From NCBI GenBank assembly GCA_963674755.2, contig CAXXVS010000002.1, positions 224,001 through 288,000 on the forward strand: DNA of 64,000 bases, given 5' to 3'. Source of the stretch: Desulfobacterales bacterium (GTDB lineage Bacteria; Desulfobacterota; Desulfobacteria; Desulfobacterales; UBA5852). Made by a program: the position numbers and the translations under genes. This document shows positions 1-64,000 of the stretch, in pieces (position 1 is the first letter of the stretch; the number at the start of each line of letters is the position of its first letter). The notes below the pieces were generated by a model. That model worked only from the letters and a program-made list of their open reading frames with translations. It did not search any database and was not told the origin of the DNA.

Positions 1-571
1 TGTAAGGCGCCGGCCGGCGCAACCGCAACCCGTTCGGCGGATCATCGTCACCGACGGAAGACAAGCCGAAGTCGGGGCGATCGGAAAGCGACCCTCCCAG
101 ATAGGAGATGAATTGGAGATAATGCTCCAGTTTGGGGCGCTGCGGGCTGAAATAGGGGAGATGATGGTTGTTGAACAGCCAGTTGAATTCCTTGGCGTTG
201 CGGGGATGGACGCCGATGCGCTGGGGGGCACCGGAAAGCAGGGAAAAGAGGCCGCTTTTGAAATGGCGTTGCATATCCAGGGTGATATCGAAGCGGCGTG
301 CGCTCAAAGCGTGCCTGAGATCCATAACGGCCGCTGCTTTGCGGGGACGGTCGAAAACAATGACCTCATCGATCAGCGGGTGGCGGTCCACGAGGGGCTT
401 CCAGCGGGGTTCCACAAGCCAGGTGACGGTGGCCGCGGGCCAGTTGTGTTTGATTTCACCGGGAAGGCAAAGCCCCCGCACCAGGTCTCCCAGGGCGCCC
501 ATCAGGACAACCAGAATGGCGCTGTTGCGGGAAATCGGTGGGGGCGATGTTTGCTGTCGGATGTCGCTCAT
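1..571 (-). CDS. GT9 LPS heptosyltransferase (WaaC-like), partial at window edge
   Basis: Translated manually (not in ORF track): MSDIRQ...ILVVLMGALGDLVRGLCL...ATVTWLVEPRWKPLVDRHPLIDEVIVFDR...RFDITLDMQRHFKSGL, a typical GT9 N-terminus. Confidence 0.85.
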   Translation of the reverse strand, partial: MSDIRQQTSPPPISRNSAILVVLMGALGDLVRGLCLPGEIKHNWPAATVTWLVEPRWKPLVDRHPLIDEVIVFDRPRKAAAVMDLRHALSARRFDITLDMQRHFKSGLFSLLSGAPQRIGVHPRNAKEFNWLFNNHHLPYFSPQRPKLEHYLQFISYLGGSLSDRPDFGLSSVGDDDPPNGLRLRRPAPY

Positions 572-643
572 GGGCCAAACGTTTCTAACTAACAGCGGTC
601 GCTCACGGCCGGCCGGCTACCGGACACGGCCGCGTTCGGGTGT

Positions 644-1330
644 TCATGGACCGGCGGCCAGGGTCATGATCTGTGCCAATTCAGCCGGCAGGCCATGTTT
701 GACGATGGCTCGTTCCCAGCGTTGGCGATAGCGTTTCTTCAGCCGGCGCCGGTTGTTGGTATAACACGCTTTGTCGAAGTCGATGATATGGGGCTCGTTC
801 TTCCTGTCCACTAAGACATTGCCCGGATGCAGATCAGGGTGCCAGATGCCATGCGTCATCAAGATCCGGATCTGGTCCGCGACCTGGATGCGCAACCCAT
901 TATCCAGCCTGCCATATTGCACGGTTTGGATCAAGGAGCAGTGTTCCGCCAGGGCCTCCATGATCAGCCAGCATTGCCCGCTGACCCGGCCCCGGATCGC
1001 AAACGCGATGGGCTTTGGCGCGGCAATCCCGATCCGGCGGACGGTTTCCAGCCAGCGGAATTCCCGTTCGCTCCGGCTCCGGGGCCAGTGGATATAACGA
1101 TTCCGGTTGAAGTGCCGGATCATCCCCCCCCGGGCAAATTGTTTCACCGCCACCGATCCGATGTCCTCCACCGCCACGATGGTAACGACCTGGCGGCCGG
1201 CCAGGACACCCTGAGCCTGCGCCGGCCGCTGGTCGAAGACCGTTTGCAATTGCTGAAGCTGTCGGGGGGTGAGAGGCCGACAGGCTTCCAGACGGATCCC
1301 GTGATCATCGTGGCGGTGCAAAGCGCTCAT
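644..1330 (-). CDS. Kdo/WaaP-family LPS kinase (KdkA-like)
   Basis: VAVKQFARGG, HPDLHPGNVL and IIDFDKA kinase motifs; LPS cluster context. Confidence 0.8.
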   Translation of the reverse strand: MSALHRHDDHGIRLEACRPLTPRQLQQLQTVFDQRPAQAQGVLAGRQVVTIVAVEDIGSVAVKQFARGGMIRHFNRNRYIHWPRSRSEREFRWLETVRRIGIAAPKPIAFAIRGRVSGQCWLIMEALAEHCSLIQTVQYGRLDNGLRIQVADQIRILMTHGIWHPDLHPGNVLVDRKNEPHIIDFDKACYTNNRRRLKKRYRQRWERAIVKHGLPAELAQIMTLAAGP

Positions 1331-2340
1331 GGCAGCTCCAAAACCCTTTTGGCCGCGGCGATCACCTCTTCGGGCCGCACTTCCTCCATGCAGGCCCGGG
1401 TCCCCGTGGGGCAGGTTTGGCCTCCGTGGCGGGCGCAGGGTTTGCAGGGCAGGTCCTTTTTTTCCACGGCCATGGCCCGTGGGTTGTGCCAGGGACCGAA
1501 GCCGAAGGAAGGGCTGGTGGCGCAGAAAACCGCGACGCAGGGAATGGCAAAGGCCGATGCCATATGGAGGGCCATACTGTCGTTGCAGATCATGAGGCGG
1601 GCCTTGTGGACGATAGCCAGGGCATCTCCCAGCGATGTCCGGCCGGCCAGATCGAGGACGTCCATCTGGTCAGCCACCCGACGATTGACCTCACGGTCGT
1701 CCGGCCCGCCCAGCAGGGCCACCGCGTATCCCTGGTTTAGGAAATGGGCCGCCACCGTCCGAAAGTGCTGCCAAGACCACATTTTGGTGGGCCAGGCACT
1801 GCCCGGAACAAGCAGTGCGAGGGGCCGCTCCTCAGCCAGCAGCTGTCTGGCGGCAGGCCCGAGCCTCGCGTAAGGCGGCGGGAAGAGCCTCAGCCGGGTG
1901 TCGAAGCTGTTCAGCGGGGCTTCGCCGGTCAGGAGACTCAGGTTGCGCAGGACATCATGGTCAGTTGGCCTGCGGGTCTGCCGGCTGTGGAAGATAAAGG
2001 GCAACTTGGCATTCTGAAAGCCCGTGCGATGGGGGATGCCGCTGACAAGCAGGGTCAGGGCGGTCCGGTAGGATCGCTGCAGGGCATAGGCCCGGTCAAA
2101 GCGTCTGCGGCGCAGATCCAGACCGGTGCGGATGAGACCTGAGAGGCCGGCCGCCTGCCGGCGCTTGTCAAAGGCCAGGACGCCTTTCAGGAGAGGGTCG
2201 TGCTGCACGAGGCCGGTGCCGGCCGGGGTGGTCATCATCCAGAGCTCCGCCTCGGGGTAGAGCCGGTGGACGCCGGCAACGACCGGTGTCGACAGGATGG
2301 TATCTCCCAAATAGCTGGTTTGTAGGATCAATATGCGCAT
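1327..2340 (-). CDS. waaF: LPS heptosyltransferase II (GT9)
   Basis: Start trimmed to MRILILQTSYLGDTILSTP; PGSAWPTKMW, DLAGRTSL and NDSMALHMA motifs. Confidence 0.85.
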   Translation of the reverse strand: MRILILQTSYLGDTILSTPVVAGVHRLYPEAELWMMTTPAGTGLVQHDPLLKGVLAFDKRRQAAGLSGLIRTGLDLRRRRFDRAYALQRSYRTALTLLVSGIPHRTGFQNAKLPFIFHSRQTRRPTDHDVLRNLSLLTGEAPLNSFDTRLRLFPPPYARLGPAARQLLAEERPLALLVPGSAWPTKMWSWQHFRTVAAHFLNQGYAVALLGGPDDREVNRRVADQMDVLDLAGRTSLGDALAIVHKARLMICNDSMALHMASAFAIPCVAVFCATSPSFGFGPWHNPRAMAVEKKDLPCKPCARHGGQTCPTGTRACMEEVRPEEVIAAAKRVLELP

Positions 2341-2357
2341 GGGGTCTCCGGTGACGG

Positions 2358-3692
2358 TCAGCCGTTGCGGCAGCGGTGGCGCTGGTTGGGCGGTACCATC
2401 GGTCGCTGCCGGGCCAAAAGCGCCGCGATGGCGGCGGCTGAGCGGGCTGTGCCGCCCTGGTGATTCCGGAGATAGGCGTCGAAAGCTTCCCTTACCGCTT
2501 CCCGCGGTAGGGGCGATGCTACGATCTCGAGAAGGATTTCGGCGGCGTTGCGCCAATCTGCCGCTACCCGCACGAGACCATTGGCAAAAAGGTCCTCGCC
2601 GACCCAGTCAAACGTCTCCCATGAAGGGCCGATGACGGGAACAAGCCCGCAGGGCAATGGCTCCAGGAAATTTTGGCCGCCCAGAGGCGCAAGGCTGCCC
2701 CCCACGAAAGCGCCGCAGGCGGCGGCGTAGGCCTGGGACAATTCTCCGAAGACATCCCACAGGATGACGCTCCCCGGAGGGGCGGTAGCGGTTGTTCGGG
2801 ACCGCAGCTGGCAGGGGATGCCCCCGGATGCGAGGCGCGTCAGCCACGGCCCGATACGGTGCATATGGCGCGGGAAAAGGCCGATGATCAGCTCCGGTCG
2901 ATGAGCGCGCAGATGGCCGATCATCCGGCTGACGGCCTCTTCCTCCTCGCGGCGCACGGACCCCAGCACCACCAGGGCACTATCGGGCGGAATCAATTGT
3001 GCTACCAGATTGGCAGGGTCGCTTTGCAGACCGGCGCGCAGGCGGTCGAACTTCATATTGGGTACAACAGATACGCCCTCCGGGCTGTACAGGCCGGCAT
3101 AGCGGTTGGCATCGGCGGGGCTGACAGCCAGAATGCGCTCGGGCGCCAGGGCGCGCCAGAGATCGGGCCAGACCCGATAATGCCGCAGGCTCCTGGCACG
3201 CATGCGGCCATTCACAATGATGCAGGGAATCCGGCTGCATTTAAGGGTCTTCAACAAGCCCGGCCAGATCTCCGTTTCAAGCAGGACCACGAGGCGCGGC
3301 TGGATGGCGCCGACGGCGGCAGCCATCAGAGAAGGGCGGTCGAATGGGAAATAGGCCGACACGCAACGCGTACCCGTGGGGCCCCCAGGACGGTTGGCGA
3401 TGCCGGCCTCGATGATGTCCTTGCCCTGGCGGGTATTGGTGGTTATCAGGATACGATGGTCGCCGGTTGCCGCCAGATGGTCGAGCAGCATACACGCCAG
3501 GTAGGATTCGCCGGCGGAGGCCGCCTGAATCCAGATGTCGAAGGGTCCCTCCGGGAAAGGCTTTCCGATGCGTTGCGGCAATCCTTCCTTGAGGCGCTGA
3601 TTGCGGCTGAGGAGCGGGATGGCCGCTTGCCAGAGCCATTCATATAATACCAGGGCCGCTTTCACGGACCATGTGAAATCTACCGTTGCCAT
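2358..3692 (-). CDS. waaA: Kdo transferase
   Basis: IWIQAASAGE, YFPFD, ETEIWP, NGRM, PRH, FVGGSL...GGQNFLEP motifs. Confidence 0.92.
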   Translation of the reverse strand: MATVDFTWSVKAALVLYEWLWQAAIPLLSRNQRLKEGLPQRIGKPFPEGPFDIWIQAASAGESYLACMLLDHLAATGDHRILITTNTRQGKDIIEAGIANRPGGPTGTRCVSAYFPFDRPSLMAAAVGAIQPRLVVLLETEIWPGLLKTLKCSRIPCIIVNGRMRARSLRHYRVWPDLWRALAPERILAVSPADANRYAGLYSPEGVSVVPNMKFDRLRAGLQSDPANLVAQLIPPDSALVVLGSVRREEEEAVSRMIGHLRAHRPELIIGLFPRHMHRIGPWLTRLASGGIPCQLRSRTTATAPPGSVILWDVFGELSQAYAAACGAFVGGSLAPLGGQNFLEPLPCGLVPVIGPSWETFDWVGEDLFANGLVRVAADWRNAAEILLEIVASPLPREAVREAFDAYLRNHQGGTARSAAAIAALLARQRPMVPPNQRHRCRNG

Positions 3693-3720
3693 CTTTCCGG
3701 AACCATCAGTGAAGGTGACC

Positions 3721-3869
3721 TAACAGGCCGTGGATAAACGGCGTCTAAGGCCGAAATGCGGCGTTGCCGACCTCGCGAAACGGCGCTACAACCCTGATGG
3801 TTGCTGCGCTTTTCGCATCGGCCGGGGCCTTGCCTTTCGGCCTAATTCTTGTTTATTCACGGCCTGCTA
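3721..3869. repeat. Palindromic MITE-like element
   Basis: TAACAGGCCGTGGATAAAC (3721-3739) and GTTTATTCACGGCCTGCTA (3851-3869) form a 17/19 inverted repeat with TA ends; the interior is self-complementary. Confidence 0.65.
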
Positions 3870-4151
3870 AACATTATGGCATGCCGCCTGCCCCCTGGGG
3901 CGGTATTGAAACGGCGATCCTATTTTAACCGCCGTGGCCTGTCAAATTAAAAGGCCATCACGGTTGCCGGCAACCCGCTGAACCCGTGGGGTCTTTGTTG
4001 AAGGTGGAAGGGTTTTGTGCTATGCACGATTGATTTAATTGTGTAGTGATTAAAGGGGCGTCGCTCGGCATCCGGCGCCCCATGCGAGCTCCGGTTGGCA
4101 CCCCGTCGTCCACGGGACGGGATAGCGGACAACCGGCAGGAAAGGAACTTC

Positions 4152-4988
4152 ATGGCTGTGCAACATCGTGTTTCGGTTGGTCCTGTAACCTGTGGTTCAG
4201 ACACCTTGTTTTTGATTTCAGGGCCCTGTGTCATCGAAGATGAGTCTATCATGATGCAGACGGCGGAACGATTGAAAGAGCTGTCCCAGCGTCTGAAGCT
4301 GCCCCTGATCTTCAAGTCGTCCTTCATGAAGGACAACCGCAGTGCCATAGAGCATTTCCACGGCCCCGGGCTGGACAAGGGGTTGGCCCTGCTGGCGAAA
4401 ATCCGGGAGACCTTTGATGTCCCCATCATTACCGATGTGCATTTCCCCGAACAGATCGGGCCGACGGCCGCAGTGGCCGACGTGATCCAGATCCCCGCTT
4501 ATCTTTGCATGCAAACCGAGTTGGTGATTACAGCAGCCAGGACGGGGCGGGCCATCAACATCAAGCACGGGCAATTCCTGGCGCCCGCCAACATGATCAA
4601 GCCCGTCCAGAAAATCGAAAGCTTCGGGTATCATGACATCCTGCTGACGGAACGCGGCTATACCTTCGGCTACAATGACCTGGTGGTCGATCCCCGCAGC
4701 TTCTATGAGCTGCGCCAAATCGGCTATCCGGTCGTTTTCGACATCACCCACAGTATCCGCCGCTACGGAATCCCCAGCAAAGATCCCCGGGGCAGCAGCC
4801 GTGAGTATCTCACGACCATCGCCCGCGCCGGTGTGGCCGCCGGCGTCGACGGGGTTTTTATCGAAACCCACCCGAACCCGCCGGAAGCGTTGTGCGATGC
4901 GGCCAGCCAACTGGCGCTCGATCAGATGGAAGCATTCCTCATGCCGTTGATCGAGATTCACAACCTTGTCAAGGAACAACGCGACTAG
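4152..4988 (+). CDS. kdsA: KDO8P synthase family protein with divergent active-site motifs
   Basis: GPCVIE, KSSFMKDNRS, QIPAYLC, TERGYTFGYNDLVVD, DITHS, FIETHPNPPEALCD; RBS AAGGA before ATG 4152. Confidence 0.88.
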   Translation: MAVQHRVSVGPVTCGSDTLFLISGPCVIEDESIMMQTAERLKELSQRLKLPLIFKSSFMKDNRSAIEHFHGPGLDKGLALLAKIRETFDVPIITDVHFPEQIGPTAAVADVIQIPAYLCMQTELVITAARTGRAINIKHGQFLAPANMIKPVQKIESFGYHDILLTERGYTFGYNDLVVDPRSFYELRQIGYPVVFDITHSIRRYGIPSKDPRGSSREYLTTIARAGVAAGVDGVFIETHPNPPEALCDAASQLALDQMEAFLMPLIEIHNLVKEQRD

Positions 4989-5100
4989 ATAAACCGATTA
5001 AAGACCCCATAGCGCTATTGCGGTAGGCGTTCGGCGGGACATCGACCGCGAGCGTTCGGCCGCCTGTGAGACGGCGCTTGGATAAAAGAAAGGATAGAGG

Positions 5101-6126
5101 ATGGATTTATATCTTGATTCGGCCGACTTCAAGGAAATTGAAGAGGCCCTCCGTTTGGGATTTATCAAAGGGCTGACCACAACCCCCACTTTCATGCACC
5201 GGCACGGGATTACCGATATCGATGGTGCCATTGTCAAGCTTTCCGGCATGGTGCCGGAGCTTCAGGTGGAAGCACTGGGGGAAACGCACGACGAAATCGT
5301 CTCCGAGGCCCATCGCCTGCTGGATTTACCTCTGGTCAAAGCGCCCGTCTTCAAGGTGCCCGTCTCCCTTGAAGGACTGCGGGCCTGCAAGACCCTGACG
5401 GACGAGGGCCACCGCGTCAATGTCCATCTGATCTATACCCTGAATCAGGCCTACATGGCGATGGCCGCCGGGGCGGCCTTTGTCTGTCCCCTGGCCGGGC
5501 GGCTGCAGGACCAGGGGCATGAAGCGATTCTGCTCTATGAGCAATGCGTCGATCTGGTGGATCGCTACGACTATCCCACCAAGATCATGTTTTCTTCGGT
5601 GCGCTATCCCGATCACGTCCGGCAGGCTGCCTTGGCCGGCGTGCATGTCTGCACCGTGCCCTGGGGCGTCATGAAGCGCCTCTGCGACAACGCCCTGACC
5701 AAGGTCGGCACCGAGCAGTTCTTCGAACACACCCGCTTGATGACGGTCAAGGTGAAAGACGTCATCCGGGCGAACAATCCCGTCTGCCGCCTGGCGGATA
5801 CGGTGAAGAATGCCCTGGTGAAGATGACGGCCTCGCGCATCGGCGCGGTGACCCTCGTCGACGATGCCGGACAATTGGCGGGTATTTTTACCGATGGTGA
5901 CATCCGCCGCCGTTTGCAGGAAGGCGGCGACGGAATCCTGGACCGCGCCATGGGGGAGGCGGGATTTACGGCCGATCCGGTTTCCATCAATGCCGAGGCC
6001 CTGCTCTATGAAGCGGTCAACGTCTTCAATGCGCGCCAGATCGATAATATCGTCGTCCTGGAAGACAATCTTCCCATCGGGATATTGGATATTCAGGACC
6101 TCGTCAAAATGGGACTTCTGGGATAA
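5101..6126 (+). CDS. Transaldolase/FSA-family domain fused to a C-terminal CBS pair
   Basis: YLDSA, GLTTTP, Schiff-base-type VFKVPVSLEGL, NVHLIY, CPLAGR; then VKDVI...GAVTLVD...GIFTDGDIRR...GILDIQDL, a KdsD-like CBS pair. Confidence 0.85.
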   Translation: MDLYLDSADFKEIEEALRLGFIKGLTTTPTFMHRHGITDIDGAIVKLSGMVPELQVEALGETHDEIVSEAHRLLDLPLVKAPVFKVPVSLEGLRACKTLTDEGHRVNVHLIYTLNQAYMAMAAGAAFVCPLAGRLQDQGHEAILLYEQCVDLVDRYDYPTKIMFSSVRYPDHVRQAALAGVHVCTVPWGVMKRLCDNALTKVGTEQFFEHTRLMTVKVKDVIRANNPVCRLADTVKNALVKMTASRIGAVTLVDDAGQLAGIFTDGDIRRRLQEGGDGILDRAMGEAGFTADPVSINAEALLYEAVNVFNARQIDNIVVLEDNLPIGILDIQDLVKMGLLG

Positions 6127-6131
6127 CCGCC

Positions 6132-6863
6132 ATGGCTACCGATGCTGCCGCAAACCCGCCCTGGTTGAAAATTTTTCAAGGTCTGGGCGGCCAGTTCGTA
6201 ACGCCTCCGCCCCAATTGCGGCAGAAGTTCGTCCGCATCCGGGCGTTGATCTTCGATTGGGACGGTGTCTTCAATACGGGCGAAAAGGGGGAGCAGCAGA
6301 CCAGCTCCTACACCGAGCCCGACTCCATGGGCACCAACATGCTGCGGTTCGGGCTGTGGCTGCCCCAGGAGGTCATGCCGGTGGTGGCGGTCATCACCGG
6401 GGTCGAAAACCGCTCGGCCATGCACCTGGCCCGCCGTGAACATTTCCAGGACGTTTATTTCAGCATCCGCAATAAGGGCCTGGCCGTGACACACCTTTGT
6501 TCGGCCCATGGCATCCGCCCCGATCAGGTGGCCTGTCTTTTCGACGATATCAACGATCTCGAGATGGCCCAGGCCTGCGGTGTGCGGTGCCTGGTAGCCC
6601 GCGGCGCCAGCCCCATGTTCACCCGCTATGTCGTCCGCCGGGGCTTGACGGACTATGTCACGGGGTGCGGGCCCCATCGCCATGGGGTGCGCGAGTTCTG
6701 CGAACTGGCGCTGGCGGCCATGGAACGCTACGATCAGGTCATTGCGGCCCGCATGTCCTGGAACGCGCAATACCAAGCCTATTTCACCCAGCGGCAGGCT
6801 ATTTTGACCAATTTTTACACTCAGAGGGCGGACCAGATCAAACCGGCCGCCAATATTGCCTGA
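6132..6863 (+). CDS. HAD phosphatase, KdsC-like
   Basis: LIFDWDGVF, VITG, K, and FDDINDL HAD motifs; GHGVREFCE-like KdsC tail (RHGVREFCEL). Confidence 0.8.
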   Translation: MATDAAANPPWLKIFQGLGGQFVTPPPQLRQKFVRIRALIFDWDGVFNTGEKGEQQTSSYTEPDSMGTNMLRFGLWLPQEVMPVVAVITGVENRSAMHLARREHFQDVYFSIRNKGLAVTHLCSAHGIRPDQVACLFDDINDLEMAQACGVRCLVARGASPMFTRYVVRRGLTDYVTGCGPHRHGVREFCELALAAMERYDQVIAARMSWNAQYQAYFTQRQAILTNFYTQRADQIKPAANIA

Positions 6864-6915
6864 AACGGCCGCCCATGGACAAACCCGCACCAATCGAGAC
6901 GCCTGACAGGTTATC

Positions 6916-7839
6916 ATGCTGCTGAATAAACTGGCCGGCTGCATCGGCCGCGTGCCGCCTGCCACACTGGGCACCCTGGGACGTGGTATCGGCCGTATCG
7001 CTTATATGGTGGATATCCGGCATCGCCGCATTGTGCTGCAGAACTTGGCCTTTATCTATCCCCAATGGGATTTGCCCCGGCTCCGTCGGATAGCCCGACG
7101 CATTTTTCAGCATTTTGGCGTTGTCCTGCTCGAGATCCTTCAGGCCCCCTTCCTCGACCCCGAGGCGTTGGCGTCAAGGGTTCACGTGGAGGGGGTCGAA
7201 CAGCTCGCCGCCCTCATGGACAATCCGCGGGGCTGCCTCTTGTATTCGGCCCATCTAGGAAACTGGGAACTGGGATTTCTGGCGCTTTCCGCCCGGCTGA
7301 ATCGCCCGGTGACAACGGTGGCCAAACCCATCAAGCTGCAAATAGCCCATGCCTGGCTGACCGCCCTGCGCTCCCGCTTCGGGAACCGAGTGGTGTTCAA
7401 GGATGGCGCTCTGCCGTTTATGATCCAGGCCCTGCGCAAGGGGGAGACTGTCGGCGTGCTCATCGATCAGGGAGTCCGCCGCAAAGAAGCCGTAGAGATC
7501 TCTTTTTTCGGGAAGCACTCCCTGGCAACACCGGCCGCCGCCTTGCTGGGACTGCGCTGCCGGGTGCCGGTGGTGCCCTTGTTCTGTGTGCGGGGGGGCG
7601 ATGGGCGTTACCGGGTCAAGGTCTACCCGGCCGTAGCATTCGAACGCTCGGCCTCTTTGCACAGCGACATCACCGCCTTCACCCAAGAGCTGCTTCACAT
7701 CCTGGAGGATGTGATCAAGGCGTACCCCGAGCAATGGTTCTGGTTTCACAAGCGCTGGAAGCGAACCCACCCCGCGCTTTATCCCGAATATCGTGAACTG
7801 TTGCGCAAAAAACGCCTCAGGAAGGGGCTGCCTGAATGA
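6916..7839 (+). CDS. Lipid A secondary acyltransferase (LpxL/HtrB family)
   Basis: AHLGNWE, LIDQ, FFG, PEQWFWFHKRWK. Confidence 0.9.
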   Translation: MLLNKLAGCIGRVPPATLGTLGRGIGRIAYMVDIRHRRIVLQNLAFIYPQWDLPRLRRIARRIFQHFGVVLLEILQAPFLDPEALASRVHVEGVEQLAALMDNPRGCLLYSAHLGNWELGFLALSARLNRPVTTVAKPIKLQIAHAWLTALRSRFGNRVVFKDGALPFMIQALRKGETVGVLIDQGVRRKEAVEISFFGKHSLATPAAALLGLRCRVPVVPLFCVRGGDGRYRVKVYPAVAFERSASLHSDITAFTQELLHILEDVIKAYPEQWFWFHKRWKRTHPALYPEYRELLRKKRLRKGLPE

Positions 7840-7957
7840 CCGCACCGACCGTCATGGCGAGAGAGCGGCGTGGGCGGGACAGCGACCGGATCGCGACTTT
7901 CTAGAAATCCTGCAACCACCGAATTCAATCGGCGTTATCGAAGTGGAGCTTTCCTTC

Positions 7958-9538
7958 ATGCGGTACCCTACGAAATGGCAATCCTCACATCTCGGCTGGA
8001 TCATACCCTTGGCGGTTTCCCTGCTGCTCAAGGGCTTTTTGTCCCTGCAGGATGTGGTGCTCAACTCCGATGGCGTCGTCTATTTGGAAGCCGCCCGGAT
8101 GATCGCCGAGGGCCATTTCTCCCAAAGTCTTCTTCTATACCCGATGCCGGCTTATCCACTATTGATCGCGGCCGCTCATCTCATTGTGCCCGACTGGATA
8201 CTAGCCGCCAAGCTCATTAACGTTATTGCCGCCGCGGCGATAACGCTTCCGGTCTACTGGCTTACCCAACTGTTGTTCGATCGACGGGCCGCCTTCTATG
8301 CGGCTCTGGCCGTGGCTCTGCTGCCCAAACTGAATGACATGGCGCCGGACGTGATTCGCGATCCCTGCTTTCTCCTGCTGGCTTGCGGTTCGGTGGCCTG
8401 GATGGTCGAGGCATTTGCCATGAAGCGCATCCGCGGGGTTTTGGGGGCCTTCGCCCTCGCCGGCGCCGCTCTCTTGTTCCGCATCGAAGCGATTTCCTTG
8501 TTCATGGTCTATCTCCTCTATTTGGCCGGGGTGGCATTGGTTGCAAAAGAACAGCGCCGTTTTGCTCGCAAGGCGCTGCTGGTGGTCCTGATCCCCGCGC
8601 TGCTCGGCATGGTAGGCCTGGTCGGTGTGGGAGCTACATCTGGAGGCGCCGACCGCGTCGATCAGCTGCAGGCCTTCGGCCGGAGTATTCTCGATGGTCG
8701 CTTTTTCTCCCGGTACCAGGATATTTACGCCCACCTTAAAGACAGCGAGCGTTTGTCCCCGGGGACATCAGGGGAGCTTTTCAAGCTGGCCCGGCATTAC
8801 CTGCCGCTTCTCTGCCTCGTTGGCATGCTGGAGGCGTTTTTCAAAGGACTCTTCTGGCCTAACGCCGTGCTCCTCTGGATCGCCCGCCGGAGGGTCTCAA
8901 CCGGCGGCATACCGTTGGTGCTCCTTACGATCATAATCCACAGCCTGCTAGTGTTGATTTATTTCCTGCGTATCGATTATTTGTCTTCGCGCTATCTTCT
9001 GTTTTGTGCGCTTTTGACCCTGCCTTTGGTCGGCCAGGGGGCTGTTTTGTTGGAGGGTAAGGCCCAGAGGGTGACTTGGCGCAAAACGGCGCTTGCGCTT
9101 ATCGTTCTTGTTTTTGTGGCTTTTCCGCTGTACCGCTCGGTCGTCCAGGGCTTCGGGGAGGATCGCGCCATTGCCATGACAGGCAGATGGCTGTCCCATG
9201 AATCTGAATTGCGGCGGGTGCCGTGGGCTGTCAACGACTTGCGCTACTACATTTACGCCGGCAAACCTCTCGACCTCCAGAAAGAGGAGGAGGGGGCTAT
9301 TAAAGTGGCGCGGTACCAGATTGAGAAAAACTATCGCGCGCTGGAGAAACTGGCCCGCGACGGAGGCAAAGACGTTATCATCCTGAGGAGACGCAGAAAG
9401 GATCCAAGCGGGACCGTTCACTTCGCGACCTTTCATAAAGTCAAGGCGATCGAGAGTTCGCAAAGCATCATCACCGTTTACGCACGAAACGGCCTCTTCC
9501 CAAAAGAGGCTGGTGCACACGGGGAATATTCGGATTAG
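7958..9538 (+). CDS. GT-C fold membrane glycosyltransferase (PMT_2/ArnT-like)
   Basis: NSDGVVYL, PAYPLL, RIE and RYLL motifs with many hydrophobic segments; start uncertain. Confidence 0.65.
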   Translation: MRYPTKWQSSHLGWIIPLAVSLLLKGFLSLQDVVLNSDGVVYLEAARMIAEGHFSQSLLLYPMPAYPLLIAAAHLIVPDWILAAKLINVIAAAAITLPVYWLTQLLFDRRAAFYAALAVALLPKLNDMAPDVIRDPCFLLLACGSVAWMVEAFAMKRIRGVLGAFALAGAALLFRIEAISLFMVYLLYLAGVALVAKEQRRFARKALLVVLIPALLGMVGLVGVGATSGGADRVDQLQAFGRSILDGRFFSRYQDIYAHLKDSERLSPGTSGELFKLARHYLPLLCLVGMLEAFFKGLFWPNAVLLWIARRRVSTGGIPLVLLTIIIHSLLVLIYFLRIDYLSSRYLLFCALLTLPLVGQGAVLLEGKAQRVTWRKTALALIVLVFVAFPLYRSVVQGFGEDRAIAMTGRWLSHESELRRVPWAVNDLRYYIYAGKPLDLQKEEEGAIKVARYQIEKNYRALEKLARDGGKDVIILRRRRKDPSGTVHFATFHKVKAIESSQSIITVYARNGLFPKEAGAHGEYSD

Positions 9539-9620
9539 ACGTTGTTTTGGGCGGGGAAAGTGCGTTGGCCTTTTTAGAGCGGCTTGATGCTGTCGTCGTA
9601 TCACTGTTGGAATGGCAGCC

Positions 9621-10319
9621 TCAAGCCTGGCTGTTGTGTTGCGCAGCAGATGCTGTAAAATAGGCCTCATAACGTTCGCGCAGCCGCCGCTCGTTAGAGG
9701 ATGGCAGCTCGGCGGAAGCGCAATAGGCGTCAATGAAAATATGCCTTGCCGGCGACAGGCAGCCGAGATCGGAATCATAGCGAAACAAATGGCGCAGGTT
9801 GCGGATGCGCAAATTTAGCGTAAGGGGGCCGCGCCGAAAACGCATATCCGCGATGTCGATCAGCCCGACTTGACTGCGGGGCGTCAGCACCACGTTGCCG
9901 AAGTGGATGGACCGGAAATAAATTCCGCTGTGATGCAGTCGTTGAAAAAATATCCCCAATTGGCTGGCCAGCTGCCGGTCGATGGCGTGATGTTCGCAGT
10001 GCTCACGTAGCGTTTGACCCTCAAGGGGGCTGTAATGGACAGCGGTCCGCTGCAGGGCGACGATTTTGAAGACCCCCTGGATTTCCACCGTCGGAATATC
10101 GGCGGTTTGAAGCCTGTGGGCATGACGCCGGAAGCGAATAGGGTAGGGAACCAGGCGTGCAGATGTCAGCAGCCGCTTGATACGAAATAATTTGAGAATG
10201 CTTTGGTCCCTGAGGCGCAGAACCTTGGGTGAAAGCTGGCCATCGACGTATTCACTCGACAAAATTTCAGCACCCTCAATGAGATCGTAGTACCGCGCCA
10301 GAGGAACCGACTGCATCAT
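9621..10319 (-). CDS. LPS-kinase-like protein
   Basis: PKVLRLRDQSILKLFR, FRSIHFGNVV, GLIDIAD; resembles the PA4998/Ttg8-type kinase of Pseudomonas waa clusters. Confidence 0.7.
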   Translation of the reverse strand: MMQSVPLARYYDLIEGAEILSSEYVDGQLSPKVLRLRDQSILKLFRIKRLLTSARLVPYPIRFRRHAHRLQTADIPTVEIQGVFKIVALQRTAVHYSPLEGQTLREHCEHHAIDRQLASQLGIFFQRLHHSGIYFRSIHFGNVVLTPRSQVGLIDIADMRFRRGPLTLNLRIRNLRHLFRYDSDLGCLSPARHIFIDAYCASAELPSSNERRLRERYEAYFTASAAQHNSQA

Positions 10320-10425
10320 GAATCCTTTATCGTTTGCGGTTTGCCCTCGTGTGACCGTGTGATTCATACTGCTTGGCACCGCTGTTCAAACATGAAAAGG
10401 CCGATGGGGGGTACAATTGTTGGCG

Positions 10426-11553
10426 ATGCCCAAACGCAATGTGTTGATTTTGAATCACAGCTATAAATCCCCCTTCAAAGAGCTGGATGTCCAGTACGCA
10501 AAGCTGTTTCATCCAGACCGTTTTAGGGTGACGATGGCCTATCTCACCGGCGGCGCAGACTCGGAGGAGGTCGTCTTCTCTTCCCCGTATGATACCATAT
10601 TTCTGAATTTAAGAAAAAAGGATATTCGCCGGTTTAAGGTGCGCGCCATTCGTAAGGTGCGGGCGTTGTGCGAAGAACGCAACATTACGGTCAGCATCTG
10701 TCATCGTTACAAACCGACCTATATAATGGCCTGGGTCGCGCGCTCGTGCCGGATTCCCTATCTCATTTCCGTGATGCACGATTTCCGTACCTTGAATCGA
10801 CTGTCCCACAAATTATTTGTCTATTGGCGTTTACGGCATCAATTCGTGTTTGCCGGTGTTTCGGATGCGGTGCGCGATGATATTTATCGAGATGGATGGG
10901 GATTGCGGCGGGATCAGGTTATTACCCTGCCGAATTCAATTGATTTGCCGGAGACAGAAGCCCGGCAGCTCGATCGCGAGACAGCGCGTCGCCAACTCAA
11001 CCTTCCCGAGGATGCGTTCGTCCTGGGCACCGTGGGACGTCTGCATCCTGCAAAAGACCATCTGACCCTGATAAATGCAATGGCACTGGCAGCCTGCGAC
11101 CGCCCGGATATTCGTCTTGTCATCATCGGCAATGGTCCTCTGGAAGAATCGTTGCAAGAGGAAATTCAACGCCATCGCCTCGACAACCACATCAAGCTGA
11201 CGGGTTTCATACCGGAGGCATCACGCCTGATGCGCGCCTTCGATGTCTATGTATCCTCTTCAGGCAAGGAGCCTTTTGGCATGGTGCTTCTGGAGGCAAT
11301 GGCAGCCGGCCTTCCCATTATCGCGACAGCTGTGGATGGCGTGCCTCAAGTGATGGGCGATTGCGGTTGTTTGGTCCCCGCCGGTGACGCACAAACGCTG
11401 GCTGAAGCCATTACGGCGTATTCTAAAAAGCCCTCCTCCGAATTGTTCGATTTAGGTAGGGTGAGCCGGCAAAGATTGCAGGATAATTATACAACAGAAC
11501 ATTTTCGCGACACTTTCTGGGAATTGTTTTCGGCCAGAGGCCTGTTGCCATGA
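10426..11553 (+). CDS. GT4 glycosyltransferase
   Basis: GTVGRLHPAKD, EPFGMVLLEAMAAGLP (EX7E). Confidence 0.9.
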   Translation: MPKRNVLILNHSYKSPFKELDVQYAKLFHPDRFRVTMAYLTGGADSEEVVFSSPYDTIFLNLRKKDIRRFKVRAIRKVRALCEERNITVSICHRYKPTYIMAWVARSCRIPYLISVMHDFRTLNRLSHKLFVYWRLRHQFVFAGVSDAVRDDIYRDGWGLRRDQVITLPNSIDLPETEARQLDRETARRQLNLPEDAFVLGTVGRLHPAKDHLTLINAMALAACDRPDIRLVIIGNGPLEESLQEEIQRHRLDNHIKLTGFIPEASRLMRAFDVYVSSSGKEPFGMVLLEAMAAGLPIIATAVDGVPQVMGDCGCLVPAGDAQTLAEAITAYSKKPSSELFDLGRVSRQRLQDNYTTEHFRDTFWELFSARGLLP

Positions 11554-11660
11554 AAAGCCTGGGACGATGTGTTGAGGGGCCGCTATGTTTGTGGTAAGGG
11601 CAACATACTTGGGACATTAGCCCCGATAAGGCGTTATCCACAAAACAAGGATGGAAAGGA

Positions 11661-12203
11661 ATGGACTATTCTCTAAAAGCGTATTTCCATGCCGAGATTA
11701 ATGGCCTCGAAAAGACGTTTTCATGGATACGCGTGCTTCGCAAGGCCTTTCGGGGGCGCCATGACAATTATCTCTTCTGGTGGCGCATTGCTTCCCGTCT
11801 CCATGGCTCTAAAATCCGGTTGGTCAAATCCATCGGTAAATCCATCAATCGGCGCATAACCCGTAGACACGGGATCGATATTATGATGGGGGCAAAAATA
11901 GCGCCGGGTCTCAACCTCGGCCATATGTTGGGTGTCTGCATTACCAGCGGCCTCGTTGCCGGCAAAAACCTGAATGTGAGACAAAACGTGCAGATCGGAG
12001 CGCTTCGTAAGGGGGAGTGCAAGATCAGTATTGGCGACAATGTTTTTGTCGGCACCAATTCCTGCATTCTCGGAACCGGCTTGCACATTGGCGACAATGT
12101 GGTCATCGGTGCAATGAGTTTTGTCAGTCAAAGTATTCCCGACAATGCAACCTTCATTACGGAAAAGGTAAGCCGCATCCTGGTCAGGGAGGAGGGGCCC
12201 TGA
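11661..12203 (+). CDS. Hexapeptide-repeat acetyltransferase (CysE/WcaB-like)
   Basis: IDI..GAKIAPGL.LGH, IGDNVFVG, IGDNVVIGAMSFV repeats. Confidence 0.8.
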   Translation: MDYSLKAYFHAEINGLEKTFSWIRVLRKAFRGRHDNYLFWWRIASRLHGSKIRLVKSIGKSINRRITRRHGIDIMMGAKIAPGLNLGHMLGVCITSGLVAGKNLNVRQNVQIGALRKGECKISIGDNVFVGTNSCILGTGLHIGDNVVIGAMSFVSQSIPDNATFITEKVSRILVREEGP

Positions 12204-12258
12204 TCACACGCACGCCCGGAAAGGGCCGGCGTCTGACAACCGTCCAGCGTTCAGAGAT

Positions 12259-13164
12259 ATGTCCTTAAACACGCTAAAATCCATTATCATGGTGATGCCC
12301 TATTTCGGTCAATGGCCTGAATGGATAGATCTTTTCATGATCTCGTGCCGCTGGAATGCCACGGTCAACTGGCTGTTCATAACGGATTGCGGTACCCCGG
12401 CCTGCGCGCCGGACAACGTCGAGTTCATTCAGATGTCCTATGCTGACTACCGCCAGTTCATCTCCGAGCGTCTGGGCATCCGCTTCCCCGACACATCCCC
12501 CTATAAACTCTGCGATTACAAGCCGACCTACGGTTATCTCCATGAGGATTTGGTCAGGGGATACGACTTCTTCGGGTTCGGTGACATTGACGTGATCTAC
12601 GGCAATATCCGTCATTTTTACACACCCGAAGTCCTTCGCCACAATGTCATCTCAACCCATGACAACCGTCTTTCGGGGCATTTTTGCCTGCTCCGCAACA
12701 ACGAGCGCATGCGGCAAGCCTTCCGTCGTGTTGAAAACTGGCGTATGTACATGGAGACTCCGGAGCACAGAGGATTCGACGAACACAAGTTCCGGCGGAT
12801 TGTACTGCGCCACAACAAACATCCGCGTTTCATGCGCAAAATCAGCGGTTGGCTGGATCCCTATCAACGCGGGACCTATTTTAGAGAACAATACAGCACT
12901 ATTCTGTCGCCGGTGCCATGGCACAACGGTTCACTGGACCATCCCCAGGAATGGCGATGGCGAAGAGGTCGGCTTACCAATACACGGGATGGGGAGCGCG
13001 AGTTTCTCTACCTCCATTTCATGAATTGGAAATCTTCACGCTACCTGTATAAATATCGCGGGGAGGCCGCTGCCTGGGAAGACCATGACGGGGTAGTCCC
13101 TTTCACCGTGACGCCTGATCTCGAAGGGTGGTGGATAACGCGCCGCGGCTTCCACCTGCTATGA
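12259..13164 (+). CDS. DUF6625-like putative glycosyltransferase
   Basis: PYFGQWPEW, YKLCDYKPTYG, GFGDIDVIYG (DxD). Confidence 0.65.
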   Translation: MSLNTLKSIIMVMPYFGQWPEWIDLFMISCRWNATVNWLFITDCGTPACAPDNVEFIQMSYADYRQFISERLGIRFPDTSPYKLCDYKPTYGYLHEDLVRGYDFFGFGDIDVIYGNIRHFYTPEVLRHNVISTHDNRLSGHFCLLRNNERMRQAFRRVENWRMYMETPEHRGFDEHKFRRIVLRHNKHPRFMRKISGWLDPYQRGTYFREQYSTILSPVPWHNGSLDHPQEWRWRRGRLTNTRDGEREFLYLHFMNWKSSRYLYKYRGEAAAWEDHDGVVPFTVTPDLEGWWITRRGFHLL

Positions 13165-13229
13165 AGAATGCGGCCGGTTCCCGGATCCGCTTGGAGCCCG
13201 TCCGGTTAATTTGAAAAACAAGGAAATTC

Positions 13230-13919
13230 ATGATGTCTTTCTTCAAGAAATTTCGCGCTACCGCGCCCAACGACATTCGCGCCGAACGTTTTATCCAAAG
13301 CCTTTATTCTGAAACACATGTCGATTATCCCAGCGTCAAACATAGTCTCGACTGGTCGACCAAGAGAAGGCATCTCGACTTTCTCCATAATTTTGTTAAC
13401 GCTTTAAAACCCAAGGTCATTATTGAGACAGGCACCTTTGAAGGCCACGGAACCTATGCAATGGCGGCTGCGGCCCATGCGAACGACAATCACGCGCGAA
13501 TATTTACCATCGACTACGATGGCGATCCTATTCAAGATGCAAAAGGCTCGGTAAGCCAGGAGCAATGGTTGGCGCTTAAGCATATTCGTCAAAGCCACTT
13601 GGAAACCATAAAGAAAAAATTCCCGAATTGCATGGTGACCTTCGTGGAAGGTGATTCTCGCGAAGTGCTGCCGGTGCTGTTGGATACGATTGATCAATGG
13701 GATTTTTGGTATCAGGACTCCATGCATTTTGCCGAGGGCATACAGCAGGAATGGGAAATTATGGAGGCGAAAGCCGCCGTGAATGCCACCATTATATTTG
13801 ACGATATCAGTAAGAAAAATCGATTCAGTCGCTGGTTTAAGGCCAACTATAAACGCTCGTGGCGTTATGCACCACGTCGGGATTTTGGCCACAAACAGTG
13901 TTTGGCGCAAAAAAAATAG
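13230..13919 (+). CDS. Class I SAM-dependent methyltransferase
   Basis: IIETGTFEGHG, TID, EGDS, QDSMH, IFDD (Methyltransf_24-like). Confidence 0.75.
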   Translation: MMSFFKKFRATAPNDIRAERFIQSLYSETHVDYPSVKHSLDWSTKRRHLDFLHNFVNALKPKVIIETGTFEGHGTYAMAAAAHANDNHARIFTIDYDGDPIQDAKGSVSQEQWLALKHIRQSHLETIKKKFPNCMVTFVEGDSREVLPVLLDTIDQWDFWYQDSMHFAEGIQQEWEIMEAKAAVNATIIFDDISKKNRFSRWFKANYKRSWRYAPRRDFGHKQCLAQKK

Positions 13920-13970
13920 AAATATTGTATAGCGATTGGCCTCAATTCCGCGGCCTTACCCTGCCAAGTG

Positions 13971-15461
13971 CTAAGGATAGCGTTGGCGGCCTTGCGGTGC
14001 CGTATCGAGCGCATCCGTCAGCCGCTCCGCCATTCCGGTTATTTGGTGGTTAACCTCACGCAAACCTCTCCAGTTGAGTTGCAGGCGTCTTAGATCTTTA
14101 CGGAAAGCCCGTTTGAATTTGGCTGGATTGCGATGAGCTTGCATTCCGTCCAGGTCCACCAAATAGAGTTGGTTTGAGGATATAAGGAAATTGGTCGCTT
14201 TGAAATCACCATGGCTGATTCGTGCTCCGGCTAACTGCATAAGAAGCGTCTCCAGTTGACCGAACCAATGGGCAATGGCTAGGGGCTGGTCGATTCTGGC
14301 GCGAATGATCCGATCAATCGTTTCTCCCGGCAGATAGGCCATTATGAAATAGGCTCGTCTCCGAATCCACCCCCATCTTTCTTCAATCACGGCCAGCGGC
14401 CGCGGTGTGGCAATCCCTATAAAACGAAGTCGCTGTGCGTTCTGCCAGGAGATCATGGCCCGGCTGGGACGCAGGCTGCGGCTGAGGGCATGGACCCTGT
14501 TTTTGATGTTGTAGCGCTTGACCACAACATCCTGACCATCGACGGAACATCTTGCAACCGTGGCACTGTTGCCGGCTTTGAGAATGGTGCCGGTCTCGAT
14601 GAAGGCATCCGGATCGTTCAACAGGGGCTGGAAGACGGGGGTATACCATTCGCGGTCACATGCTATGAATCGGCGCCATTGCTTGCGGACGACAAAGGCT
14701 GTGCATGACCGCCGCGTTTTGGGGAGAAAGCGTTTTAAGCGCCACGCTCGCCAGCGCTGGATAGCCGCGTTGATGTCGTGGTAGACGAGGGATTGGGGCG
14801 GCCAATTGCGGCAGGTGCGATAGACTTCCAGCAAGGGGGGCACCAGGGCGTCAAAGCTTGGCTGAAACTGGGCGAAAAACAGGGCCAGATTGGAAAGGCT
14901 GTGCCGCTGGGAAAGCGGTACAGGGCCGGGCTTTTCGATATCATCGCCATCGATGACCATCACCTGGTTGCCCGCTATCAGAAAATTGCCGGGATGGATA
15001 TCCCGCTGTCTGAGGCCGGCCGCATGCAGCCCGGCGATGGATGCCACCACGGGCCGTAGCGTCTCGAACCGTCCCTTGGCGCTGCACCGTCTCAGGCGTT
15101 CGCTTAGGTCCGCAAAACCGCACATTTCACGGACCAGGAGCACGGGGGCCTGACCATCCGCCAGTCGCCCCTGGAAAAGAATGTCGGGCGTAGGGATCCC
15201 GGCCGCCCTCAGGGCTTCGATTCCCTGCCGCTCCCGTCGGTAGTGTCGTTCGGCGCCTGACGGGTCAAGGAAGAGTTTGGCGACGACCGGCACGCCGTCG
15301 GCTCGCGTGCCGGAACAGACCAGACGTTTGCCGGGCAGATGTCGCAGCACAGCGGTGCATGTCAGGCGGGAAGGGCCTTCATCCGTGCACAGAACCAATT
15401 GAAACGGAGTCGGCATCCCCCGTTTCGCATCGCGCAGCGTGCGGGTTTCAAAGCGGCGCAT
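13971..15461 (-). CDS. LPS kinase with two tandem kinase-like domains
   Basis: AKLF...RDIHPGNFL...IDGD, then VKRYN...HGDFKATNFL...VDLD. Confidence 0.8.
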   Translation of the reverse strand: MRRFETRTLRDAKRGMPTPFQLVLCTDEGPSRLTCTAVLRHLPGKRLVCSGTRADGVPVVAKLFLDPSGAERHYRRERQGIEALRAAGIPTPDILFQGRLADGQAPVLLVREMCGFADLSERLRRCSAKGRFETLRPVVASIAGLHAAGLRQRDIHPGNFLIAGNQVMVIDGDDIEKPGPVPLSQRHSLSNLALFFAQFQPSFDALVPPLLEVYRTCRNWPPQSLVYHDINAAIQRWRAWRLKRFLPKTRRSCTAFVVRKQWRRFIACDREWYTPVFQPLLNDPDAFIETGTILKAGNSATVARCSVDGQDVVVKRYNIKNRVHALSRSLRPSRAMISWQNAQRLRFIGIATPRPLAVIEERWGWIRRRAYFIMAYLPGETIDRIIRARIDQPLAIAHWFGQLETLLMQLAGARISHGDFKATNFLISSNQLYLVDLDGMQAHRNPAKFKRAFRKDLRRLQLNWRGLREVNHQITGMAERLTDALDTAPQGRQRYP

Positions 15462-15643
15462 GCGTCGCTCCCCCCAGCGTCGGCTGATCCGCCGCTGGAC
15501 GCTTCGAATTGTTCCGGGGACACTCTGACTGTAAGGTGAATTTTATCATTATCATTGGCCTGAGCCGTTGGGTTGACGACGGGTGTTCCCGGCGGCTTAG
15601 ATTCGGAATTCCCGGAATTTTGGAGATCGGTCTTTGGTTCCCG

Positions 15644-16477
15644 TCAGGAAGCACGGGGTTTACCGATGCACAAGGGCGCTTTGCGTTGGTATTCGCGATA
15701 CCCGGCCTGGGCCCTACGGGCCACCTTTTTCCAGAACCGTCCCTCCTCGCGGAGCACCGTCCGCCAGGGGCGCTGGTGATATTCTTGGATGAATCGCAGA
15801 AGATCCCGCCGGGTCAGACCGATATCCATGCTCGAAAAATAAAGGCCGGCCACATCTTTGATATGCCAGCGTCGTTTCATCCGGCGGTGCTGCTCCGCCC
15901 GATGGAGATCGATCAGGTACAAGCGGGGCAGAGGGCTTGCGGGGGCCTGGAGATCTGCCGTGGTATCCAGCAGGAAGTGGCAGAGGTATAGATCGCGGTG
16001 TACCATGCCGTTGGTATGCAGGGTTCGGGCGATTTGGGCGACCCGTTCGATCAGGGCCCGCTTCAATCGGGGAGACGGGGGCTGCGTTTTCCAGTTCAGG
16101 CAGAAATCTTCCAGGCTGATGGTGGGCCGCAATTCTTCCGTGATGATGAAGGAGCGTCGATGCACGGGATGACGCCCCTGTTTCCCATAACCCGCCAGCT
16201 GCATGGTTTCAATGCCGATGCGCGGGAGGATCTCGATGGCCTGCCATTCATTTTCGGCGCCGATGAAGGGTTTACGAAATTTCAGCAGGCAGGCCAACAA
16301 GGCCTTCCAGCCGATGCCCATGTAGACTTTGGCAAAATAGCTTTGCCCGTCCAGTTCGAAACGGAAAGTGCGGCGCCCCTCCTTTTCGCGGTAGACTTGG
16401 CCTTCCAGGTGCGCAAGGATGGTGTAGATATCCTGGCCGGCCCAGACCTTTTGCAGGGGTTCAACGAGTTTCAGCAT
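15644..16477 (-). CDS. waaP: LPS core heptose kinase
   Basis: YREKEGRRT, GIGW, GAENEW, SFIITEEL, HRDLYLCHFL, LYLIDLHRA, KDVAGLYFS. Confidence 0.9.
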   Translation of the reverse strand: MLKLVEPLQKVWAGQDIYTILAHLEGQVYREKEGRRTFRFELDGQSYFAKVYMGIGWKALLACLLKFRKPFIGAENEWQAIEILPRIGIETMQLAGYGKQGRHPVHRRSFIITEELRPTISLEDFCLNWKTQPPSPRLKRALIERVAQIARTLHTNGMVHRDLYLCHFLLDTTADLQAPASPLPRLYLIDLHRAEQHRRMKRRWHIKDVAGLYFSSMDIGLTRRDLLRFIQEYHQRPWRTVLREEGRFWKKVARRAQAGYREYQRKAPLCIGKPRAS

Positions 16478-17589
16478 GGGGGGCGCCCTTCGATGATGTC
16501 GGCGGCTTTTTCCGGCATGCTGAAGACGTCGTGGCGGGTGACATAGCGCCAGCCGTTTTCCCCCCATGCCGCGCGATGATCGCATGTGAGCATTTCCGTC
16601 AGAAGGCGATCCAATTCGGGCTGCTGAAAGGGTGAGGGCAGCAGCCGTCCGGCGCCGGCCCGCTCGACATGATAGCCGTACCCGCACACATCGGTGGCCA
16701 GCACCGGCAGACGGGCCGCCATGGCCTCGATGAGGACGGTGCCGGTGTTCTCCCGGTAGGCGGGGTGCAGGAGGAGATCGGCGCTGAAGAGAAAGCGGGG
16801 GATGTCGTCACGTCCGTGGAAGAAAAGGATGTGTCTGGCAATGCCCAGACGGCGGGCCAACGCCTGAAAAGGCCGAAAATTATCCCGGCCGATAATGACC
16901 AGCACGGCCTTGCGGCGCAGACCTTCCGGCAGGGCTGCAAAAGCCTTCATGGCGCGGTCGGTGCCCTTGGTCCGAAACCCCGAACCGACCATGAGAATCA
17001 TATGGCTGTCCGCCGCAATCTTGAGTTCGGCGCGCAGCTGGCGGCGTATATCAGCGCCATCGGCCGGGAAAAGGCGGTCCCGCGCGATACCGGGCGGCAG
17101 GACATGAAATCGGTCTCCCGGCGTACCATAGTAATGCTGATAGACCGTGCGATCCTTCTCCGTCAGCAGCAGGATGCGGGTGGCGGCCGTCGGCGCGAAC
17201 ACCGCTCGCTCGAGGGCCAGATAGGACCGGCCGCGTCCGGTGTAAGGATACCAGAAAGGTTTGGCTTCCACCCGTTCGGCAAAACAGCTGTCGGCGGCAT
17301 AGTAGAAATCGAGCCCGGGCATCTTGCTGAACCCCACGACGGCATCATACCCGTTAGAGCGGGTCCGGCGCCGAACCTCCCGGGACAGGGCCAGCCGCCG
17401 CTGGTGGTTGCTGAAGGCCCGCAGCCCAAGAACGGTGACGTTCAATCCTGCGGGCACCTCGCCCTGCCAATAGGGGGTGAATACATCCACATGGTGCCCG
17501 CGGGCCATGCAGGTCCGGGCGATTTGCAAAAAGTCCCGCTGCAGGCCGCCAAAAGGAAAATATTTTATCAAGGTGAAGGCGAACTTCAT
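16471..17589 (-). CDS. waaG: LPS core glucosyltransferase
   Basis: KYFPFGGLQRDF, KMPGLD, LPPGI, GSGFRTKG, HPAYRENTG, VCGY. Confidence 0.9.
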   Translation of the reverse strand: MKFAFTLIKYFPFGGLQRDFLQIARTCMARGHHVDVFTPYWQGEVPAGLNVTVLGLRAFSNHQRRLALSREVRRRTRSNGYDAVVGFSKMPGLDFYYAADSCFAERVEAKPFWYPYTGRGRSYLALERAVFAPTAATRILLLTEKDRTVYQHYYGTPGDRFHVLPPGIARDRLFPADGADIRRQLRAELKIAADSHMILMVGSGFRTKGTDRAMKAFAALPEGLRRKAVLVIIGRDNFRPFQALARRLGIARHILFFHGRDDIPRFLFSADLLLHPAYRENTGTVLIEAMAARLPVLATDVCGYGYHVERAGAGRLLPSPFQQPELDRLLTEMLTCDHRAAWGENGWRYVTRHDVFSMPEKAADIIEGRPPC

Positions 17590-17899
17590 GCCCTGGCTCG
17601 TCAATTTGGGTGGCGTCCTAAATCGGGCCTTGTATTAGACCATGCCCTGCCGGATTGCAAGGGGCGGCCTTGGGCGACCGGCACGGAACACGGGGTTACA
17701 TCTTGCCAAAGCAGGGTAACCCTGATAACCATGGTGCGCATTCCGGCTGCGGCCGCGGGCGCTTCGGCGACCTGTTGGGCAGGCACCGCAGAGGGATGGG
17801 ATACCATCAGACTGGGGGCCGATGCGCCTGCAAACAGACGGCAGCTTCGCGCGGATGCCCGGGAAACGATGTGACCGATTTGAAACGGGAGGTTGTGAT

Positions 17900-18073
17900 A
17901 TGAGTCTGAACAAGGCCCTTTTGGACATTCTGGTTTGTCCGCAGTGCAAGGGAGAATTGCAGCTGGAGGCGGATGAGAGCGGTTTGCGTTGCGAGGCCTG
18001 CCGCCTGCGCTACGCCATCCGTGACGATATCCCCATCATGCTGGTGGACGAAGCCCAGCCTTTGGATGCATGA
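17900..18073 (+). CDS. Trm112/YcaR family protein
   Basis: LLDILVCPQCKGEL...C..C...YAIRDDIPIML. Confidence 0.9.
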   Translation: MSLNKALLDILVCPQCKGELQLEADESGLRCEACRLRYAIRDDIPIMLVDEAQPLDA

Positions 18074-18612
18074 GTGTCCCGGCGCCACCACGTCCGGCCA
18101 AACTGATCGTCGGTTTTTTCCTGGCACGCCAAACCCTGGCCGAAAGCGTTGGCGGTCGGCTGGAAGACCTCTTCGGCCCGGTGGATCTTGTCAGTGAATG
18201 GCTGCCCTTTGATTTTACGGACTATTACGCCAGGGAAATGGGGGGGCCGCTCTACCGGCAACTTTTGGCCTTTAAAAACCTGATCGATCAGGAACAGCTG
18301 CCGGATATCAAGCACCAAACCAACGCCATCGAATCCGCCTTTACCCGCGAGGGGCGCCGGGAAGTCAATATCGATCCGGGCTATCTCCTGCTGGAGCGGC
18401 TGGTTCTGGCCACCGGTAAAAATTTTTCCCATCGGATCTATCTCCGGCGGGGCATTTATGCCGACCTGACGCTTGTCTATCGCAAGGAGCGTTTCGCATC
18501 CCTGCCATGGACTTACCCGGATTATGCCGATGCACGACTGCAGGCCTTCCTCCTTGAGGTGCGGGAAAAGTACGCCTTGGACCTGAAACAGCAACCGTCC
18601 GGTCAACACTAG
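18070..18612 (+). CDS. DUF4416 family protein
   Basis: TDYYAREMG, NIDPGY, LATGKNFSHRIYL, WTYPDY. Confidence 0.85.
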   Translation: MSVPAPPRPAKLIVGFFLARQTLAESVGGRLEDLFGPVDLVSEWLPFDFTDYYAREMGGPLYRQLLAFKNLIDQEQLPDIKHQTNAIESAFTREGRREVNIDPGYLLLERLVLATGKNFSHRIYLRRGIYADLTLVYRKERFASLPWTYPDYADARLQAFLLEVREKYALDLKQQPSGQH

Positions 18613-18677
18613 GCGCGTTTGCGGAGTACCAGCCGGTCGACATGGAATTCATTCCGAAGGACAGACGATAGGGGATT

Positions 18678-19559
18678 ATGTTGAAAAGTATGACGGGCTA
18701 TGCCCGGGCGGAATGCCATACCGCCCAGTATGAAGGCGTGGTGGAGATTCGCTGCTATAACAGCAAGAACCTGGATATGGCGCTGCATATCGCCCGTGCC
18801 TATCTCCCGCTGGAAGAGCGTATCAAGACCATTGTGACGGGGCGCATCCATCGAGGGCGCGTCGAAATGCGGATCGACATCAAGGTGCTGCAGGATGAAC
18901 AGCAGACCTTTGACATCGACGGGGTCCGCGCCCGGGCCTACCGGGATGCCCTCCAGCAGTTGCAGCGTGAGCTGAACATCCCGGGCGAGATCTCGCTGGA
19001 CATGCTGATCGGGGCCGGTGGCATCATCAAACCGGCGGAAAGCGAGCGGGACATGGATCCGATCTGGCCGGTGGTGCAGGAAAGCCTGGAAGACGCCCTG
19101 GCATCCCTGGACCGCATGCGGCAAAGAGAGGGACAAGCGCTGGCCGCGGATTTGGAGCAGCGGCTGGCGACCATCGAAGACCACCTGAAGCAGATCGAAC
19201 AGGCCAGTGAGGGCCTGTTGGATATTTACCGGACAAAACTGCTCGACCGCATTCAGGCGCTTACCCAGGGCCAGATTGAGATCGATCCTGGCCGTATTGC
19301 CCAGGAGGCGGCTTTTCTGGCGGACCGCAGCGACATTTCCGAGGAGCTCGTGCGGGCGGCCAGCCATCTGGAACAATTTCGCCGTATTCTGGCCGGCGAG
19401 GCCCCGGCCGGCCGCAAACTCAATTTCCTGCTGCAGGAATTCAACCGCGAATTCAACACCATGGGTGCCAAAACTTCCCAGAGCGCGATCGCCCACCGGG
19501 TGGTGGAGCTCAAGTGCGAACTGGAAAAGATTCGGGAGCAGATTCAGAATATCGAATAG
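18678..19559 (+). CDS. yicC: YicC/YloC family endoribonuclease
   Basis: [43 protein letters not shown]. Confidence 0.93.
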
Positions 19560-19612
19560 GCGATGCCGGCATGGCCGTTCGAGGGACCTCCAAAGGGATT
19601 AATTATCTGGTT

Positions 19613-19867
19613 ATGGAACCGAATTTATTAAATATCGGGTTTGGAAGCACCGTGGTTGCGGATCGCGTGGTGGCGATCGTGGCACCCAATTCGGCACCGA
19701 TGAAACGTCTCAAGGACGAGGCCAAGAAGGATCAGCGGCTGATCGATGCCACCCATGGCCGCCGTACGCGCTCGATCATCGTCATGGACAGCAATCATGT
19801 TGTCCTCTCGGCCATCCAGGCCGAGACGGTATCCCAGCGTTTCGCCATGTTGAAAGAGGGCTCGTGA
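19613..19867 (+). CDS. remA: RemA/DUF370 family protein
   Basis: [30 protein letters not shown]; yicC-remA-gmk synteny. Confidence 0.9.
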
Positions 19868-19883
19868 CGAGAGCGGCCTGCCA

Positions 19884-20504
19884 ATGACCACCGCGAATCG
19901 CCGTTTGTCCCCCGAGTTAGGGCGGTTGTTCATCGTATCGGCCCCATCGGGCGCCGGCAAATCCACTCTTTGCGGTCTTCTATTGGCGCGTATGCCGAAC
20001 CTGCGCTATTCGGTTTCCACCACGACCCGGTCGCCGCGCAAAGGCGAGGTTGAGGGCCGCGACTATTTTTTCACCGATGTGGAGCGCTTCAAAGCCGGTA
20101 TCGCCGCCCATCAGTGGGCCGAATGGGCGGAAGTGCACGGCCACTACTACGGCACCTCGGCGGCCTTTATCGATGCCCAGCGGGCGGCCGGCCATGACCT
20201 GCTGCTGGATATCGATGTCCAGGGCGCGGCCCAACTGCGTGCCATGTACCCGGAAGCCGTCTCCATTTTTATCATGCCGCCCTCCATGGCGGTTTTGCGG
20301 CAGCGCTTGGAACAACGCGGTGCGGATGCCCCTGAGGTCATCGAGCAGCGCCTCGCCAACGCCCGCCGGGAAATGGACCAGCGTGACGCCTACCAGTTCA
20401 CCATCGTCAACGATCGCCTTGAAGAAGCCCTTGGGGATCTTCTTCGAATCGTAAGTCGTCCGGCAGCGGGCGACGACAGGGTAGGGCCGCACCCGAGCCG
20501 CTGA
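19884..20504 (+). CDS. gmk: Guanylate kinase
   Basis: SAPSGAGKST, SVSTTTRSPRKGE, HYYGT, DIDVQGA. Confidence 0.95.
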   Translation: MTTANRRLSPELGRLFIVSAPSGAGKSTLCGLLLARMPNLRYSVSTTTRSPRKGEVEGRDYFFTDVERFKAGIAAHQWAEWAEVHGHYYGTSAAFIDAQRAAGHDLLLDIDVQGAAQLRAMYPEAVSIFIMPPSMAVLRQRLEQRGADAPEVIEQRLANARREMDQRDAYQFTIVNDRLEEALGDLLRIVSRPAAGDDRVGPHPSR

Positions 20505-20526
20505 AAGCGGCCGGAGGACGCGCACC

Positions 20527-21291
20527 ATGACAGACCCCAGAACCGAAGTGCTATACGGCTTTCATCCGGTATGCGAGGCCTTGCGGGCCAGGCGGCGTGC
20601 CATTCACGCCCTGTTGATCCGTAAGGAGCGCCAGGATGCCCGCCTGCAATCACTTTGTGCCATGGCGGCGGAACAGGGGATCGCCATTCAAGGTGTGGAT
20701 GAAAGGCGTTTGACGGATATGGCCGGCCGGGGCGTTCACCAAGGCGTATGCGCCCAGGTGGGGCCTATGCCATACAGCGATCTGGCGGATGTCGTGGAAA
20801 GGACGGACGGCCTTACCGGCGCTCCCTTTGTGCTGCTGCTCGACTCCCTGCAGGATCCCCGCAATCTGGGGGCCGTCCTCCGGTCGGCCTATTGCGCCGG
20901 CGTGGACGGGGTGGTCATCCCCCGGGACCGTTCGGCGGCACCGAGTCCCCTGGTATCCAAGGCCTCGGCCGGCGCAATGGAACATCTGCCCATCGCCCGT
21001 GTTCCCAATATCGTCAATGCGTTGAAACACCTAAAGAAAAGGGGGCTGTGGGTGGCGGGGCTGGCAGGTGGCGCGGAACGATCCCTTTTTGACGCCGATC
21101 TGACGGTTCCCCTGGGAGTGGTTGTGGGGGGGGAGGAAAAGGGTCTGCGACCGCTGGTGAAACAGCATTGCGATTTCCTGGTAGCCATTCCCCATGCCCG
21201 TGAGTTTAATTCACTAAACGCCTCCGTGGCGGCAGGCGTGGCGATGTTTGAAACCTATCGCCAGCGGTCCCGAAGGCGTCCGACAGCCTAA
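20527..21291 (+). CDS. rlmB: 23S rRNA Gm2251 methyltransferase
   Basis: HQGV, QDPRNLGA.LRSA, KASAGA, GGEEKGL, SLNASVA. Confidence 0.92.
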   Translation: MTDPRTEVLYGFHPVCEALRARRRAIHALLIRKERQDARLQSLCAMAAEQGIAIQGVDERRLTDMAGRGVHQGVCAQVGPMPYSDLADVVERTDGLTGAPFVLLLDSLQDPRNLGAVLRSAYCAGVDGVVIPRDRSAAPSPLVSKASAGAMEHLPIARVPNIVNALKHLKKRGLWVAGLAGGAERSLFDADLTVPLGVVVGGEEKGLRPLVKQHCDFLVAIPHAREFNSLNASVAAGVAMFETYRQRSRRRPTA

Positions 21292-21313
21292 GGGACTTGA
21301 CACCTAGGAAGGC

Positions 21314-22270
21314 ATGGCGGACGCCATGCGGGGAGGCGCTGTTTTGCCGGGAACGGTTGACGATAGCCCAAGCCCCTCCAACCGCTGGATGGGAACATTC
21401 CACTATGTCGCAAGAGTGGTCACCGAGGCCATCTTTCCGCGCCAATGCCTGGCCTGCGGTGACCATTGGACCATGGCCGCGGATAGAGGCCCGGATTCGC
21501 GGGCCGATACACCGGAAGCGGTTCTGGCCGATGTGTTCCAGCAGGTCGCGCATCCCCATCTTTGCCCGGCGTGCATCCGCGCCTTCGAACCGATGACAGC
21601 ACCGCTTTGCACCTGCTGCGGGGTGATGTTTCCAAGCCGCATCGGCGAGAACCATCGCTGCGGGACATGTATCCGGCATCCGGTCGCCTACCGGCAGGCG
21701 CGCTCGGCCGGGGTTTATACCGGCGGACTGATGGCGCTGATCCACCACCTGAAATACCGCGCCTGTCTGGCCTTAAGGGATCCCCTGGCGCGGCTCCTGC
21801 AGGCGGTTTTCGCCCAACACTGGCCAGAGGGGGAGGTCGATATGGTGCTGCCGATCCCGCTGCATGCCCGTCGCTGGCGGGAACGGGGGTTCAACCAGGC
21901 GCAGATGCTGGTGGATGCCTGGGCGCCATCCGGGGGCGCGTTTAAACGCGACCGGCGGCCATTCCCCAGGGCGCGGCGGATCCTCGTCAGGTCTCAGCCG
22001 ACCTTGCCCCAGACCGGTTTGGGCAAACGGGACCGCCGCCAAAATATCCGGGGGGCTTTTGCCGTGATCGCCCCCCGGGCGGTAAAAGGTGCTCATATCC
22101 TTCTGGTGGACGATGTCTATACCACCGGTGCCACCGCCGACGAGGCGGCACGGGCCCTCATGCGAAGCGGGGCCGCCTGCGTGGACGTCCTCACCGTGGC
22201 ACGCACCATGCCCCGGAGCCGATCTCAGCAACCCCTTACAATGCTAACTGCCGGACCAGATCATGAATGA
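21314..22270 (+). CDS. comF: ComF family phosphoribosyltransferase-like protein
   Basis: Zn-ribbon CxxC motifs, PIPLH, RGFNQA, LVDDVYTTGAT; start uncertain. Confidence 0.88.
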   Translation: MADAMRGGAVLPGTVDDSPSPSNRWMGTFHYVARVVTEAIFPRQCLACGDHWTMAADRGPDSRADTPEAVLADVFQQVAHPHLCPACIRAFEPMTAPLCTCCGVMFPSRIGENHRCGTCIRHPVAYRQARSAGVYTGGLMALIHHLKYRACLALRDPLARLLQAVFAQHWPEGEVDMVLPIPLHARRWRERGFNQAQMLVDAWAPSGGAFKRDRRPFPRARRILVRSQPTLPQTGLGKRDRRQNIRGAFAVIAPRAVKGAHILLVDDVYTTGATADEAARALMRSGAACVDVLTVARTMPRSRSQQPLTMLTAGPDHE

Positions 22271-22757
22271 TGTCCACAAAAGAAACCATCTTGTATCATG
22301 GGAAGCGGCTGCGGCCCTGGTCAGGCAGGCCCGCCACGACGGCCAACGGATCGCCTTTACCAACGGCTGTTTCGACATCCTGCATGCCGGTCACGTTCGC
22401 TATCTGACGGCCGCCCGGGCCACGGCCGATATGCTGGTGGTGGGCTTGAATTCCGATGCCTCCGTGCGGATGATCAAGGGGCCCCGCCGCCCGCTCAATC
22501 CCGAAACCCTGCGGGCCGAAGTGCTGTCCGGCTTGCGCTGTGTGGATTGGGTGGTGCTTTTCCAAGAACCGGATCCCCTGGCGCTGATCACGACCCTGCA
22601 ACCGGACGTGCTGGTCAAGGGGGCGGATTGGGCGGAAGATCGCATCATCGGGGCCGACATCGTCAAACAGCGAGGTGGACGGGTGGAACGGATCGCGCTG
22701 GTTCCGGCCATTTCCACCTCGGCCCTGATCGATCGGATACGGGAGCGCTATTGCTGA
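22263..22757 (+). CDS. hldC: Heptose-1-phosphate adenylyltransferase
   Basis: FTNGCFDILHAGH, GLNSDASV, PDVLVKGADW, ISTS. Confidence 0.92.
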   Translation: MNDVHKRNHLVSWEAAAALVRQARHDGQRIAFTNGCFDILHAGHVRYLTAARATADMLVVGLNSDASVRMIKGPRRPLNPETLRAEVLSGLRCVDWVVLFQEPDPLALITTLQPDVLVKGADWAEDRIIGADIVKQRGGRVERIALVPAISTSALIDRIRERYC

Positions 22758-22818
22758 GACGGGTTGCACCGGACTTTCGGCCTAGTGGGGCCGCAACCGC
22801 AATCGCGCCAACGGATGT

Positions 22819-23631
22819 GTGAAAGGAAATCAGCTCGCCGTGCAAGTGGTTTGCAAAAATGGCCTGACCCTCCAGCATTTCCAGCATTTGTCGTCCTGCC
22901 CGGAGGTTTGCCACGGCATTACGACCCGCCGGGGCGGGACCAGTGCCCCGCCCTTCGACAGCCTCAATATGGCCTGCAGTGTGGGGGACGACACCGTGCA
23001 TGTGGCGGCCAATCGGCGGCGGCTGGGGGGGCGGTTTGATGGGATGGATCCCGTTTATCTGAAGCAGGTTCACGGCAACACCGTTGCGGTGCTGGACGGC
23101 GCAGTGGCGGGGGAAGTCTCTCACTTGCCAGGTGAGGCCGATGCCGTCGTGACCGATCGGCCGGGGTATCTCTTGACCATCCTGGTGGCCGACTGCCAGG
23201 CGGTCATGCTATACGATCCGGTGCGTTCGGTCATTGCCAATATCCATTCCGGGTGGCGGGGCAGCATCGCCAATATCATCGGCCGTACGGTGGCGGTGAT
23301 GAAGGAACGCTTCGCATGCCGGCCGGCCGACGTCCTGGCCGGCATCGGCCCTTCGCTGGGGCCCTGCTGTGCCGAATTTATCAACTTCCGCAGCGAGATT
23401 CCCGATTCGCTATGGTCTTATCGGGTATCGGAAAATCATTTCGATTTCTGGGCCCTGAGCCGCGACCAATTGATAGACGCCGGTCTCCGTCCGCCGCATA
23501 TCGAAGTTGGCGGTATCTGTACCCGCTGCCGGAGCGATCTCTTTTTTTCCTACCGCGCAGCGAAGGTCACCGGACGCATGGCGGCCGTCATCGGCCTGAC
23601 CTCATTATCCCGGGAGAGCCGCCGCCCATGA
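22819..23631 (+). CDS. pgeF: PgeF/YfiH family protein
   Basis: TTRRGG, QVHG, ADA, VADC, HSGWRG, GPSLGPCC, CT, FFSYR. Confidence 0.9.
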   Translation: MKGNQLAVQVVCKNGLTLQHFQHLSSCPEVCHGITTRRGGTSAPPFDSLNMACSVGDDTVHVAANRRRLGGRFDGMDPVYLKQVHGNTVAVLDGAVAGEVSHLPGEADAVVTDRPGYLLTILVADCQAVMLYDPVRSVIANIHSGWRGSIANIIGRTVAVMKERFACRPADVLAGIGPSLGPCCAEFINFRSEIPDSLWSYRVSENHFDFWALSRDQLIDAGLRPPHIEVGGICTRCRSDLFFSYRAAKVTGRMAAVIGLTSLSRESRRP

Positions 23632-23641
23632 GGTGCCCCAC

Positions 23642-24436
23642 ATGATTCAGGAAAAGGCCCGTATCCTGGCCAATGAGCCTGTTGCCCAGGCGTATCGCAC
23701 CATGCGGCTGGAATGCAGCGGTTCTTGGGGCGAGGCCCGCCCCGGGCAGTTTGTCATGCTTACCGGCGGTAGGGGGCCGACGCCCCTGCTGCGGCGCCCG
23801 TTTTCCATTTATCGCCTTCAGCCGGAGGGCCCGAAGCGTGCCATCGTGGAGATTCTCTATAAGATCGTCGGCGAAGGTACGGCCCTGATGGCCGGTATGC
23901 CGGTGGGCAAGACCGTGGACATGATCGGTCCTTTGGGGCAGGGGTTTGCCCTCCGAGACAGCTACCGGCGCATCTACCTGGCGGCCGGCGGTATCGGTGC
24001 CGCCCCCATGGTCTTTTTATTGGAGACCCTTCGTAGGAATGCTGCCAACGGCCACTATCAGGTTTTCCTGGGGGGACGATCCCGGGATGATCTCTTATGC
24101 CGCGAGACCTTTAAACACCTGGCCGACGCTTTGCATTGTACCACGGATGACGGCAGCGCGGGGGCCCAGTGCTTTCTTACCAGCCCGCTGGAGGAGGAGG
24201 CCCGTCGCCATCCGCCGGATGCCATCATGGCATGCGGCCCTATGGACATGCTGGCCTGTGTGGCCGGTATGGCCGAACGGCTGCATATCCCCTGCCAGCT
24301 CTCCATCGAATCGGTCATGGCCTGCGGAATGGGGGCCTGCCTGGGGTGCGCCGTTCCGGCTGCCGGTGACAGCGGGCGTTACTACCACGTTTGCAAGGAT
24401 GGCCCGGTTTTCGACGCCACTCTTTTGAAGCTCTGA
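23642..24436 (+). CDS. pyrK: Dihydroorotate dehydrogenase electron transfer subunit
   Basis: PGQF, LRRPFS, GPLG, GGIG, ACGP, MACGMGACLGC...VCKDGPVF. Confidence 0.88.
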   Translation: MIQEKARILANEPVAQAYRTMRLECSGSWGEARPGQFVMLTGGRGPTPLLRRPFSIYRLQPEGPKRAIVEILYKIVGEGTALMAGMPVGKTVDMIGPLGQGFALRDSYRRIYLAAGGIGAAPMVFLLETLRRNAANGHYQVFLGGRSRDDLLCRETFKHLADALHCTTDDGSAGAQCFLTSPLEEEARRHPPDAIMACGPMDMLACVAGMAERLHIPCQLSIESVMACGMGACLGCAVPAAGDSGRYYHVCKDGPVFDATLLKL

Positions 24437-24550
24437 GCCGAGTCGCAGAGGGGGGTTTTTCGTTGACTTCACCAGACGGCTATGTTAGATGCTCTTGACT
24501 CGAACGGGGTGGAAACTGCCCTGATTACAGTCGCAACCCCGATTGGTTCC

Positions 24551-24769
24551 ATGAAACGAGAAACCCGGCGGGCGATACGAGAACTCGCCTATTTCAGCAG
24601 TTTAGGTTTGCAGGTCGCCCTGTCGATTTTTATCGGCCTTTTTCTTGGAATCTACCTGGATCGCTGGCTGGACAGCGCCCCTTGGCTGACCCTGGCCGGT
24701 CTGGGAATGGGGATTTTCGCCGGCTACCGCAATATCGGGCTGGCGATCAAGAAAAGCCGCCGATTCTGA
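24551..24769 (+). CDS. AtpZ/AtpI family (ATPase gene 1) protein
   Basis: GIYLDRWL...PW...G..G pattern; first gene of Fo cluster. Confidence 0.85.
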   Translation: MKRETRRAIRELAYFSSLGLQVALSIFIGLFLGIYLDRWLDSAPWLTLAGLGMGIFAGYRNIGLAIKKSRRF

Positions 24770-24808
24770 ACGTCAACCCCGCGACGGACAAGGACGAACA
24801 GGACCAAC

Positions 24809-25195
24809 TTGGACATTCAGAAGCGCATACTGCGGTTTATCACCTACGCCAACTGGATCTTCTTTGGGGCGGCCTTCCTTGTAGGGTTGCTGGTCTTCCA
24901 GCGGGATTTTGCCTTGGGTGTCCTGGCTGGCGGTCTGATCGTCACGATCAATTTTCACCTGCTGGCGCGTACCCTGAAAAAATCCCTCACCCCGCAGCAT
25001 CTCGTCTCCCATAATGTGATTATCGCCAAATACTACGTCCGCTTCATTGCCAGCGGCGTCATCATATTCTTCCTGATCTCGGGCCACTACGTCGATCCGC
25101 GGGGGTTGTTCGTCGGATTGTCGGTGGTAGTGGCCAGTATCGTCGTCGCAACCGTGCGCGAGTTGAAAAATCTCATTTTCAAGGAGGCGTTTTAA
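24809..25195 (+). CDS. atpI: ATP synthase protein I
   Basis: Four hydrophobic segments, INF, VRF, GLSVVV; upstream of atpB. Confidence 0.8.
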   Translation: MDIQKRILRFITYANWIFFGAAFLVGLLVFQRDFALGVLAGGLIVTINFHLLARTLKKSLTPQHLVSHNVIIAKYYVRFIASGVIIFFLISGHYVDPRGLFVGLSVVVASIVVATVRELKNLIFKEAF

Positions 25196-25197
25196 GG

Positions 25198-25893
25198 ATG
25201 GAACACCCGTGGCTGTTTCTAGTCAAATTTTGCGAGATGCTTGGTCCGGGCCCGGCCCACTTTGCCCATGAATATCCTCACGTCCTTTACGCCTGGCTGG
25301 TAATGCTGATCCTGATCGGGATCGGCATCCTCGGCGCCAAGAGCATCAAGATGATTCCGGGTAAAGCTCAGAATTTTTTCGAAGTGGTGATTACCGGCAT
25401 CGAAGATTTCATGGTCGATGTGGCCGGCGAGGAAAGCCGCTGGCTGTTCCCGCTGGTGGCGACGGTTTTCATCTATATTTTCATCGGCAACTTGATCGGT
25501 CTGGTACCGACCTGCTTTCCGCCTACGGCCGACCTCAATACGACTTTGGGATGTGCCCTGGTGGTGGTCATCTTCACCCATATCATCGGCGTCAAATATC
25601 ATGGCGCCGGCTATATCAAACATTTTCTGGGGCCGGTCTGGTGGATGGTCCCGATTATTTTCCCCATCGAACTGATCGGACATGCCGCCCGGATCCTCTC
25701 TCTGTCGTTTCGTCTCTTCGGCAATATGATGGGGCACGAACTGGTGTTGGCGATTCTTTTCGGTCTGGCCGGTGCTTTTTTTGCGCCTTTGCCGATCATG
25801 GCCCTGGGGGTTTTTGTGGCCCTGGTGCAGGCCTTCGTATTTTTCCTGCTTTCCATCATGTATTTTGCCGGTGCCATGGAACACGCCCATTGA
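25198..25893 (+). CDS. atpB: ATP synthase Fo subunit a
   Basis: NLIGLVP, PPTA, SLSFRLFGNM, QAFVF. Confidence 0.95.
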   Translation: MEHPWLFLVKFCEMLGPGPAHFAHEYPHVLYAWLVMLILIGIGILGAKSIKMIPGKAQNFFEVVITGIEDFMVDVAGEESRWLFPLVATVFIYIFIGNLIGLVPTCFPPTADLNTTLGCALVVVIFTHIIGVKYHGAGYIKHFLGPVWWMVPIIFPIELIGHAARILSLSFRLFGNMMGHELVLAILFGLAGAFFAPLPIMALGVFVALVQAFVFFLLSIMYFAGAMEHAH

Positions 25894-26003
25894 TGGGGGC
25901 ACTTCTATCGTGCCGGACAAAAGAATTCTAAGCTTGTTTATGCCTTTAATGGGGGCATTGGAAGAAGCCTAAATTAACTTTTTAACAAGGAGGAAGTGTA
26001 AGT

Positions 26004-26282
26004 ATGGAAGCTGAAGCTCTAAAATTCTTTATCGCTTGTGTAACGGCAGCTGGATTCGGAATCGCCATCGCCGCTTTCGGTTGCGGCATCGGTCAGGGCA
26101 TGGGCCTCAAAGCGGCCGTGGAAGGCATTGCCCGTAACCCTGAGTCTTCCGGTAAAGTTACCGTTACGATGCTGATCGGCTTGGCCATGATCGAGTCCCT
26201 TTGTATCTACGCCCTGGTTATCGCGCTGATCCTGATCTACGCGACACCGATGGCGGGCATCGTGGAAGGCCTGCTGAAGTAA
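26004..26282 (+). CDS. atpE: ATP synthase Fo subunit c
   Basis: GIGQG, ARNPE, IESLCIY; RBS AAGGAGG. Confidence 0.95.
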
Positions 26283-26305
26283 GCATAAGTACACTCCTGT
26301 TGAAT

Positions 26306-26339
26306 AAAAAAGCCCGGCCATTACGGCCGGGTTTTTTTT
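26306..26339. terminator. Bidirectional intrinsic terminator between atpE and uvrA
   Basis: AAAAAAGCCCGGCC-ATTAC-GGCCGGGTTTTTTTT. Confidence 0.85.
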
Positions 26340-26352
26340 ATGGCGCAGGCCG

Positions 26353-29193
26353 TCAAATGGATGCGGTTTTTAATGTACCGGCCGCCAAGACCGGCCGCAG
26401 AAAGCGCCCCGTGTGGGAGGCCGGCAAGCGGCTGATGTCCTCCGGTGTGCCGCAGCCCAGCAGCAATCCGCCCTCACTGCCCCCTTCGGGACCTAGATCG
26501 ATGATATAATCCGCTGTTTTGACCAGATCCATATTGTGCTCGATAACGATCACGGTATTGCCGGCGTCCACCAGGCGATGCAATACCTCCAGCAATTTGC
26601 GGATATCCTCAAAGTGCAGGCCGGTTGTCGGTTCATCCAGGATATACAGGGTACGGCCGGTATCCTTGCGACTGAGTTCCTTGGCCAGCTTGACCCGTTG
26701 CGCCTCGCCGCCGGAAAGGGTGGTCGCCGACTGCCCTAAGCGGACATAGCCTAAACCGACATCGATCAAGGTTTCGAGCTTGTCCCGAATGTTCCCCATG
26801 CGGTCGAAAAAGCGATAGGCCTGGCGAACCGTCATGTCGAGGATGTCGATGATGGAATGGCCGCGGTATTTGATCTCAAGGGTTTCCCGGTTATAGCGTC
26901 GGCCCTGGCAGGCATCGCAGGTGACGTAGATATCCGGTAGAAAGTGCATCTCGATTTTAATGATGCCGTCCCCGCGGCAGGCTTCGCAACGGCCGCCCTT
27001 GATATTGAAGCTGAAGCGGCCCGGTTTGTACCCCCGCGCTCTGGCTTCCGGGGTGAGGGCGAACAGGTCACGAATCGGTGTCAATAAGCCGGTGTAGGTG
27101 GCCGGGTTGGAGCGCGGCGTTTTGCCGATGGGGGATTGATCGATATGAATGATTTTGTCCAGGTGGGAGGCGCCTTCGAGTTGCCGGTATTGCCCTGCAA
27201 CGATGCCGGTGCGATGCAGTTTCTGCAGCAGGGCCGGATAGAGGGTCTCCAAAATCAAGGTGGATTTGCCGGAGCCGGAAACACCGGTCACGCAGATGAA
27301 ACAGCCCAGCGGGAATTCCACATCGATGGTCTGCAGGTTGTTGTGGGAGGCCCCTGTGAGGCGCAGCAGCTGGCCGCTGCCGGCGCGGCGTGCGATCGGC
27401 ATGGGGATCTGCCGGCGTCCGGATAAATAATCGCCGGTCAGCGAATTGGCGGCCTCCATGAGGTGCTCGGGGGGGCCGCTGTAGACCACTTCCCCTCCCT
27501 GGGTGCCGGCTCCCGGTCCCATGTCGACAACATGGTCGGCCTGTCGAATGGCGTCCGCGTCATGCTCCACCACCAGGACCGTATTGTCCATATCCCGCAT
27601 GGCTTTAAGGGAGGTCAGCAGCCGCTGGTTGTCCCGGGGGTGGAGGCCGATGCTGGGCTCGTCCAGGACATAGAGGACGCCGGTCAGTTTGGCGCCGATC
27701 TGGGTGGCGAGACGAATGCGCTGGCTCTCGCCCCCGGAGAGGGTCATGGCCCGGCGGTCAAGGGTCAGGTAAGGCAGACCCACATCCACAATGAATTGCA
27801 AGCGGTTTTTTATCTCATGAAGAATCTTGGCGGCGATGACCTGGGCCTGGCCGGCCAATGACAGGCCCTCCACCCAGGTTAACGCGGCCGCAGCGTTCAG
27901 CGCCGAAAAGGCGGCGATGGTCAGGTCCCCCACACGTGCGGCACTGGCGTGGGGGTTTAAGCGCGTGCCGCGGCAGGTTTGGCAGATCTGGGTGCACATG
28001 TAGCGCCGCATTTCCTCCCGGGACGCACTCGAGCCGGATTCGCGATAGCGACGGGTGAGATGGGGAATGAGGCCCTCGAAGGTCTTGCGATAGGTGTGGC
28101 GTCGATCTTTTTCGAAAAAAAAGGGAATTTCCTCCTTACCGGAACCGTGCAGCAAGACCGTCTGCAGCGTTTCGGGGAGTTGGTTGTAAGGCGTATAGAT
28201 ATCGCTGCCATAGTGGGCGGTGAGGGCTTGCAGAAACTCGCTGAAATGCACGGAATGCCGATGGGCCCAGGGGGCGATGGCACCCTCCCGCAGGGAGAGG
28301 GATGGGTCAGGCACGATCCGCGCGGGATCAAAGGCCGTCGTCGTCCCCAGACCGTCGCAGGCGCGGCAAGCCCCCTGGGGCGAATTAAAAGAAAAGCTGG
28401 CCGGGGTGAACACGGGATGCCCGGTATGGCAGACCGGACACAAGGCCTGCTCGCTGAAATAGTGCCCGGCGCCCTCCAGTTCCTCCACCAAGACGCGGCC
28501 TTCGGAAAGGGCGGCGGCCAGCTCCAATGAATCCGCCAGACGATTGCGGATGGTGGGCTTGATAATGAGGCGGTCCACCACCACTTCAATGGCCTGTTCG
28601 GCCCCCTTGCGGTGCGGCTTGACCGTGTCGATTTCATGGATGACCCCGTCCAGACGAATGCGGGCGAAGCCCTCCCGCTGCAGTTTCCGCAGCCGTTCCT
28701 TGAGGGGCGTGGCCGCAGGTTGCGCCAGGGGCGCAAAGATGATGATCTTGGTGCCTTCGGAAAGGGCCATGAGGTGATCGATAAACTGATCGAGGGTTTG
28801 GGATTGGATGGGGTGGCCGCACCGGTGGCAGTAGGGTTGCCCCACGCGGGCATACAAGAGGCGCAGGAAATCGTAGATTTCCGTGATCGTACCGACGGTG
28901 GAACGGGGGTTGTGAATGCCGGTTTGCTGCTCGATGGCGATGGCCGGTGACAGCCCGTCGATGCGCTCGACATCGGGTTTTTCCATGCGTTCCAGAAATT
29001 GGCGAGCATAGGTCGAGAGGGACTCGACGTAGCGGCGCTGGCCCTCGGCATAGAGCGTGTCAAAGGCCAGCGTGGATTTCCCTGATCCGGAAAGACCGGT
29101 CACCACGATGAAACAGTTGCGGGGCAGGTCCAGATCGATGTTTTTGAGGTTGTGGTGTCGGGCCCCTCTGATTTTAATATAGGGTGATGTCAT
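26353..29193 (-). CDS. uvrA: Excinuclease ABC subunit A
   Basis: Two ABC domains ([21 protein letters not shown]), Zn fingers, [13 protein letters not shown]. Confidence 0.97.
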
Positions 29194-29339
29194 GGCTGCA
29201 TCGATCTTTCCAAACGTGCGTCAGGTATTCAGGCATTGCAGAAACACCTGCACGCGCGTTGGTGTAGTCTCGCAGATGGTTGGGAAGTACCGGCCTAAGT
29301 GGTCCCAATATCGGCCGGTGACCATCACGAAGCGTGATT

Positions 29340-29820
29340 GAAACATAAAATTATAGAGATCCGTTTTCGAGATATCAAATAAAAAGAATCCCGCTTGAGT
29401 GAACCGCTTTCATTTATTAGAAATTTATTTGATTGTGGTTAAAATAGACAAAAAACATAGAAAATCATAGCTAAAACAAGAAACCGAAAATGTTGATAAC
29501 TGGCCGGCCCCACCGGATACCCTTAGAATTCCTACGAAAAAGACCAGCGTAAAAAATGACCGTATTTAAGGATAGTTGGAACTTTATAAATGAATAAAAA
29601 TAAAAATTACGATAGGTTATATAGTGTTGAAAACAATTGGCCGAATCATGAAAAACCTCATGGGATTCGGTTTGACATGGATTGGCCATTCCCATAAAGA
29701 GAGGCCTGTTTTTCTCACAGGACTTTCTGATAATCTAATCTAAATATCCAAAACCGCTGTTTAATTGTCCCAAAACATTAGGAGTGTATTAGTAACCTCC
29801 TGATTTCACGGTCGGTGTGT
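29340..29820. promoter_or_regulatory. AT-rich uvrA/dnaA divergent region with DnaA-box-like 9-mers
   Basis: TGTGGTTAA (29434), TGTTGATAA (29491), TGTTGAAAA (29625) versus consensus TGTGGATAA. Confidence 0.45.
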
Positions 29821-29827
29821 CTGACGT

Positions 29828-31192
29828 ATGAGGATAAATCGCGAAGGTCAAATGCCGTTAATCTGGAAGCAGGTCAAGACGACCATCCAAAACCAAATTC
29901 CTGCCCATTGCTACCGCATGTGGATTGATCCCCTTTCGCTGGAAGAAACGGATGAGGGCGACTTGGTGCTCGTCTGCCCGAATGCGTTCTCCTGTCGCCG
30001 GGTTCAGGAAAACTACGGTGATCTCATTCGCCAGGCGATGCTCACGTATGGGGGCCAGCCGTGTCGGATTGTGGCGCGCAACGGCCATAAGCCGGTTACC
30101 GAAGCTTCCCCGGCCTCCGGCCACGAGCAATTGACCTTTCAGGATATAGCCCCCAAACCGGCTGCCGGTCGGTTTTTGCACAAGGATTTTACCTTCGACC
30201 AGTTCGTTGTGGGCCGCAACAACGATTTTGCTTATTCGGCCTCCCTTGCCATGGCTTCCCGCCGTAAATCGGACCAAAGTTGTCTTTATCTGCTTTCCAA
30301 GACCGGATTGGGCAAAAGTCATTTATCCCAGGCCATCGGTCATCATATTATCGCCGAATATCCGGAGGAACGGGTCTATTACGTTACGGCCGAGGATTTC
30401 AGCAACGAAATGGTGCAGTCGTTTCGCAACGACAGTTTCGAGCAATTCAAAGGCAAATACCGCAAACAATGCGATGTGCTGTTGCTGGAGGATGTCCATT
30501 GTCTGGGGGGCAAGGACCGCACGCAGCTGGAACTGGCCTCGACCCTCGATTCGCTTTTTGAGGCGGGTAAGAAAATCATTTTTTCAAGCTGCTACAGACC
30601 CGCCGAGATTCCCCGTCTGAACGACAAGCTGCGGTCGCGTTTTTCCTATGGCCTGGTTTCGGTCATCGACCCGCCGGATTTCAAAACGCGGGTGCGCATT
30701 CTGAAAAAAAAGGCCAAAGCCAAAAATATCATCGTTCCACGTGATGTAACGCAATATCTGGCCGGCGAACTAACAGAGGATATCCGGCAGCTGGAAAGCG
30801 GCATCATGCAGGTGGCGGCCAAATCATCGCTACTGGGAATGCCCATCGACAAAATGTTGGCCGAGAGCATCGTTCGCAACATCATCCGGTCGCGCAAAGA
30901 GATTACGGTGGATGTCATCAAAAAAATCGTCTGCCACCACTACAATGTAACCCCCAAAGATTTGACGTCCCGCTCGCGCAAACAGGCCGTCGTTCGGCCT
31001 CGACAGATGGCCATATTCCTTACCCGGCGTTACACGGACGCCCCCCTGCAGGCCATCGGCAAGGCGTTCAACCGCTACCATGCCACCGCCCTGCACTCCA
31101 TCAATGCCATTGAAAATGGAGCCCGCAAGAGCGCCTCGCTGCGCAAACAGGTGGAATACCTTTCCAATAAACTGGATCGCGGGGACTTTTAG
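29828..31192 (+). CDS. dnaA: Replication initiator DnaA (possibly a paralog; not linked to dnaN)
   Basis: FTFDQFVVG..N, GLGKSHL, LLEDV, LRSRF..GL, IRQLES, domain IV PRQMA...IG..F.R.H. Confidence 0.9.
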   Translation: MRINREGQMPLIWKQVKTTIQNQIPAHCYRMWIDPLSLEETDEGDLVLVCPNAFSCRRVQENYGDLIRQAMLTYGGQPCRIVARNGHKPVTEASPASGHEQLTFQDIAPKPAAGRFLHKDFTFDQFVVGRNNDFAYSASLAMASRRKSDQSCLYLLSKTGLGKSHLSQAIGHHIIAEYPEERVYYVTAEDFSNEMVQSFRNDSFEQFKGKYRKQCDVLLLEDVHCLGGKDRTQLELASTLDSLFEAGKKIIFSSCYRPAEIPRLNDKLRSRFSYGLVSVIDPPDFKTRVRILKKKAKAKNIIVPRDVTQYLAGELTEDIRQLESGIMQVAAKSSLLGMPIDKMLAESIVRNIIRSRKEITVDVIKKIVCHHYNVTPKDLTSRSRKQAVVRPRQMAIFLTRRYTDAPLQAIGKAFNRYHATALHSINAIENGARKSASLRKQVEYLSNKLDRGDF

Positions 31193-31333
31193 GGCGGCCG
31201 GAGCCGCGGGAGGGGGCGAGAGCCGCGGCCGATTCACCGGATAAAAGGAAAGGTGCAACGATCCGCGGCGTTTCTAAAAAAGCCCTGGGGCAAGTCTGCC
31301 GTTGGAATCCCTTGGGGCAAACGCCCCCTTGCT

Positions 31334-31531
31334 TTACTGCATTTTCAGGATATAGCCGCTGGGGGAAATGAGGTCCTCCAGTAATTCCATCTGGTCGTGG
31401 TGGTCCTTTTCGATGGCGCAACGGAGGCTCAGCGCACATTGGTTCTGGCAGATGGTGTCTTCCACCGAAAAGCTGCCGTAACATCCCAGATACTGATCCA
31501 GTTCCCTGCCATCTTGTTCCGCGTTTTTCAT
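31334..31531 (-). CDS. Small Cys-rich hypothetical protein
   Basis: ATGA overlap with suhB stop; GCYG...C...CA...RC pattern. Confidence 0.6.
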   Translation of the reverse strand: MKNAEQDGRELDQYLGCYGSFSVEDTICQNQCALSLRCAIEKDHHDQMELLEDLISPSGYILKMQ

Positions 31532-32316
31532 TCAGTTTCCTTCAAGGCCAACAAGGTGATCATTTCATTATGGATGCGTCCATTGGTGGCCAGAACGGAT
31601 TTCATTTCCGGCTTGAACGGCTGGTTGTTAAAGTCCGTCACACAGCCCCCCGCCTCGGTCACGATGAGATGGCCGGCGGCCACATCCCAGGGTTGAAGGT
31701 TCTCCTCCCAAAAGGCTTCAAAGCGTCCTGCGGCGACATAACTCAGGTCCAGGGCGGCGGCTCCCAGTCGGCGGACGCCCTGGGAGGCGGCCAGGCAGCG
31801 TGTGAAGCGCGGCATGACGGTTTCCATGATCGCCTTGACATTGTAAGGGAAGCCGGTCACCAATAAACTGTCGTGGACTTGGCCGATGCCTGACACAGAG
31901 AGCCGGCGGCCGTTTAAAAAGGCGCCCTGTCCCCGAACAGCCGAGAAAAGCTCGTCCGTAAAAGGGCACCAGATCATCCCGATGAGGGGTTGCCCCCTTT
32001 GGGCCAGGGCAATGGACACACAGCAGGTGGGCAGGCCGTGGGCGAAATTGGTGGTCCCGTCGAGGGGATCGATAATCCATTGATAGTCCGAGGCTTCTCC
32101 GCTGGCGCCCCCCTCTTCCGAAAGGATGGCGTGGTGCGGGAAATGGGCGCGTATGACCTCGATGATACGCTTCTCAGACCCGAGATCCACCTCGGTTACC
32201 AGATCGATATCGCCTTTGTGCCTGATTTCCCGCACACGGTTCAACCGTTCCCGTACATAACGGCCGCCCCGATACGTCGCCGCCAGCGCAACGGCTTTTA
32301 AATGATTCAAATCCAT
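31528..32316 (-). CDS. suhB: Inositol monophosphatase
   Basis: DLVTEVD, SEE, WIIDPLDGTTNF, WDVAAG. Confidence 0.93.
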   Translation of the reverse strand: MDLNHLKAVALAATYRGGRYVRERLNRVREIRHKGDIDLVTEVDLGSEKRIIEVIRAHFPHHAILSEEGGASGEASDYQWIIDPLDGTTNFAHGLPTCCVSIALAQRGQPLIGMIWCPFTDELFSAVRGQGAFLNGRRLSVSGIGQVHDSLLVTGFPYNVKAIMETVMPRFTRCLAASQGVRRLGAAALDLSYVAAGRFEAFWEENLQPWDVAAGHLIVTEAGGCVTDFNNQPFKPEMKSVLATNGRIHNEMITLLALKETE

Positions 32317-32379
32317 AAGCTCTCCAAACTATCGTAAATATGTTCGGCATGTCAAACCAAAAGGGGGGCTTTCGATCGG

Positions 32380-34059
32380 TCAGGGCATCGTCGGATCGGC
32401 AGGCTGGCGGGTCGGGTCGGGCGGCAGCGCGATACGGCCGTTTTCGAAAAACTGATCCATGGCCCGGATCAGAGGCGCCAGGGTGTCTGTGTCAATGGCG
32501 GAGATGGGAATGCCCTGGAGGGCATTGACACGCTGCAAACGGTCCGCCCCACCGAGGCGGTCCTGCTTGTTCAAGACCCGCAGCGTAGGGATATGGGCCA
32601 GATCGAGCTCTTCGAGGATGTGTTCCACCGACCGAACCTGATTGCGGTATTGGGGGTGGCTGATATCGATGACGTGCAGCAGCAGGTCGGCGTTTGCCAG
32701 TTCTTCCAGGGTGGCGCGAAAGGCGGTCATCAATTCCCGGGGCAGATCTCGGATGAAACCCACGGTATCGGTGATAATGACTTCGGTTTCACGGGGGAAT
32801 TTCATCCGGCGACTGGAAGGGTCGAGGGTGGCGAAAAGACGGTTTTCCGCCTTTACCTGGCTGCGTGTCAGGTGGTTGAGCAGGGTGGATTTGCCCGCGT
32901 TGGTGTAGCCGATGATCGAGGCCACCGGCAGATGCTGCTTGGTGCGGCGGGCACGCTGCTGTTGGCGCTGCTTTTGAACATCCCGCAGGGCGGCTTCCAG
33001 GCGGTTGATGCGATTTCGGGTGAGGCGGCGATTGAGCTCCAGTTTGGTTTCGCCGGGCCCCCGGCCCCCGATACCGCCGGTCAGGCGGGACATGGCCGTA
33101 TTCTTGGCCACCAGGCGCGGCAGGAGGTATTTCAGCTGGGCCAGTTCCACCTGCAGCCGGCCTTCCCGGGTTTGGGCCTGCTGCGCGAAGATATCCAGGA
33201 TCAGCTGGGTGCGGTCGATGACCTTAAGCTCCACTTGATCGGTGATGGACTTGATCTGTGATGGATTGAGCTCCTGGTCGAAGACCAGCAGGCTGACGTG
33301 ACGCTGCATGGCCATGACGGCCAGCTCGCGCAATTTGCCCGAACCCAGCAATATCCGGGAATCGATGGCGGTGCGTTGCTGCAGAATGGTGTCCACCACT
33401 TCGACTCCGGCCGAGGCGGCCAGATGCTGCAACTCGTCGAGGGATTCCTCGGCCTCGCGACGGGATGCGGTGGTGACGCTGATCAACAGCACACGTTCGT
33501 TCCGGTCGCCAGCATCCCGCAAGGCCTGCTGGTGGGCCATTTCCGCCTCAAGGGCCATGATCGTTTCCAGGCAGTAGCGGTCGGGGTGGTGGGGATCGAT
33601 GGGCGGGAGCAGCTCGTAGGGCTGGGCGTCATTTTCGCCGGGCAGGACATGGGCAGCAAAAATTTGGTCCGGCCGCCCGTCCGAGGTCATCGTAATCGTG
33701 GCCATCATATCGAGGCGCAGCAGCACGAGGTCCGTCAGGTCGTCCTGGGAAAGGGGGTCGTGTTTCAGATGGGTGTGAACGCAGCGAAAGCCGGTCAAAC
33801 GCCCCGGAGCGACCCGCTGGGCGACGAGGCCCGGAATGAAGATCTGGTGGTGATCCCCTATGATGACACAGGCCACTTTGCCCTTGCGGTTGATCAGGAG
33901 GCCCACCTGGCGCCGGATGTCACTGGAAACGCGAACAAGATCCCGCGCCAGCTCCGGGGAAACCAGAACGGCCGGTGACACACGGCGCCCGGTCATCCGT
34001 TCGATCTGCTTGAGTTGGCTGGGCTTGAGCCCGGTCAGATTGCCATAGACGCGTTTCAT
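32380..34059 (-). CDS. hflX: GTPase HflX, long N-terminal form
   Basis: DRTQLILDIF, GRGPGET, GYTNAGKST, LFATLD, DTVGF, NKQD. Confidence 0.95.
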   Translation of the reverse strand: MKRVYGNLTGLKPSQLKQIERMTGRRVSPAVLVSPELARDLVRVSSDIRRQVGLLINRKGKVACVIIGDHHQIFIPGLVAQRVAPGRLTGFRCVHTHLKHDPLSQDDLTDLVLLRLDMMATITMTSDGRPDQIFAAHVLPGENDAQPYELLPPIDPHHPDRYCLETIMALEAEMAHQQALRDAGDRNERVLLISVTTASRREAEESLDELQHLAASAGVEVVDTILQQRTAIDSRILLGSGKLRELAVMAMQRHVSLLVFDQELNPSQIKSITDQVELKVIDRTQLILDIFAQQAQTREGRLQVELAQLKYLLPRLVAKNTAMSRLTGGIGGRGPGETKLELNRRLTRNRINRLEAALRDVQKQRQQQRARRTKQHLPVASIIGYTNAGKSTLLNHLTRSQVKAENRLFATLDPSSRRMKFPRETEVIITDTVGFIRDLPRELMTAFRATLEELANADLLLHVIDISHPQYRNQVRSVEHILEELDLAHIPTLRVLNKQDRLGGADRLQRVNALQGIPISAIDTDTLAPLIRAMDQFFENGRIALPPDPTRQPADPTMP

Positions 34060-34182
34060 GGAAAACGTGTAGGGCCGGCGGAGAAGGATGCCCGGCAGCG
34101 TTCCGTCACGACAGGCAGACGCCGGTTTGCGATGAGGCCGTCGACGATGGCACGTTGTTGGAGACGGGCGTTTTTCACGGCG

Positions 34183-35625
34183 TTAATCGGCTTCGGGAAC
34201 GTACCCATCCCGCACCATGTTCTCGAAACGGGTGGAGGCATGCCTGAAGGCCAGCGATACGTCTCCGGTCGGACCATTGCGGTGTTTGGCGACGATAATT
34301 TCCGCCTTGCCGGCGTTGGGATTGTTTTCGTCGCGGTTGTAGACTTCATCCCGGTAAATAAACATGACCACATCGGCGTCCTGCTCGAGGGCGCCGGATT
34401 CCCGCAAATCCGAAAGTTTGGGGCGCTTGTCGGTGCGCTCTTCAAGCTTGCGGTTGAGCTGGGAGAGCGCCACCACCGGTACTTGCAGCTCCTTGGCCAG
34501 CGCTTTGAGGGAGCGTGATATTTCCGAAATTTCCAGATCCCGCCGTTCGGTATTGCGGCGCCCCTGCATCAATTGCAGGTAGTCTATGATAACCAGTCCC
34601 AGCTTATTGTCCATTTTCAGCCGGCGGGCTTTGGCACGCACATCCAGAGCGGTCAGATCCGGGGAGTCATCGATAAAAATGGGGGCTTCCGAGAGCACGC
34701 TGGCAGCCTGGGTAATGTTGGCCCAGTCCTCGTTGCTGAGAAATCCGCCCCGCAGGCGATGGGAATCCACGCGCGCCTCCGCGCAGAGCATGCGCATGGT
34801 GAGCTGCTCCTTGGACATTTCCAATGAGAACAGGGCCACGGCGTTTTGGGTCTCCACGGCGGTGTTGCGGGCGATATTGAGCGCGAAAGCGGTTTTGCCC
34901 ATGCTGGGGCGGGCCGCTAGAATGATCAGATCCGAAGGCTGAAAGCCCGATGTAAGATAATCCAGGTCGGTGAAGCCGGTGGGCACACCGGTGATCAAGG
35001 TGCGATTGCCCTGGCGTTCTTCGAGCTTGTCGATATTGCCCTCAATTAATGAACTGATGGGGTAGAACGATTTGCGGGATTTGTTCTCGGCGATTTCGAA
35101 AACGGACTGCTCGGCAAAATCCAGGAGTTCGTCCACATTGCCGCGGTCTTCGAAGCAGCGTTGGACAATCTGGTTGGACTTGGCAATCAGGCGGCGGACA
35201 CAGGCCTTGTCGTGGACGATTTTGGCATAGTGGGCGGCATTGACGGCCATGGGGGCCGTATCCACCAGTTTGGCCAGGAAGGTGGCGCCCCCGATTTCTT
35301 CCAGGGCCCCTTTCTCTTTCAGGATATTGGCCAGGGTGACCAGGTCCACCGGTTCGCTGCGGGTGAAAAGATCCGTGATGCCTTCAAAGATGCGCTGATG
35401 GGCCGAGCGGTAAAAATCCTCGGGGGCGAGAATCTCAAGAATATCCAGGAGGGCCGTATTGTCGATCAAAACAGCGCTGAGCAGGGAGGCTTCCGCTTCC
35501 AGATTCTGGGGCGGCAGATGATGAAGGGCCGGGTCTTGTGGGGGCGGCGTGTGGCGCGCGGTCATGAGGTCATGCCTATCATTGGGTTGGGGTCGGCTGG
35601 CGGTGCGGCGACGGTCCATGACCAC
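34183..35625 (-). CDS. dnaB: Replicative DNA helicase
   Basis: PPQNLEAE, AARPSMGKT, FSLEM, IDYLQL, SQLNR, LRESGALEQDAD; true start may be 35565. Confidence 0.96.
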   Translation of the reverse strand: MVMDRRRTASRPQPNDRHDLMTARHTPPPQDPALHHLPPQNLEAEASLLSAVLIDNTALLDILEILAPEDFYRSAHQRIFEGITDLFTRSEPVDLVTLANILKEKGALEEIGGATFLAKLVDTAPMAVNAAHYAKIVHDKACVRRLIAKSNQIVQRCFEDRGNVDELLDFAEQSVFEIAENKSRKSFYPISSLIEGNIDKLEERQGNRTLITGVPTGFTDLDYLTSGFQPSDLIILAARPSMGKTAFALNIARNTAVETQNAVALFSLEMSKEQLTMRMLCAEARVDSHRLRGGFLSNEDWANITQAASVLSEAPIFIDDSPDLTALDVRAKARRLKMDNKLGLVIIDYLQLMQGRRNTERRDLEISEISRSLKALAKELQVPVVALSQLNRKLEERTDKRPKLSDLRESGALEQDADVVMFIYRDEVYNRDENNPNAGKAEIIVAKHRNGPTGDVSLAFRHASTRFENMVRDGYVPEAD

Positions 35626-35688
35626 TGCCGGCCGGTCGGCCAGACAGTGATCACGGACGTGATTCGGATTTTCCGGCTGTAAGCCTTC

Positions 35689-35846
35689 GGGTCCTGTTCA
35701 TAAAAATAATGAGGTCATGCGGGCGCCCAGGCGCCTGCCTGACAAGGCGCGGAACCTAAAGAATATCAGAAATATTATTTGGTTTCGCAACGCCGCCAGG
35801 CAGGATGGAGGGGTGGCCGAATGTCATCATATTTGTGAATAGGGCC
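35689..35846. repeat. Palindromic MITE-like element between rplI and dnaB
   Basis: Imperfect terminal inverted repeats GGTCCTGTTCATAAAAATAATGA / TCATCATATTTGTGAATAGGGCC; internal CCTGCCTG/CAGGCAGG pairing. Confidence 0.55.
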
Positions 35847-35848
35847 AC

Positions 35849-36304
35849 TTAGGCGCTCACTTCTTCCGGTTCCACATGGACCGTAATTTCCGGTTCGACA
35901 CCCCGATAAACCCTGATCGGCACTTTATAGGTGCCGACCGCTTTGATGGGATCGGTCAGGAGGACGATCCGGCGTTCCACCTGAACATCCTGTTTGGCCA
36001 GTGCCTCCACGATGTCGCGCACGGTGACGGAGCCGTAAAGGCGCTCCTCGTCGGCCGTACGAGCCTTGATGGTGCATTCCACGCCCTCCAGGCGCTGGGC
36101 CATTTCCTCCGCCATGCTCTTCTCTTTGGCGATTTGAAGATCGAACTTGGTTTTCTCCTGCTCGAGCATGCGTCGATTCTGGGGTGTGGCCTGGACCGCT
36201 TTGTCCTGCGGGAAGAGGTAATTGCGGGCGTACCCGTCGGCCACCTCCACCTCGCTACCGATAATCCCGAGGGATTCGATGGTTTCCTTCAATATAATTC
36301 GCAT
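35849..36304 (-). CDS. rplI: 50S ribosomal protein L9
   Basis: VADGYARNYLFP, LYGSVT, PIKAVG. Confidence 0.96.
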   Translation of the reverse strand: MRIILKETIESLGIIGSEVEVADGYARNYLFPQDKAVQATPQNRRMLEQEKTKFDLQIAKEKSMAEEMAQRLEGVECTIKARTADEERLYGSVTVRDIVEALAKQDVQVERRIVLLTDPIKAVGTYKVPIRVYRGVEPEITVHVEPEEVSA

Positions 36305-36469
36305 AACAGTGTTCCTCCGAAAAACGCCATCGGCCGTATCCGCAACCCGGATGGGACCGGGATGCCGGGGAAGGCGGCTGGCCCGGCGCCGGGTGGCTTG
36401 GGTCTGTTTCCTTATGGTCGCTGCAGTTCCGGCGGTATGGTTACCAATACCGTCCGCGGTTTGCGGCGG

Positions 36470-36736
36470 CTATTTGAAATCAAGGGTTCCCACATAAGGC
36501 AACAGGGCGATCATGCGGGCGCGCTTGATGGCGAGTGTCAACTTGCGCTGATGTTTGGCACAGGCCCCGGAGATTCTGCGGGGAATGATTTTGCCGCGTT
36601 CGGTCGTGAAATTCCGCAATGTCTTGGGTTCCTTGTAATCGATTTCCAGGCTGCGGTCTGCACAGAAACGGCAAACTTTGCGGCGGTGATAAATGCGTCT
36701 TTTACGTTTACGGGGGCGGGGACGAGCTTGTGCCAT
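36470..36736 (-). CDS. rpsR: 30S ribosomal protein S18
   Basis: [29 protein letters not shown]. Confidence 0.97.
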
Positions 36737-36737
36737 G

Positions 36738-37217
36738 TTATAGATCCTCCTTCTGGGGTTCGGATTCGGCTGCTTCCGGAGCGGGTTCGGTTTCCGAGGC
36801 CGGTGCCGGCGTTTCTTCTACGGCGGGTTCGGCTTGTGCTGCGGCACCTTCTTCCGCCGCAGGGGGCGTCTCGGATTCCGCCTCTGCCTGGGATTGCATC
36901 ATCGCTTCCTGGATGCGCTCCATATCCGCATCCTCGTCCAGGAGAATCGTCATATATTTCATGACACGGTCATCGATGCGGAACTGTCGTTCCATTTCGC
37001 TGACCAGTTCGCCGCCACCGCAGAAATCAAGGCGGGCATAGTAACCGCGCTGTTTCTTTCTGATTTCGTAGGCCAGCTTGCGGCCCCCCCACTCATCAAT
37101 CTCCACGAGCAGTCCGCCCTTCTGGGGGATCAGTTCGCGAATCTTGTCGAACACGGGCCCGCGCTGTTCTTCGCCGAGGTCCGGATCGACGATGACGATC
37201 GTTTCGTATCTCCGCAT
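36738..37217 (-). CDS. rpsF: 30S ribosomal protein S6
   Basis: [15 protein letters not shown], acidic C-terminal tail. Confidence 0.96.
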
Positions 37218-37435
37218 AATGCCTCCTTATGGATGTAAAGCCCCGAAGACGGCCTCCGGAGCAAGGATCAGGGCTGAACGTCGTCAGCCGTTGAAAAATT
37301 TATCTTTCTACTCATTGTATCGGCCGTTTGTCAACAGCGATCTTCATAATCGTTGTCCAAGGCGTCGGTGCGCGTCCTGTAGCCCCATATAAAAAGGGGC
37401 CGATTCCAATGGATATGCCCCATAGATAGCGTTTA

Positions 37436-37476
37436 GGGCGGGCTGTGACGGAATCGAACCTTCAACCTACCGATCA
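37436..37476 (-). pseudogene. Degenerate tRNA 3' half (Lys-like), possible old att site
   Basis: Minus strand reads TGATCGGTAGGTTGAAGGTTCGATTCCGTCACAGCCCGCCC: T-loop GGTTCGATTCC present, no 5' half, no CCA. Confidence 0.5.
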
Positions 37477-37862
37477 GGCGCAGGCCCGGATCGCAGTTCT
37501 TGAGGCTTTAAATTAAATAAGGAATTGAAGGTGCTCCAGACCTACGGTTCCAACGAACATCACTTTTTACTCTGTTTTCCGTCATTTTCCAAGCATTCTT
37601 TGACTAGACCTACCAGACCAAGGGGATTTAGAAAGAGGTGCCGGACGGACACCTATCACATCATTCATCGACGATTACCGTCACGCCGTTCGTTTCAAAC
37701 AGGCCTTTTACCCTGTCAAGATCATGGATGGTTCGCGGTTTTATCCCCAGGCGGCGCTTCTGGTCTGTATTCAAGCTGGCGATCTTGGCCTCTCCCAGGT
37801 TGTTATAGGGCAACAGACAGATTGCATCCCGACCGTTTTGGCAGCCGTTTCCAACCCATCCC

Positions 37863-38303
37863 TCATCGTTTTTTAACGACCAATTCCGGGTAGCCCATCT
37901 CTTCCAGAACCCGGGGAAACCGCTTGAAGGTCGGCTTGACTACCGGTAGCAGCTTGAGCATGGCGGTAATTTTTCCGCCCTGCCTGACCTTGCCCCTGGT
38001 CACCGCGGCGATGGGATTCTCATACCCGTGCCAGAAGCGGTGGGAATGGTCGGCACTCTGCTTGGACCAGACATCCGCTTTCAGCTCGCACGGCCCTATA
38101 TAAAAGGTGCCGTACATGCCCTCTTCGGCCGGCGGGTTTTTAAGATCGATGGTAATTTCACTGTCCGGGTCGGTGTAGATAAACTTGATGATGATGTTCG
38201 CCCGGGACATCTTGGGGCCGATTTTTTCATCCCGCAACACCTGGTCCAGAAAATAGGTGTAAATCTCGTAAAGGTGTTCCTGATCCCGATAATACTCACT
38301 CAT
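37863..38303 (-). CDS. SCP2 (sterol carrier protein 2)-like protein
   Basis: FIYTDPDSEITID...AD..HRFW.G..NP..A...GKVR..G; RBS GGAG before ATG 38303. Confidence 0.7.
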   Translation of the reverse strand: MSEYYRDQEHLYEIYTYFLDQVLRDEKIGPKMSRANIIIKFIYTDPDSEITIDLKNPPAEEGMYGTFYIGPCELKADVWSKQSADHSHRFWHGYENPIAAVTRGKVRQGGKITAMLKLLPVVKPTFKRFPRVLEEMGYPELVVKKR

Positions 38304-38314
38304 AGCGATCTCCC

Positions 38315-39475
38315 TTATTTGCGCTGATCGAAGCGCCGTCCGAAAATCATGCTGGCGACCGTCAACTTCAGCATCTGCAGCGTGCCGCCGGCCACGCTCC
38401 AGGCCCGCGCATCGCGTACCATCCGCTCCAGGGGGAATTCCTTCGAGTAACCGTATCCGCCGAATATCTGCATGGCCATGTCCGTAACGTCTTTCACCAT
38501 CTCGTTGGCATAGCATTTCCCTAATGAGGCTTCGTAAATGGACGGCAGCCCCTGGCCAGCCCCGGATGCCGCCCGGTAAACGAGCAGTTTGGCCGCATCC
38601 AGCTTCATGGCCATCTCGGCCATGATGAACTGAATGGCCTGGAATTCACAAATCTCGCGGTCGAAGGCCTGGCGTTGCAGGGCGTAGTTTTTAGCCTCCT
38701 CCATGGCGCCGCCGGCCACCCCGAGGCACATGGCGGCGTTGCCGCAGCGCTCGATATCGAATGTCGTCATGAGGTTGCCGAATTCCCCCCGGTCGATCAC
38801 CAGGTTTGCTTTGGGGATTTTCACGTTGTCGAAAAAGAGGTCGCAGGACGGCATGCCCCGCAGGCCCATGAATTCCTCCTGCTTGCCGAAGGTAAAGCCC
38901 GCCATGCCCTTTTCGGCAATCACGGCGCCAATGGCTTTGTAGCCCGGCTTTTCGCCAAAACGGCAGTATACCAGATAATGGCTGGCATAGCCGCCGCCGG
39001 TAATGAACGCCTTGCGACCGTTGAGCAGAAAGTGATCGCCTTTATCTTCCGCCATCGTCTGCAAAGCGGTGAGATCGGACCCGGCCTCCGGCTCGGTCAT
39101 GCAAACCGAAACGCTGCTTTCACCTTGGCAGACACCCGGGAGGATGGCGGCTTTCTGTTCCGGCGTCCCAAACATATCGATGACCCGCACCGGACCGACA
39201 TTGGACTCGAACACCGGGGCTGCGATCATGGGGCTGTAGCGGGCCAGGGCCTCAATGGCCAGGATGGCCGTCAAGGCACTTTCGCCCGCACCGCCGTATT
39301 CCGGGGAAAGCGTCATCCCCAAAAGCCCCATTTCGGCATAGGTGGGCATCAGGTGGTGGGGGAATTCGCCGGTCCGGTCGATATGGACGGCCAGTTCCTT
39401 GAATTTTTCTCTGCGGGCCATGTCCCGCAGGCTGTCGAGCAACATTTGCTGTTCTTTCGTCAAACTGAAATCCAT
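38315..39475 (-). CDS. Acyl-CoA dehydrogenase
   Basis: EYGG, MTEPEAGSD, LNGRKAFIT, R.AF...I..FQ, QIFGGYGY, ERMVRD. Confidence 0.93.
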   Translation of the reverse strand: MDFSLTKEQQMLLDSLRDMARREKFKELAVHIDRTGEFPHHLMPTYAEMGLLGMTLSPEYGGAGESALTAILAIEALARYSPMIAAPVFESNVGPVRVIDMFGTPEQKAAILPGVCQGESSVSVCMTEPEAGSDLTALQTMAEDKGDHFLLNGRKAFITGGGYASHYLVYCRFGEKPGYKAIGAVIAEKGMAGFTFGKQEEFMGLRGMPSCDLFFDNVKIPKANLVIDRGEFGNLMTTFDIERCGNAAMCLGVAGGAMEEAKNYALQRQAFDREICEFQAIQFIMAEMAMKLDAAKLLVYRAASGAGQGLPSIYEASLGKCYANEMVKDVTDMAMQIFGGYGYSKEFPLERMVRDARAWSVAGGTLQMLKLTVASMIFGRRFDQRK

Positions 39476-39525
39476 GTAAATCTCCTGTTGCAGCCGTGTA
39501 AAATGTTCAGGGAACGCGCTGTGCT

Positions 39526-40893
39526 TTAGATTTTGTCCAGCAGACGGGTTATGTCGGTAACCTTTTCCAACGCAAGGATCCCGTCAATCACGGCGTCCAA
39601 TTTCTGATCATCCCGGTCACCGGAAAACCGCTTGACCTTGTTTGCCAGGGCGGCCGCATCCAGCGGATCGCGCGGGTCGCCCCGGGGGGCGTCCACCTGC
39701 CGCGCGAGACGGCGCCCATCCTTGAAAAGAATTTCGACCCGGCTGGAAGTTTTCTCCGGGTAGATCCGGTCGAGGGCTTCATCGGTTCGGACCGCTACTT
39801 TGGCGGCCAGGGCCAGGACCGCGGGGTCGCTGATCCGTTTTTCCGTGAGCTGCACGGGGCCGAGTTCGCCATCCGTCAGGCAGGCGGCCACTACGTAGGG
39901 GATTGAAAATTGCGCGGACACAAACGAGCTGCTGGCATCGACGCCTTTGCCCACGGCCAGTTCGGCAATCCCGTAGGTGGATACCGTAATGCTGGCCACC
40001 TGGGCAAGGTCAACGTCTTCAGTGGCGACCAGCTCCAGGGCCGCCTGGGCCGCGCCGTGGGTGTGGCGGCAGGCCGTATAGGGTTTGAAATAGATATCCA
40101 TGACCGAGTAGGTGTCGCCCAAGCCTTCGGTGATCCGTGAAAGGGTTGGATCGGCGGCTGTGGTAATCTTGGCAAACCCGCCGTTCAGAGCCGATCCCTC
40201 GAGCACATAGGGCGCGCCGGTCACCCCGGCCCCGGCCAGTCCGGCGGCCATGATGCCGGCACTGGCCGCCTGTCCGCCCTGGACGATTTTAACGGTATAG
40301 CCGCCCATGAGGTGCTCGGCCATGGACAGCGGCAGCAGGTAGCCCGCATTGCCCAGTGCGTTAAGCAATTGGTCCCCATCCAGGCCTCTGAGCCGAGCCG
40401 CCGCGACGGCCGCCCCATACGTCCCGCAGGTGCCCGTGGGCAGGAAGCCCCCCAGCGTGTGCCAGGGGTGCATGGCCGCGGCCGGCCGATTGGCCGCCTC
40501 ATAACCGGCCACCACCGCCTCGATGACCGCTGTCCCGGCAGCACCGGTCTCCTCGGCTACGGCCAGGGCGGCCGGGATGACCGCCACGCCCGGATGGTTC
40601 CCACCGAAACGCGAGCCGTCCTGGGCCTCAATGGCCTCGGCGGTGGTCCCGTTGATGAAGGCCGCCTGGTGCACATCGGTCTTGAAGCCGCACCCCAGGG
40701 CGGTGATTTTTCCCGGGGCACCCACGGAACGGATATAGCCCGCGATCTTCCGGACCGTTTCAAGTTCCAGGGAGCCGTAAATATTGGCCACATAGTCGAG
40801 GATACAGAGCTTGGCCTTGTGAACCACCTCAGCCGGCAACGTTTCCAGGGTTACATTTGAGCAGAATTCAGCCAATTTGCGCGTATACGTCAT
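39526..40893 (-). CDS. MmgE/PrpD family protein
   Basis: AAFING, HPG, VAGYE, KPYTACRHTH, AQFSIPY, RGDP. Confidence 0.9.
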   Translation of the reverse strand: MTYTRKLAEFCSNVTLETLPAEVVHKAKLCILDYVANIYGSLELETVRKIAGYIRSVGAPGKITALGCGFKTDVHQAAFINGTTAEAIEAQDGSRFGGNHPGVAVIPAALAVAEETGAAGTAVIEAVVAGYEAANRPAAAMHPWHTLGGFLPTGTCGTYGAAVAAARLRGLDGDQLLNALGNAGYLLPLSMAEHLMGGYTVKIVQGGQAASAGIMAAGLAGAGVTGAPYVLEGSALNGGFAKITTAADPTLSRITEGLGDTYSVMDIYFKPYTACRHTHGAAQAALELVATEDVDLAQVASITVSTYGIAELAVGKGVDASSSFVSAQFSIPYVVAACLTDGELGPVQLTEKRISDPAVLALAAKVAVRTDEALDRIYPEKTSSRVEILFKDGRRLARQVDAPRGDPRDPLDAAALANKVKRFSGDRDDQKLDAVIDGILALEKVTDITRLLDKI

Positions 40894-40908
40894 TTGCCGG
40901 GCCCTCTT

Positions 40909-41709
40909 TTATACGTATCCTTTTTTTTCATAGATGCGGATCATCCGATGGGGGTCCAAAACTTCCCTCAGCGCCTGCAGCTCTTCCGCTGTGGGGGGTT
41001 CCGTGGGATGGACATCCTCGGCCACTTTCAACTCCCACGGCGTGTTGGCCAGCACTTCCGCAATGGTGCAATCCGGGTGATAGGACGCCAGGTAGGCCTC
41101 CTTGGTCTGCGGATCAAATTTCAGGACGGCCTTGTTGGTGATGATCACCTCCGGACCGGTGTCCGGGGCCATGCCCCATTTCTCCCGGGCGCCGGCGCCG
41201 TCCAGGTAGCCCGGCGTGGTCACGAAATCGACCTTTTCTGCCAGCCGCCGCTTGTCGTGCAGGGTGATGATGAGGGTTTTACGCGCCAGGGCCCCGATGG
41301 GGTTGGCGCCGCCGCTGCCGGGGAGGCGCGCCTGGGGCGAGGCGTAGTCCCCAATGGCCGTTGTGTTGATATTGCCGTATTTGTCCACCTGGCTGCCCGA
41401 GAGAAACCCGACGTCCACCTGGCCGGCCTGCAGCACCATGCCCATGATTTCCACCAGTCCGCCGACCATGGCCGCTCCCGGGTTGAGGCAGGGGTCGCCC
41501 ACCGATAGGGCCGGGCGTTTGGGGCGCGCATCGATCACGCCGGATTCCTGCATCAGGATGGCCGTCGGCGCATGGGTCTGCCGGGCGATGTTGGCCGCCA
41601 TGGTGGGGAATCCGGTCCCCACGATGACCACGTCGCCATCCCGGATGATGCGCGCCCCACAGCATGCCATAAGCTCCGGTTTGATATAATTTTTTACCTT
41701 GTCTGCCAT
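40909..41709 (-). CDS. Family I CoA-transferase beta subunit (GctB-like)
   Basis: VGTGFP, QESG (catalytic Glu position), QVDKYGNIN, LPGSGGAN, VDFVT. Confidence 0.88.
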   Translation of the reverse strand: MADKVKNYIKPELMACCGARIIRDGDVVIVGTGFPTMAANIARQTHAPTAILMQESGVIDARPKRPALSVGDPCLNPGAAMVGGLVEIMGMVLQAGQVDVGFLSGSQVDKYGNINTTAIGDYASPQARLPGSGGANPIGALARKTLIITLHDKRRLAEKVDFVTTPGYLDGAGAREKWGMAPDTGPEVIITNKAVLKFDPQTKEAYLASYHPDCTIAEVLANTPWELKVAEDVHPTEPPTAEELQALREVLDPHRMIRIYEKKGYV

Positions 41710-41738
41710 GTCAGGCACCCCGCTCGCGATAAACCCGT

Positions 41739-42674
41739 TCAGTAGCCGTAGTTGACCGGATAGGCGTAGTCGAAAGCCGCCTCCAGATTGCGGAAGGTGG
41801 CATAGCCGAAGCGTTCGATGTAGTGCTGGATGTAGGCACTGCGGTCGGCAATGTCGTACACCCACTCCTTGAGAAACGCGGCCAGTCCCTCTTCGGTATT
41901 CGAAGCCTGCTGGTAGAGATACCCCATGGAGAAATCGACATCGTAAAACCCGGGCGTGTAGGCCGGATGCGCACCATAAGGCTCTTCTACCACCGCCACG
42001 ACTTTGAAAGAGGGCACGATCGTGCGCGAGGGGTCTTTGCCGATGACCTCCCGGCTGACGATCCGCTCGCAGGTTACGATCACTTGCTTGGACGCATTGG
42101 CCCCCACCTGGCAGTCGCCGCCGATGCCCCAGATCTGGGCGTTGCCTTCCTCATCGGCCTGCTGGACATGAATGATGGCCACATCCGGGTTGAGGGCCGG
42201 CACCAGCAGGGTGGGGCGGCCGTCGAAGGGGGATTCGATGATCTTGTACTTGTTGTCCCCCATGAAGGATTTGACGTTTAAAAGGTCGCTGCCCAGCATA
42301 TCCTTGACCGCTACGAAGGGCATGCCCATGGCGCCGGCCTGGAGCATCATGGGCAGGGAGAGGTTGGTGTACTCCTCGACTTCCACCTTGTGGGGAATCC
42401 CCTGCTCGATCGAACGCCGATAACATCGCCCTAGGCCGTAAATGCCAAGGGACAGGAAGGTGGCGAAGAACCGCTTGACCAGTCCCGCACCGATGAGCAT
42501 GTCAAAATCGTCCGCGGCGTTGCTGCGGGCAATGGTGAGGTCGCCGATCTTCTGGCGGATGATTTCGTGGATGGCTGAAAAGGGTGTCCGGCAGATGTAG
42601 CCGCCCAGAAAAAGAAAAGCTCCCGGATGCACGAACTGCTCAACGGCCTCCGCGGTGGTCATCACTTTGGTCAT
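41739..42674 (-). CDS. Family I CoA-transferase alpha subunit (GctA-like)
   Basis: EIIRQ, AGAMGMPF, GSD, SPF, PDVAIIHVQQAD..GN, PYGAHP. Confidence 0.88.
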   Translation of the reverse strand: MTKVMTTAEAVEQFVHPGAFLFLGGYICRTPFSAIHEIIRQKIGDLTIARSNAADDFDMLIGAGLVKRFFATFLSLGIYGLGRCYRRSIEQGIPHKVEVEEYTNLSLPMMLQAGAMGMPFVAVKDMLGSDLLNVKSFMGDNKYKIIESPFDGRPTLLVPALNPDVAIIHVQQADEEGNAQIWGIGGDCQVGANASKQVIVTCERIVSREVIGKDPSRTIVPSFKVVAVVEEPYGAHPAYTPGFYDVDFSMGYLYQQASNTEEGLAAFLKEWVYDIADRSAYIQHYIERFGYATFRNLEAAFDYAYPVNYGY

Positions 42675-42686
42675 GACAGGTTCTCC

Positions 42687-45068
42687 CTAGACGTCATAAC
42701 TGTGGCGTTGGATAATCTCATCCTGGGCGATATCGCTCAGGTTGACGAAAATGCCCGAATAGCCGCTGATGCGCACCACCAGGTCCCTGTAGCTGTCCGG
42801 ATCGGCCTGGGCCTGTTGCAGGGTCTCGCTGTCCACCATGTTGAACTGCACCTGCAGGCCGCCCTTTTTGAAGTAAGCCCGGATGAGGGTCAGCAGGTGG
42901 CTGCTGTTCACGGCTTTGCCGTCAAAGCGCATATTAAGGTTCAGCCCGTTGTAGACCCGGGTGAGGGGCAGCTTGGTGACCGAATTCATCACGGCGGTCG
43001 GCCCGGACACGGCCCGCCCTTCGCTGGGCGTAATCCCGTTGCCCAGGACCGCCCCGGCATAGCGGCCGTCCGGGGTGGCGCCGGTGAAGGCCCCCATGGA
43101 GATGTGGAACCCCACCGAGAAAATCCCCGGCCAGAACCGGCCATGGCGGAAGTTTTTGTGCTTTTCCAGGGTATCGCAAAAGTGATTCATCACCCGGACG
43201 GCCATGCCGTCCACGGCATCGTCGTCGTTACCGTATTTGGCCACTTTATTCAGGAAGTAGGCCCGGGCCTTCTCCGCATCCATCCAGTCGTCGGACAGCC
43301 ACTCGGCCACCTGGCCCAACGTGTAGCGCCCCTCATCGAACACGGCCGTTTTCAGGGCGTAGAGACTGTCCGCCAGGTTGGAAAAGCCTTGCAGCTGTAC
43401 CCCGGTGGAATTGTAGATGGCCCCGCCGCGGGTCAGATCCAGCCCTTTTTCCAGGGGGCCGTCGATCATGGCCGACGCAAAGGGCGAGGGGACTTTCTCG
43501 GCAATGGCCCGATCCAGGCAGGTAATGCCTTTGACCATCTGGGCGATGAAATGGCGCAGCTGGGCATCGTAGGCCTGCCACAGCGTTTCAAAATCCTTGA
43601 ACTGGGCCGGATCCCCGGTCTTCAGGCCCGATTCGTACCCGAAGATGTTGTCCACCCCGTTGGCCAGGGCAAACTCCAGACACTTGATGCCGCTCAACTG
43701 CACCGCAAAAGTCGAGCCGAAAGTTTTGCCCTGGGCATTGGGTTCCAGGCACCCCACCACACCATAGTCCCGGGCATCTTCCAGGCTGTGCCCCCCGGCC
43801 ACCAGGGATTTGACAATTTGCTCATCATTGAAAAAGTGCAGGAGAACCCCGTCTTTGGCATATTTCACCGCCCGGGCGAAAAACAGGTCAGGGGCCTTGC
43901 CGGACAAGCGGACACCGAAATTGGGCTGAACGGTCCGCACCTGGGCATAGGCATCCAGGGCCAGGGTGCTCAGGGCATTGGTGGCATCGCGCCCCTGCCG
44001 GTCGAGACCGCCCACCACCACATTCTGGGTCGTCTTGCCTTCGGTGCCTTCCCCTCCCGGAATGTAGGCCTCTTCCAGCACATTCCAGATTTCATTGGTT
44101 TTCAGAAACAGCATGGCCAGCAGCTCCCGGGCCTCGCCCGGATCGATGCGGCCGGCGGCCAGATCGGCTTGATAATAGGGCCAGAGGATCTGGTCGATAC
44201 GACCCAGGGATACGGAATTGCCGCCCGATTCGATCTGGGCCACCAGATGAATGAAATAGAGCGCCTGGACCGCTTCATGAAAGGTGCGGGCCGGATGTTC
44301 CGGGACCCGGCGGCAGACGGCGGCCATCTGTTCGAGCTCGGTCCTCCGCCCCGGATCCTTTTCACGCCGGGCCAGTTCGACGGCATGGTCCGCATAGCGC
44401 CGGGCAAAGGTCACCGTGGCCGCCAGTGAACGGATGACGGCATCGTAGAAGAACCCTTTGGTTCCCTGCTGTTCAGCTTGCGGAAGCGCTGCCCGCTTGT
44501 CACGGGCCGCTGCCATGATCCCCGCCAGACCCTGCGCCAGGACCCGGCTGTGATTCATGGTGAAATGGCCGATGCCGTAGGTGATTTCGAGCATGAAGGT
44601 GAAAATGTACTTGTCCATATCCGCCATGACATCATCCGGCAGGGCTTCCTCGAAACCGACTTCCACGCAACGCTCTTCCCAGAAGGGGAGAATGTCTTCG
44701 AGCAGCTCCCTTTTCTCCGCTTCGGTAATCAGGGCCCGCTGCACTTCACGCCGGTCGAAATTTTCGACATCGCCCTCCAGCCAGCGGGCCTTGTTCTCCG
44801 GAAACAGGGGCGCTCCCTTCAACTTGGCGGTGCGGCACCCGACGATACGCTCCTCGGCACGGATGATCACGCTGATGCTGCCAAGGATCTCTTCCAGGGC
44901 CTTGCTCATGCGGGTCAGCGGGTCCCGGTCCCAGTTGGCGCGCATGGCCCGTGTCAGGTAGCGGGCCCGCTCCACGCAAACCTCCTGGGGCGCATCGATG
45001 ATGCGTTGCCTGAGGCGTCCGATGCGGCTATTTGGCGTTCGATCCGGTGTAACGAGTGCGGTTTCCAT
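42687..45068 (-). CDS. Glycyl radical enzyme (PFL-like, unassigned subfamily)
   Basis: ERAR, PARTFHEAVQ, SLGRIDQ, QPN, Cys loop VGCLEP, KYGNDD, ATPDGR, Gly loop LVVRISGYS; start taken at METALV. Confidence 0.93.
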   Translation of the reverse strand: METALVTPDRTPNSRIGRLRQRIIDAPQEVCVERARYLTRAMRANWDRDPLTRMSKALEEILGSISVIIRAEERIVGCRTAKLKGAPLFPENKARWLEGDVENFDRREVQRALITEAEKRELLEDILPFWEERCVEVGFEEALPDDVMADMDKYIFTFMLEITYGIGHFTMNHSRVLAQGLAGIMAAARDKRAALPQAEQQGTKGFFYDAVIRSLAATVTFARRYADHAVELARREKDPGRRTELEQMAAVCRRVPEHPARTFHEAVQALYFIHLVAQIESGGNSVSLGRIDQILWPYYQADLAAGRIDPGEARELLAMLFLKTNEIWNVLEEAYIPGGEGTEGKTTQNVVVGGLDRQGRDATNALSTLALDAYAQVRTVQPNFGVRLSGKAPDLFFARAVKYAKDGVLLHFFNDEQIVKSLVAGGHSLEDARDYGVVGCLEPNAQGKTFGSTFAVQLSGIKCLEFALANGVDNIFGYESGLKTGDPAQFKDFETLWQAYDAQLRHFIAQMVKGITCLDRAIAEKVPSPFASAMIDGPLEKGLDLTRGGAIYNSTGVQLQGFSNLADSLYALKTAVFDEGRYTLGQVAEWLSDDWMDAEKARAYFLNKVAKYGNDDDAVDGMAVRVMNHFCDTLEKHKNFRHGRFWPGIFSVGFHISMGAFTGATPDGRYAGAVLGNGITPSEGRAVSGPTAVMNSVTKLPLTRVYNGLNLNMRFDGKAVNSSHLLTLIRAYFKKGGLQVQFNMVDSETLQQAQADPDSYRDLVVRISGYSGIFVNLSDIAQDEIIQRHSYDV

Positions 45069-45117
45069 GGGGTCCTCCCACATTCCTTGATGAATCCCTG
45101 AGAAGTAAACATTCCGG

Positions 45118-45592
45118 CGGTTTCGTAAAACGTCCGAGATCAAAGCTTGCGGATCTCGAGGAGGGAGGCGTACGTTTCGTACGCCGCACTGACGAGAGAT
45201 TCGCGTAACGCTGATCTTTAGTTTCGATCTAAGCCCTCCACTTCCGGTGGAATACCCGGAGAGGTTCTACCGATCCGGGGTGCTTTTTTATAAGCGGATT
45301 CTTCATTTTCTTGCGCGTGCAAGAAAACGGAAACAAAAGAAAACGCCCGTGTCTCGCTTAACCCTGCGCGTCGTCGACACGTCCGGAGCGCGCGGAAACT
45401 CGCTTCGCTCAGACAGTCCGCGCACTTTTATCCGGCCGCATCGCCGATGCTCGGCGCGGGACAAAGGGAAATTCAAAACCAAAACCTCAAAAACTGTTTT
45501 CAAGCCCCCTTCGAAGGGGCTTCCTGAGGCCTCCCGCTAAGCGGGAGGAGGCGCACTCCCCCTCCCCAGGGGAAGCACGTTTTACGAAACCG
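45118..45592. mobile_element. MITE-like element with a 16-bp perfect terminal inverted repeat and a nested repeat
   Basis: CGGTTTCGTAAAACGT (45118-45133) / ACGTTTTACGAAACCG (45577-45592); inner palindromes GGCGTACGTTTCGTACGCC and TTTTCTTGCGCGTGCAAGAAAA. Confidence 0.7.
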
Positions 45593-46423
45593 TCACGCCT
45601 TGATATTCATATGGTTGAGCAGAATCATATCCCGGATGCGCTTGGGCAGGATCCAGTTCAGAAATAGAAAAAAAGAACTCATAAAATCCACCTGGTTGTG
45701 GAGTTTGGGCTTGTCCGCCAGCAGCACCTTGACGATTCGATCCGCCGCCTGGGCGGGCGTCGTAGCGTTCTTGATGAGGTCATTGTCACGGTCGATAAAC
45801 CTCCGGGCACGCTCCCGGTAGGGCGAGCCTTCCGGCGGCAGCTTGTGGATCTTGGCCGCAAAGCCGGTGGATACCTGGGCCGGCTCGATGAGCGCCACTT
45901 GCAGGCCGAAAGGCGCGACTTCGTATTGAAGGGCTTCGGCCATGCCTTCGATGGCAAACTTGCTGGCCGTATAAATGGATTCGAAGGGGAAGGGGACCAC
46001 TCCCACCAGGGAAGACATGGCAACCAGTTTGCCGGCCTTTTGCTGCCGCATGGCGGGAATAAACGCCTGGAAGATGGACGCGGCCCCGATCACGTTGATC
46101 TCGAGGCACTTGAGCGCTTTTTCGAGATCGATCTCTTCGAAAGGGCCGAAGAAGCCAATGCCCACATTGGACAAAACCGTGTCCACCCGCCCGAATTTCG
46201 CAAGGACGTCATCCCGAAAGCGCAACACCTCCTCGCGATGCGTAATATCCAGGGCGACGAGGTGGTGTTCGACGCCAAGGCCGTCCAGTTCCTCTCTGAG
46301 GGCCTCCAGTTCGGCGGCATCCAGGTCGAAGCCCGCGATACGGCTGCCGCGCTTGGCCAAACGGAGGGCCACATCGCGGCCCATCCCCTGGGCCAGACCG
46401 GTAATGACGATAACCTGCCCCAT
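45593..46423 (-). CDS. Short-chain dehydrogenase/reductase
   Basis: ITGLAQGMG, NVG, SS, YTASK, EP. Confidence 0.9.
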   Translation of the reverse strand: MGQVIVITGLAQGMGRDVALRLAKRGSRIAGFDLDAAELEALREELDGLGVEHHLVALDITHREEVLRFRDDVLAKFGRVDTVLSNVGIGFFGPFEEIDLEKALKCLEINVIGAASIFQAFIPAMRQQKAGKLVAMSSLVGVVPFPFESIYTASKFAIEGMAEALQYEVAPFGLQVALIEPAQVSTGFAAKIHKLPPEGSPYRERARRFIDRDNDLIKNATTPAQAADRIVKVLLADKPKLHNQVDFMSSFFLFLNWILPKRIRDMILLNHMNIKA

Positions 46424-46445
46424 TTTACCCCCTTTTGGAAAACGA

Positions 46446-47435
46446 TCAGTGGGCCTGTCGATACCAGGCGCGCATCTGATTCATGGATACCTTGAAATCG
46501 GGATACGCCAGCCTGAAGCCCGTTGCTTTCAGCTTCGTGGTATCGACGATATAGTCGTCGTACAGGAATGCGGTGGCGTCGTACTCGAGGTCCGGAATTT
46601 TGTCGCACAGGCCGGCGAAAAACCCGCCGATACGGGCCGCTGTCCGCACGACGGACAGCGGCAGGTGCCGGGTCGGCGGACGGGTGCCGAATGTTTTCGC
46701 CGCCAGGGTCAGGGCTTCTTCCAGCGTCGGATTGGTATCTTCGGCCAGGTTGTAGGCTTGGCCACGGGCTTCATCCTGCAGGGAAAGGTGCAGCAGGGCC
46801 CCTGCCACATCTTCCGCCCGGATATTCGCCAATCGCTGACGGCCGCTCCCGGGTATCGCCCCGATGGAACTCGGCCTGGAAAATACTTTCCCGGCCCCGT
46901 CGTTGCAGCGGGGTCCGTATACCGTACAGGGCCGGGCAATCACGGCCGGCAGACCCTCCTCGATCCTGCCGAAAATGACATCTTCGCCATTTTTCTTGCT
47001 CCGCCCATAATCATTGCAGGGTTCGCGCGGGTCGTCCTCCCGGAAAGGGCGGCCGCGGTAGCGGCCGTAGACGCTCGTGGAGGTCACATGAATGAAACTG
47101 TGCACGCCTTTCTCCAGCGCCAGCCCCGACAGGGTTTTCACCCCGTCCACGTTGGTGGGACGCAGCTTTGAATAGGGGGTGGAAAAGTTGCAGATGGCGC
47201 CCAGGTGAAACACACGGTCCACCGGCCCTTCGAAAAGAGCCGGCAGGGTTTCCGGCCGGGTCAGATCAGCCCCGACATATTCGACGCCCAGCCGGTCAAA
47301 AAACGAGGTATCCTTCCGGGGCCGGGAGGTTGCCCGGACCTGAATTCCCGCTTTGACCAGATGTTCAACCAGGTGGCTGCCCATAAAACCGGCCGCACCC
47401 GTTACGAGAGAAATGCCGTCCAAAACCATTTTCAA
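46446..47435 (-). CDS. NAD-dependent epimerase/dehydratase (extended SDR)
   Basis: VTGAAGFMG, NVDG, STSVYG, YGRSK, RPCTVYGP. Confidence 0.9.
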   Translation of the reverse strand: MKMVLDGISLVTGAAGFMGSHLVEHLVKAGIQVRATSRPRKDTSFFDRLGVEYVGADLTRPETLPALFEGPVDRVFHLGAICNFSTPYSKLRPTNVDGVKTLSGLALEKGVHSFIHVTSTSVYGRYRGRPFREDDPREPCNDYGRSKKNGEDVIFGRIEEGLPAVIARPCTVYGPRCNDGAGKVFSRPSSIGAIPGSGRQRLANIRAEDVAGALLHLSLQDEARGQAYNLAEDTNPTLEEALTLAAKTFGTRPPTRHLPLSVVRTAARIGGFFAGLCDKIPDLEYDATAFLYDDYIVDTTKLKATGFRLAYPDFKVSMNQMRAWYRQAH

Positions 47436-47446
47436 TCTCCGCCCAA

Positions 47447-48040
47447 TCAGAAAAGCGCTTCATCTTCGGTCAAGGAAAGACAGGCCTGGTCCTCGTTCTC
47501 CCGTTCCGCCTCCAGCAGCTCCTGACGGGCATGCTTGAGCCAGTCCAGAAACACTTCATTCATACGAACGCCCAGCTCGGCCATGAGCTTTACATAGGTG
47601 CCCCTGTGCTCCCAGCGCTGAAGATTGACATAGCGGCGCGCCAACTGCTTCTCGTAAGCTTTCAGTTGTTCTTCAATCAGTTCACCGGCGCGATCCTTAT
47701 CGCCAAACCCGAAAAATACGAACCGCATTAAAAAGGGGTCGCGCAGGATCATGCTGCCTTCCGGTGATTGGGCCAGCCAACCCCGGAAAGCCTCCTTGCC
47801 GGCCGTGGTGATGGCGTAGCGCTTGCGGGGCGGGCCTTTTTCACCCATGCGGACCTCTTCCTCCATCGAAATAAGGCCCTCGGCCCTCAGCTTTTTAAGG
47901 TTGGGATAGATCTGACCATAGTTGATGGTCCACATGTGACCGAAATGCTCTTCTATCACTTCTTTGATGCGATACCCGTGCAGGTCGCGGTAGTGCAGGA
48001 GCCCCAGTATGGTATATTTGATGGACATTTTCCCCGTCAT
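47447..48040 (-). CDS. PadR family regulator
   Basis: ILGLL, HGY, W...GQIYP.LK.L, RKRYAIT..G. Confidence 0.92.
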   Translation of the reverse strand: MTGKMSIKYTILGLLHYRDLHGYRIKEVIEEHFGHMWTINYGQIYPNLKKLRAEGLISMEEEVRMGEKGPPRKRYAITTAGKEAFRGWLAQSPEGSMILRDPFLMRFVFFGFGDKDRAGELIEEQLKAYEKQLARRYVNLQRWEHRGTYVKLMAELGVRMNEVFLDWLKHARQELLEAERENEDQACLSLTEDEALF

Positions 48041-48113
48041 TTCCAGCGGGTGCCTTTACCAGGTATCCGCTGACATCATTAGCTTGTTATGGAAGGGGTT
48101 ATTGCAATTATGA

Positions 48114-48158
48114 ATACAATATATTTTCTATATATATATTTTGTATATAATGAGTCAA
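48114..48158 (-). promoter_or_regulatory. Putative padR promoter/operator
   Basis: Imperfect AT palindrome ATACAATATAT...ATATTTTGTAT next to a minus-strand TTGACT. Confidence 0.45.
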
Positions 48159-48336
48159 GAGCTTTTAGGGCAAGGTTTGGTATTCAGAGGCTTCCATCTG
48201 AAAGTATTGAGGAGCGCCGCGCGTCAATATACCGTCGACAATGTCATGTGCGACAGTGACAAACACTTCGATTCGGTTCTAATCCGCTGATCATTTGAGC
48301 TCCAAAAAGTCGGATCCAGGGAAAGAGGCTACGAGC

Positions 48337-48753
48337 GTGCTTGAACTTGCGATTGCAATTGCCGCGAAGGTCCACGCGGGAAAAGTGGACAAGGTCGGCG
48401 CGCCCTATATCCTCCACCCCCGTCGTGTGATGCTGAAAATGGAGACTTCCGAAGAGCAGATGGCCGCGGTTCTCCGCGATGTGGTCGAGGACAGCGACAC
48501 GACGCTCGATGATCTCAGAAACGAAGGCCTCGCGGACGCGGTTGTCGATGCGGTCGATGCCGTCACGATACGGTCCGGTGAGTTCTATGATGAATTCGTG
48601 CGGCGGGCAGCGCTCAAGCCAATCGGCAGGCGCGTGAAACTTGCCGACCTGGAGGACAACAGCGACCGGTCACGCATCGCCAATCCGACGGAAGAAAATG
48701 ACGGACGCCTTGCGAAGTACAAGCGCGCTATCCACACCATTCGTCACAACTGA
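48337..48753 (+). CDS. Small HD-domain protein (Mesh1/SAH-like) with an altered HD motif
   Basis: H.G.VDK.G.PYILHP, VLRDVVED (normally HD), VKLADLEDN. Confidence 0.75.
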   Translation: MLELAIAIAAKVHAGKVDKVGAPYILHPRRVMLKMETSEEQMAAVLRDVVEDSDTTLDDLRNEGLADAVVDAVDAVTIRSGEFYDEFVRRAALKPIGRRVKLADLEDNSDRSRIANPTEENDGRLAKYKRAIHTIRHN

Positions 48754-48783
48754 TTGACATTATGTTGTTTATTTTAGTATCAA
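48754..48783 (+). promoter_or_regulatory. Putative sigma70 promoter of the riboswitch transcript
   Basis: TTGACA at 48754; TAGTAT/TATCAA at 48775-48783 (spacing not ideal). Confidence 0.45.
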
Positions 48784-48787
48784 CGAC

Positions 48788-48868
48788 AAAGCATGACAAC
48801 ACCAAACCCGGTGGGAACCGGGGACGTAAAGCCACGGGTCCGAAGGGGATGGCCAGGTTGCTGACGGA
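48788..48868 (+). ncRNA. GEMM-I cyclic dinucleotide riboswitch, GEMM-Ib (3',3'-cGAMP)-type signature
   Basis: GACAACACCAAA-CCCGGT-GGGA-ACCGGG-GACGTAAAGCCACGGGTCC...GGATGGCCAGGTTGCTGA: P2 with GNRA loop, GACGnAAAGCC junction, A at the G20-equivalent position. Confidence 0.85.
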
Positions 48869-48876
48869 TGGATTAG

Positions 48877-48912
48877 AAACCCGGGACCCGACTGGTCCGC
48901 GGGTTTTTTTTG
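48877..48912 (+). terminator. Intrinsic terminator (riboswitch expression platform)
   Basis: AAACCCGGGACC-CGACT-GGTCCGCGGG followed by a T-run. Confidence 0.75.
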
Positions 48913-49043
48913 TGGCATGCGCCTCAACTTCAACCTCGCCTTACAATCTCCCCGACTAAGAAGGGGCGACTGCCGCCGATGCGGCATTGCTTATTGGGCG
49001 AAAAAGTATTCCCCCACTGGTTCAGCTAAGGACTGAAAACACT

Positions 49044-50489
49044 GTGCCCCTCGACTACACCACCCTTGATCTGCTCCGTCGCAACAATCCGGCCTGGCGC
49101 CTGCTGCGGTCGGATCACGCACCGTTGGTGGTCAGCTTTTTCCAGCGGGTATTTGTCGACGCCAATGTGCGGTCGATCTCCCAGGCCGACCTGGTGGAAG
49201 CTCTCGAGGACGAACTGTTCGCCCTGCGGGAGCGCTTGGGGAATGACGCATTCCCCAAGTCGGCCCAGCAATATCTCAACGACTGGGCGGACAACGCAAA
49301 AGGGTGGCTGCGCAAGTTTTATCCCTCCGGGTCGGACGCCCCCCATTTCGACCTGACCCCCTCCACCGAGAAAGCGATTAGCTGGCTGGCGAGCCTGACC
49401 GAGCGCGCCTTTGTGGGAACGGAATCGCGCCTGCTGACCTTGTTCGAACTCCTGCGGCAGATGCGCGAGGGGACCGAGACCGATCCCGACACGCGTATTG
49501 CCGAACTGACCAGGCGGCGTGCCGAGATCGACGCGGACATCGCCAGGGTCGAAGCCGGCGAGGTTCCCGTACTGACCGACACAGCCCTCAAAGACCGTTT
49601 TCAACAGTTCCTCCAGATGGCTCGCGAGCTGCTCGCCGATTTCCGCGAGGTGGAACACAACTTTCGCCTCCTCGATCGCAAGGTCCGTGAGCGCATTGCG
49701 TTGTGGGACGGTACCAAGGGCGCATTGCTCGAAGAGATCATGGGGGAGCGGGATGCCATCGCCGATTCCGACCAGGGCAAGAGTTTTCACGCATTCTGGG
49801 ATTTTCTCATGTCCCAGCGTCGCCAGGAGGAGTTGACCCAACTTTTGGAGGACGTTTTGGATCTTCCGCCGGTGGCCGAGTTGAACCCCGACCCGCGCCT
49901 ACGTCGGGTCCACTACGACTGGCTCGAGGCCGGCGAGGTCACCCAGCGCACGGTGGCGCGTTTGTCCCAGCAGCAGCGGCGGTTTCTCGACGACAAGGCC
50001 TGGCTGGAGAACCGGCGTATCATGGACATCCTGCACGGCATCGAAGCCAAATCCCTGGAGGTCCGCGAAACCGCGCCTTCCGGCGATTTCATGCCGTTGG
50101 ACGACAGCGCGGTCACCGTCGATCTTCCCCTGGAGCGGCCCCTGTTCCGTCCGCCGGTCCGCCCGCAGATTGCCGACGTGGCGCTGGAACCAGGGGAGGG
50201 CGAGGTCGATGCCGCAGCCCTGTTCGCCCAGGTGGTGGTGGACCGGGAAGCGCTCGTGCGGCACCTCCGCCAGGCACTGCAGTCCCGCTCCCAGGTCAGT
50301 CTCGAAGAGCTGGTGGCAGCACGCCCCCTACGCCAGGGCTTGGCGGAGCTGATCGCCTACCTGCAGTTGGCCGGCGAATGGCCCCACGCCGTGGTGGACG
50401 AGCAAACCATTACGCGGATCCAATGGGAAATGGAAGGGGACACGGTGCGGCGGGCTTCCCTGCCACGGATCATCTTTGTGAGGGATTAA
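49044..50489 (+). CDS. jetA: Wadjet JetA (DUF3375)
   Basis: PAWRLLRSDHAP, W...GWLRK, FVGTESRL, SDQGKSF..FWDFL; operon order. Confidence 0.9.
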   Translation: MPLDYTTLDLLRRNNPAWRLLRSDHAPLVVSFFQRVFVDANVRSISQADLVEALEDELFALRERLGNDAFPKSAQQYLNDWADNAKGWLRKFYPSGSDAPHFDLTPSTEKAISWLASLTERAFVGTESRLLTLFELLRQMREGTETDPDTRIAELTRRRAEIDADIARVEAGEVPVLTDTALKDRFQQFLQMARELLADFREVEHNFRLLDRKVRERIALWDGTKGALLEEIMGERDAIADSDQGKSFHAFWDFLMSQRRQEELTQLLEDVLDLPPVAELNPDPRLRRVHYDWLEAGEVTQRTVARLSQQQRRFLDDKAWLENRRIMDILHGIEAKSLEVRETAPSGDFMPLDDSAVTVDLPLERPLFRPPVRPQIADVALEPGEGEVDAAALFAQVVVDREALVRHLRQALQSRSQVSLEELVAARPLRQGLAELIAYLQLAGEWPHAVVDEQTITRIQWEMEGDTVRRASLPRIIFVRD

Positions 50490-50491
50490 AA

Positions 50492-51121
50492 ATGGACGAT
50501 TTGGAACCCGCAGCGCAATCCCCTTCAAACGATCACAACCTCTCGGAGGTGGTTGTCCCCCTGCTCAAGGGCGTGCTCTACATGGCGGACAACCCGGCCC
50601 AGTGGAACGCCCTGCTGGACCTGCAGTTTCGCGTGCGCGACTATGTCGCCGTGCTCGGGCTGGAGCTGATGCTGGACGAGGCCGAAGGCTACGCCTACCT
50701 GCGGTCCTTCCCGGAGGAAGAGGGCCCCGACAGCCTCAAACGGCCGCGGCTGGTGGCCCGCCGGCAACTCTCCTTTCCGGTCAGCCTGCTGTTGGCCCTG
50801 TTGCGCAAGAAGCTGGCGGAGTTCGACGCGCGGGGCGGCGACACCCGCTTGATCCTCACGCGCGAGGAGATCGTGGAACTGATCCGGGTGTATCTGCCCG
50901 AGGGCACCAACGAAACCCGTTTGATCGACCAGGTCGGGACCCACCTGAACAAGGTCGCCGACCTCGGCTTTATCCGCCGCCTGCGGGGCCAGTCCAACAC
51001 GTTCGAGGTCCGCCGCATCCTCAAGGCCTTTGTGGATGCCCAGTGGCTGGCGGAATTCGATCAGCGCCTGGCCGATTACCGGCAGCACCTGACACAGACC
51101 GGGGAGGGGAACGATGGCTGA
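50492..51121 (+). CDS. jetB: Wadjet JetB (DUF4194)
   Basis: [41 protein letters not shown]. Confidence 0.9.
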
Positions 51122-54100
51122 AATCCTGGAACTCTCCTTCGTGGACAACGACCAGCTGGCCGGTTTTCGCCTGCAGCGGTTGGAAGTCTACAACTGGGGG
51201 ACCTTCGACCGGAAGGTGTGGACCCTGCACCTCAACGGCCGTAACGCCCTCCTGACCGGCGACATTGGCTCGGGCAAGTCCACCCTGGTGGATGCCCTCA
51301 CCACGCTGCTGGTGCCCCAGCAGCGCATCACCTACAACAAGGCGGCCGGGGCCGGGGCCCGCGAACGCACCCTGCGCTCATACGTCATGGGCCACTACAA
51401 GTCCGAACGCAACGAGGTCGGCGGCAGCGCCAAACCGGTGGCCCTGCGCGACCCCAACCATTACGCCGTCATCCTGGGGGTGTTCCACAACGCGGGCTAC
51501 CTCAAGACCGTGACCCTGGCCCAGGTCTTCTGGATCAAGGATCTCCAGGGGCAGCCCGCCCGCTTCTACACGGCCTGCGAGCGTGAGCTTTCCATCGCCG
51601 AGGATTTCGCCCAATTCGGAACCGACATCGTCCAGCTGCGCAAGCGCCTGCGGTCTTCAGGCGTCACGGTCTGGGACAGTTTCCCGCCTTACGCGGCCTG
51701 GTTCCGGCGGCGCTTCGGGATCGACAACAACCAGGCCCTGGAGCTCTTCAACCAGACCGTGTCCCTCAAATCCGTGGGCAACCTCACCGATTTCGTGCGC
51801 ACCCACATGCTGGAGCCCTTTGACGTGGCCCCCCGCATCAAGGCCCTGATCGAGCACTTCGACGATCTCAACCAGGCCCACAAGGCGGTCCTCAAGGCCC
51901 GGCAGCAGATCGAGAAGCTCACCCCGCTGGTGGCCGACTGCGATCGTCACGCCGAGCTGGCGGCTTCCGCCGACGAACTGCGGGCCTGCCGGGAAGCTCT
52001 GCAGGCCTGGTTTGCGGGATTGAAATTGGCGTTGCTGGAACAACGGCTGGGCGTCCTGAAGGAAAAGATCGGCCGACACCAGACCAAAATTGAAAGTCTG
52101 TCAGAGCGCAGGCATTCGTTGCAACTCAAAGAACGTCACTTGCGGAAGAACATCACCGAGAACGGCGGTGACCGCATCGAGCGCATCAGAGAGGAAATCC
52201 GCGCCAAGGAAGCCGAGCAACAGCGCAGAAGACGCAAAGCCGACCGCTATGCCGAATTGATCTCAATCCTGGATCTGGTGCCCGCCGAGACAGAAGAGGT
52301 TTTCCTTTCCCACATGCAACGCTGCGACGTCTTGCGCGAGCAAACGGAGCAGCGCGAGGCGCAGCTTCAAAACGACCTGAATGAAAGAAGGGTGGCTTTA
52401 TCCCAAAAGCGCAGCGAGCACGAGCAGCTGCAGGCGGAAATCGCCGGCCTCAAGGCCCGGCGTAGCAACATTGACGAAAAGCAGGTGGCCATGCGCCGCA
52501 TGATCTGCAGCGCCCTCGATCTTCCCGAAGACGACATGCCCTTTGCCGGTGAGCTGATCCAGGTGCGCGAGGAGGAGCGCGACTGGGAGGGGGCCATCGA
52601 GCGCCTGATGCGGAATTTCGGTCTGTCGCTGCTGGTGCCGGACGCGCACTACCCCCGGGTGGCCGCCTGGGTGGACAAAACGCACCTCAAGGGGCGCTTG
52701 GTCTATTTCCGCGTGCGCCCGTCGCGTAAGGCTGCCCCGTCGTCCCTGCGGCCCGATGCCCTGGGCCGTAGGATCGCCGTCAAACCCGATTCGGCTTATT
52801 ACGACTGGCTGGAAGGGGAGATCGCCAAACGCTTCGACGTGGCCTGCTGTGACACCCAGGACCAGTTTCGGCGCGAGACCCGGGCCATCACCCGGGCCGG
52901 CCAGATTAAGATGCCGGGCGAGCGCCACGAAAAGGACGACCGGCACCGGATCGATGACCGCAGCCGCTACGTGTTGGGCTGGAACAACACGGCCAAGATT
53001 GCCGTGCTGGAAAAGAAGGCTCGGCAGCTGGAAAAGCTTATTGGTGAAATGGATGGCCTCATCGCTGAGCGGGAGCGCGAGCAGCAGACCCTCAAGGATC
53101 GTCTGACCACCCTTTTTCAATTGGGCGAGCACCGCGATTTCCGGGAAATGGACTGGCGGTCCCTGGTGGCAGAGATCGCCGACCTGCAGAACGAGAAGCA
53201 GCGCCTGGAGACGGCTTCCGACACCCTGCAGACGCTGAACGCCGAACTCGAAAGGCCGAGAAAGCCGCTGCCGAAAACGAACAGCAGCTCGACCAGGTCA
53301 AGGGTCAGTGCTCCCGGCTGGAGCAGAGAAAAAGCGACACGGAAACCATGTGTCAGGAGGTGCGTGTTGTGCTGGAAGACACCGATCCGGCCCACGAGGC
53401 CTATTTCGAGCGCTTGGCGGCCTTGCGCGAGGAGGCCCTGGACGGACCGGCCCTCACGGTGGAATCCTGCGACCCGGCCGAACGCAAGCTCCGCGACTGG
53501 CTGCAGGCCAAAATCGACGCCGAAGACAAAAAACTCGCCCGGCTGCGCGACAAGATCATCGAGGCCATGCACGGCTTCCGGACCGCCTACCCCCTGGAAA
53601 CCCAGGAGGTCGACGCCGCGGTCGAGGCGGCGGGCGAATACCGGGAAATGCTGCAGCAGCTCAAGGCCGACGACCTGCCGCGCTTCGAGGCGCGCTTCAA
53701 GGAACTGCTCAACGAGAACACCATCCGCGAGGTGGCCAACTTCCAGTCCCAGCTGGCGCGGGAGCGCGAGACCATCAAGGAGCGCATCGCGCACATCAAC
53801 ACCTCGCTCTCCCAGATCGACTACAACCCGGGCCGCTACATCGTGCTGGAGGCGCAGCCCGGCACCGACGCCGACATCCGGGATTTTCAAAGCGAGCTGC
53901 GGGCCTGCACCGAAGGCGCGCTCACCGGTTCGGACGACGCCCAGTACTCCGAGGCCAAGTTCCTGCAGGTGCGCCGGATCATCGAAAAATTCCGCGGCCG
54001 CGAAGGCCAGTCCGAACAGGACCGCCGCTGGACCGCCAAGGTGACCGACGTGCGCAACTGGTTCGTCTTCGCCGCCAGCGAGCGCTGGCGCGAGGACGGC

Positions 54101-54478
54101 AGCGAGTACGAGCACTACACCGACTCGGGCGGCAAGTCCGGCGGGCAGAAGGAGAAGCTGGCCTACACCGTGCTGGCGGCCAGCCTGGCCTACCAGTTCG
54201 GCCTGGAGTGGGGCGAGGTGCGCTCGCGCTCCTTCCGGTTCGTGGCCATCGACGAGGCCTTCGGCCGCGGCTCGGACGAGTCGGCCCACTACGGGCTGCA
54301 GCTTTTCAACCAGTTGAACCTGCAGCTGTTGATCGTCACCCCCCTGCAGAAGATCCACGTCATCGAACCGTACGTTTCCGGCGTGGGGTTCGTACACAGT
54401 GAAGACGGCAAAACCGCCAGCCTGCGCAACCTGACCATCGAAGAGTACCGGGAGGAAAAGCGGAGGCAGCAGACGTGA
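51114..54478 (+). pseudogene. jetC: Wadjet JetC SMC-like ATPase split by a 1-nt frameshift near 53250
   Basis: YNWGTF and Walker [10 protein letters not shown] in one frame; SGGQKEK and IDEAF in another; adding one A at GAAAGG (53250-53255) restores the frame. Confidence 0.88.
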
Positions 54479-55665
54479 ACTGGACCCGGCCCGGCGACCT
54501 TCGTAAAATGGTTCAACGCCTGTGGGACCGGGGGGCCCTGCTGGCAAGCCTGGCCGGGGGCGAGTCCCTTTTCCCCAAACGGTTGCCGCTCAAGGGGCCT
54601 GCCTCCACCGAACTCACCCAAAACTTTGACGAGGTGCGCCGCTGGATCGCCCAGCTCGACCGCCAGGCCAAGCACTACCGCATCGTTTGGCGCCACGTGA
54701 ACCACCGGGTTCTGGGCGCCAATGACCTGCCGAGTGAAGTCTGGATCGACACCCTGGACGACGCCCTGGCCTTGGTCGACCGGCGCCGGGCGGCCGAACG
54801 GTTTACCGTGTTGGTGGCCGTGACCCAAGAGCGGCTGCCCGATCTCGATCCCTGGCTCCGCAAACGGCCTTTGCGCGCGCTGGCCCTGGCGGACGACTGG
54901 CCTCTCCTGCTCGACATCGTCACCTGGATGCGCCGACACCCCCGTCCAGGTTTGTATCTGCGCCAGGTGGACATCCCCGGCGTCCACAGCAAGTTCATCG
55001 AGGGGCACCGGTCCGTCCTGATGGAGCTGTTCGACCTGGTATTGCCCGAGGAAGTGGTGGACAGGGAGTCCCGCGGCGTGTCTGGGTTCGGCCGGCGCTA
55101 CGGGTTTCAGGACAAGCCGGTGCGGGTGCGGTTTCGTATTCTGGACGACGCTTGCGCGGTCTTTGCCACTGGCACGGACCAGGACATCGCGGTCACCCAC
55201 GACACCTTCGCCGGCCATGATCCGCCGGTCGACACCGTCTTTATCACTGAAAACGAGATCAACTTCCTGGCCTTTCCTCGGGCTGCGGGGTGTATGGTCG
55301 TTTTCGGCGCGGGCTACGGGTTCGACATGTTATCCCGGGCCCGCTGGTTGCACGACCGGCGCCTCTTTTACTGGGGCGACATCGACACCCACGGGTTCGC
55401 CATCCTCGATCAACTGCGCGGTCAATTCCCACATGCCCGGTCTTTCCTCATGGACCGTGATACCCTCATGGCCCACAAGAGCCTCTGGGGGCGAGAACCG
55501 CGACAGGAAACCCAGGATCTGCCGCGGTTGGACCGCGAGGAGCAAGCGCTGTTTGACGATCTCCGCTACAACCGATTGACCGACCAATTGCGGTTCGAAC
55601 AGGAAAGGGTGGGGTTTGACTGGGTCAAAAACAGGGTGGCGGATTTGACCGGAATTCCTTCGTGA
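54475..55665 (+). CDS. jetD: Wadjet JetD TOPRIM nuclease (DUF3322+DUF2220)
   Basis: YLRQVDIPGVHSKFIE, ITENEINF, GAGY, YWGDIDTHGF, RFEQE. Confidence 0.92.
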   Translation: MNWTRPGDLRKMVQRLWDRGALLASLAGGESLFPKRLPLKGPASTELTQNFDEVRRWIAQLDRQAKHYRIVWRHVNHRVLGANDLPSEVWIDTLDDALALVDRRRAAERFTVLVAVTQERLPDLDPWLRKRPLRALALADDWPLLLDIVTWMRRHPRPGLYLRQVDIPGVHSKFIEGHRSVLMELFDLVLPEEVVDRESRGVSGFGRRYGFQDKPVRVRFRILDDACAVFATGTDQDIAVTHDTFAGHDPPVDTVFITENEINFLAFPRAAGCMVVFGAGYGFDMLSRARWLHDRRLFYWGDIDTHGFAILDQLRGQFPHARSFLMDRDTLMAHKSLWGREPRQETQDLPRLDREEQALFDDLRYNRLTDQLRFEQERVGFDWVKNRVADLTGIPS

Positions 55666-55741
55666 TCTTCGTGGTGAGCGCTTTTGCATCAAAATAAGCA
55701 CGCGCCTTACCGAAAATTCCATTCATTAAAATGAACCAAAG

Positions 55742-55825
55742 TTGACATGTAATTCTGTAAATAATATGGTAAAGACCATTATAGTGATCCAAAATTGTTG
55801 GAATCTATGTTTATGGTACCATAAA
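55742..55825 (+). promoter_or_regulatory. hipA promoter with palindromic operator
   Basis: TTGACA-17-TATGGT; perfect palindrome TTTATGGTACCATAAA at 55810-55825. Confidence 0.65.
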
Positions 55826-55832
55826 GTGAACT

Positions 55833-57119
55833 ATGAAGTGTACGATCCAAATATTTCTTGACGACCGTTGGCAAACGGCCGCGGTGTTCGAGCCTGATCC
55901 GCAGACCCTGGACCGCGGCATTGCCGGAGGGGGGCGGCTGCAATACGACACCGACTATGCCATCGGCCATTTGGGTGAGAAAGCTGCTGAGTTGGTGCCC
56001 GGGCAACAGGTCGGCTTCGAACTGTTCCGGTTCGACCAATGGCCGCCGTTCCTGGTCGATGTGATGCCCTCGGGTGCCGGACGCCGGGCCTGGCTCCGGC
56101 GTATGCAGGTGGAAAGGGACGGCCCGCACGCGGATTGGCACTTGCTCACCCGGGGCGCCGGCAGTCCGCCGGGCCATCTGCGGATTGCCGAAGCGGTCCA
56201 GCCGCCGCCTCCGGACCATTTCAAAATCGGGTTTCCCCGCCGGGACATCGTCGAACAAGCGGAACGGTTCCTGGATTACGCCGAAGAACGGGGGGCTCAT
56301 GTGGCCGGGGCCTCCAGCGTGCAGGGGGAGGCGCCCAAGTATTTACTGGTCGAGGACCACGCCGGCATGTTTCACGCCGAGGGCGCGCTGACGGACGACA
56401 GGATCAAGGCTTTCTGGCTGGTCAAATTTCCCCGCGGGCGTCGCAGCGAGGCGCGCAACGAACAGGTCCTGCGCAACGAGGCGGCCTATCTGGAAGTGGC
56501 CCGCCACTTCGGCATTCGCACCGCAAGCCCTCTGCGATACGAACACGGGGCGCTTTTCGTGCCGCGCTTCGACCGGCGGGTGGCGGACGGCCGCGTGGAA
56601 CGCCTGGGTATGCACAGCCTATATGCCGTGGCCGGCCAATCGGGCTATGGCGCGGCGGTGTCCAATGACACCTTCTGCCGTGCCCTCGCAGCGGTCGCCA
56701 CCGATCCTGCCCGGGAATTACGGGAGTATATCCGCCGCGACATCCTCAACCTGGCCCTGCGCAACACCGACAACCACGGCCGCAATTCGGCCGTTCTGCG
56801 AAGCGGTGACCAGATCGCCCTTTCCCCTCTATTCGATTTTGCGCCGATGTTCCTGGACCCGGAGGGGATCGGCCGTGTCAGCCGCTGGGAAGACGAAGAA
56901 CCCGGCCGCCAGCCGGATTGGCGGGCTGTCATCGAAAAATTCGAAGATATTCTCCCGCCTGCGGATGCGATGCTGTGGTTGGCCGGATTAGGGGCGAAGG
57001 TTCGCCACCTTCCCGCAGCGATGCGGGATTGCCGGGTCGACGAGGATATCATCGAACGGCTTTCCCGCTGGATCGGGGAAGTGGCCGCCGGACTGATCGA
57101 TGCCGGACGCCGGGTTTAG
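55833..57119 (+). CDS. hipA: HipA family toxin kinase
   Basis: SVQGEAPK, WLVKFP, RFDR, NTDNHGRN, LSPLFD. Confidence 0.9.
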   Translation: MKCTIQIFLDDRWQTAAVFEPDPQTLDRGIAGGGRLQYDTDYAIGHLGEKAAELVPGQQVGFELFRFDQWPPFLVDVMPSGAGRRAWLRRMQVERDGPHADWHLLTRGAGSPPGHLRIAEAVQPPPPDHFKIGFPRRDIVEQAERFLDYAEERGAHVAGASSVQGEAPKYLLVEDHAGMFHAEGALTDDRIKAFWLVKFPRGRRSEARNEQVLRNEAAYLEVARHFGIRTASPLRYEHGALFVPRFDRRVADGRVERLGMHSLYAVAGQSGYGAAVSNDTFCRALAAVATDPARELREYIRRDILNLALRNTDNHGRNSAVLRSGDQIALSPLFDFAPMFLDPEGIGRVSRWEDEEPGRQPDWRAVIEKFEDILPPADAMLWLAGLGAKVRHLPAAMRDCRVDEDIIERLSRWIGEVAAGLIDAGRRV

Positions 57120-57136
57120 AAAGACAGGTCGTCATC

Positions 57137-57433
57137 ATGAAACGCCCATCACCGGACGAAATGACCCGCATGAAGGAGAACCTCTATCGCGACCTCGCCC
57201 GAGGTGCCGTCGATATCCGGGAGGCCTCGCGCCGCATGCGCCGGATCCTGGGAATGAGCCAGAAAGATTACGCCCGCAAAGTGGCTGGGATCGCGCCCCG
57301 CATCCTGGCCGAGTTTGAAAACGGCTCCGGCAATCCCACCCTGGCCACCCTGGAGAAGATCGCCACCCCTTTCGGGCTGAAGGTCACCTTCCTGCCACCC
57401 GCGTCCTGGCGAATGGAAAAAACGGATGGTTGA
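57137..57433 (+). CDS. XRE-family HTH protein, probable antitoxin
   Basis: GMSQKDYA...EFENGSGNPTLATLEKI..PFGL. Confidence 0.85.
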   Translation: MKRPSPDEMTRMKENLYRDLARGAVDIREASRRMRRILGMSQKDYARKVAGIAPRILAEFENGSGNPTLATLEKIATPFGLKVTFLPPASWRMEKTDG

Positions 57434-57455
57434 GGCGCTTTGTGTGCGGTTGGTT

Positions 57456-57552
57456 GGCCACCAAGTGGCCGTTGGTCGTGACAACCTTCGTCCCGCAAAG
57501 CGGGACAACCCACGCCCCGGGAAACGAGGCAACCTGCGCCGGCGCAGCCGGC
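57456..57552. repeat. Array of short GC hairpins, copy 1
   Basis: GGCCAC-CAA-GTGGCC, GTCCCGC-AAA-GCGGGAC, GCCGGC-GCA-GCCGGC. Confidence 0.65.
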
Positions 57553-57657
57553 ATGTAGATGGCTGCGGCCGCATCGGATCAAATTGACAACGGTTATCGA
57601 TTTGAAATACTTTAGGCATCGAAGGTAATCGGGCACTAATTGAGAGGCAATCGTGTC

Positions 57658-57954
57658 ATGGCACAGATTGACATTCCCAGAGAGCAAATTGCCGATTTCT
57701 GCCGGCGGAACCGCATTCGTCGACTGGCACTGTTCGGCTCGGTGCTGCACGGGAACGCCGGCGCTGACAGCGATGTGGACGTGCTGGTCGAGTTCGAGCC
57801 CGGTGTGCGCGTCGGTCTCAGGTTTTTCGACATTCAAGAAGAGTTGTCCGACCTCTTCGGCCGCAAGGTCGATTTAAACACGCCCAATTTCCTAAGCCGT
57901 TATTTCCGCGATCAGGTGCTGAAAGAAGCCGAGGATCTCTATGCCCACGCCTGA
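57658..57954 (+). CDS. MNT (minimal nucleotidyltransferase) antitoxin
   Basis: LFGSVL....DSDVDVLVEF, GRKVDL. Confidence 0.9.
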   Translation: MAQIDIPREQIADFCRRNRIRRLALFGSVLHGNAGADSDVDVLVEFEPGVRVGLRFFDIQEELSDLFGRKVDLNTPNFLSRYFRDQVLKEAEDLYAHA

Positions 57955-58067
57955 GGAATCGACTCATCCACGGCTATGACGCTGTGGATTTTGGCATTCT
58001 CTGGGATATCCTCAAATATGACCTGCCTCCTCTCATCCAGCGACTGGATGAGATCCTGCAGTCCTAA
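57941..58067 (+). pseudogene. Truncated HEPN (DUF86) toxin
   Basis: From 57951 reads LRNRLIHGYDAVDFGILWDIL..DLP.L (RX4HXY); the N-terminal part is missing and ATG 57941 is out of frame. Confidence 0.8.
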
Positions 58068-58114
58068 AAATTGATCCGGTCCCTGTGGGTTGGACGCTCC
58101 GCACCCGCAAGTAT

Positions 58115-58260
58115 GGGCACTCCGTGCCCGTTGGTCGTAACAACCAACGTCCCGCGTCGCGGGACCACAAACGCTCGCAAAGCGAGCACACTTACGCCAG
58201 CGCAGCTGGTAAACCCACCCCCCGCACTGCGGGGCAAACCCACGTCCCGTTTAGCGGGAC
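58115..58260. repeat. Array of short GC hairpins, copy 2
   Basis: GGGCAC-TCC-GTGCCC, GTCCCGC-GTC-GCGGGAC, GCTCGC-AAA-GCGAGC, CCAGC-GCA-GCTGG, CCCCGC-ACT-GCGGGG, GTCCCG-TTTAG-CGGGAC. Confidence 0.7.
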
Positions 58261-58751
58261 ATCTTTTAAATCATTGGACTTTTCCGATAATTTATGGGAA
58301 AAAATCCTCAAGTTTTTCGGCGTAGGCACCGATTCCCTTGTGGTTTCGCATGTTGAATTTGTCGGCAGGCTGCAGCAGCCTGCCGACCCGTATCCTGCCG
58401 ACTCGCAGGAACCTCCTTGAGTCCTATTCATGACGCCAGCGGTTCAATCAAAATTGGATCACTCTCGCTCACGCCATCAAGGCCCCAAGTGGTCTTTCCC
58501 GCCTCATCCCGCGCCTATAACAACAAAGCTAAACCAAAAACCAGATCCTCACCCAAAGACACAGGGAATCTGGGACAGCCTTTAGCGAGAAAGTTCTGGG
58601 ATATTGCGATGGTTAAGGTTCAGGCAAATGGATTGACATAAAAACATAGACGTCCCTCTTCTTGGCCCCTCTTCTTGGCCAAGAATAACCCGTTAGGCTC
58701 CTTTGACGATGTCGGCAAAATATAACTGGGAACTGGAATTAAAAAGCGTTT

Positions 58752-59956
58752 ATGCAACAAGACGTCTCGGAAAAACCACAACGCGCGAACGGACTTAAAG
58801 CGCAGCTGTTCCTCATCCTTTTCCCGACATCGATTTTTTTCCTCAACTTTCTGTCGCGGATCATCCTCGCACCGCTATTGCCAACCGTCGAACTGGATCT
58901 TGGCATCAGCCACGGCGCGGCCGGTTCGCTTTTTCTCTTAATCTCGGTCGGATATTTCGCGGCTCTATTGGCATCCGGTTTTGTTTCGGCCCGTTTTCTT
59001 CATCGACGGACCATTGTGCTTTCGACCGTATCTTTGGGGGTCGCCTTTATCTCACCGCGTTCAGCCATGGGCTTTTCGGAATGCGGATCGGCATGATCCT
59101 CCTGGGAATGGCCGCGGGCCTCTATCTCCCTTCGGGAATAGCGTCGATTACCCACTTGGTTGACGTCCGGCACTGGGGAAAGGCGCTGGCCATCCATGAA
59201 ATGGCCCCCAACCTGGCCTTCGTGGCGGCGCCCCTGCTTGCAGAGTTCATGCTGGGATGGATTTCGTGGCGGAATGTCCTGATCGTCCTCGGCAGCCTGA
59301 CGGTGGCGGCATCGATCGCTTTTTCCAGGTTCGGTCAGGGGGGCGACTTTCCGGGCCGCGCTCCCGGATTCGGGGCCTGCAGAACGCTTTTCAAACTGCC
59401 GGCCTTTTGGATCATGACGGTGCTTTTTATGCTGGGAATCAGCTCCACTTTGGGAATCTACACGATGCTGCCGCTTTTTCTGGTAACGACGCACGGCATG
59501 GATCACAGCCTGGCAAACGAACTCATCGGCCTGTCCCGCGTGCTGAGCATCGCCATGGTCCTGCTGGCCGGCGTTGTCAACGATCGATTGGGGCCCAAAC
59601 GCACCTTGATGGCGGTATTGCTTTTGTCCGGCACGATGACGATCCTGCTCGGATTAGTGACGAAGTCCTGGGTGGTTCTCATTGTTTTCCTGCAGCCTCT
59701 CATGGCCGTTAGCTTTTTCCCGCCCGCTTTTGCGCTTCTGTCTGCCGTCGGTCCACCCGATGTGCGCAATGTTAGCGTTTCACTGGCCGTGCCAGCGGGG
59801 TTTATGGTCGGTGGCGGCGTCATGCCGCTGTTTATCGGCTTTATGGGCGACAGGGGATGCTTTCCCGGCGGCATTGTCATCGTGGGGGGCTTGATTTTGG
59901 CCGGTGCCTTTCTGTCCGCATTTCTAAAGTCTCACCAGGAAAACGGGGGGCACTAA
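58752..59956 (+). pseudogene. MFS transporter, frameshifted near 59050
   Basis: FLSRIILAPLLP...SARFLHRR in one frame continues as GMRIG...NDRLGPKR in another. Confidence 0.8.
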
Positions 59957-60085
59957 TCTTCCGGCGCCTGGCACAGTCAACGATCAGGACCATCTGCCTG
60001 CCCATCCGCTCAATTCGTACAAGCCGGAGCAGCCGCTAAGGGCAAGCGGACAAACGAAAACGCCGAGGAAGTTATCGAATTCACG

Positions 60086-60562
60086 GTGCCGTGGCTCGAG
60101 GGGCGCTGCACCAATGAGGGATCCTTTGTATGGCTTTCTGACAATGTGGGCAGTCCAATCAATGTGGACACAGGTTGTAAGAGTGCCCCTTCGAATGCAT
60201 CCGAGGACGAGTTGGATATCGAGCTATATCACCACGAGTACGGCGATTTTCAGCGCCTGAAAAGGAAGAAGTGGCATTGGCAGTTTCTGGCGTCGGGTGA
60301 GGTCACATGGAACATGGCCAGTACGACTTACTCTACTTTTTACATCGGCAGCACCCGTGACAACCGGTTCTGGTCGCTGCAGGACCTTTCCCACAACCGG
60401 AAGATCGTCGCCATTGCCGAGGTGAACAACTTTCAGTCGCTCCACGTCCCCGAGATCGCCCTGGCGTTGCTGAGGACCTATTCCGGCGGCGACGATTTTC
60501 TGATTCGACAGATGACAGAGTTCGGCAAAATACCATTCCCGATTCCAGGTATGGGACACTGA
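60086..60562 (+). CDS. Hypothetical protein, possibly 5'-truncated
   Basis: 158-aa ORF with no recognised motif and no clear RBS. Confidence 0.35.
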   Translation: MPWLEGRCTNEGSFVWLSDNVGSPINVDTGCKSAPSNASEDELDIELYHHEYGDFQRLKRKKWHWQFLASGEVTWNMASTTYSTFYIGSTRDNRFWSLQDLSHNRKIVAIAEVNNFQSLHVPEIALALLRTYSGGDDFLIRQMTEFGKIPFPIPGMGH

Positions 60563-60732
60563 TGAGCGCTGATGAACACGGATAAAACCGAAAGTTTATG
60601 AGGCTTCGCCTAAACGGCCAACGGCCTACAGCCTAACCCCCTTTTTAGCCACGGATGGACACAGATACACACGGATACCCTTAGATAAGCGTACAGATCC
60701 AGAATCGAGTACCCAGGAACCAGCATCCAGCA

Positions 60733-60819
60733 ACGCACGAAACTAAACTTAGGGTTACGAAGAATGCGTCATCGTTCAACCACTTGCACAAAACTAAACC
60801 ATCGGTTACTATTTGTGCA
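60733..60819 (+). promoter_or_regulatory. Paired imperfect inverted repeats upstream of abiEi
   Basis: GCACGAAACTAAAC...GGTTAC and TGCACAAAACTAAACC-ATC-GGTTACTATTTGTGCA. Confidence 0.5.
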
Positions 60820-61400
60820 TGAGCGATTCAACCAAAAAGCCAAACTGGGATCTCCTGTTTGAGACGGCGAACGCCCAAGAGGGCTACTTCACCACCAGGC
60901 AAGCTGCCGAGGCAGGTTTCTCGTCGCAGCTGCTTCTCAAGCACATCCGCGCGGGTCGCGTCACACGTACACGCCGGGGCATCTATAGGCTCGTCCACTT
61001 CCCTGCGGGTGAGCACGAAGAACTGGTCGTCGCTTGGCTCTGGTCGGACAGGGCCGGCGTCGTTTCGCACCAGACCGCGCTGTCGCTCCACGGGCTCTCG
61101 GACGTGCTGCCGGCGCATGTCCATCTGACCCTGCCGCGAGCTTGGCAAAGCCGCCGACTCAGGATTCCTGACGGGGTCGTGGTCCACCATGCTGACGTGC
61201 CATCGAACGACCGGTCCTGGTTCGGCGCGGTGCCGACCACCAACCCGCGCCGCACGCTGAACGACTGCGCTCACGAGGAACTGTCGCCCGATCTGCTGCG
61301 CCAAGCAGCTCAGCAAGCCATTCGTCGGGGCCTCGTTACCACGGCAGAGATCGGCGAGGTCGAAGAGGCGCTGCGCGTTTTCGGAGGGTTCGGCATATGA
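60819..61400 (+). CDS. abiEi: Type IV TA antitoxin, AbiEi family
   Basis: QEGYFT..QA, RGIYRL, VSHQTALSLHGL, VPTT.P.RTL.D. Confidence 0.88.
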   Translation: MSDSTKKPNWDLLFETANAQEGYFTTRQAAEAGFSSQLLLKHIRAGRVTRTRRGIYRLVHFPAGEHEELVVAWLWSDRAGVVSHQTALSLHGLSDVLPAHVHLTLPRAWQSRRLRIPDGVVVHHADVPSNDRSWFGAVPTTNPRRTLNDCAHEELSPDLLRQAAQQAIRRGLVTTAEIGEVEEALRVFGGFGI

Positions 61401-62314
61401 CGACCCGCACCTATTCTTCACCCGCGGCCTTCAAACAGGCGCTTGAACAGCGCCTACGCTCGGCGACAAATACGGGTGTAGAGTTCGCCCGCAAGCGGCA
61501 GCTGCTCGTGTTTGATCGCTTCCTCGCGCGTATCGTCGCCACGCTCGGTGACACCGCCACACTTAAAGGTGGGCTCGTGCTGGAGCTTCGCCTCAAGCGG
61601 GCGCGCACCACGAAGGACGTCGACCTGAGGTTGATGGACTTTCAGGGTGGCATCCTTGAGAGGTTGCAGGAAGCGGGCAGACAAGACCTCGGCGACTTCA
61701 TGACCTTCGAGGTCGGCCCGGACAACGAACACCCGGAGATTGTGAACGATGGGTTGCAGTACGATGGCCTTCGATTCCGTGCTGAGTGCCGGCTCGCCGG
61801 GAAGGTATACGGCCAGCCCTTCGGCGTTGACGTTGCGTTTGGTGATCCGATCCTTGGAGAGCCCGAGGTGGTGGTGGCGGAAGACGTGTTGGCGTTCGCC
61901 GGCATCGCGCCACCCAGACTGCGCCTGTACCCGGTTGAGTCCCACATCGCCGAAAAGCTGCATGCGTACACCATGCCCCGCAGTCGTCCCAATTCGCGGG
62001 TGAAGGATCTACCGGACATCGCCTTATTGGCCTCCGTGCGTGACATCGACAGCATGACATTGCGCACCGCCATCGAACGGACGTTCAAACACCGGGCGAC
62101 ACACCCAGTGCCAGCGTCGGCGCCCGCGCCTTCGGAAGCTTGGGCGCCTGTCTATGCTCGAATGGCAGCGAACGACAGGCTCAAGTGGCAGACACTGGAT
62201 GAGCTGACCCGGGCCGTTCAAACTTTTCTCGACCCGCTGCTCGCTGGGGAGATCGGGAAATGGGAAGCGGAGGCGTGGGCCTGGTCCGCCGTTCAGGCGA
62301 ACAATCCGAAATAA
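61397..62314 (+). CDS. abiEii: Type IV TA toxin, AbiEii nucleotidyltransferase
   Basis: LKGG, RTTKDVD, IAEKLHA, SRVKDL.D; ATGA overlap with abiEi. Confidence 0.9.
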   Translation: MTTRTYSSPAAFKQALEQRLRSATNTGVEFARKRQLLVFDRFLARIVATLGDTATLKGGLVLELRLKRARTTKDVDLRLMDFQGGILERLQEAGRQDLGDFMTFEVGPDNEHPEIVNDGLQYDGLRFRAECRLAGKVYGQPFGVDVAFGDPILGEPEVVVAEDVLAFAGIAPPRLRLYPVESHIAEKLHAYTMPRSRPNSRVKDLPDIALLASVRDIDSMTLRTAIERTFKHRATHPVPASAPAPSEAWAPVYARMAANDRLKWQTLDELTRAVQTFLDPLLAGEIGKWEAEAWAWSAVQANNPK

Positions 62315-62629
62315 TGACGAGTTGCACAGCTTGTCCAAAAAACTCTTGGAGCTTTGAGCGGGCGCCTATTTTGACGCCTATTTGATGGGCATTATGTAAG
62401 AACCCCTAAATCTCAATTTGTCCTCATCTGACAAACCGAAGTGTTAGCCTCATGGATGCACTTATCAAAGGCTTGGAGGCGCGTGGCTTTAAAGTGGGGC
62501 TGAAAGAACAATTGGTTGAAGTCCAGATCCACGGCAAATCTTTGAGATTCGGTCTCAGCGAGAACCTCGAGACCAGAAAAGGGAACCGGAAAACGACAAT
62601 CTGGAAGCCAAACAACATTTAAACAACGT

Positions 62630-62663
62630 AAAAGGGGTTACCGAAAATCGGTAACCCCTTTTA
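62630..62663. terminator. Hairpin terminator 3' of the tRNA fragment
   Basis: AAAAGGGGTTACCG-AAAAT-CGGTAACCCCTTTT. Confidence 0.75.
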
Positions 62664-62678
62664 ATTATTAAAAATTTA

Positions 62679-62732
62679 TGGTGCCGAAGGCCGGACTTGA
62701 ACCGGCACGGGCGTAGCCCACTACCCCCTCAA
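62679..62732 (-). mobile_element. 3' half of tRNA-Leu(GAG): att site of an integrated element
   Basis: Minus strand TTGAGGGGGTAGTGGGCTACGCCCGTGCCGGTTCAAGTCCGGCCTTCGGCACCA runs from the anticodon loop through the long variable arm to CCA; 5' half absent. Confidence 0.85.
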
Positions 62733-63070
62733 TGTATTTATTTGTTGTGATAACAGACAAATACACACACTAAGCGACACAAATATATAGAAAATTGCGA
62801 TTAGCCGTTATGCCTTTTTTTATCTAATTTTACCTTTGTTCCCGCCATTCTGGTTGCAAAATGGTAGCAACCACACCCCCCTTCAAGACGATTACCCAAT
62901 AGTCTCATAATTCAGCCGACCTTCGTTAGTGAAAAATACAAAAACCCCTTAAACATTCCAGAGACTAAATCAAGAATGTTTGCCCGTTGATGTAGAAAAT
63001 ACAGGAACTTACATTGCCTTCAGACCCTAACCGCTCTATTTCTACTAATCCTAAATCAGGAGGCAATAAC

Positions 63071-63253
63071 ATGAAGAGATTTTTAACCGTTGACGAATTG
63101 GCAAGAGAACTCCAGGTGCCGAAAAGTTGGGTTTATTCGCGAACCCGCATTAAAGGACCTGACCAAATTCCTCATCTCCGTTGCGGAAAATATTGTCGGT
63201 TCGATTTCGAAGAAGTGCTGGCTTGGCTGCAGCAGAACCAAGGAACGGAATAA
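63071..63253 (+). CDS. Excisionase-like HTH_17 DNA-binding protein
   Basis: LTVDELA..L.V.KSWVY...IPHLR.GK..RF...V..WL; RBS AGGAGG. Confidence 0.85.
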   Translation: MKRFLTVDELARELQVPKSWVYSRTRIKGPDQIPHLRCGKYCRFDFEEVLAWLQQNQGTE

Positions 63254-63268
63254 TGAGGAGGGTAGCCA

Positions 63269-64000
63269 ATGGATAATCCAAACAACAATCACACAGGAAA
63301 GGACAAGGACAAAGGAAACGTCATCAAGTTCCCAGGCAAGGAGGCCCCGAAGCCTATGGCCGAGGAGTCTGGTGACTTCCCTCCCGAAGAGCAGCCGGCA
63401 GAGGCTCCAATGCCAGCAGAGCCGGAAACGTCCCACCAAACATTACCCGCTCCGCACCTTATCACTAAGGTCAAGGCCGAGGACCTCCTTCCCCTCGCCC
63501 TGGAGCAAGTCAAGCTGTTCCACACGGCGGACCGGGGTGTCTTTGCCGATGTCATGATGGGAGGCGTACAAAAGACCCTGATGCTCGGCACCAAGGACAC
63601 CGCAGAATGGATTGAAGAACTTTCCTACCGGGCCTTCGGGATGACTCCCAGCCGTCAGGTCTTTAAAACGGTAAACCGGCTGCTGCGAGCCAAAGCTCTC
63701 TTCGAGGGACCCGAGCGGTCGGTCCATCTCAGATACGCCGCTCACGGTGGATGCATCTACATCGACCTTGCAAATGAACAGTGGGAGCAGGTCGAGATTT
63801 CCGAGGCCGGCAGGCGAATCATTTCCGCCCACGAATCCCCGGTGCGGTTCCGCAGAGAGCAGGGCATGGCGGCCATGTGCTATCCCGCCGAGAATGGGAG
63901 CTTCGAACCCCTGCGGAGCATCCTCAACCTGGACAGCGAAGCCGATTTCATCCTGATGGTCAGCTGGCTCATCGGGGCCATGAACCCCAAGGGACCTTTC
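63269..64000 (+). CDS. Putative replication/helicase-associated protein of an integrative element, partial
   Basis: Manually read 244-codon open frame running off the edge (KLFHTAD...YIDLANEQW...SPVRFRR...LMVSWLIGAMNPKGPF); RBS GAGGAGG; function inferred from context. Confidence 0.6.
   Translation, partial: MDNPNNNHTGKDKDKGNVIKFPGKEAPKPMAEESGDFPPEEQPAEAPMPAEPETSHQTLPAPHLITKVKAEDLLPLALEQVKLFHTADRGVFADVMMGGVQKTLMLGTKDTAEWIEELSYRAFGMTPSRQVFKTVNRLLRAKALFEGPERSVHLRYAAHGGCIYIDLANEQWEQVEISEAGRRIISAHESPVRFRREQGMAAMCYPAENGSFEPLRSILNLDSEADFILMVSWLIGAMNPKGPF

Follow-up and report, generated by a model that had tools for sequence, protein, structure and literature searches.

A transaldolase-fold protein with a KdsD-type CBS tail as a probable replacement for KdsD in Kdo synthesis

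Introduction

Kdo is needed for lipopolysaccharide (LPS) in most Gram-negative bacteria. To our knowledge, the SIS-type isomerases, KdsD and its relatives, are the sole source of arabinose 5-phosphate (A5P) described for Kdo synthesis. The 64,000-nucleotide stretch of Desulfobacterales DNA analysed here (the window) raises the question of whether there is a second source. Next to kdsA it carries a gene for a fusion of a transaldolase-type barrel and a CBS pair, which an initial annotation read as a domain displacement in the kdsD slot, supplying A5P by aldol chemistry. A literature search that covered few subscription papers found no report of such a fusion or of a transaldolase-type replacement for KdsD. 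We asked what the fusion replaces, what it makes, and by which reaction.

Results

The fusion is encoded by a single ORF of 341 aa that runs from ATG to TAA (5101-6126, +) immediately downstream of a purine-rich, RBS-like stretch, and is a genuine gene. Its first 211 residues (5101-5733, +) are predicted to form a small (beta/alpha)8 barrel of the TAL/FSA type with a rebuilt active site, residues 3-211 matching TAL_FSA (Pfam PF00923, E 7.5e-32). Residues 212-341 (5734-6126, +) form a predicted regulatory tail, a KdsD-type CBS pair, with two CBS stretches (PF00571, E 5.3e-15). The best matches to residues 212-340 are the CBS pairs of KdsD/KpsF proteins (TIGR00393; PDB 4o9k, 3fna and 3k2v), and the solved structures nearest to the tail are likewise CBS pairs of A5P isomerases (4o9k, E 1.7e-16). 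Only positions 153-265 of the TIGR00393 profile are matched, at 66.9 bits against a cut-off of 203.7, and Pfam finds no SIS domain in the protein. A tree built from CBS pairs placed 20 rows from fusions and 8 from KdsD together on the same side of a branch with 98/97 support, the comparison group being 8 other CBS pairs from the window's genome and six outgroup rows being long; on their side of that branch, the separation of fusion from KdsD rows was not clean.

For the barrel, the nearest solved structures are small TalC-type transaldolases (1vpx, E 5.6e-35) rather than the fructose 6-phosphate aldolase FsaA (1l6w, E 4.7e-14), and phmmer aligns it to 1vpx, 3r8r and 1wx0. An AlphaFold2 model of the fusion built from a 30-row alignment reached a pLDDT of 91.5 and superposed on the B. 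subtilis transaldolase 3r8r with a VIA Z of 29.3 (rmsd 1.3, 193 residues aligned), the Foldseek and VIA match lists covering the barrel half of the model only. The architecture is thus as the initial annotation described it, with a C-terminus like the KdsD CBS pair and a transaldolase/FSA domain in place of SIS, and every motif that it cited (YLDSA, TTTP, VFKVP, CPLAGR, GIFTDGDIRR and GILDIQDL) is found in the translation.

The fusion gene is surrounded by genes for Kdo and lipid A. Directly upstream lies a variant kdsA (4152-4988, +; TIGR01362), the genome's sole Kdo-8-phosphate synthase gene, whose product we call KdsA*. Downstream come a gene for a divergent and longer KdsC-like HAD phosphatase of 243 aa (6132-6863, +; NF007019, E 1.1e-11, below the cut-off) and one for an LpxL-like lipid A acyltransferase (6916-7839, +; PF03279, E 2.1e-59), so that ORF coordinates, Pfam and family profiles agree with the gene order first reported. 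On the other side, divergently transcribed, is a gene for the Kdo transferase KdtA/WaaA (2358-3692, -; PF04413, E 5.5e-41), followed in an LPS core context by a GT9 heptosyltransferase-like gene (1327-2556, -; PF01075) and a gene for a Kdo/WaaP-family kinase (644-1330, -; PF06293). The LpxL-like gene was found in 10 of 81 fusion loci, the window counted, and is local context rather than a fixed member of the cassette.

Both Pfam domains are present in all 120 of the best homologs listed (69-90% identity), and a pattern scan of GTDB returned at least 595 matches, with 585 of the 595 matches listed encoding a relative. This is therefore not a chance or one-genome fusion. The best 80 of the at least 595 matches were labelled Desulfobacterales, Gammaproteobacteria, Bacteroidota, Scalindua, Anaeromyxobacter, Gemmatimonadota and other groups, and a HMMER search of 50%-identity representatives brought in distant fusions (31-41% identity) and barrels without CBS domains. 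Databases name the homologs transaldolase, TalC/MipB aldolase or CBS-domain protein. The class of genome G036 (Thermonema) has a fusion homolog in 35 of 201 sampled genomes, at least two of them decayed, and one viral contig (L156) bears a CBS-less copy with no kdsA within 5 kb.

Linkage to kdsA and kdsC holds across the family. Among the loci of those best 80 GTDB matches, 68 have a kdsA, directly upstream of the fusion in 66 and directly downstream in 2, while 57 have a kdsC-like homolog and 49 a kdtA homolog. Five of the 12 loci without kdsA have less than 2 kb of upstream sequence, and six of the genomes behind the other seven carry the variant kdsA elsewhere. A kdsA was likewise present at 68 of 80 metagenome loci. 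Other neighbours recurring over the 81 loci were GGDEF-EAL genes (19), ABC transporter parts (12-13), S1/P1 nuclease genes (12) and KdsB-like genes (6). Across the 80 GTDB loci and the window, we found no metabolic gene recurring near the fusion other than those for Kdo and LPS, and no plausible substrate-supplying gene among the recurring neighbours; an enzyme that lacks a partner gene in this way would be expected to use a common metabolite as its substrate.

The source genome, 97.4% complete in 3 contigs, appears to make use of Kdo, given that it has kdsB and, in the window, kdtA. It has one kdsA and one kdsC-family match, both within the fusion cassette. A search with TIGR00393 for kdsD identified no SIS-type kdsD: apart from a single weak SIS match, all that it returned were matches to the CBS region. 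We also considered an A5P isomerase hidden among the SIS proteins of this genome, but its four SIS matches turn out to be GmhA, an RpiR-like regulator and a pair of large GlmS-like ORFs, one of which adjoins kdsB; one of the four may have a side activity. The genome has two further transaldolases, an ordinary TalC (327.7 bits, over the TIGR00875 cut-off) that keeps N, T, S and F at the donor and catalytic-water positions and a large transaldolase, as well as two transketolases and two RpiB genes. A search of the 97% complete genome for FolB gave no match.

Relatives with canonical genes have kdsA-kdsC flanked by a conserved divergent gene on one side and lptC on the other; each of the four kdsD loci that we examined lay away from kdsA-kdsC. 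In the source genome, lptC abuts the conserved divergent gene directly (C2:318.2-318.5 kb), and tblastn found no remnant of kdsA, kdsC or kdsD at this lptC locus. Since the native kdsA, kdsC and kdsD are all missing and lptC abuts the divergent gene, we conclude that the three-gene cassette, about 88 kb away, replaced all three. For this genome we therefore reject a domain exchange in situ at the original site of kdsD, and the literal domain displacement first proposed is unsupported, as kdsD sits elsewhere in relatives. The GC content of the cassette (0.57-0.61) resembles that of the genome (0.58), and by this measure the cassette is no recent arrival.

We then compared the presence of the fusion and of kdsD across genomes. 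In the order of the source genome, 7 of 141 genomes carried the fusion, 121 carried kdsD, none carried both and 13 carried neither; of the latter, 8 also lacked kdsA and 5 had a canonical kdsA. In the order of G036, presumably Cytophagales, the fusion was present in 36 of 91 genomes (with one internal stop in 3 of the 36 matches), kdsD in 42, both in none and neither in 13. All 13 of these also lacked kdsA, and each of the 78 kdsA-bearing genomes (78/78) carried exactly one of the two genes. Over both orders, the 232 genomes, mostly MAGs and with kin that are not independent, comprised 43 with the fusion, 163 with kdsD and none with both. A canonical kdsD elsewhere, which would have spoken against the initial reading, is thus absent both from the source genome and from the company of the fusion in the two orders. 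A set of 50 fusion genomes, picked from the 80 GTDB loci and spanning many phyla, included 3 with a full kdsD, each along with a canonical kdsA, and 1 with a SIS-only match. The exclusion of fusion and kdsD is near-complete, but it is not an absolute rule.

The KdsA encoded beside the fusion is itself unusual. At 327.1 bits it scores above the TIGR01362 cut-off of 314, but it has KDNRS, LCMQ, KHGQF and HSIRRYGIPS where control proteins have KANR[ST], LCRQ, KKGQF and HS[VI]Q, and the canonical motifs KANR[ST], PAFLxR and HS[VI]Q are absent from it. All 66 aligned fusion neighbours share KDNRS, LxMQ, KHGQF and HxxR[KR]YGIPS, as well as Arg203 (66/66), whereas KANR[ST], LCRQ and HS[VI]Q were found at 24 of 24 control kdsA loci and KKGQF at 23 of 24. 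The changed sites presumably help to bind A5P and to form contacts between subunits. By alignment to 1fwn, they are Ala47, Arg106, Lys125 and Gln188 of the A. aeolicus enzyme. Judged by these motifs, KdsA* is a separate KdsA subfamily.

KdsA* accompanies the fusion in 7 of 7 genomes of the source order, 36 of 36 of the G036 order and 49 of 50 from many phyla, a coupling tighter than free A5P would demand. This makes it possible that the substrate of KdsA* is other than A5P. Three observations, each from few genomes, point back to A5P as the product of the fusion. First, two closely related genomes, G219 (one 7.0-Mb contig) and G250, have a full KdsA* as their sole KdsA, an intact kdsD and, as to transaldolases of this kind, only an ordinary TalC; their KdsA* gene adjoins a long KdsC gene and lies near kdsB. 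This combination, found among sampled genomes only, suggests that KdsA* probably accepts A5P made by KdsD. Second, the rebuilt barrel adjoins a KdsA of the KANRT type at three loci (L157, L159 and L161) and on two viral contigs (L154 and L155), and other loci have intermediate KdsA motif sets, so that the changes are graded across the family. Third, genomes G408 and G463, in which we found neither kdsA nor kdsD, have only a decayed fusion that has lost Asp6, Lys85 and His109, which ties its catalysis to Kdo synthesis. A complex prediction for KdsA* and the barrel from two 39-row alignments scored 0.00 and is counted neither for nor against a pairing.

Compared with TalC, the barrel keeps Asp6, Thr26, Glu57, Lys85, Asn107, Arg134, Ser166 and Arg168, in keeping with the Asp and Schiff-base Lys that the initial annotation had recognised. 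Five positions are changed: position 28 has Thr for Asn, 55 has Gln or His for Ser, 109 has His for Thr, 129 has Cys for Ser and 131 has Leu for Phe, the last being the Leu already noted at the position that discriminates TAL from FSA. The window protein has Thr28, Gln55, His109, Cys129 and Leu131. Four points go beyond the initial annotation: the His at 109, the Cys at 129, the transaldolase-type Glu57 that is still in place, and the variant character of the neighbouring KdsA.

In homologs from the sampled loci, Glu57, Lys85, Asn107, His109, Leu131, Arg134, Ser166 and Arg168 are present in 166 of 166 and Asp6 in 163, with gaps in the other 3. These counts are partly by construction, Thr26-Thr30 being part of the GTDB scan pattern and His109 of the metagenome pattern; the His109 count in GTDB rows is independent of the scan pattern. 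Position 28 is Thr in 157 of 166 and Asn in 9, and these 9 retain His109, Cys129 and Leu131. As position 28 varies and Thr26-Thr30 lies within the scan pattern, the family signature, read from the alignment, is His109/Cys129/Leu131 rather than TTTP. Cys129 itself is present in 162 homologs and replaced by Thr in 4 (L084, L086, L090 and L092), so it is no essential base, and a role as obligatory catalytic thiolate or metal ligand is likewise weakened.

In the T. acidophilum transaldolase, Asn28, Thr110, Ser130 and Phe132 presumably surround the donor and the catalytic water, and this TalC-type set is absent from the fusion. One study of FSA describes Lys85 as the covalent catalyst, with a pKa of 5.5, a catalytic water that is held by Gln59, Thr109 and Tyr131 and whose organisation decides between aldolase and transaldolase activity, and a donor pocket lined by Asp6, Asn28 and Ala129 (PMC13259622). 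In place of the Gln59-Thr109-Tyr131 triad the fusion has Glu57-His109-Leu131. Set against that account, the rebuilt positions correspond to the FSA catalytic-water triad and donor pocket (N28 and A129), and the phosphate end is unchanged. The fusion scores below the cut-offs of both relevant profiles, with 152.2 bits against 245.95 for TIGR00875 and 82.9 bits against 306 for the FSA profile NF009296. By residues and profile scores, the barrel is neither a standard transaldolase nor an FSA.

Discussion

What does the fusion do? That no genome in the two sampled orders carries both it and KdsD suggests that it likely makes A5P. Taking this together with the linkage to kdsA and kdsC and with the KdsA* evidence, we consider A5P very probable as the product, and, leaving the chemistry aside, it is probable that the fusion replaces KdsD by making it. 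The A5P supply proposed in the initial annotation therefore stands as to role, while the aldol chemistry attached to it has become weaker.

For the reaction, we tentatively favor an epimerisation of ribose 5-phosphate at C2, with Lys85 forming a Schiff base, a choice among one-step chemistries that rests on residue positions. Ribose 5-phosphate differs from A5P only in its configuration at C2, and A5P shares the configuration of carbons 2-6 of fructose 6-phosphate (F6P). According to the title of PDB entry 3upb, a transaldolase can bind A5P covalently. Lys85 could thus bind the C1 aldehyde of an aldopentose phosphate, whose carbons would take the places of carbons 2-6 of F6P; Asp6 and the Arg134/Ser166/Arg168 site, both unchanged, would serve as before, and the C1-hydroxymethyl pocket would be left empty. 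The pocket so vacated is the site of His109, Cys129 and Gln/His55. The Glu57-His109 pair, in space opened by Leu131, would do the work of Tyr131 and the catalytic water. Inversion at C2 would follow one of two courses, either deprotonation and reprotonation by way of an enamine or retro-aldol cleavage and renewed aldol addition with the C2 unit staying bound. KdsD is under feedback control through its CBS pair, with CMP-Kdo as the feedback ligand, and the CBS pair of the fusion may exert similar control. The overall chemistry of Schiff base, Glu57-His109 pair and C2 inversion is possible rather than probable, as is the full picture of a CBS-controlled ribose 5-phosphate 2-epimerase on a transaldolase fold, co-adapted with KdsA* and giving a KdsD-independent entry into Kdo.

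The nearest competitor, which we regard as unlikely, is a direct analogue of KdsD, in which the barrel would isomerise ribulose 5-phosphate (Ru5P) by way of an enediol to give A5P, with Glu57, His109 and Lys85 as the catalytic residues and no productive Schiff base. Triose-phosphate and phosphoglucose isomerases have Glu, His and Lys in their catalytic sets, which the residues at the C1-C2 end of the barrel recall; the substitutions are concentrated around the C1 pocket of the donor, the two RpiB genes of the source genome would supply Ru5P, and the KdsD-type CBS tail is retained. However, Ru5P with its C2 at Lys85 would, in the F6P register, fall one carbon short of the phosphate site, and Cys129 is variable among homologs. 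A nucleophilic Lys85 would also tend to trap the ketose, judging from the pKa given for FSA in PMC13259622.

An octulose transaldolase fed by transketolase is improbable as a route to A5P. It would suit the transaldolase-type Glu57, the absent Tyr131 and the two transketolases of the source genome, and Asn28 to Thr could fit an inverted C5; transketolase is reported to make ido-octulose 8-phosphate from glucose 6-phosphate and F6P (PMC5854111). Yet an ordinary dihydroxyacetone donor needs no rebuilt C1 pocket, Asn28 is kept beside His109/Cys129/Leu131 in the 9 of 166 homologs, and no transketolase accompanies the cassette in the 80 GTDB loci and the window.

Rather improbable, too, is the chemistry of the initial annotation, an FSA-like aldol addition of free glycolaldehyde to glyceraldehyde 3-phosphate. 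E. coli FsaA does act as an aldolase on A5P, both in vitro and within an engineered pathway (PMC9947464); His109 could serve for Tyr131 as proton shuttle, and an aldehyde donor would fit well with a C1 pocket that is filled. What this route loses is the Tyr131 and Gln59 of FSA, which are missing from the fusion (Leu131 and Glu57), and a supply of glycolaldehyde: FolB, as noted, has no match in the source genome, no candidate source recurs across the 80 loci, and two viral loci with adjoining barrel and kdsA have no such gene among the ORFs scanned. The epimerase is accordingly placed ahead of it as the favoured reading, on residue positions.

A private pair, with the fusion and KdsA* handling an aldose phosphate other than A5P or passing on a bound intermediate toward Kdo or an analogue, is again rather improbable. 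Five invariant changes in KdsA*, presumably near the aldose site and the subunit interface, would speak for it, as would the company that KdsA* keeps with the fusion even when unlinked and the divergence of KdsC. The two genomes with KdsA* beside an intact kdsD weigh against it, as do the five loci with a KANRT-type KdsA, the graded changes in the family, and the fact that kdsB and kdtA are ordinary family members. Other routes from the fusion to A5P are very improbable as a group. Barely credible is an ordinary transaldolase lodged by chance in an LPS operon, with A5P from an unrecognised isomerase: its fold, Asp6, Glu57, Lys85, phosphate site and database names are transaldolase-like, but the genome already has an ordinary TalC and a large transaldolase, the fusion reaches 152 bits against the TIGR00875 cut-off of 246, and both the exclusion of kdsD and the decay without kdsA would go unexplained.

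If the epimerase reading is true, a second entry into Kdo has travelled in cassette form across many phyla and into viral contigs. A widespread non-homologous replacement of KdsD would fill the missing-kdsD gap, which spans 36 of 91 genomes in the G036 order; several hundred "transaldolase" annotations would need correcting, and inhibitors directed at KdsD would miss the fusion-bearing organisms. Should a His109/Cys129/Leu131 barrel epimerise or isomerise a pentose phosphate, this would be a third reaction type for the transaldolase/FSA family.

Compared with known systems, the cassette is probably a variant of the Kdo pathway and the reaction of its enzyme probably new. With KdsD/KpsF/GutQ (SIS plus CBS pair) the fusion has in common the CBS pair, a similar length and the linkage to kdsA and kdsC; the two are complementary in genome presence and would yield the same product. 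It differs from them in having no SIS domain, its catalytic half being an unrelated transaldolase-fold barrel, and in being accompanied by a variant KdsA and a divergent KdsC. The fold is shared with the small decameric TalC transaldolases of B. subtilis (3r8r), T. maritima (1vpx), T. acidophilum (3s0c) and T. thermophilus (1wx0), to which the barrel is about 31-34% identical and with which it shares Asp6, Glu, the Schiff-base Lys and the phosphate Arg/Ser/Arg; it is set apart by His109, Cys129, Leu131, mostly Thr28 and Gln/His55, by the CBS fusion and by the Kdo context. E. coli FsaA (1l6w) has the same fold (VIA Z 27.3, rmsd 2.4, 215 residues aligned) and Lys85, and it can both make and cleave A5P (PMC9947464), but the fusion lacks its Tyr131 and Gln59 and is farther from it in sequence than from TalC. 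A precedent for repurposing a small transaldolase is the sulfofructose transaldolase (8bc3, 8bc4; PMC7491151; E 1e-16 to the fusion), which is still a dihydroxyacetone transferase, has no CBS pair and works in a catabolic context.

A second kdsA in cassette genomes

Among the cassette genomes in which no kdsD was found, 9 of 10 second, canonical-type kdsA copies read PALLCRQ in place of the PAFLCRQ of the canonical control loci, the sole exception being L254 (genome G252). Nine of these second copies lie at loci L137-L144 and L274, in genomes G026, G011, G014, G027, G034, G022, G033, G009, and G397. This Phe-to-Leu change spans three phyla, affecting the same single site in unrelated lineages. 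Phe is retained in all three second kdsA copies from cassette genomes with kdsD.

Rebuilt barrels on viral contigs and dead-barrel fusions

The rebuilt barrel is also present on seven viral contigs (L154, L155, L156, and L237-L240), with the CBS pair present or absent, and kdsA adjoins it on six of them. No kdsA was found near the barrel of the remaining contig, L156, where the neighbors are radical SAM, aminotransferase, and methyltransferase genes.

Some fusions have lost Asp6, Lys85, and His109 of the barrel; these are still intact open reading frames with a conserved CBS pair. They include L275:5889-6890 (G408) and L277:4239-5246 (G463), as well as P0129, P0133, P0138, and P0159. We did not find kdsA where these dead-barrel fusions persist. 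A fusion that has kept its CBS pair in this way is possibly a catalytically dead sensor.

Genes around the cassette

The KdsC-like phosphatase of the window (6132-6863, 243 aa) belongs to a longer, divergent subfamily, scores far below the KdsC cut-offs, and its subfamily is a traveling companion of the cassette; at L020 and L022, no such gene separates lpxL from the fusion. In the window, the cassette is embedded in an extended LPS core locus made up of glycosyltransferases and several Kdo/WaaP-type kinase-like ORFs (together including 644-1330, 9621-10379, and 13971-15461, the first being the one covered by the domain scan). At gammaproteobacterial loci, among them L031, L036, L041, and L044, two kdtA-like genes often bracket the cassette, one per side.

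Contig C3 of the window's own genome encodes two very large GlmS-like SIS proteins of 1256 and 1510 aa (L244:4829-9360 and L245:2439-6971), the first directly 3' of kdsB. Finally, two genes lie upstream of kdsA*-kdsC*-kdsB, the variant kdsA and divergent kdsC-like genes with kdsB, in G250 (L248:3239-5573) and G219 (L247:6763-9103). By family matches, one encodes an aminotransferase of the DegT type and the other an alcohol dehydrogenase of the iron type, a pair that resembles KdnA/KdnB, for 8-amino-Kdo.

Follow-up and report, generated by a model that had tools for sequence, protein, structure and literature searches.

The stretch of DNA analysed here, 64 kb from a Desulfobacterales bacterium (hereafter the window), carries the four genes of a type I Wadjet system, all matching the type I PADLOC profiles and following one another in the order A-B-C-D, and ahead of them a leader composed of a promoter candidate, a GEMM-I aptamer, an intrinsic terminator and a spacer (Table 1). 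The jetA gene is under purifying selection, its private codon changes being 23 synonymous versus 4 non-synonymous. In jetC one base is missing near 53250 relative to two orthologues, and the window strain is without a full-length SMC subunit, the JetC proteins of the related loci G001, G013 and G014 being 1121 aa long; the Walker A, signature and Walker B motifs of JetC and the Toprim acidic motifs of JetD are nevertheless readable. Other sequencing runs were compared as contigs only, two RNA runs with no more than about 0.1 of the sequence words being left aside: those of X1 are identical to the window over 48200-49464 and 52913-53487, and one of X7, from a separate study (depth 3.35), matches 48794-49007 exactly. 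Because of these matches, assembly or sequencing error is ruled out as the origin of the frameshift and of two aptamer bases discussed below, A20 and U46. A contig of run X3 has jetC in frame near 53250; the frameshift is real but strain-specific. No tRNA site was detected in the window.

Table 1 Features of the leader, the Wadjet operon and its neighbours (window coordinates).
Feature	Position	Strand	Basis or remark
HD_4-like gene	48295..48753	+	stop codon adjoins the -35 box
sigma70-type promoter candidate	48754..48783	+	TTGACA -35, weak -10; function inferred
GEMM-I (c-di-GMP-I) aptamer, probably decayed	48791..48865	+	Rfam RF01051 and orthologue comparison
Aptamer 3' strand, predicted antiterminator partner of the terminator 5' arm	48853..48859	+	sequence and constrained folding
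Intrinsic terminator	48877..48911	+	sequence, folding; hairpin at all six loci
Spacer and ribosome-binding site	48912..49043	+	sequence comparison
jetA (DUF3375), intact	49044..50489	+	PADLOC JetA1, E 1.5e-224
jetB (DUF4194/MksE)	50492..51121	+	PADLOC JetB1, 2e-94
jetC SMC ATPase, frameshifted near 53250	51114..54478	+	PADLOC JetC1, both pieces
jetD Toprim nuclease (DUF3322 + JetD_C)	54475..55665	+	PADLOC JetD1, 1e-152
hipA-like kinase and HTH_3 gene	55833..57433	+	travel with the module in G001

The architecture set out in an earlier note on this DNA, made by eye, largely holds, the jetC frameshift included. The covariance-model check that it had asked for its GEMM-I-like aptamer gave a match to RF01051 (c-di-GMP-I) of 45.2 bits (E 1.3e-5, Rfam gathering cut-off 35), and nothing else in the 64 kb reaches an Rfam gathering score; the match ranks 16th among the 18 GEMM-I copies of the genome. 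Its numbering was also correct: A20, U46, A47 and C92 lie at 48801, 48827, 48828 and 48861, so that of the ligand contacts A47 and C92 are present and G20 is replaced by A20, while C21 and U46 form the C.U mismatch it had described; a C.A mismatch is found in the second stem. The terminator that it had placed after the aptamer has a stem at 48877-48906, eight T at 48904-48911 and a hairpin of -18.4 kcal/mol. The GTG start of jetA (49044) follows the T run by 132 nt, the note having estimated about 130. It saw no credible gene in between; the spacer does contain an ORF of 39 codons, but the orthologues lack it. The TTGACA promoter stood in part: the perfect -35 box (48754-48759) is there, followed after 18 nt by a poor -10 box, TATCAA, and the candidate does not appear in the list of a consensus promoter scan. 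In four orthologues the form is TTGACA-17 nt-TACCAA.

The succession of promoter, aptamer, terminator, spacer and jetA is common to six loci: the window, G014, G001, G013, L161 and L164. An orphan left by gene deletion in this genome alone, the possibility raised in the earlier note, is rejected, since the same junction occurs at the five other loci and the spacer ORF is unconserved. Upstream neighbours vary among the loci (an HD gene, an integrase-like remnant with a transposase, a Fic gene), and homology of the window with G001, L164 and G014 begins at 48740-48753, i.e. at the promoter. With regard to the HD_4-like gene, its motif reads RD in the window and HD in L161. In G001 the block shared with the window spans 48740-57478 at 78-89% identity and includes the hipA-like and HTH_3 genes. 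In a quick tree a branch with SH-aLRT 92 sets the six JetA proteins apart, the other five being 87-94% identical to that of the window, and a sister operon, G015, is without the riboswitch leader. In this single small Desulfobacterales-type clade the leader is a fixed 5' part of the mobile type I Wadjet operon, and it probably derives from a single capture.

The survey of jetA upstream regions suggested in the earlier note gave a divided answer: the linkage recurs, but strong matches are confined to the window's clade. No general association of Wadjet with the riboswitch was found among the 78 jetA loci scanned with model R1, whose source copies were all of Desulfobacterales type, so that more distant GEMMs may have escaped it. 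Out of 44 jetA places from one search, 30 were taken into the survey. The leader was absent from 66 of 70 jetA loci with at least 400 nt of upstream DNA (window clade included). The R1 matches in L083 and L081 (18 and 14 bits) lie on the opposite strand, outside the leader, and were discarded, as were 11 of 16 metagenome pattern matches, which are not riboswitches. Viral contigs gave no pattern match, and of 32 plasmid records the 20 listed match in jetA alone.

Within the clade, the aptamer core has changed far less than its surroundings. L161 and G014 differ at 1 of 61 core positions versus 25 of 114 in the spacer (Fisher p 1e-4), with 46 of 236 four-fold jetA sites, 7 of 29 promoter positions, 5 of 17 in the 5' flank and 4 of 15 in the linker also differing, and the near-identity of the 61-nt core extends to unpaired bases of the ligand pocket. 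Parsimony over five copies gives 12 changes in 61 core sites versus 64 in 114 spacer sites (0.20 versus 0.56 per site), the spacer diverging at about the neutral rate. As judged from these comparisons, the core is under constraint while jetA is the only downstream gene in the clade. Mosaicism is seen among the leaders: the promoters of G001 and L164 are identical, yet the two loci differ at 47 of 217 four-fold jetA sites, and recombination may add to the similarity of the cores.

As for the ligand, G20 is present in all four readable orthologues, L161 included; of the 17 other GEMM-I copies of this genome, 16 have it too. The ancestral base, read from this alignment, is G20, of the c-di-GMP type, which excludes the 3',3'-cGAMP subclass as the ancestral state. 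The assignment of the switch to GEMM-Ib in the earlier note is therefore not upheld; among the clade's readable copies A20 is confined to the window lineage, and it is probably a private mutation rather than the mark of a cGAMP switch. The clade's subtype carries G20 with a C21-G46 pair where Vc2 has G21-C46, and c-di-GMP is the ligand predicted from the class.

We propose, at a probability of roughly 0.57, that the GEMM-I leader of the clade is a c-di-GMP OFF switch for Wadjet, and that the window copy is probably decayed and ligand-blind. Switching in this direction is predicted because AACCCGG, the 5' arm of the terminator (48878-48884), can pair with CCGGGUU, the 3' strand of the ancestral aptamer. 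Transcription would start just past the TTGACA promoter; with no ligand, the two strands would pair and allow read-through into jetABCD, while an aptamer holding c-di-GMP would retain CCGGGUU, the terminator would form and Wadjet would be off, as in Cd1. The sessile state, with its high c-di-GMP, would then mean lower plasmid defence. By equilibrium folding, computed without ligand or kinetics, the antiterminator and aptamer folds of full-length G014 are near in energy (p 0.70 versus 0.19); in the 98-nt fold of L161, competing structures prevail and the antiterminator has a p of only 0.004.

In the window the strand at 48853-48859 reads CCAGGUU, the five other loci having CCGGGUU, and the terminator arm is still complementary to the ancestral G of 48855. 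Four core changes are private to the window: A20 (48801), U46 (48827), U at 48850 and A at 48855. They are the only core differences from the nearest orthologue, L161 (G20A, G46U, one C-to-U and one G-to-A). All 48 other copies that were inspected keep the 21-46 pair and a G at the place of 48855, of which the first is broken and the second lost here. Because two private changes break pairs kept in all 48, the window aptamer has probably decayed and become blind to its ligand. Both aptamer and antiterminator would be weakened by G20A, G46U and the change at 48855, and the leader would be mostly terminated irrespective of ligand; in its computed fold the terminator dominates and the antiterminator has p 2e-5. 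The other copies differ in condition: two more pairs are broken in G001, the changes in L164 are mild, and the aptamer of G013 is unscorable owing to an internal assembly gap, its 3' half being identical to the paralogue L198, with gene conversion or misassembly as possible causes. As only two of the six copies (G014 and L161) are fully intact, the others being altered or gapped, the switch appears to have been lost often.

Such losses also suit another account, which we consider doubtful but serious: that a promoter-riboswitch-terminator cassette of a surface gene was captured once before jetA and serves as a promoter with a leaky attenuator limiting a costly nuclease operon, ligand control bringing no lasting benefit and the aptamer eroding. 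Three of the five readable clade copies have pair-breaking changes, yet the terminator hairpin is retained at all six loci. The usual downstream genes of the subtype encode secreted or surface proteins (of 32 first genes scanned, 9 are PEP-CTERM genes and one a pilin gene); with 1 NERD gene among the same 32, a general link of the subtype to defence genes was not found. Similar cassettes, some without a clear gene, lie in flexible regions of this genome, and the probable single origin of the leader also fits. However, the core remained nearly unchanged between L161 and G014 as the surroundings diverged, and a mere attenuator would require no such constraint.

It is improbable, in our judgement, that G20A retuned the window lineage to 3',3'-cGAMP, or to both ligands, with a Hypr GGDEF gating its Wadjet. 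In the available text of PMC6140456, position 20 is G for c-di-GMP and A for cGAMP or both, and the G20A mutant of Vc2 is bispecific (KD 120 nM for cGAMP, 53 nM for c-di-GMP). In the window A20, A47 and C92 occur together, the A20 allele recurs in the independent sample X7, and jetA is under selection on the window branch, with jetC in frame in X3. The Hypr GGDEF that the earlier note had proposed looking for is present: a GacA-like protein (C3:918280-919767) with the Hypr serine and 6D9M as its best solved relative, and Hypr-type GGDEFs are encoded in the clade's genomes. This protein leaves a small chance for cGAMP, but the putative cyclase carries AGDEF instead of GGDEF. Nor did the suggested link to CBASS cyclases gain support, no SMODS CD-NTase having been matched in the genome (97% complete) with the one family searched, PF18144. 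Moreover, A20 is accompanied by two uncompensated pair breaks that none of the 48 other copies shows, and the three other A20 copies among them retain C21-G46; the number of core changes, four, also lies within what neutral drift allows on this branch, about 6 being expected by an estimate from half of the four-fold distance of 0.207. A combined scenario, in which an ancestral leader shutting Wadjet at high c-di-GMP is being rewired in the window lineage to Hypr-made 3',3'-cGAMP, would catch a ligand change in progress and seems to us a long shot.

Least probable of all is that selection acts on the terminated RNA of about 125 nt itself, as a ligand-binding small RNA or sponge, with jetABCD transcribed from a separate spacer promoter: the strong terminator after the aptamer would suit it, as would TTGACC and a TGACAAT/TACAAT motif recurring in the spacer of several copies, but the consensus scan found no promoter-like site on the + strand of 48915-49040, the spacer evolves at about the neutral rate, and a switchable antiterminator is encoded.

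Compared with known systems, the intact clade copies, predicted as above to act as c-di-GMP OFF switches, share the fold and G20, A47 and C92 with Vc2 of Vibrio cholerae and Cd1 of Clostridioides difficile, and the leader resembles Cd1 in its separate terminator and predicted three-strand antiterminator; Cd1 is an OFF switch of terminator architecture according to the accessible part of PMC9262584. Unlike Vc2 and Cd1, the clade leader heads a defence operon and not motility or surface genes, and the window copy departs from both by A20 and its two mismatches. The Geobacter GEMM-Ib switches (Gs1761, pilM) share with the window A20 and a Hypr-type GGDEF in the genome; however, A20 is private here with 21-46 broken, and the clade platform is predicted to switch OFF, the pilM riboswitch being an ON switch in the same part of PMC9262584. 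The operon has the four type I Wadjet genes in order and differs by its riboswitch leader and, in the window, by the frameshifted jetC. RCd22, the leader of the C. difficile AbiF system, is a further structured RNA that, with its intrinsic terminator, limits read-through into a defence gene; the portion of the preprint available (bioRxiv 10.1101/2025.04.15.648962) calls it 'riboswitch-like' and an antitoxin RNA and names no small-molecule ligand, whereas the clade leader belongs to a validated second-messenger riboswitch class. No paper on a linkage of GEMM or cyclic-dinucleotide riboswitches with Wadjet was found in a literature search whose scope excluded subscription journals and supplementary gene-association tables.

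The finding bears on how bacteria time their costly defence systems. Its reach is limited to one small clade, and the copy in the window is itself probably broken. For tests, the clade offers a ready set: a pair of intact leaders, three that are altered, and the leaderless sister operon G015. The sessile state is regarded as the one in which genes are exchanged most often. Should the intact leaders behave as we predict, it is in this state that c-di-GMP would turn plasmid defence off; were the ancestral OFF reading true, biofilm cells would be open to plasmid uptake, and immunity would be gated by a second messenger at the level of RNA.

The elements of the leader are real, and its linkage to jetA is real and repeated; they are best read as an OFF switch, responsive to c-di-GMP, at the head of a mobile Wadjet operon, a reading to which we give a probability of about 0.57. 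The GEMM-I aptamer, the terminator and the Wadjet operon described in the earlier note were borne out: c-di-GMP-I (RF01051) was the sole Rfam covariance match at gathering score in the window (48791-48865, 45.2 bits vs 35), the terminator is evident in the sequence, and all four genes, jetA to jetD, were matched by PADLOC models of type I. The bases assigned to Vc2 positions 20, 46, 47 and 92 are correct. The proposed promoter stood as far as its -35 hexamer; a promoter of jetA's own, which would have spoken against the proposal, was not found by promoter scan on the + strand between terminator and jetA.

Leader features and start of jetA in the window
Feature	Position	Remark
Promoter candidate TTGACA	48754	-10 box weak; absent from the list of the consensus promoter scan
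Aptamer key bases	A20 48801; U46 48827; A47 48828; C92 48861	read from sequence
Terminator 3' of aptamer	stem 48877-48906; eight T to 48911	
jetA	GTG start 49044	

The reported frameshift in jetC was recovered as one base missing near 53250 relative to two orthologues, and run X1, which may be the source sample, has contigs that match the window in both leader and frameshift. Run X7, from a different study, has a contig identical to the window at 48794-49007, and in run X3 a single contig spans 48200-54246 with 28 differences from the window and jetC in frame. From these contigs, the A20 allele is real and the frameshift strain-specific. Private codon changes in the window jetA (23 synonymous vs 4 non-synonymous) show purifying selection still visible, therefore some read-through, or recent decay of the leader, is needed.

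The survey of jetA upstream regions found the linkage beyond the window. A DNA search of 41 genomes recovered leader and jetA in genomes G014, G001 and G013; within the family's 17 genomes, this jetA occurs in five and the leader in four, G015 having a JetA at 82% and no leader. A metagenome pattern scan gave 16 loci, five with GEMM-I, of which L161 and L164 run into jetA; found via the riboswitch pattern, these two were left out of the frequency count. Of the 75 distinct jetA loci obtained by protein searches (30/44 places of one, 48 of another), 70 come with 400 nt or more of upstream DNA, and the leader is present in 4/70 and absent in 66/70. In a quick tree of 37 sequences (at least 63% identity), a single branch with an SH-aLRT of 92 separates the six leader-bearing JetA proteins from the others, which fits a single capture of the leader ahead of jetA. 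The nearest titled JetA records carry the names Desulfobacteraceae or Desulfobacterales. What lies upstream varies: the window and L161 have an HD gene there, G001 and L164 have a Fic gene, and G014 has a transposase and an integrase-like remnant. Similarity of the window to G001, L164 and G014 starts at the -35 box, and the block common with G001 extends through jetD, hipA and an HTH gene, so promoter, riboswitch and operon travel together. The G001 spacer (L120) holds an insertion of ~145 nt between terminator and jetA, absent at the other five loci and probably a small repeat element. In G013 (L042/L122), the aptamer shares its entire 3' half, without a difference, with a paralogous riboswitch of that genome (L198), and the first stem has two compensatory pairs relative to the other five loci, a pattern suggesting gene conversion or misassembly.

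The intact leaders of G014 and L161 differ at 1/61 core sites, compared with 25/114 in the spacer (Fisher p 1e-4), 7/29 in the promoter, 5/17 in the 5' flank, 4/15 in the linker and 46/236 four-fold jetA sites. Parsimony over five related copies gives 0.20 changes per site in the core vs 0.56 in the spacer, from small numbers. Because all copies share the junction to jetA, the constraint on the core acted after capture, while jetA was the only downstream gene, although the copies are kin and not independent. Against constraint stand the G001 aptamer with two more broken pairs, L164 with A49C, and the damaged window copy. An attenuator that hitchhikes with the operon ranks second among the readings and seems rather unlikely. 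The leaders are also mosaic: the G001 and L164 promoters are identical, yet 47/217 four-fold jetA sites differ.

The 3',3'-cGAMP (GEMM-Ib) assignment, based on A20, was not supported. According to PMC6140456, G20 pairs with c-di-GMP and A20 with cGAMP, and G20A turns Vc2 bispecific, so A20 alone is no proof of a GEMM-Ib switch. All four readable orthologues (G014, L161, L164, G001; G013 was excluded for an assembly gap) have G20. L161, the window's nearest relative, with the HD gene in common and an identical 5' flank, is separated from it in the core by four changes: G20A, G46U, a C-to-U change at 48850 that leaves a tolerated wobble, and a G-to-A change at 48855. A further 48 GEMM-I copies were compared, of which 17 lie in this genome and 31, chosen by likeness to the window aptamer, come from other genomes and metagenome loci; the 21-46 pair and G at 48855 are kept in all, with G20 in 45 and A20 in three (L013's read by eye). 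The terminator 5' arm, AACCCGG, still complements ancestral CCGGGUU and not the window's CCAGGUU, thus A at 48855 is derived. The window aptamer ranks 16th of 18 copies in the genome (150 of 563 candidates scored), where the motif scan found no further real GEMM-I copy. Its A20, accompanied by a broken 21-46 pair, is by this comparison one change among several in a probably decayed copy, and retuning to cGAMP, third in rank, is improbable. A20 with an intact C21-G46 pair occurs in L013 (C1:333200-333284, ahead of a PEP-CTERM gene), L136 (ahead of a DUF6160 gene) and L145, which are better GEMM-Ib candidates than the window copy.

Of the enzymes suggested as cGAMP sources, a predicted Hypr-type GGDEF protein was found in the genome and a SMODS CD-NTase was not. 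There are 21 GGDEF matches; at what we take to be the PleD-344 position, 16 motif-listed candidates have Asp in 13, Ser in one and are unreadable in two. The best solved relative of the Ser-bearing protein (C3:918280-919767, L178:3280-4767; AGDEF motif, PAS-type sensor) is 6D9M, presumably the GacA domain, in which the aligned residue is also serine. A construct listed in PMC6456294 fits this identity, and PMC8835794 describes the serine that defines Hypr GGDEFs. Serine-bearing orthologues occur in G001, G005, G013, G014 and G015, so the protein does not track A20. Despite this protein, G20 is found in almost every GEMM-I copy here, leaving no obvious cGAMP receptor.

As for switching, the terminator is separate from the aptamer and its 5' arm can pair with the aptamer 3' strand, as in Cd1, an OFF switch according to PMC9262584, and unlike the ON switch pilM described there. 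By folding, the G014 and L164 leaders look poised between folds, that of L161 seems ambiguous, and the window leader is predicted to favour termination. That the leader yields an independent small RNA ranks last and is very unlikely.

Constrained equilibrium folding of leaders (secondary structure of the RNA alone; probabilities)
Leader	Antiterminator, full length	Aptamer stem, full length	Antiterminator, ~98 nt
G014	0.70	0.19	0.61
L164	0.13	0.67	0.88
L161	0.42	0.008	0.004
G001	0.23	0.003	0.71
Window	0.00002	0.004	0.37

Elsewhere in the genome, a 73-kb stretch (C2:1826017-1898789, L117-L119) of a flexible region with transposases and toxin-antitoxin genes holds four GEMM-I cassettes with separate terminators, one ahead of a NERD-domain gene and two without a clear downstream gene. 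Upstream of the leader, the HD_4-like gene (48295-48753; HD changed to RD) has an 85% identical paralogue at C2:1285771-1286164 (L126), in an island with an integrase, an SNF2 helicase and a DarT-HD fusion. The island runs on past jetD (55833-62314) with hipA-HTH, what by eye is a small nucleotidyltransferase-type pair, an MFS gene and AbiEi/AbiEii; beyond the window (L123) it has a DUF1848-methylase fusion and a Shedu-like gene, as well as a weak GEMM-I (C2:301443-301541) ahead of a PEP-CTERM gene. Relatives have tandem GEMM-I arrays (L032, L033, L165, L166), L033 with four aptamers within 360 nt.

Two known parts are joined in an apparently undescribed way. We found no paper on a GEMM/c-di-GMP riboswitch-Wadjet linkage, though published c-di-GMP-I gene-association tables might already list DUF3375; the nearest precedent found is the RCd22 leader of AbiF. 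Among 32 first genes scanned behind this riboswitch subtype, nine encode PEP-CTERM proteins, one a pilin, one a polysaccharide-export protein and one a NERD protein; since the usual targets are surface and secreted proteins, Wadjet is an outlier. With a c-di-GMP OFF switch, low c-di-GMP would likely allow read-through into jetABCD, and high c-di-GMP would likely cause termination ahead of jetA.
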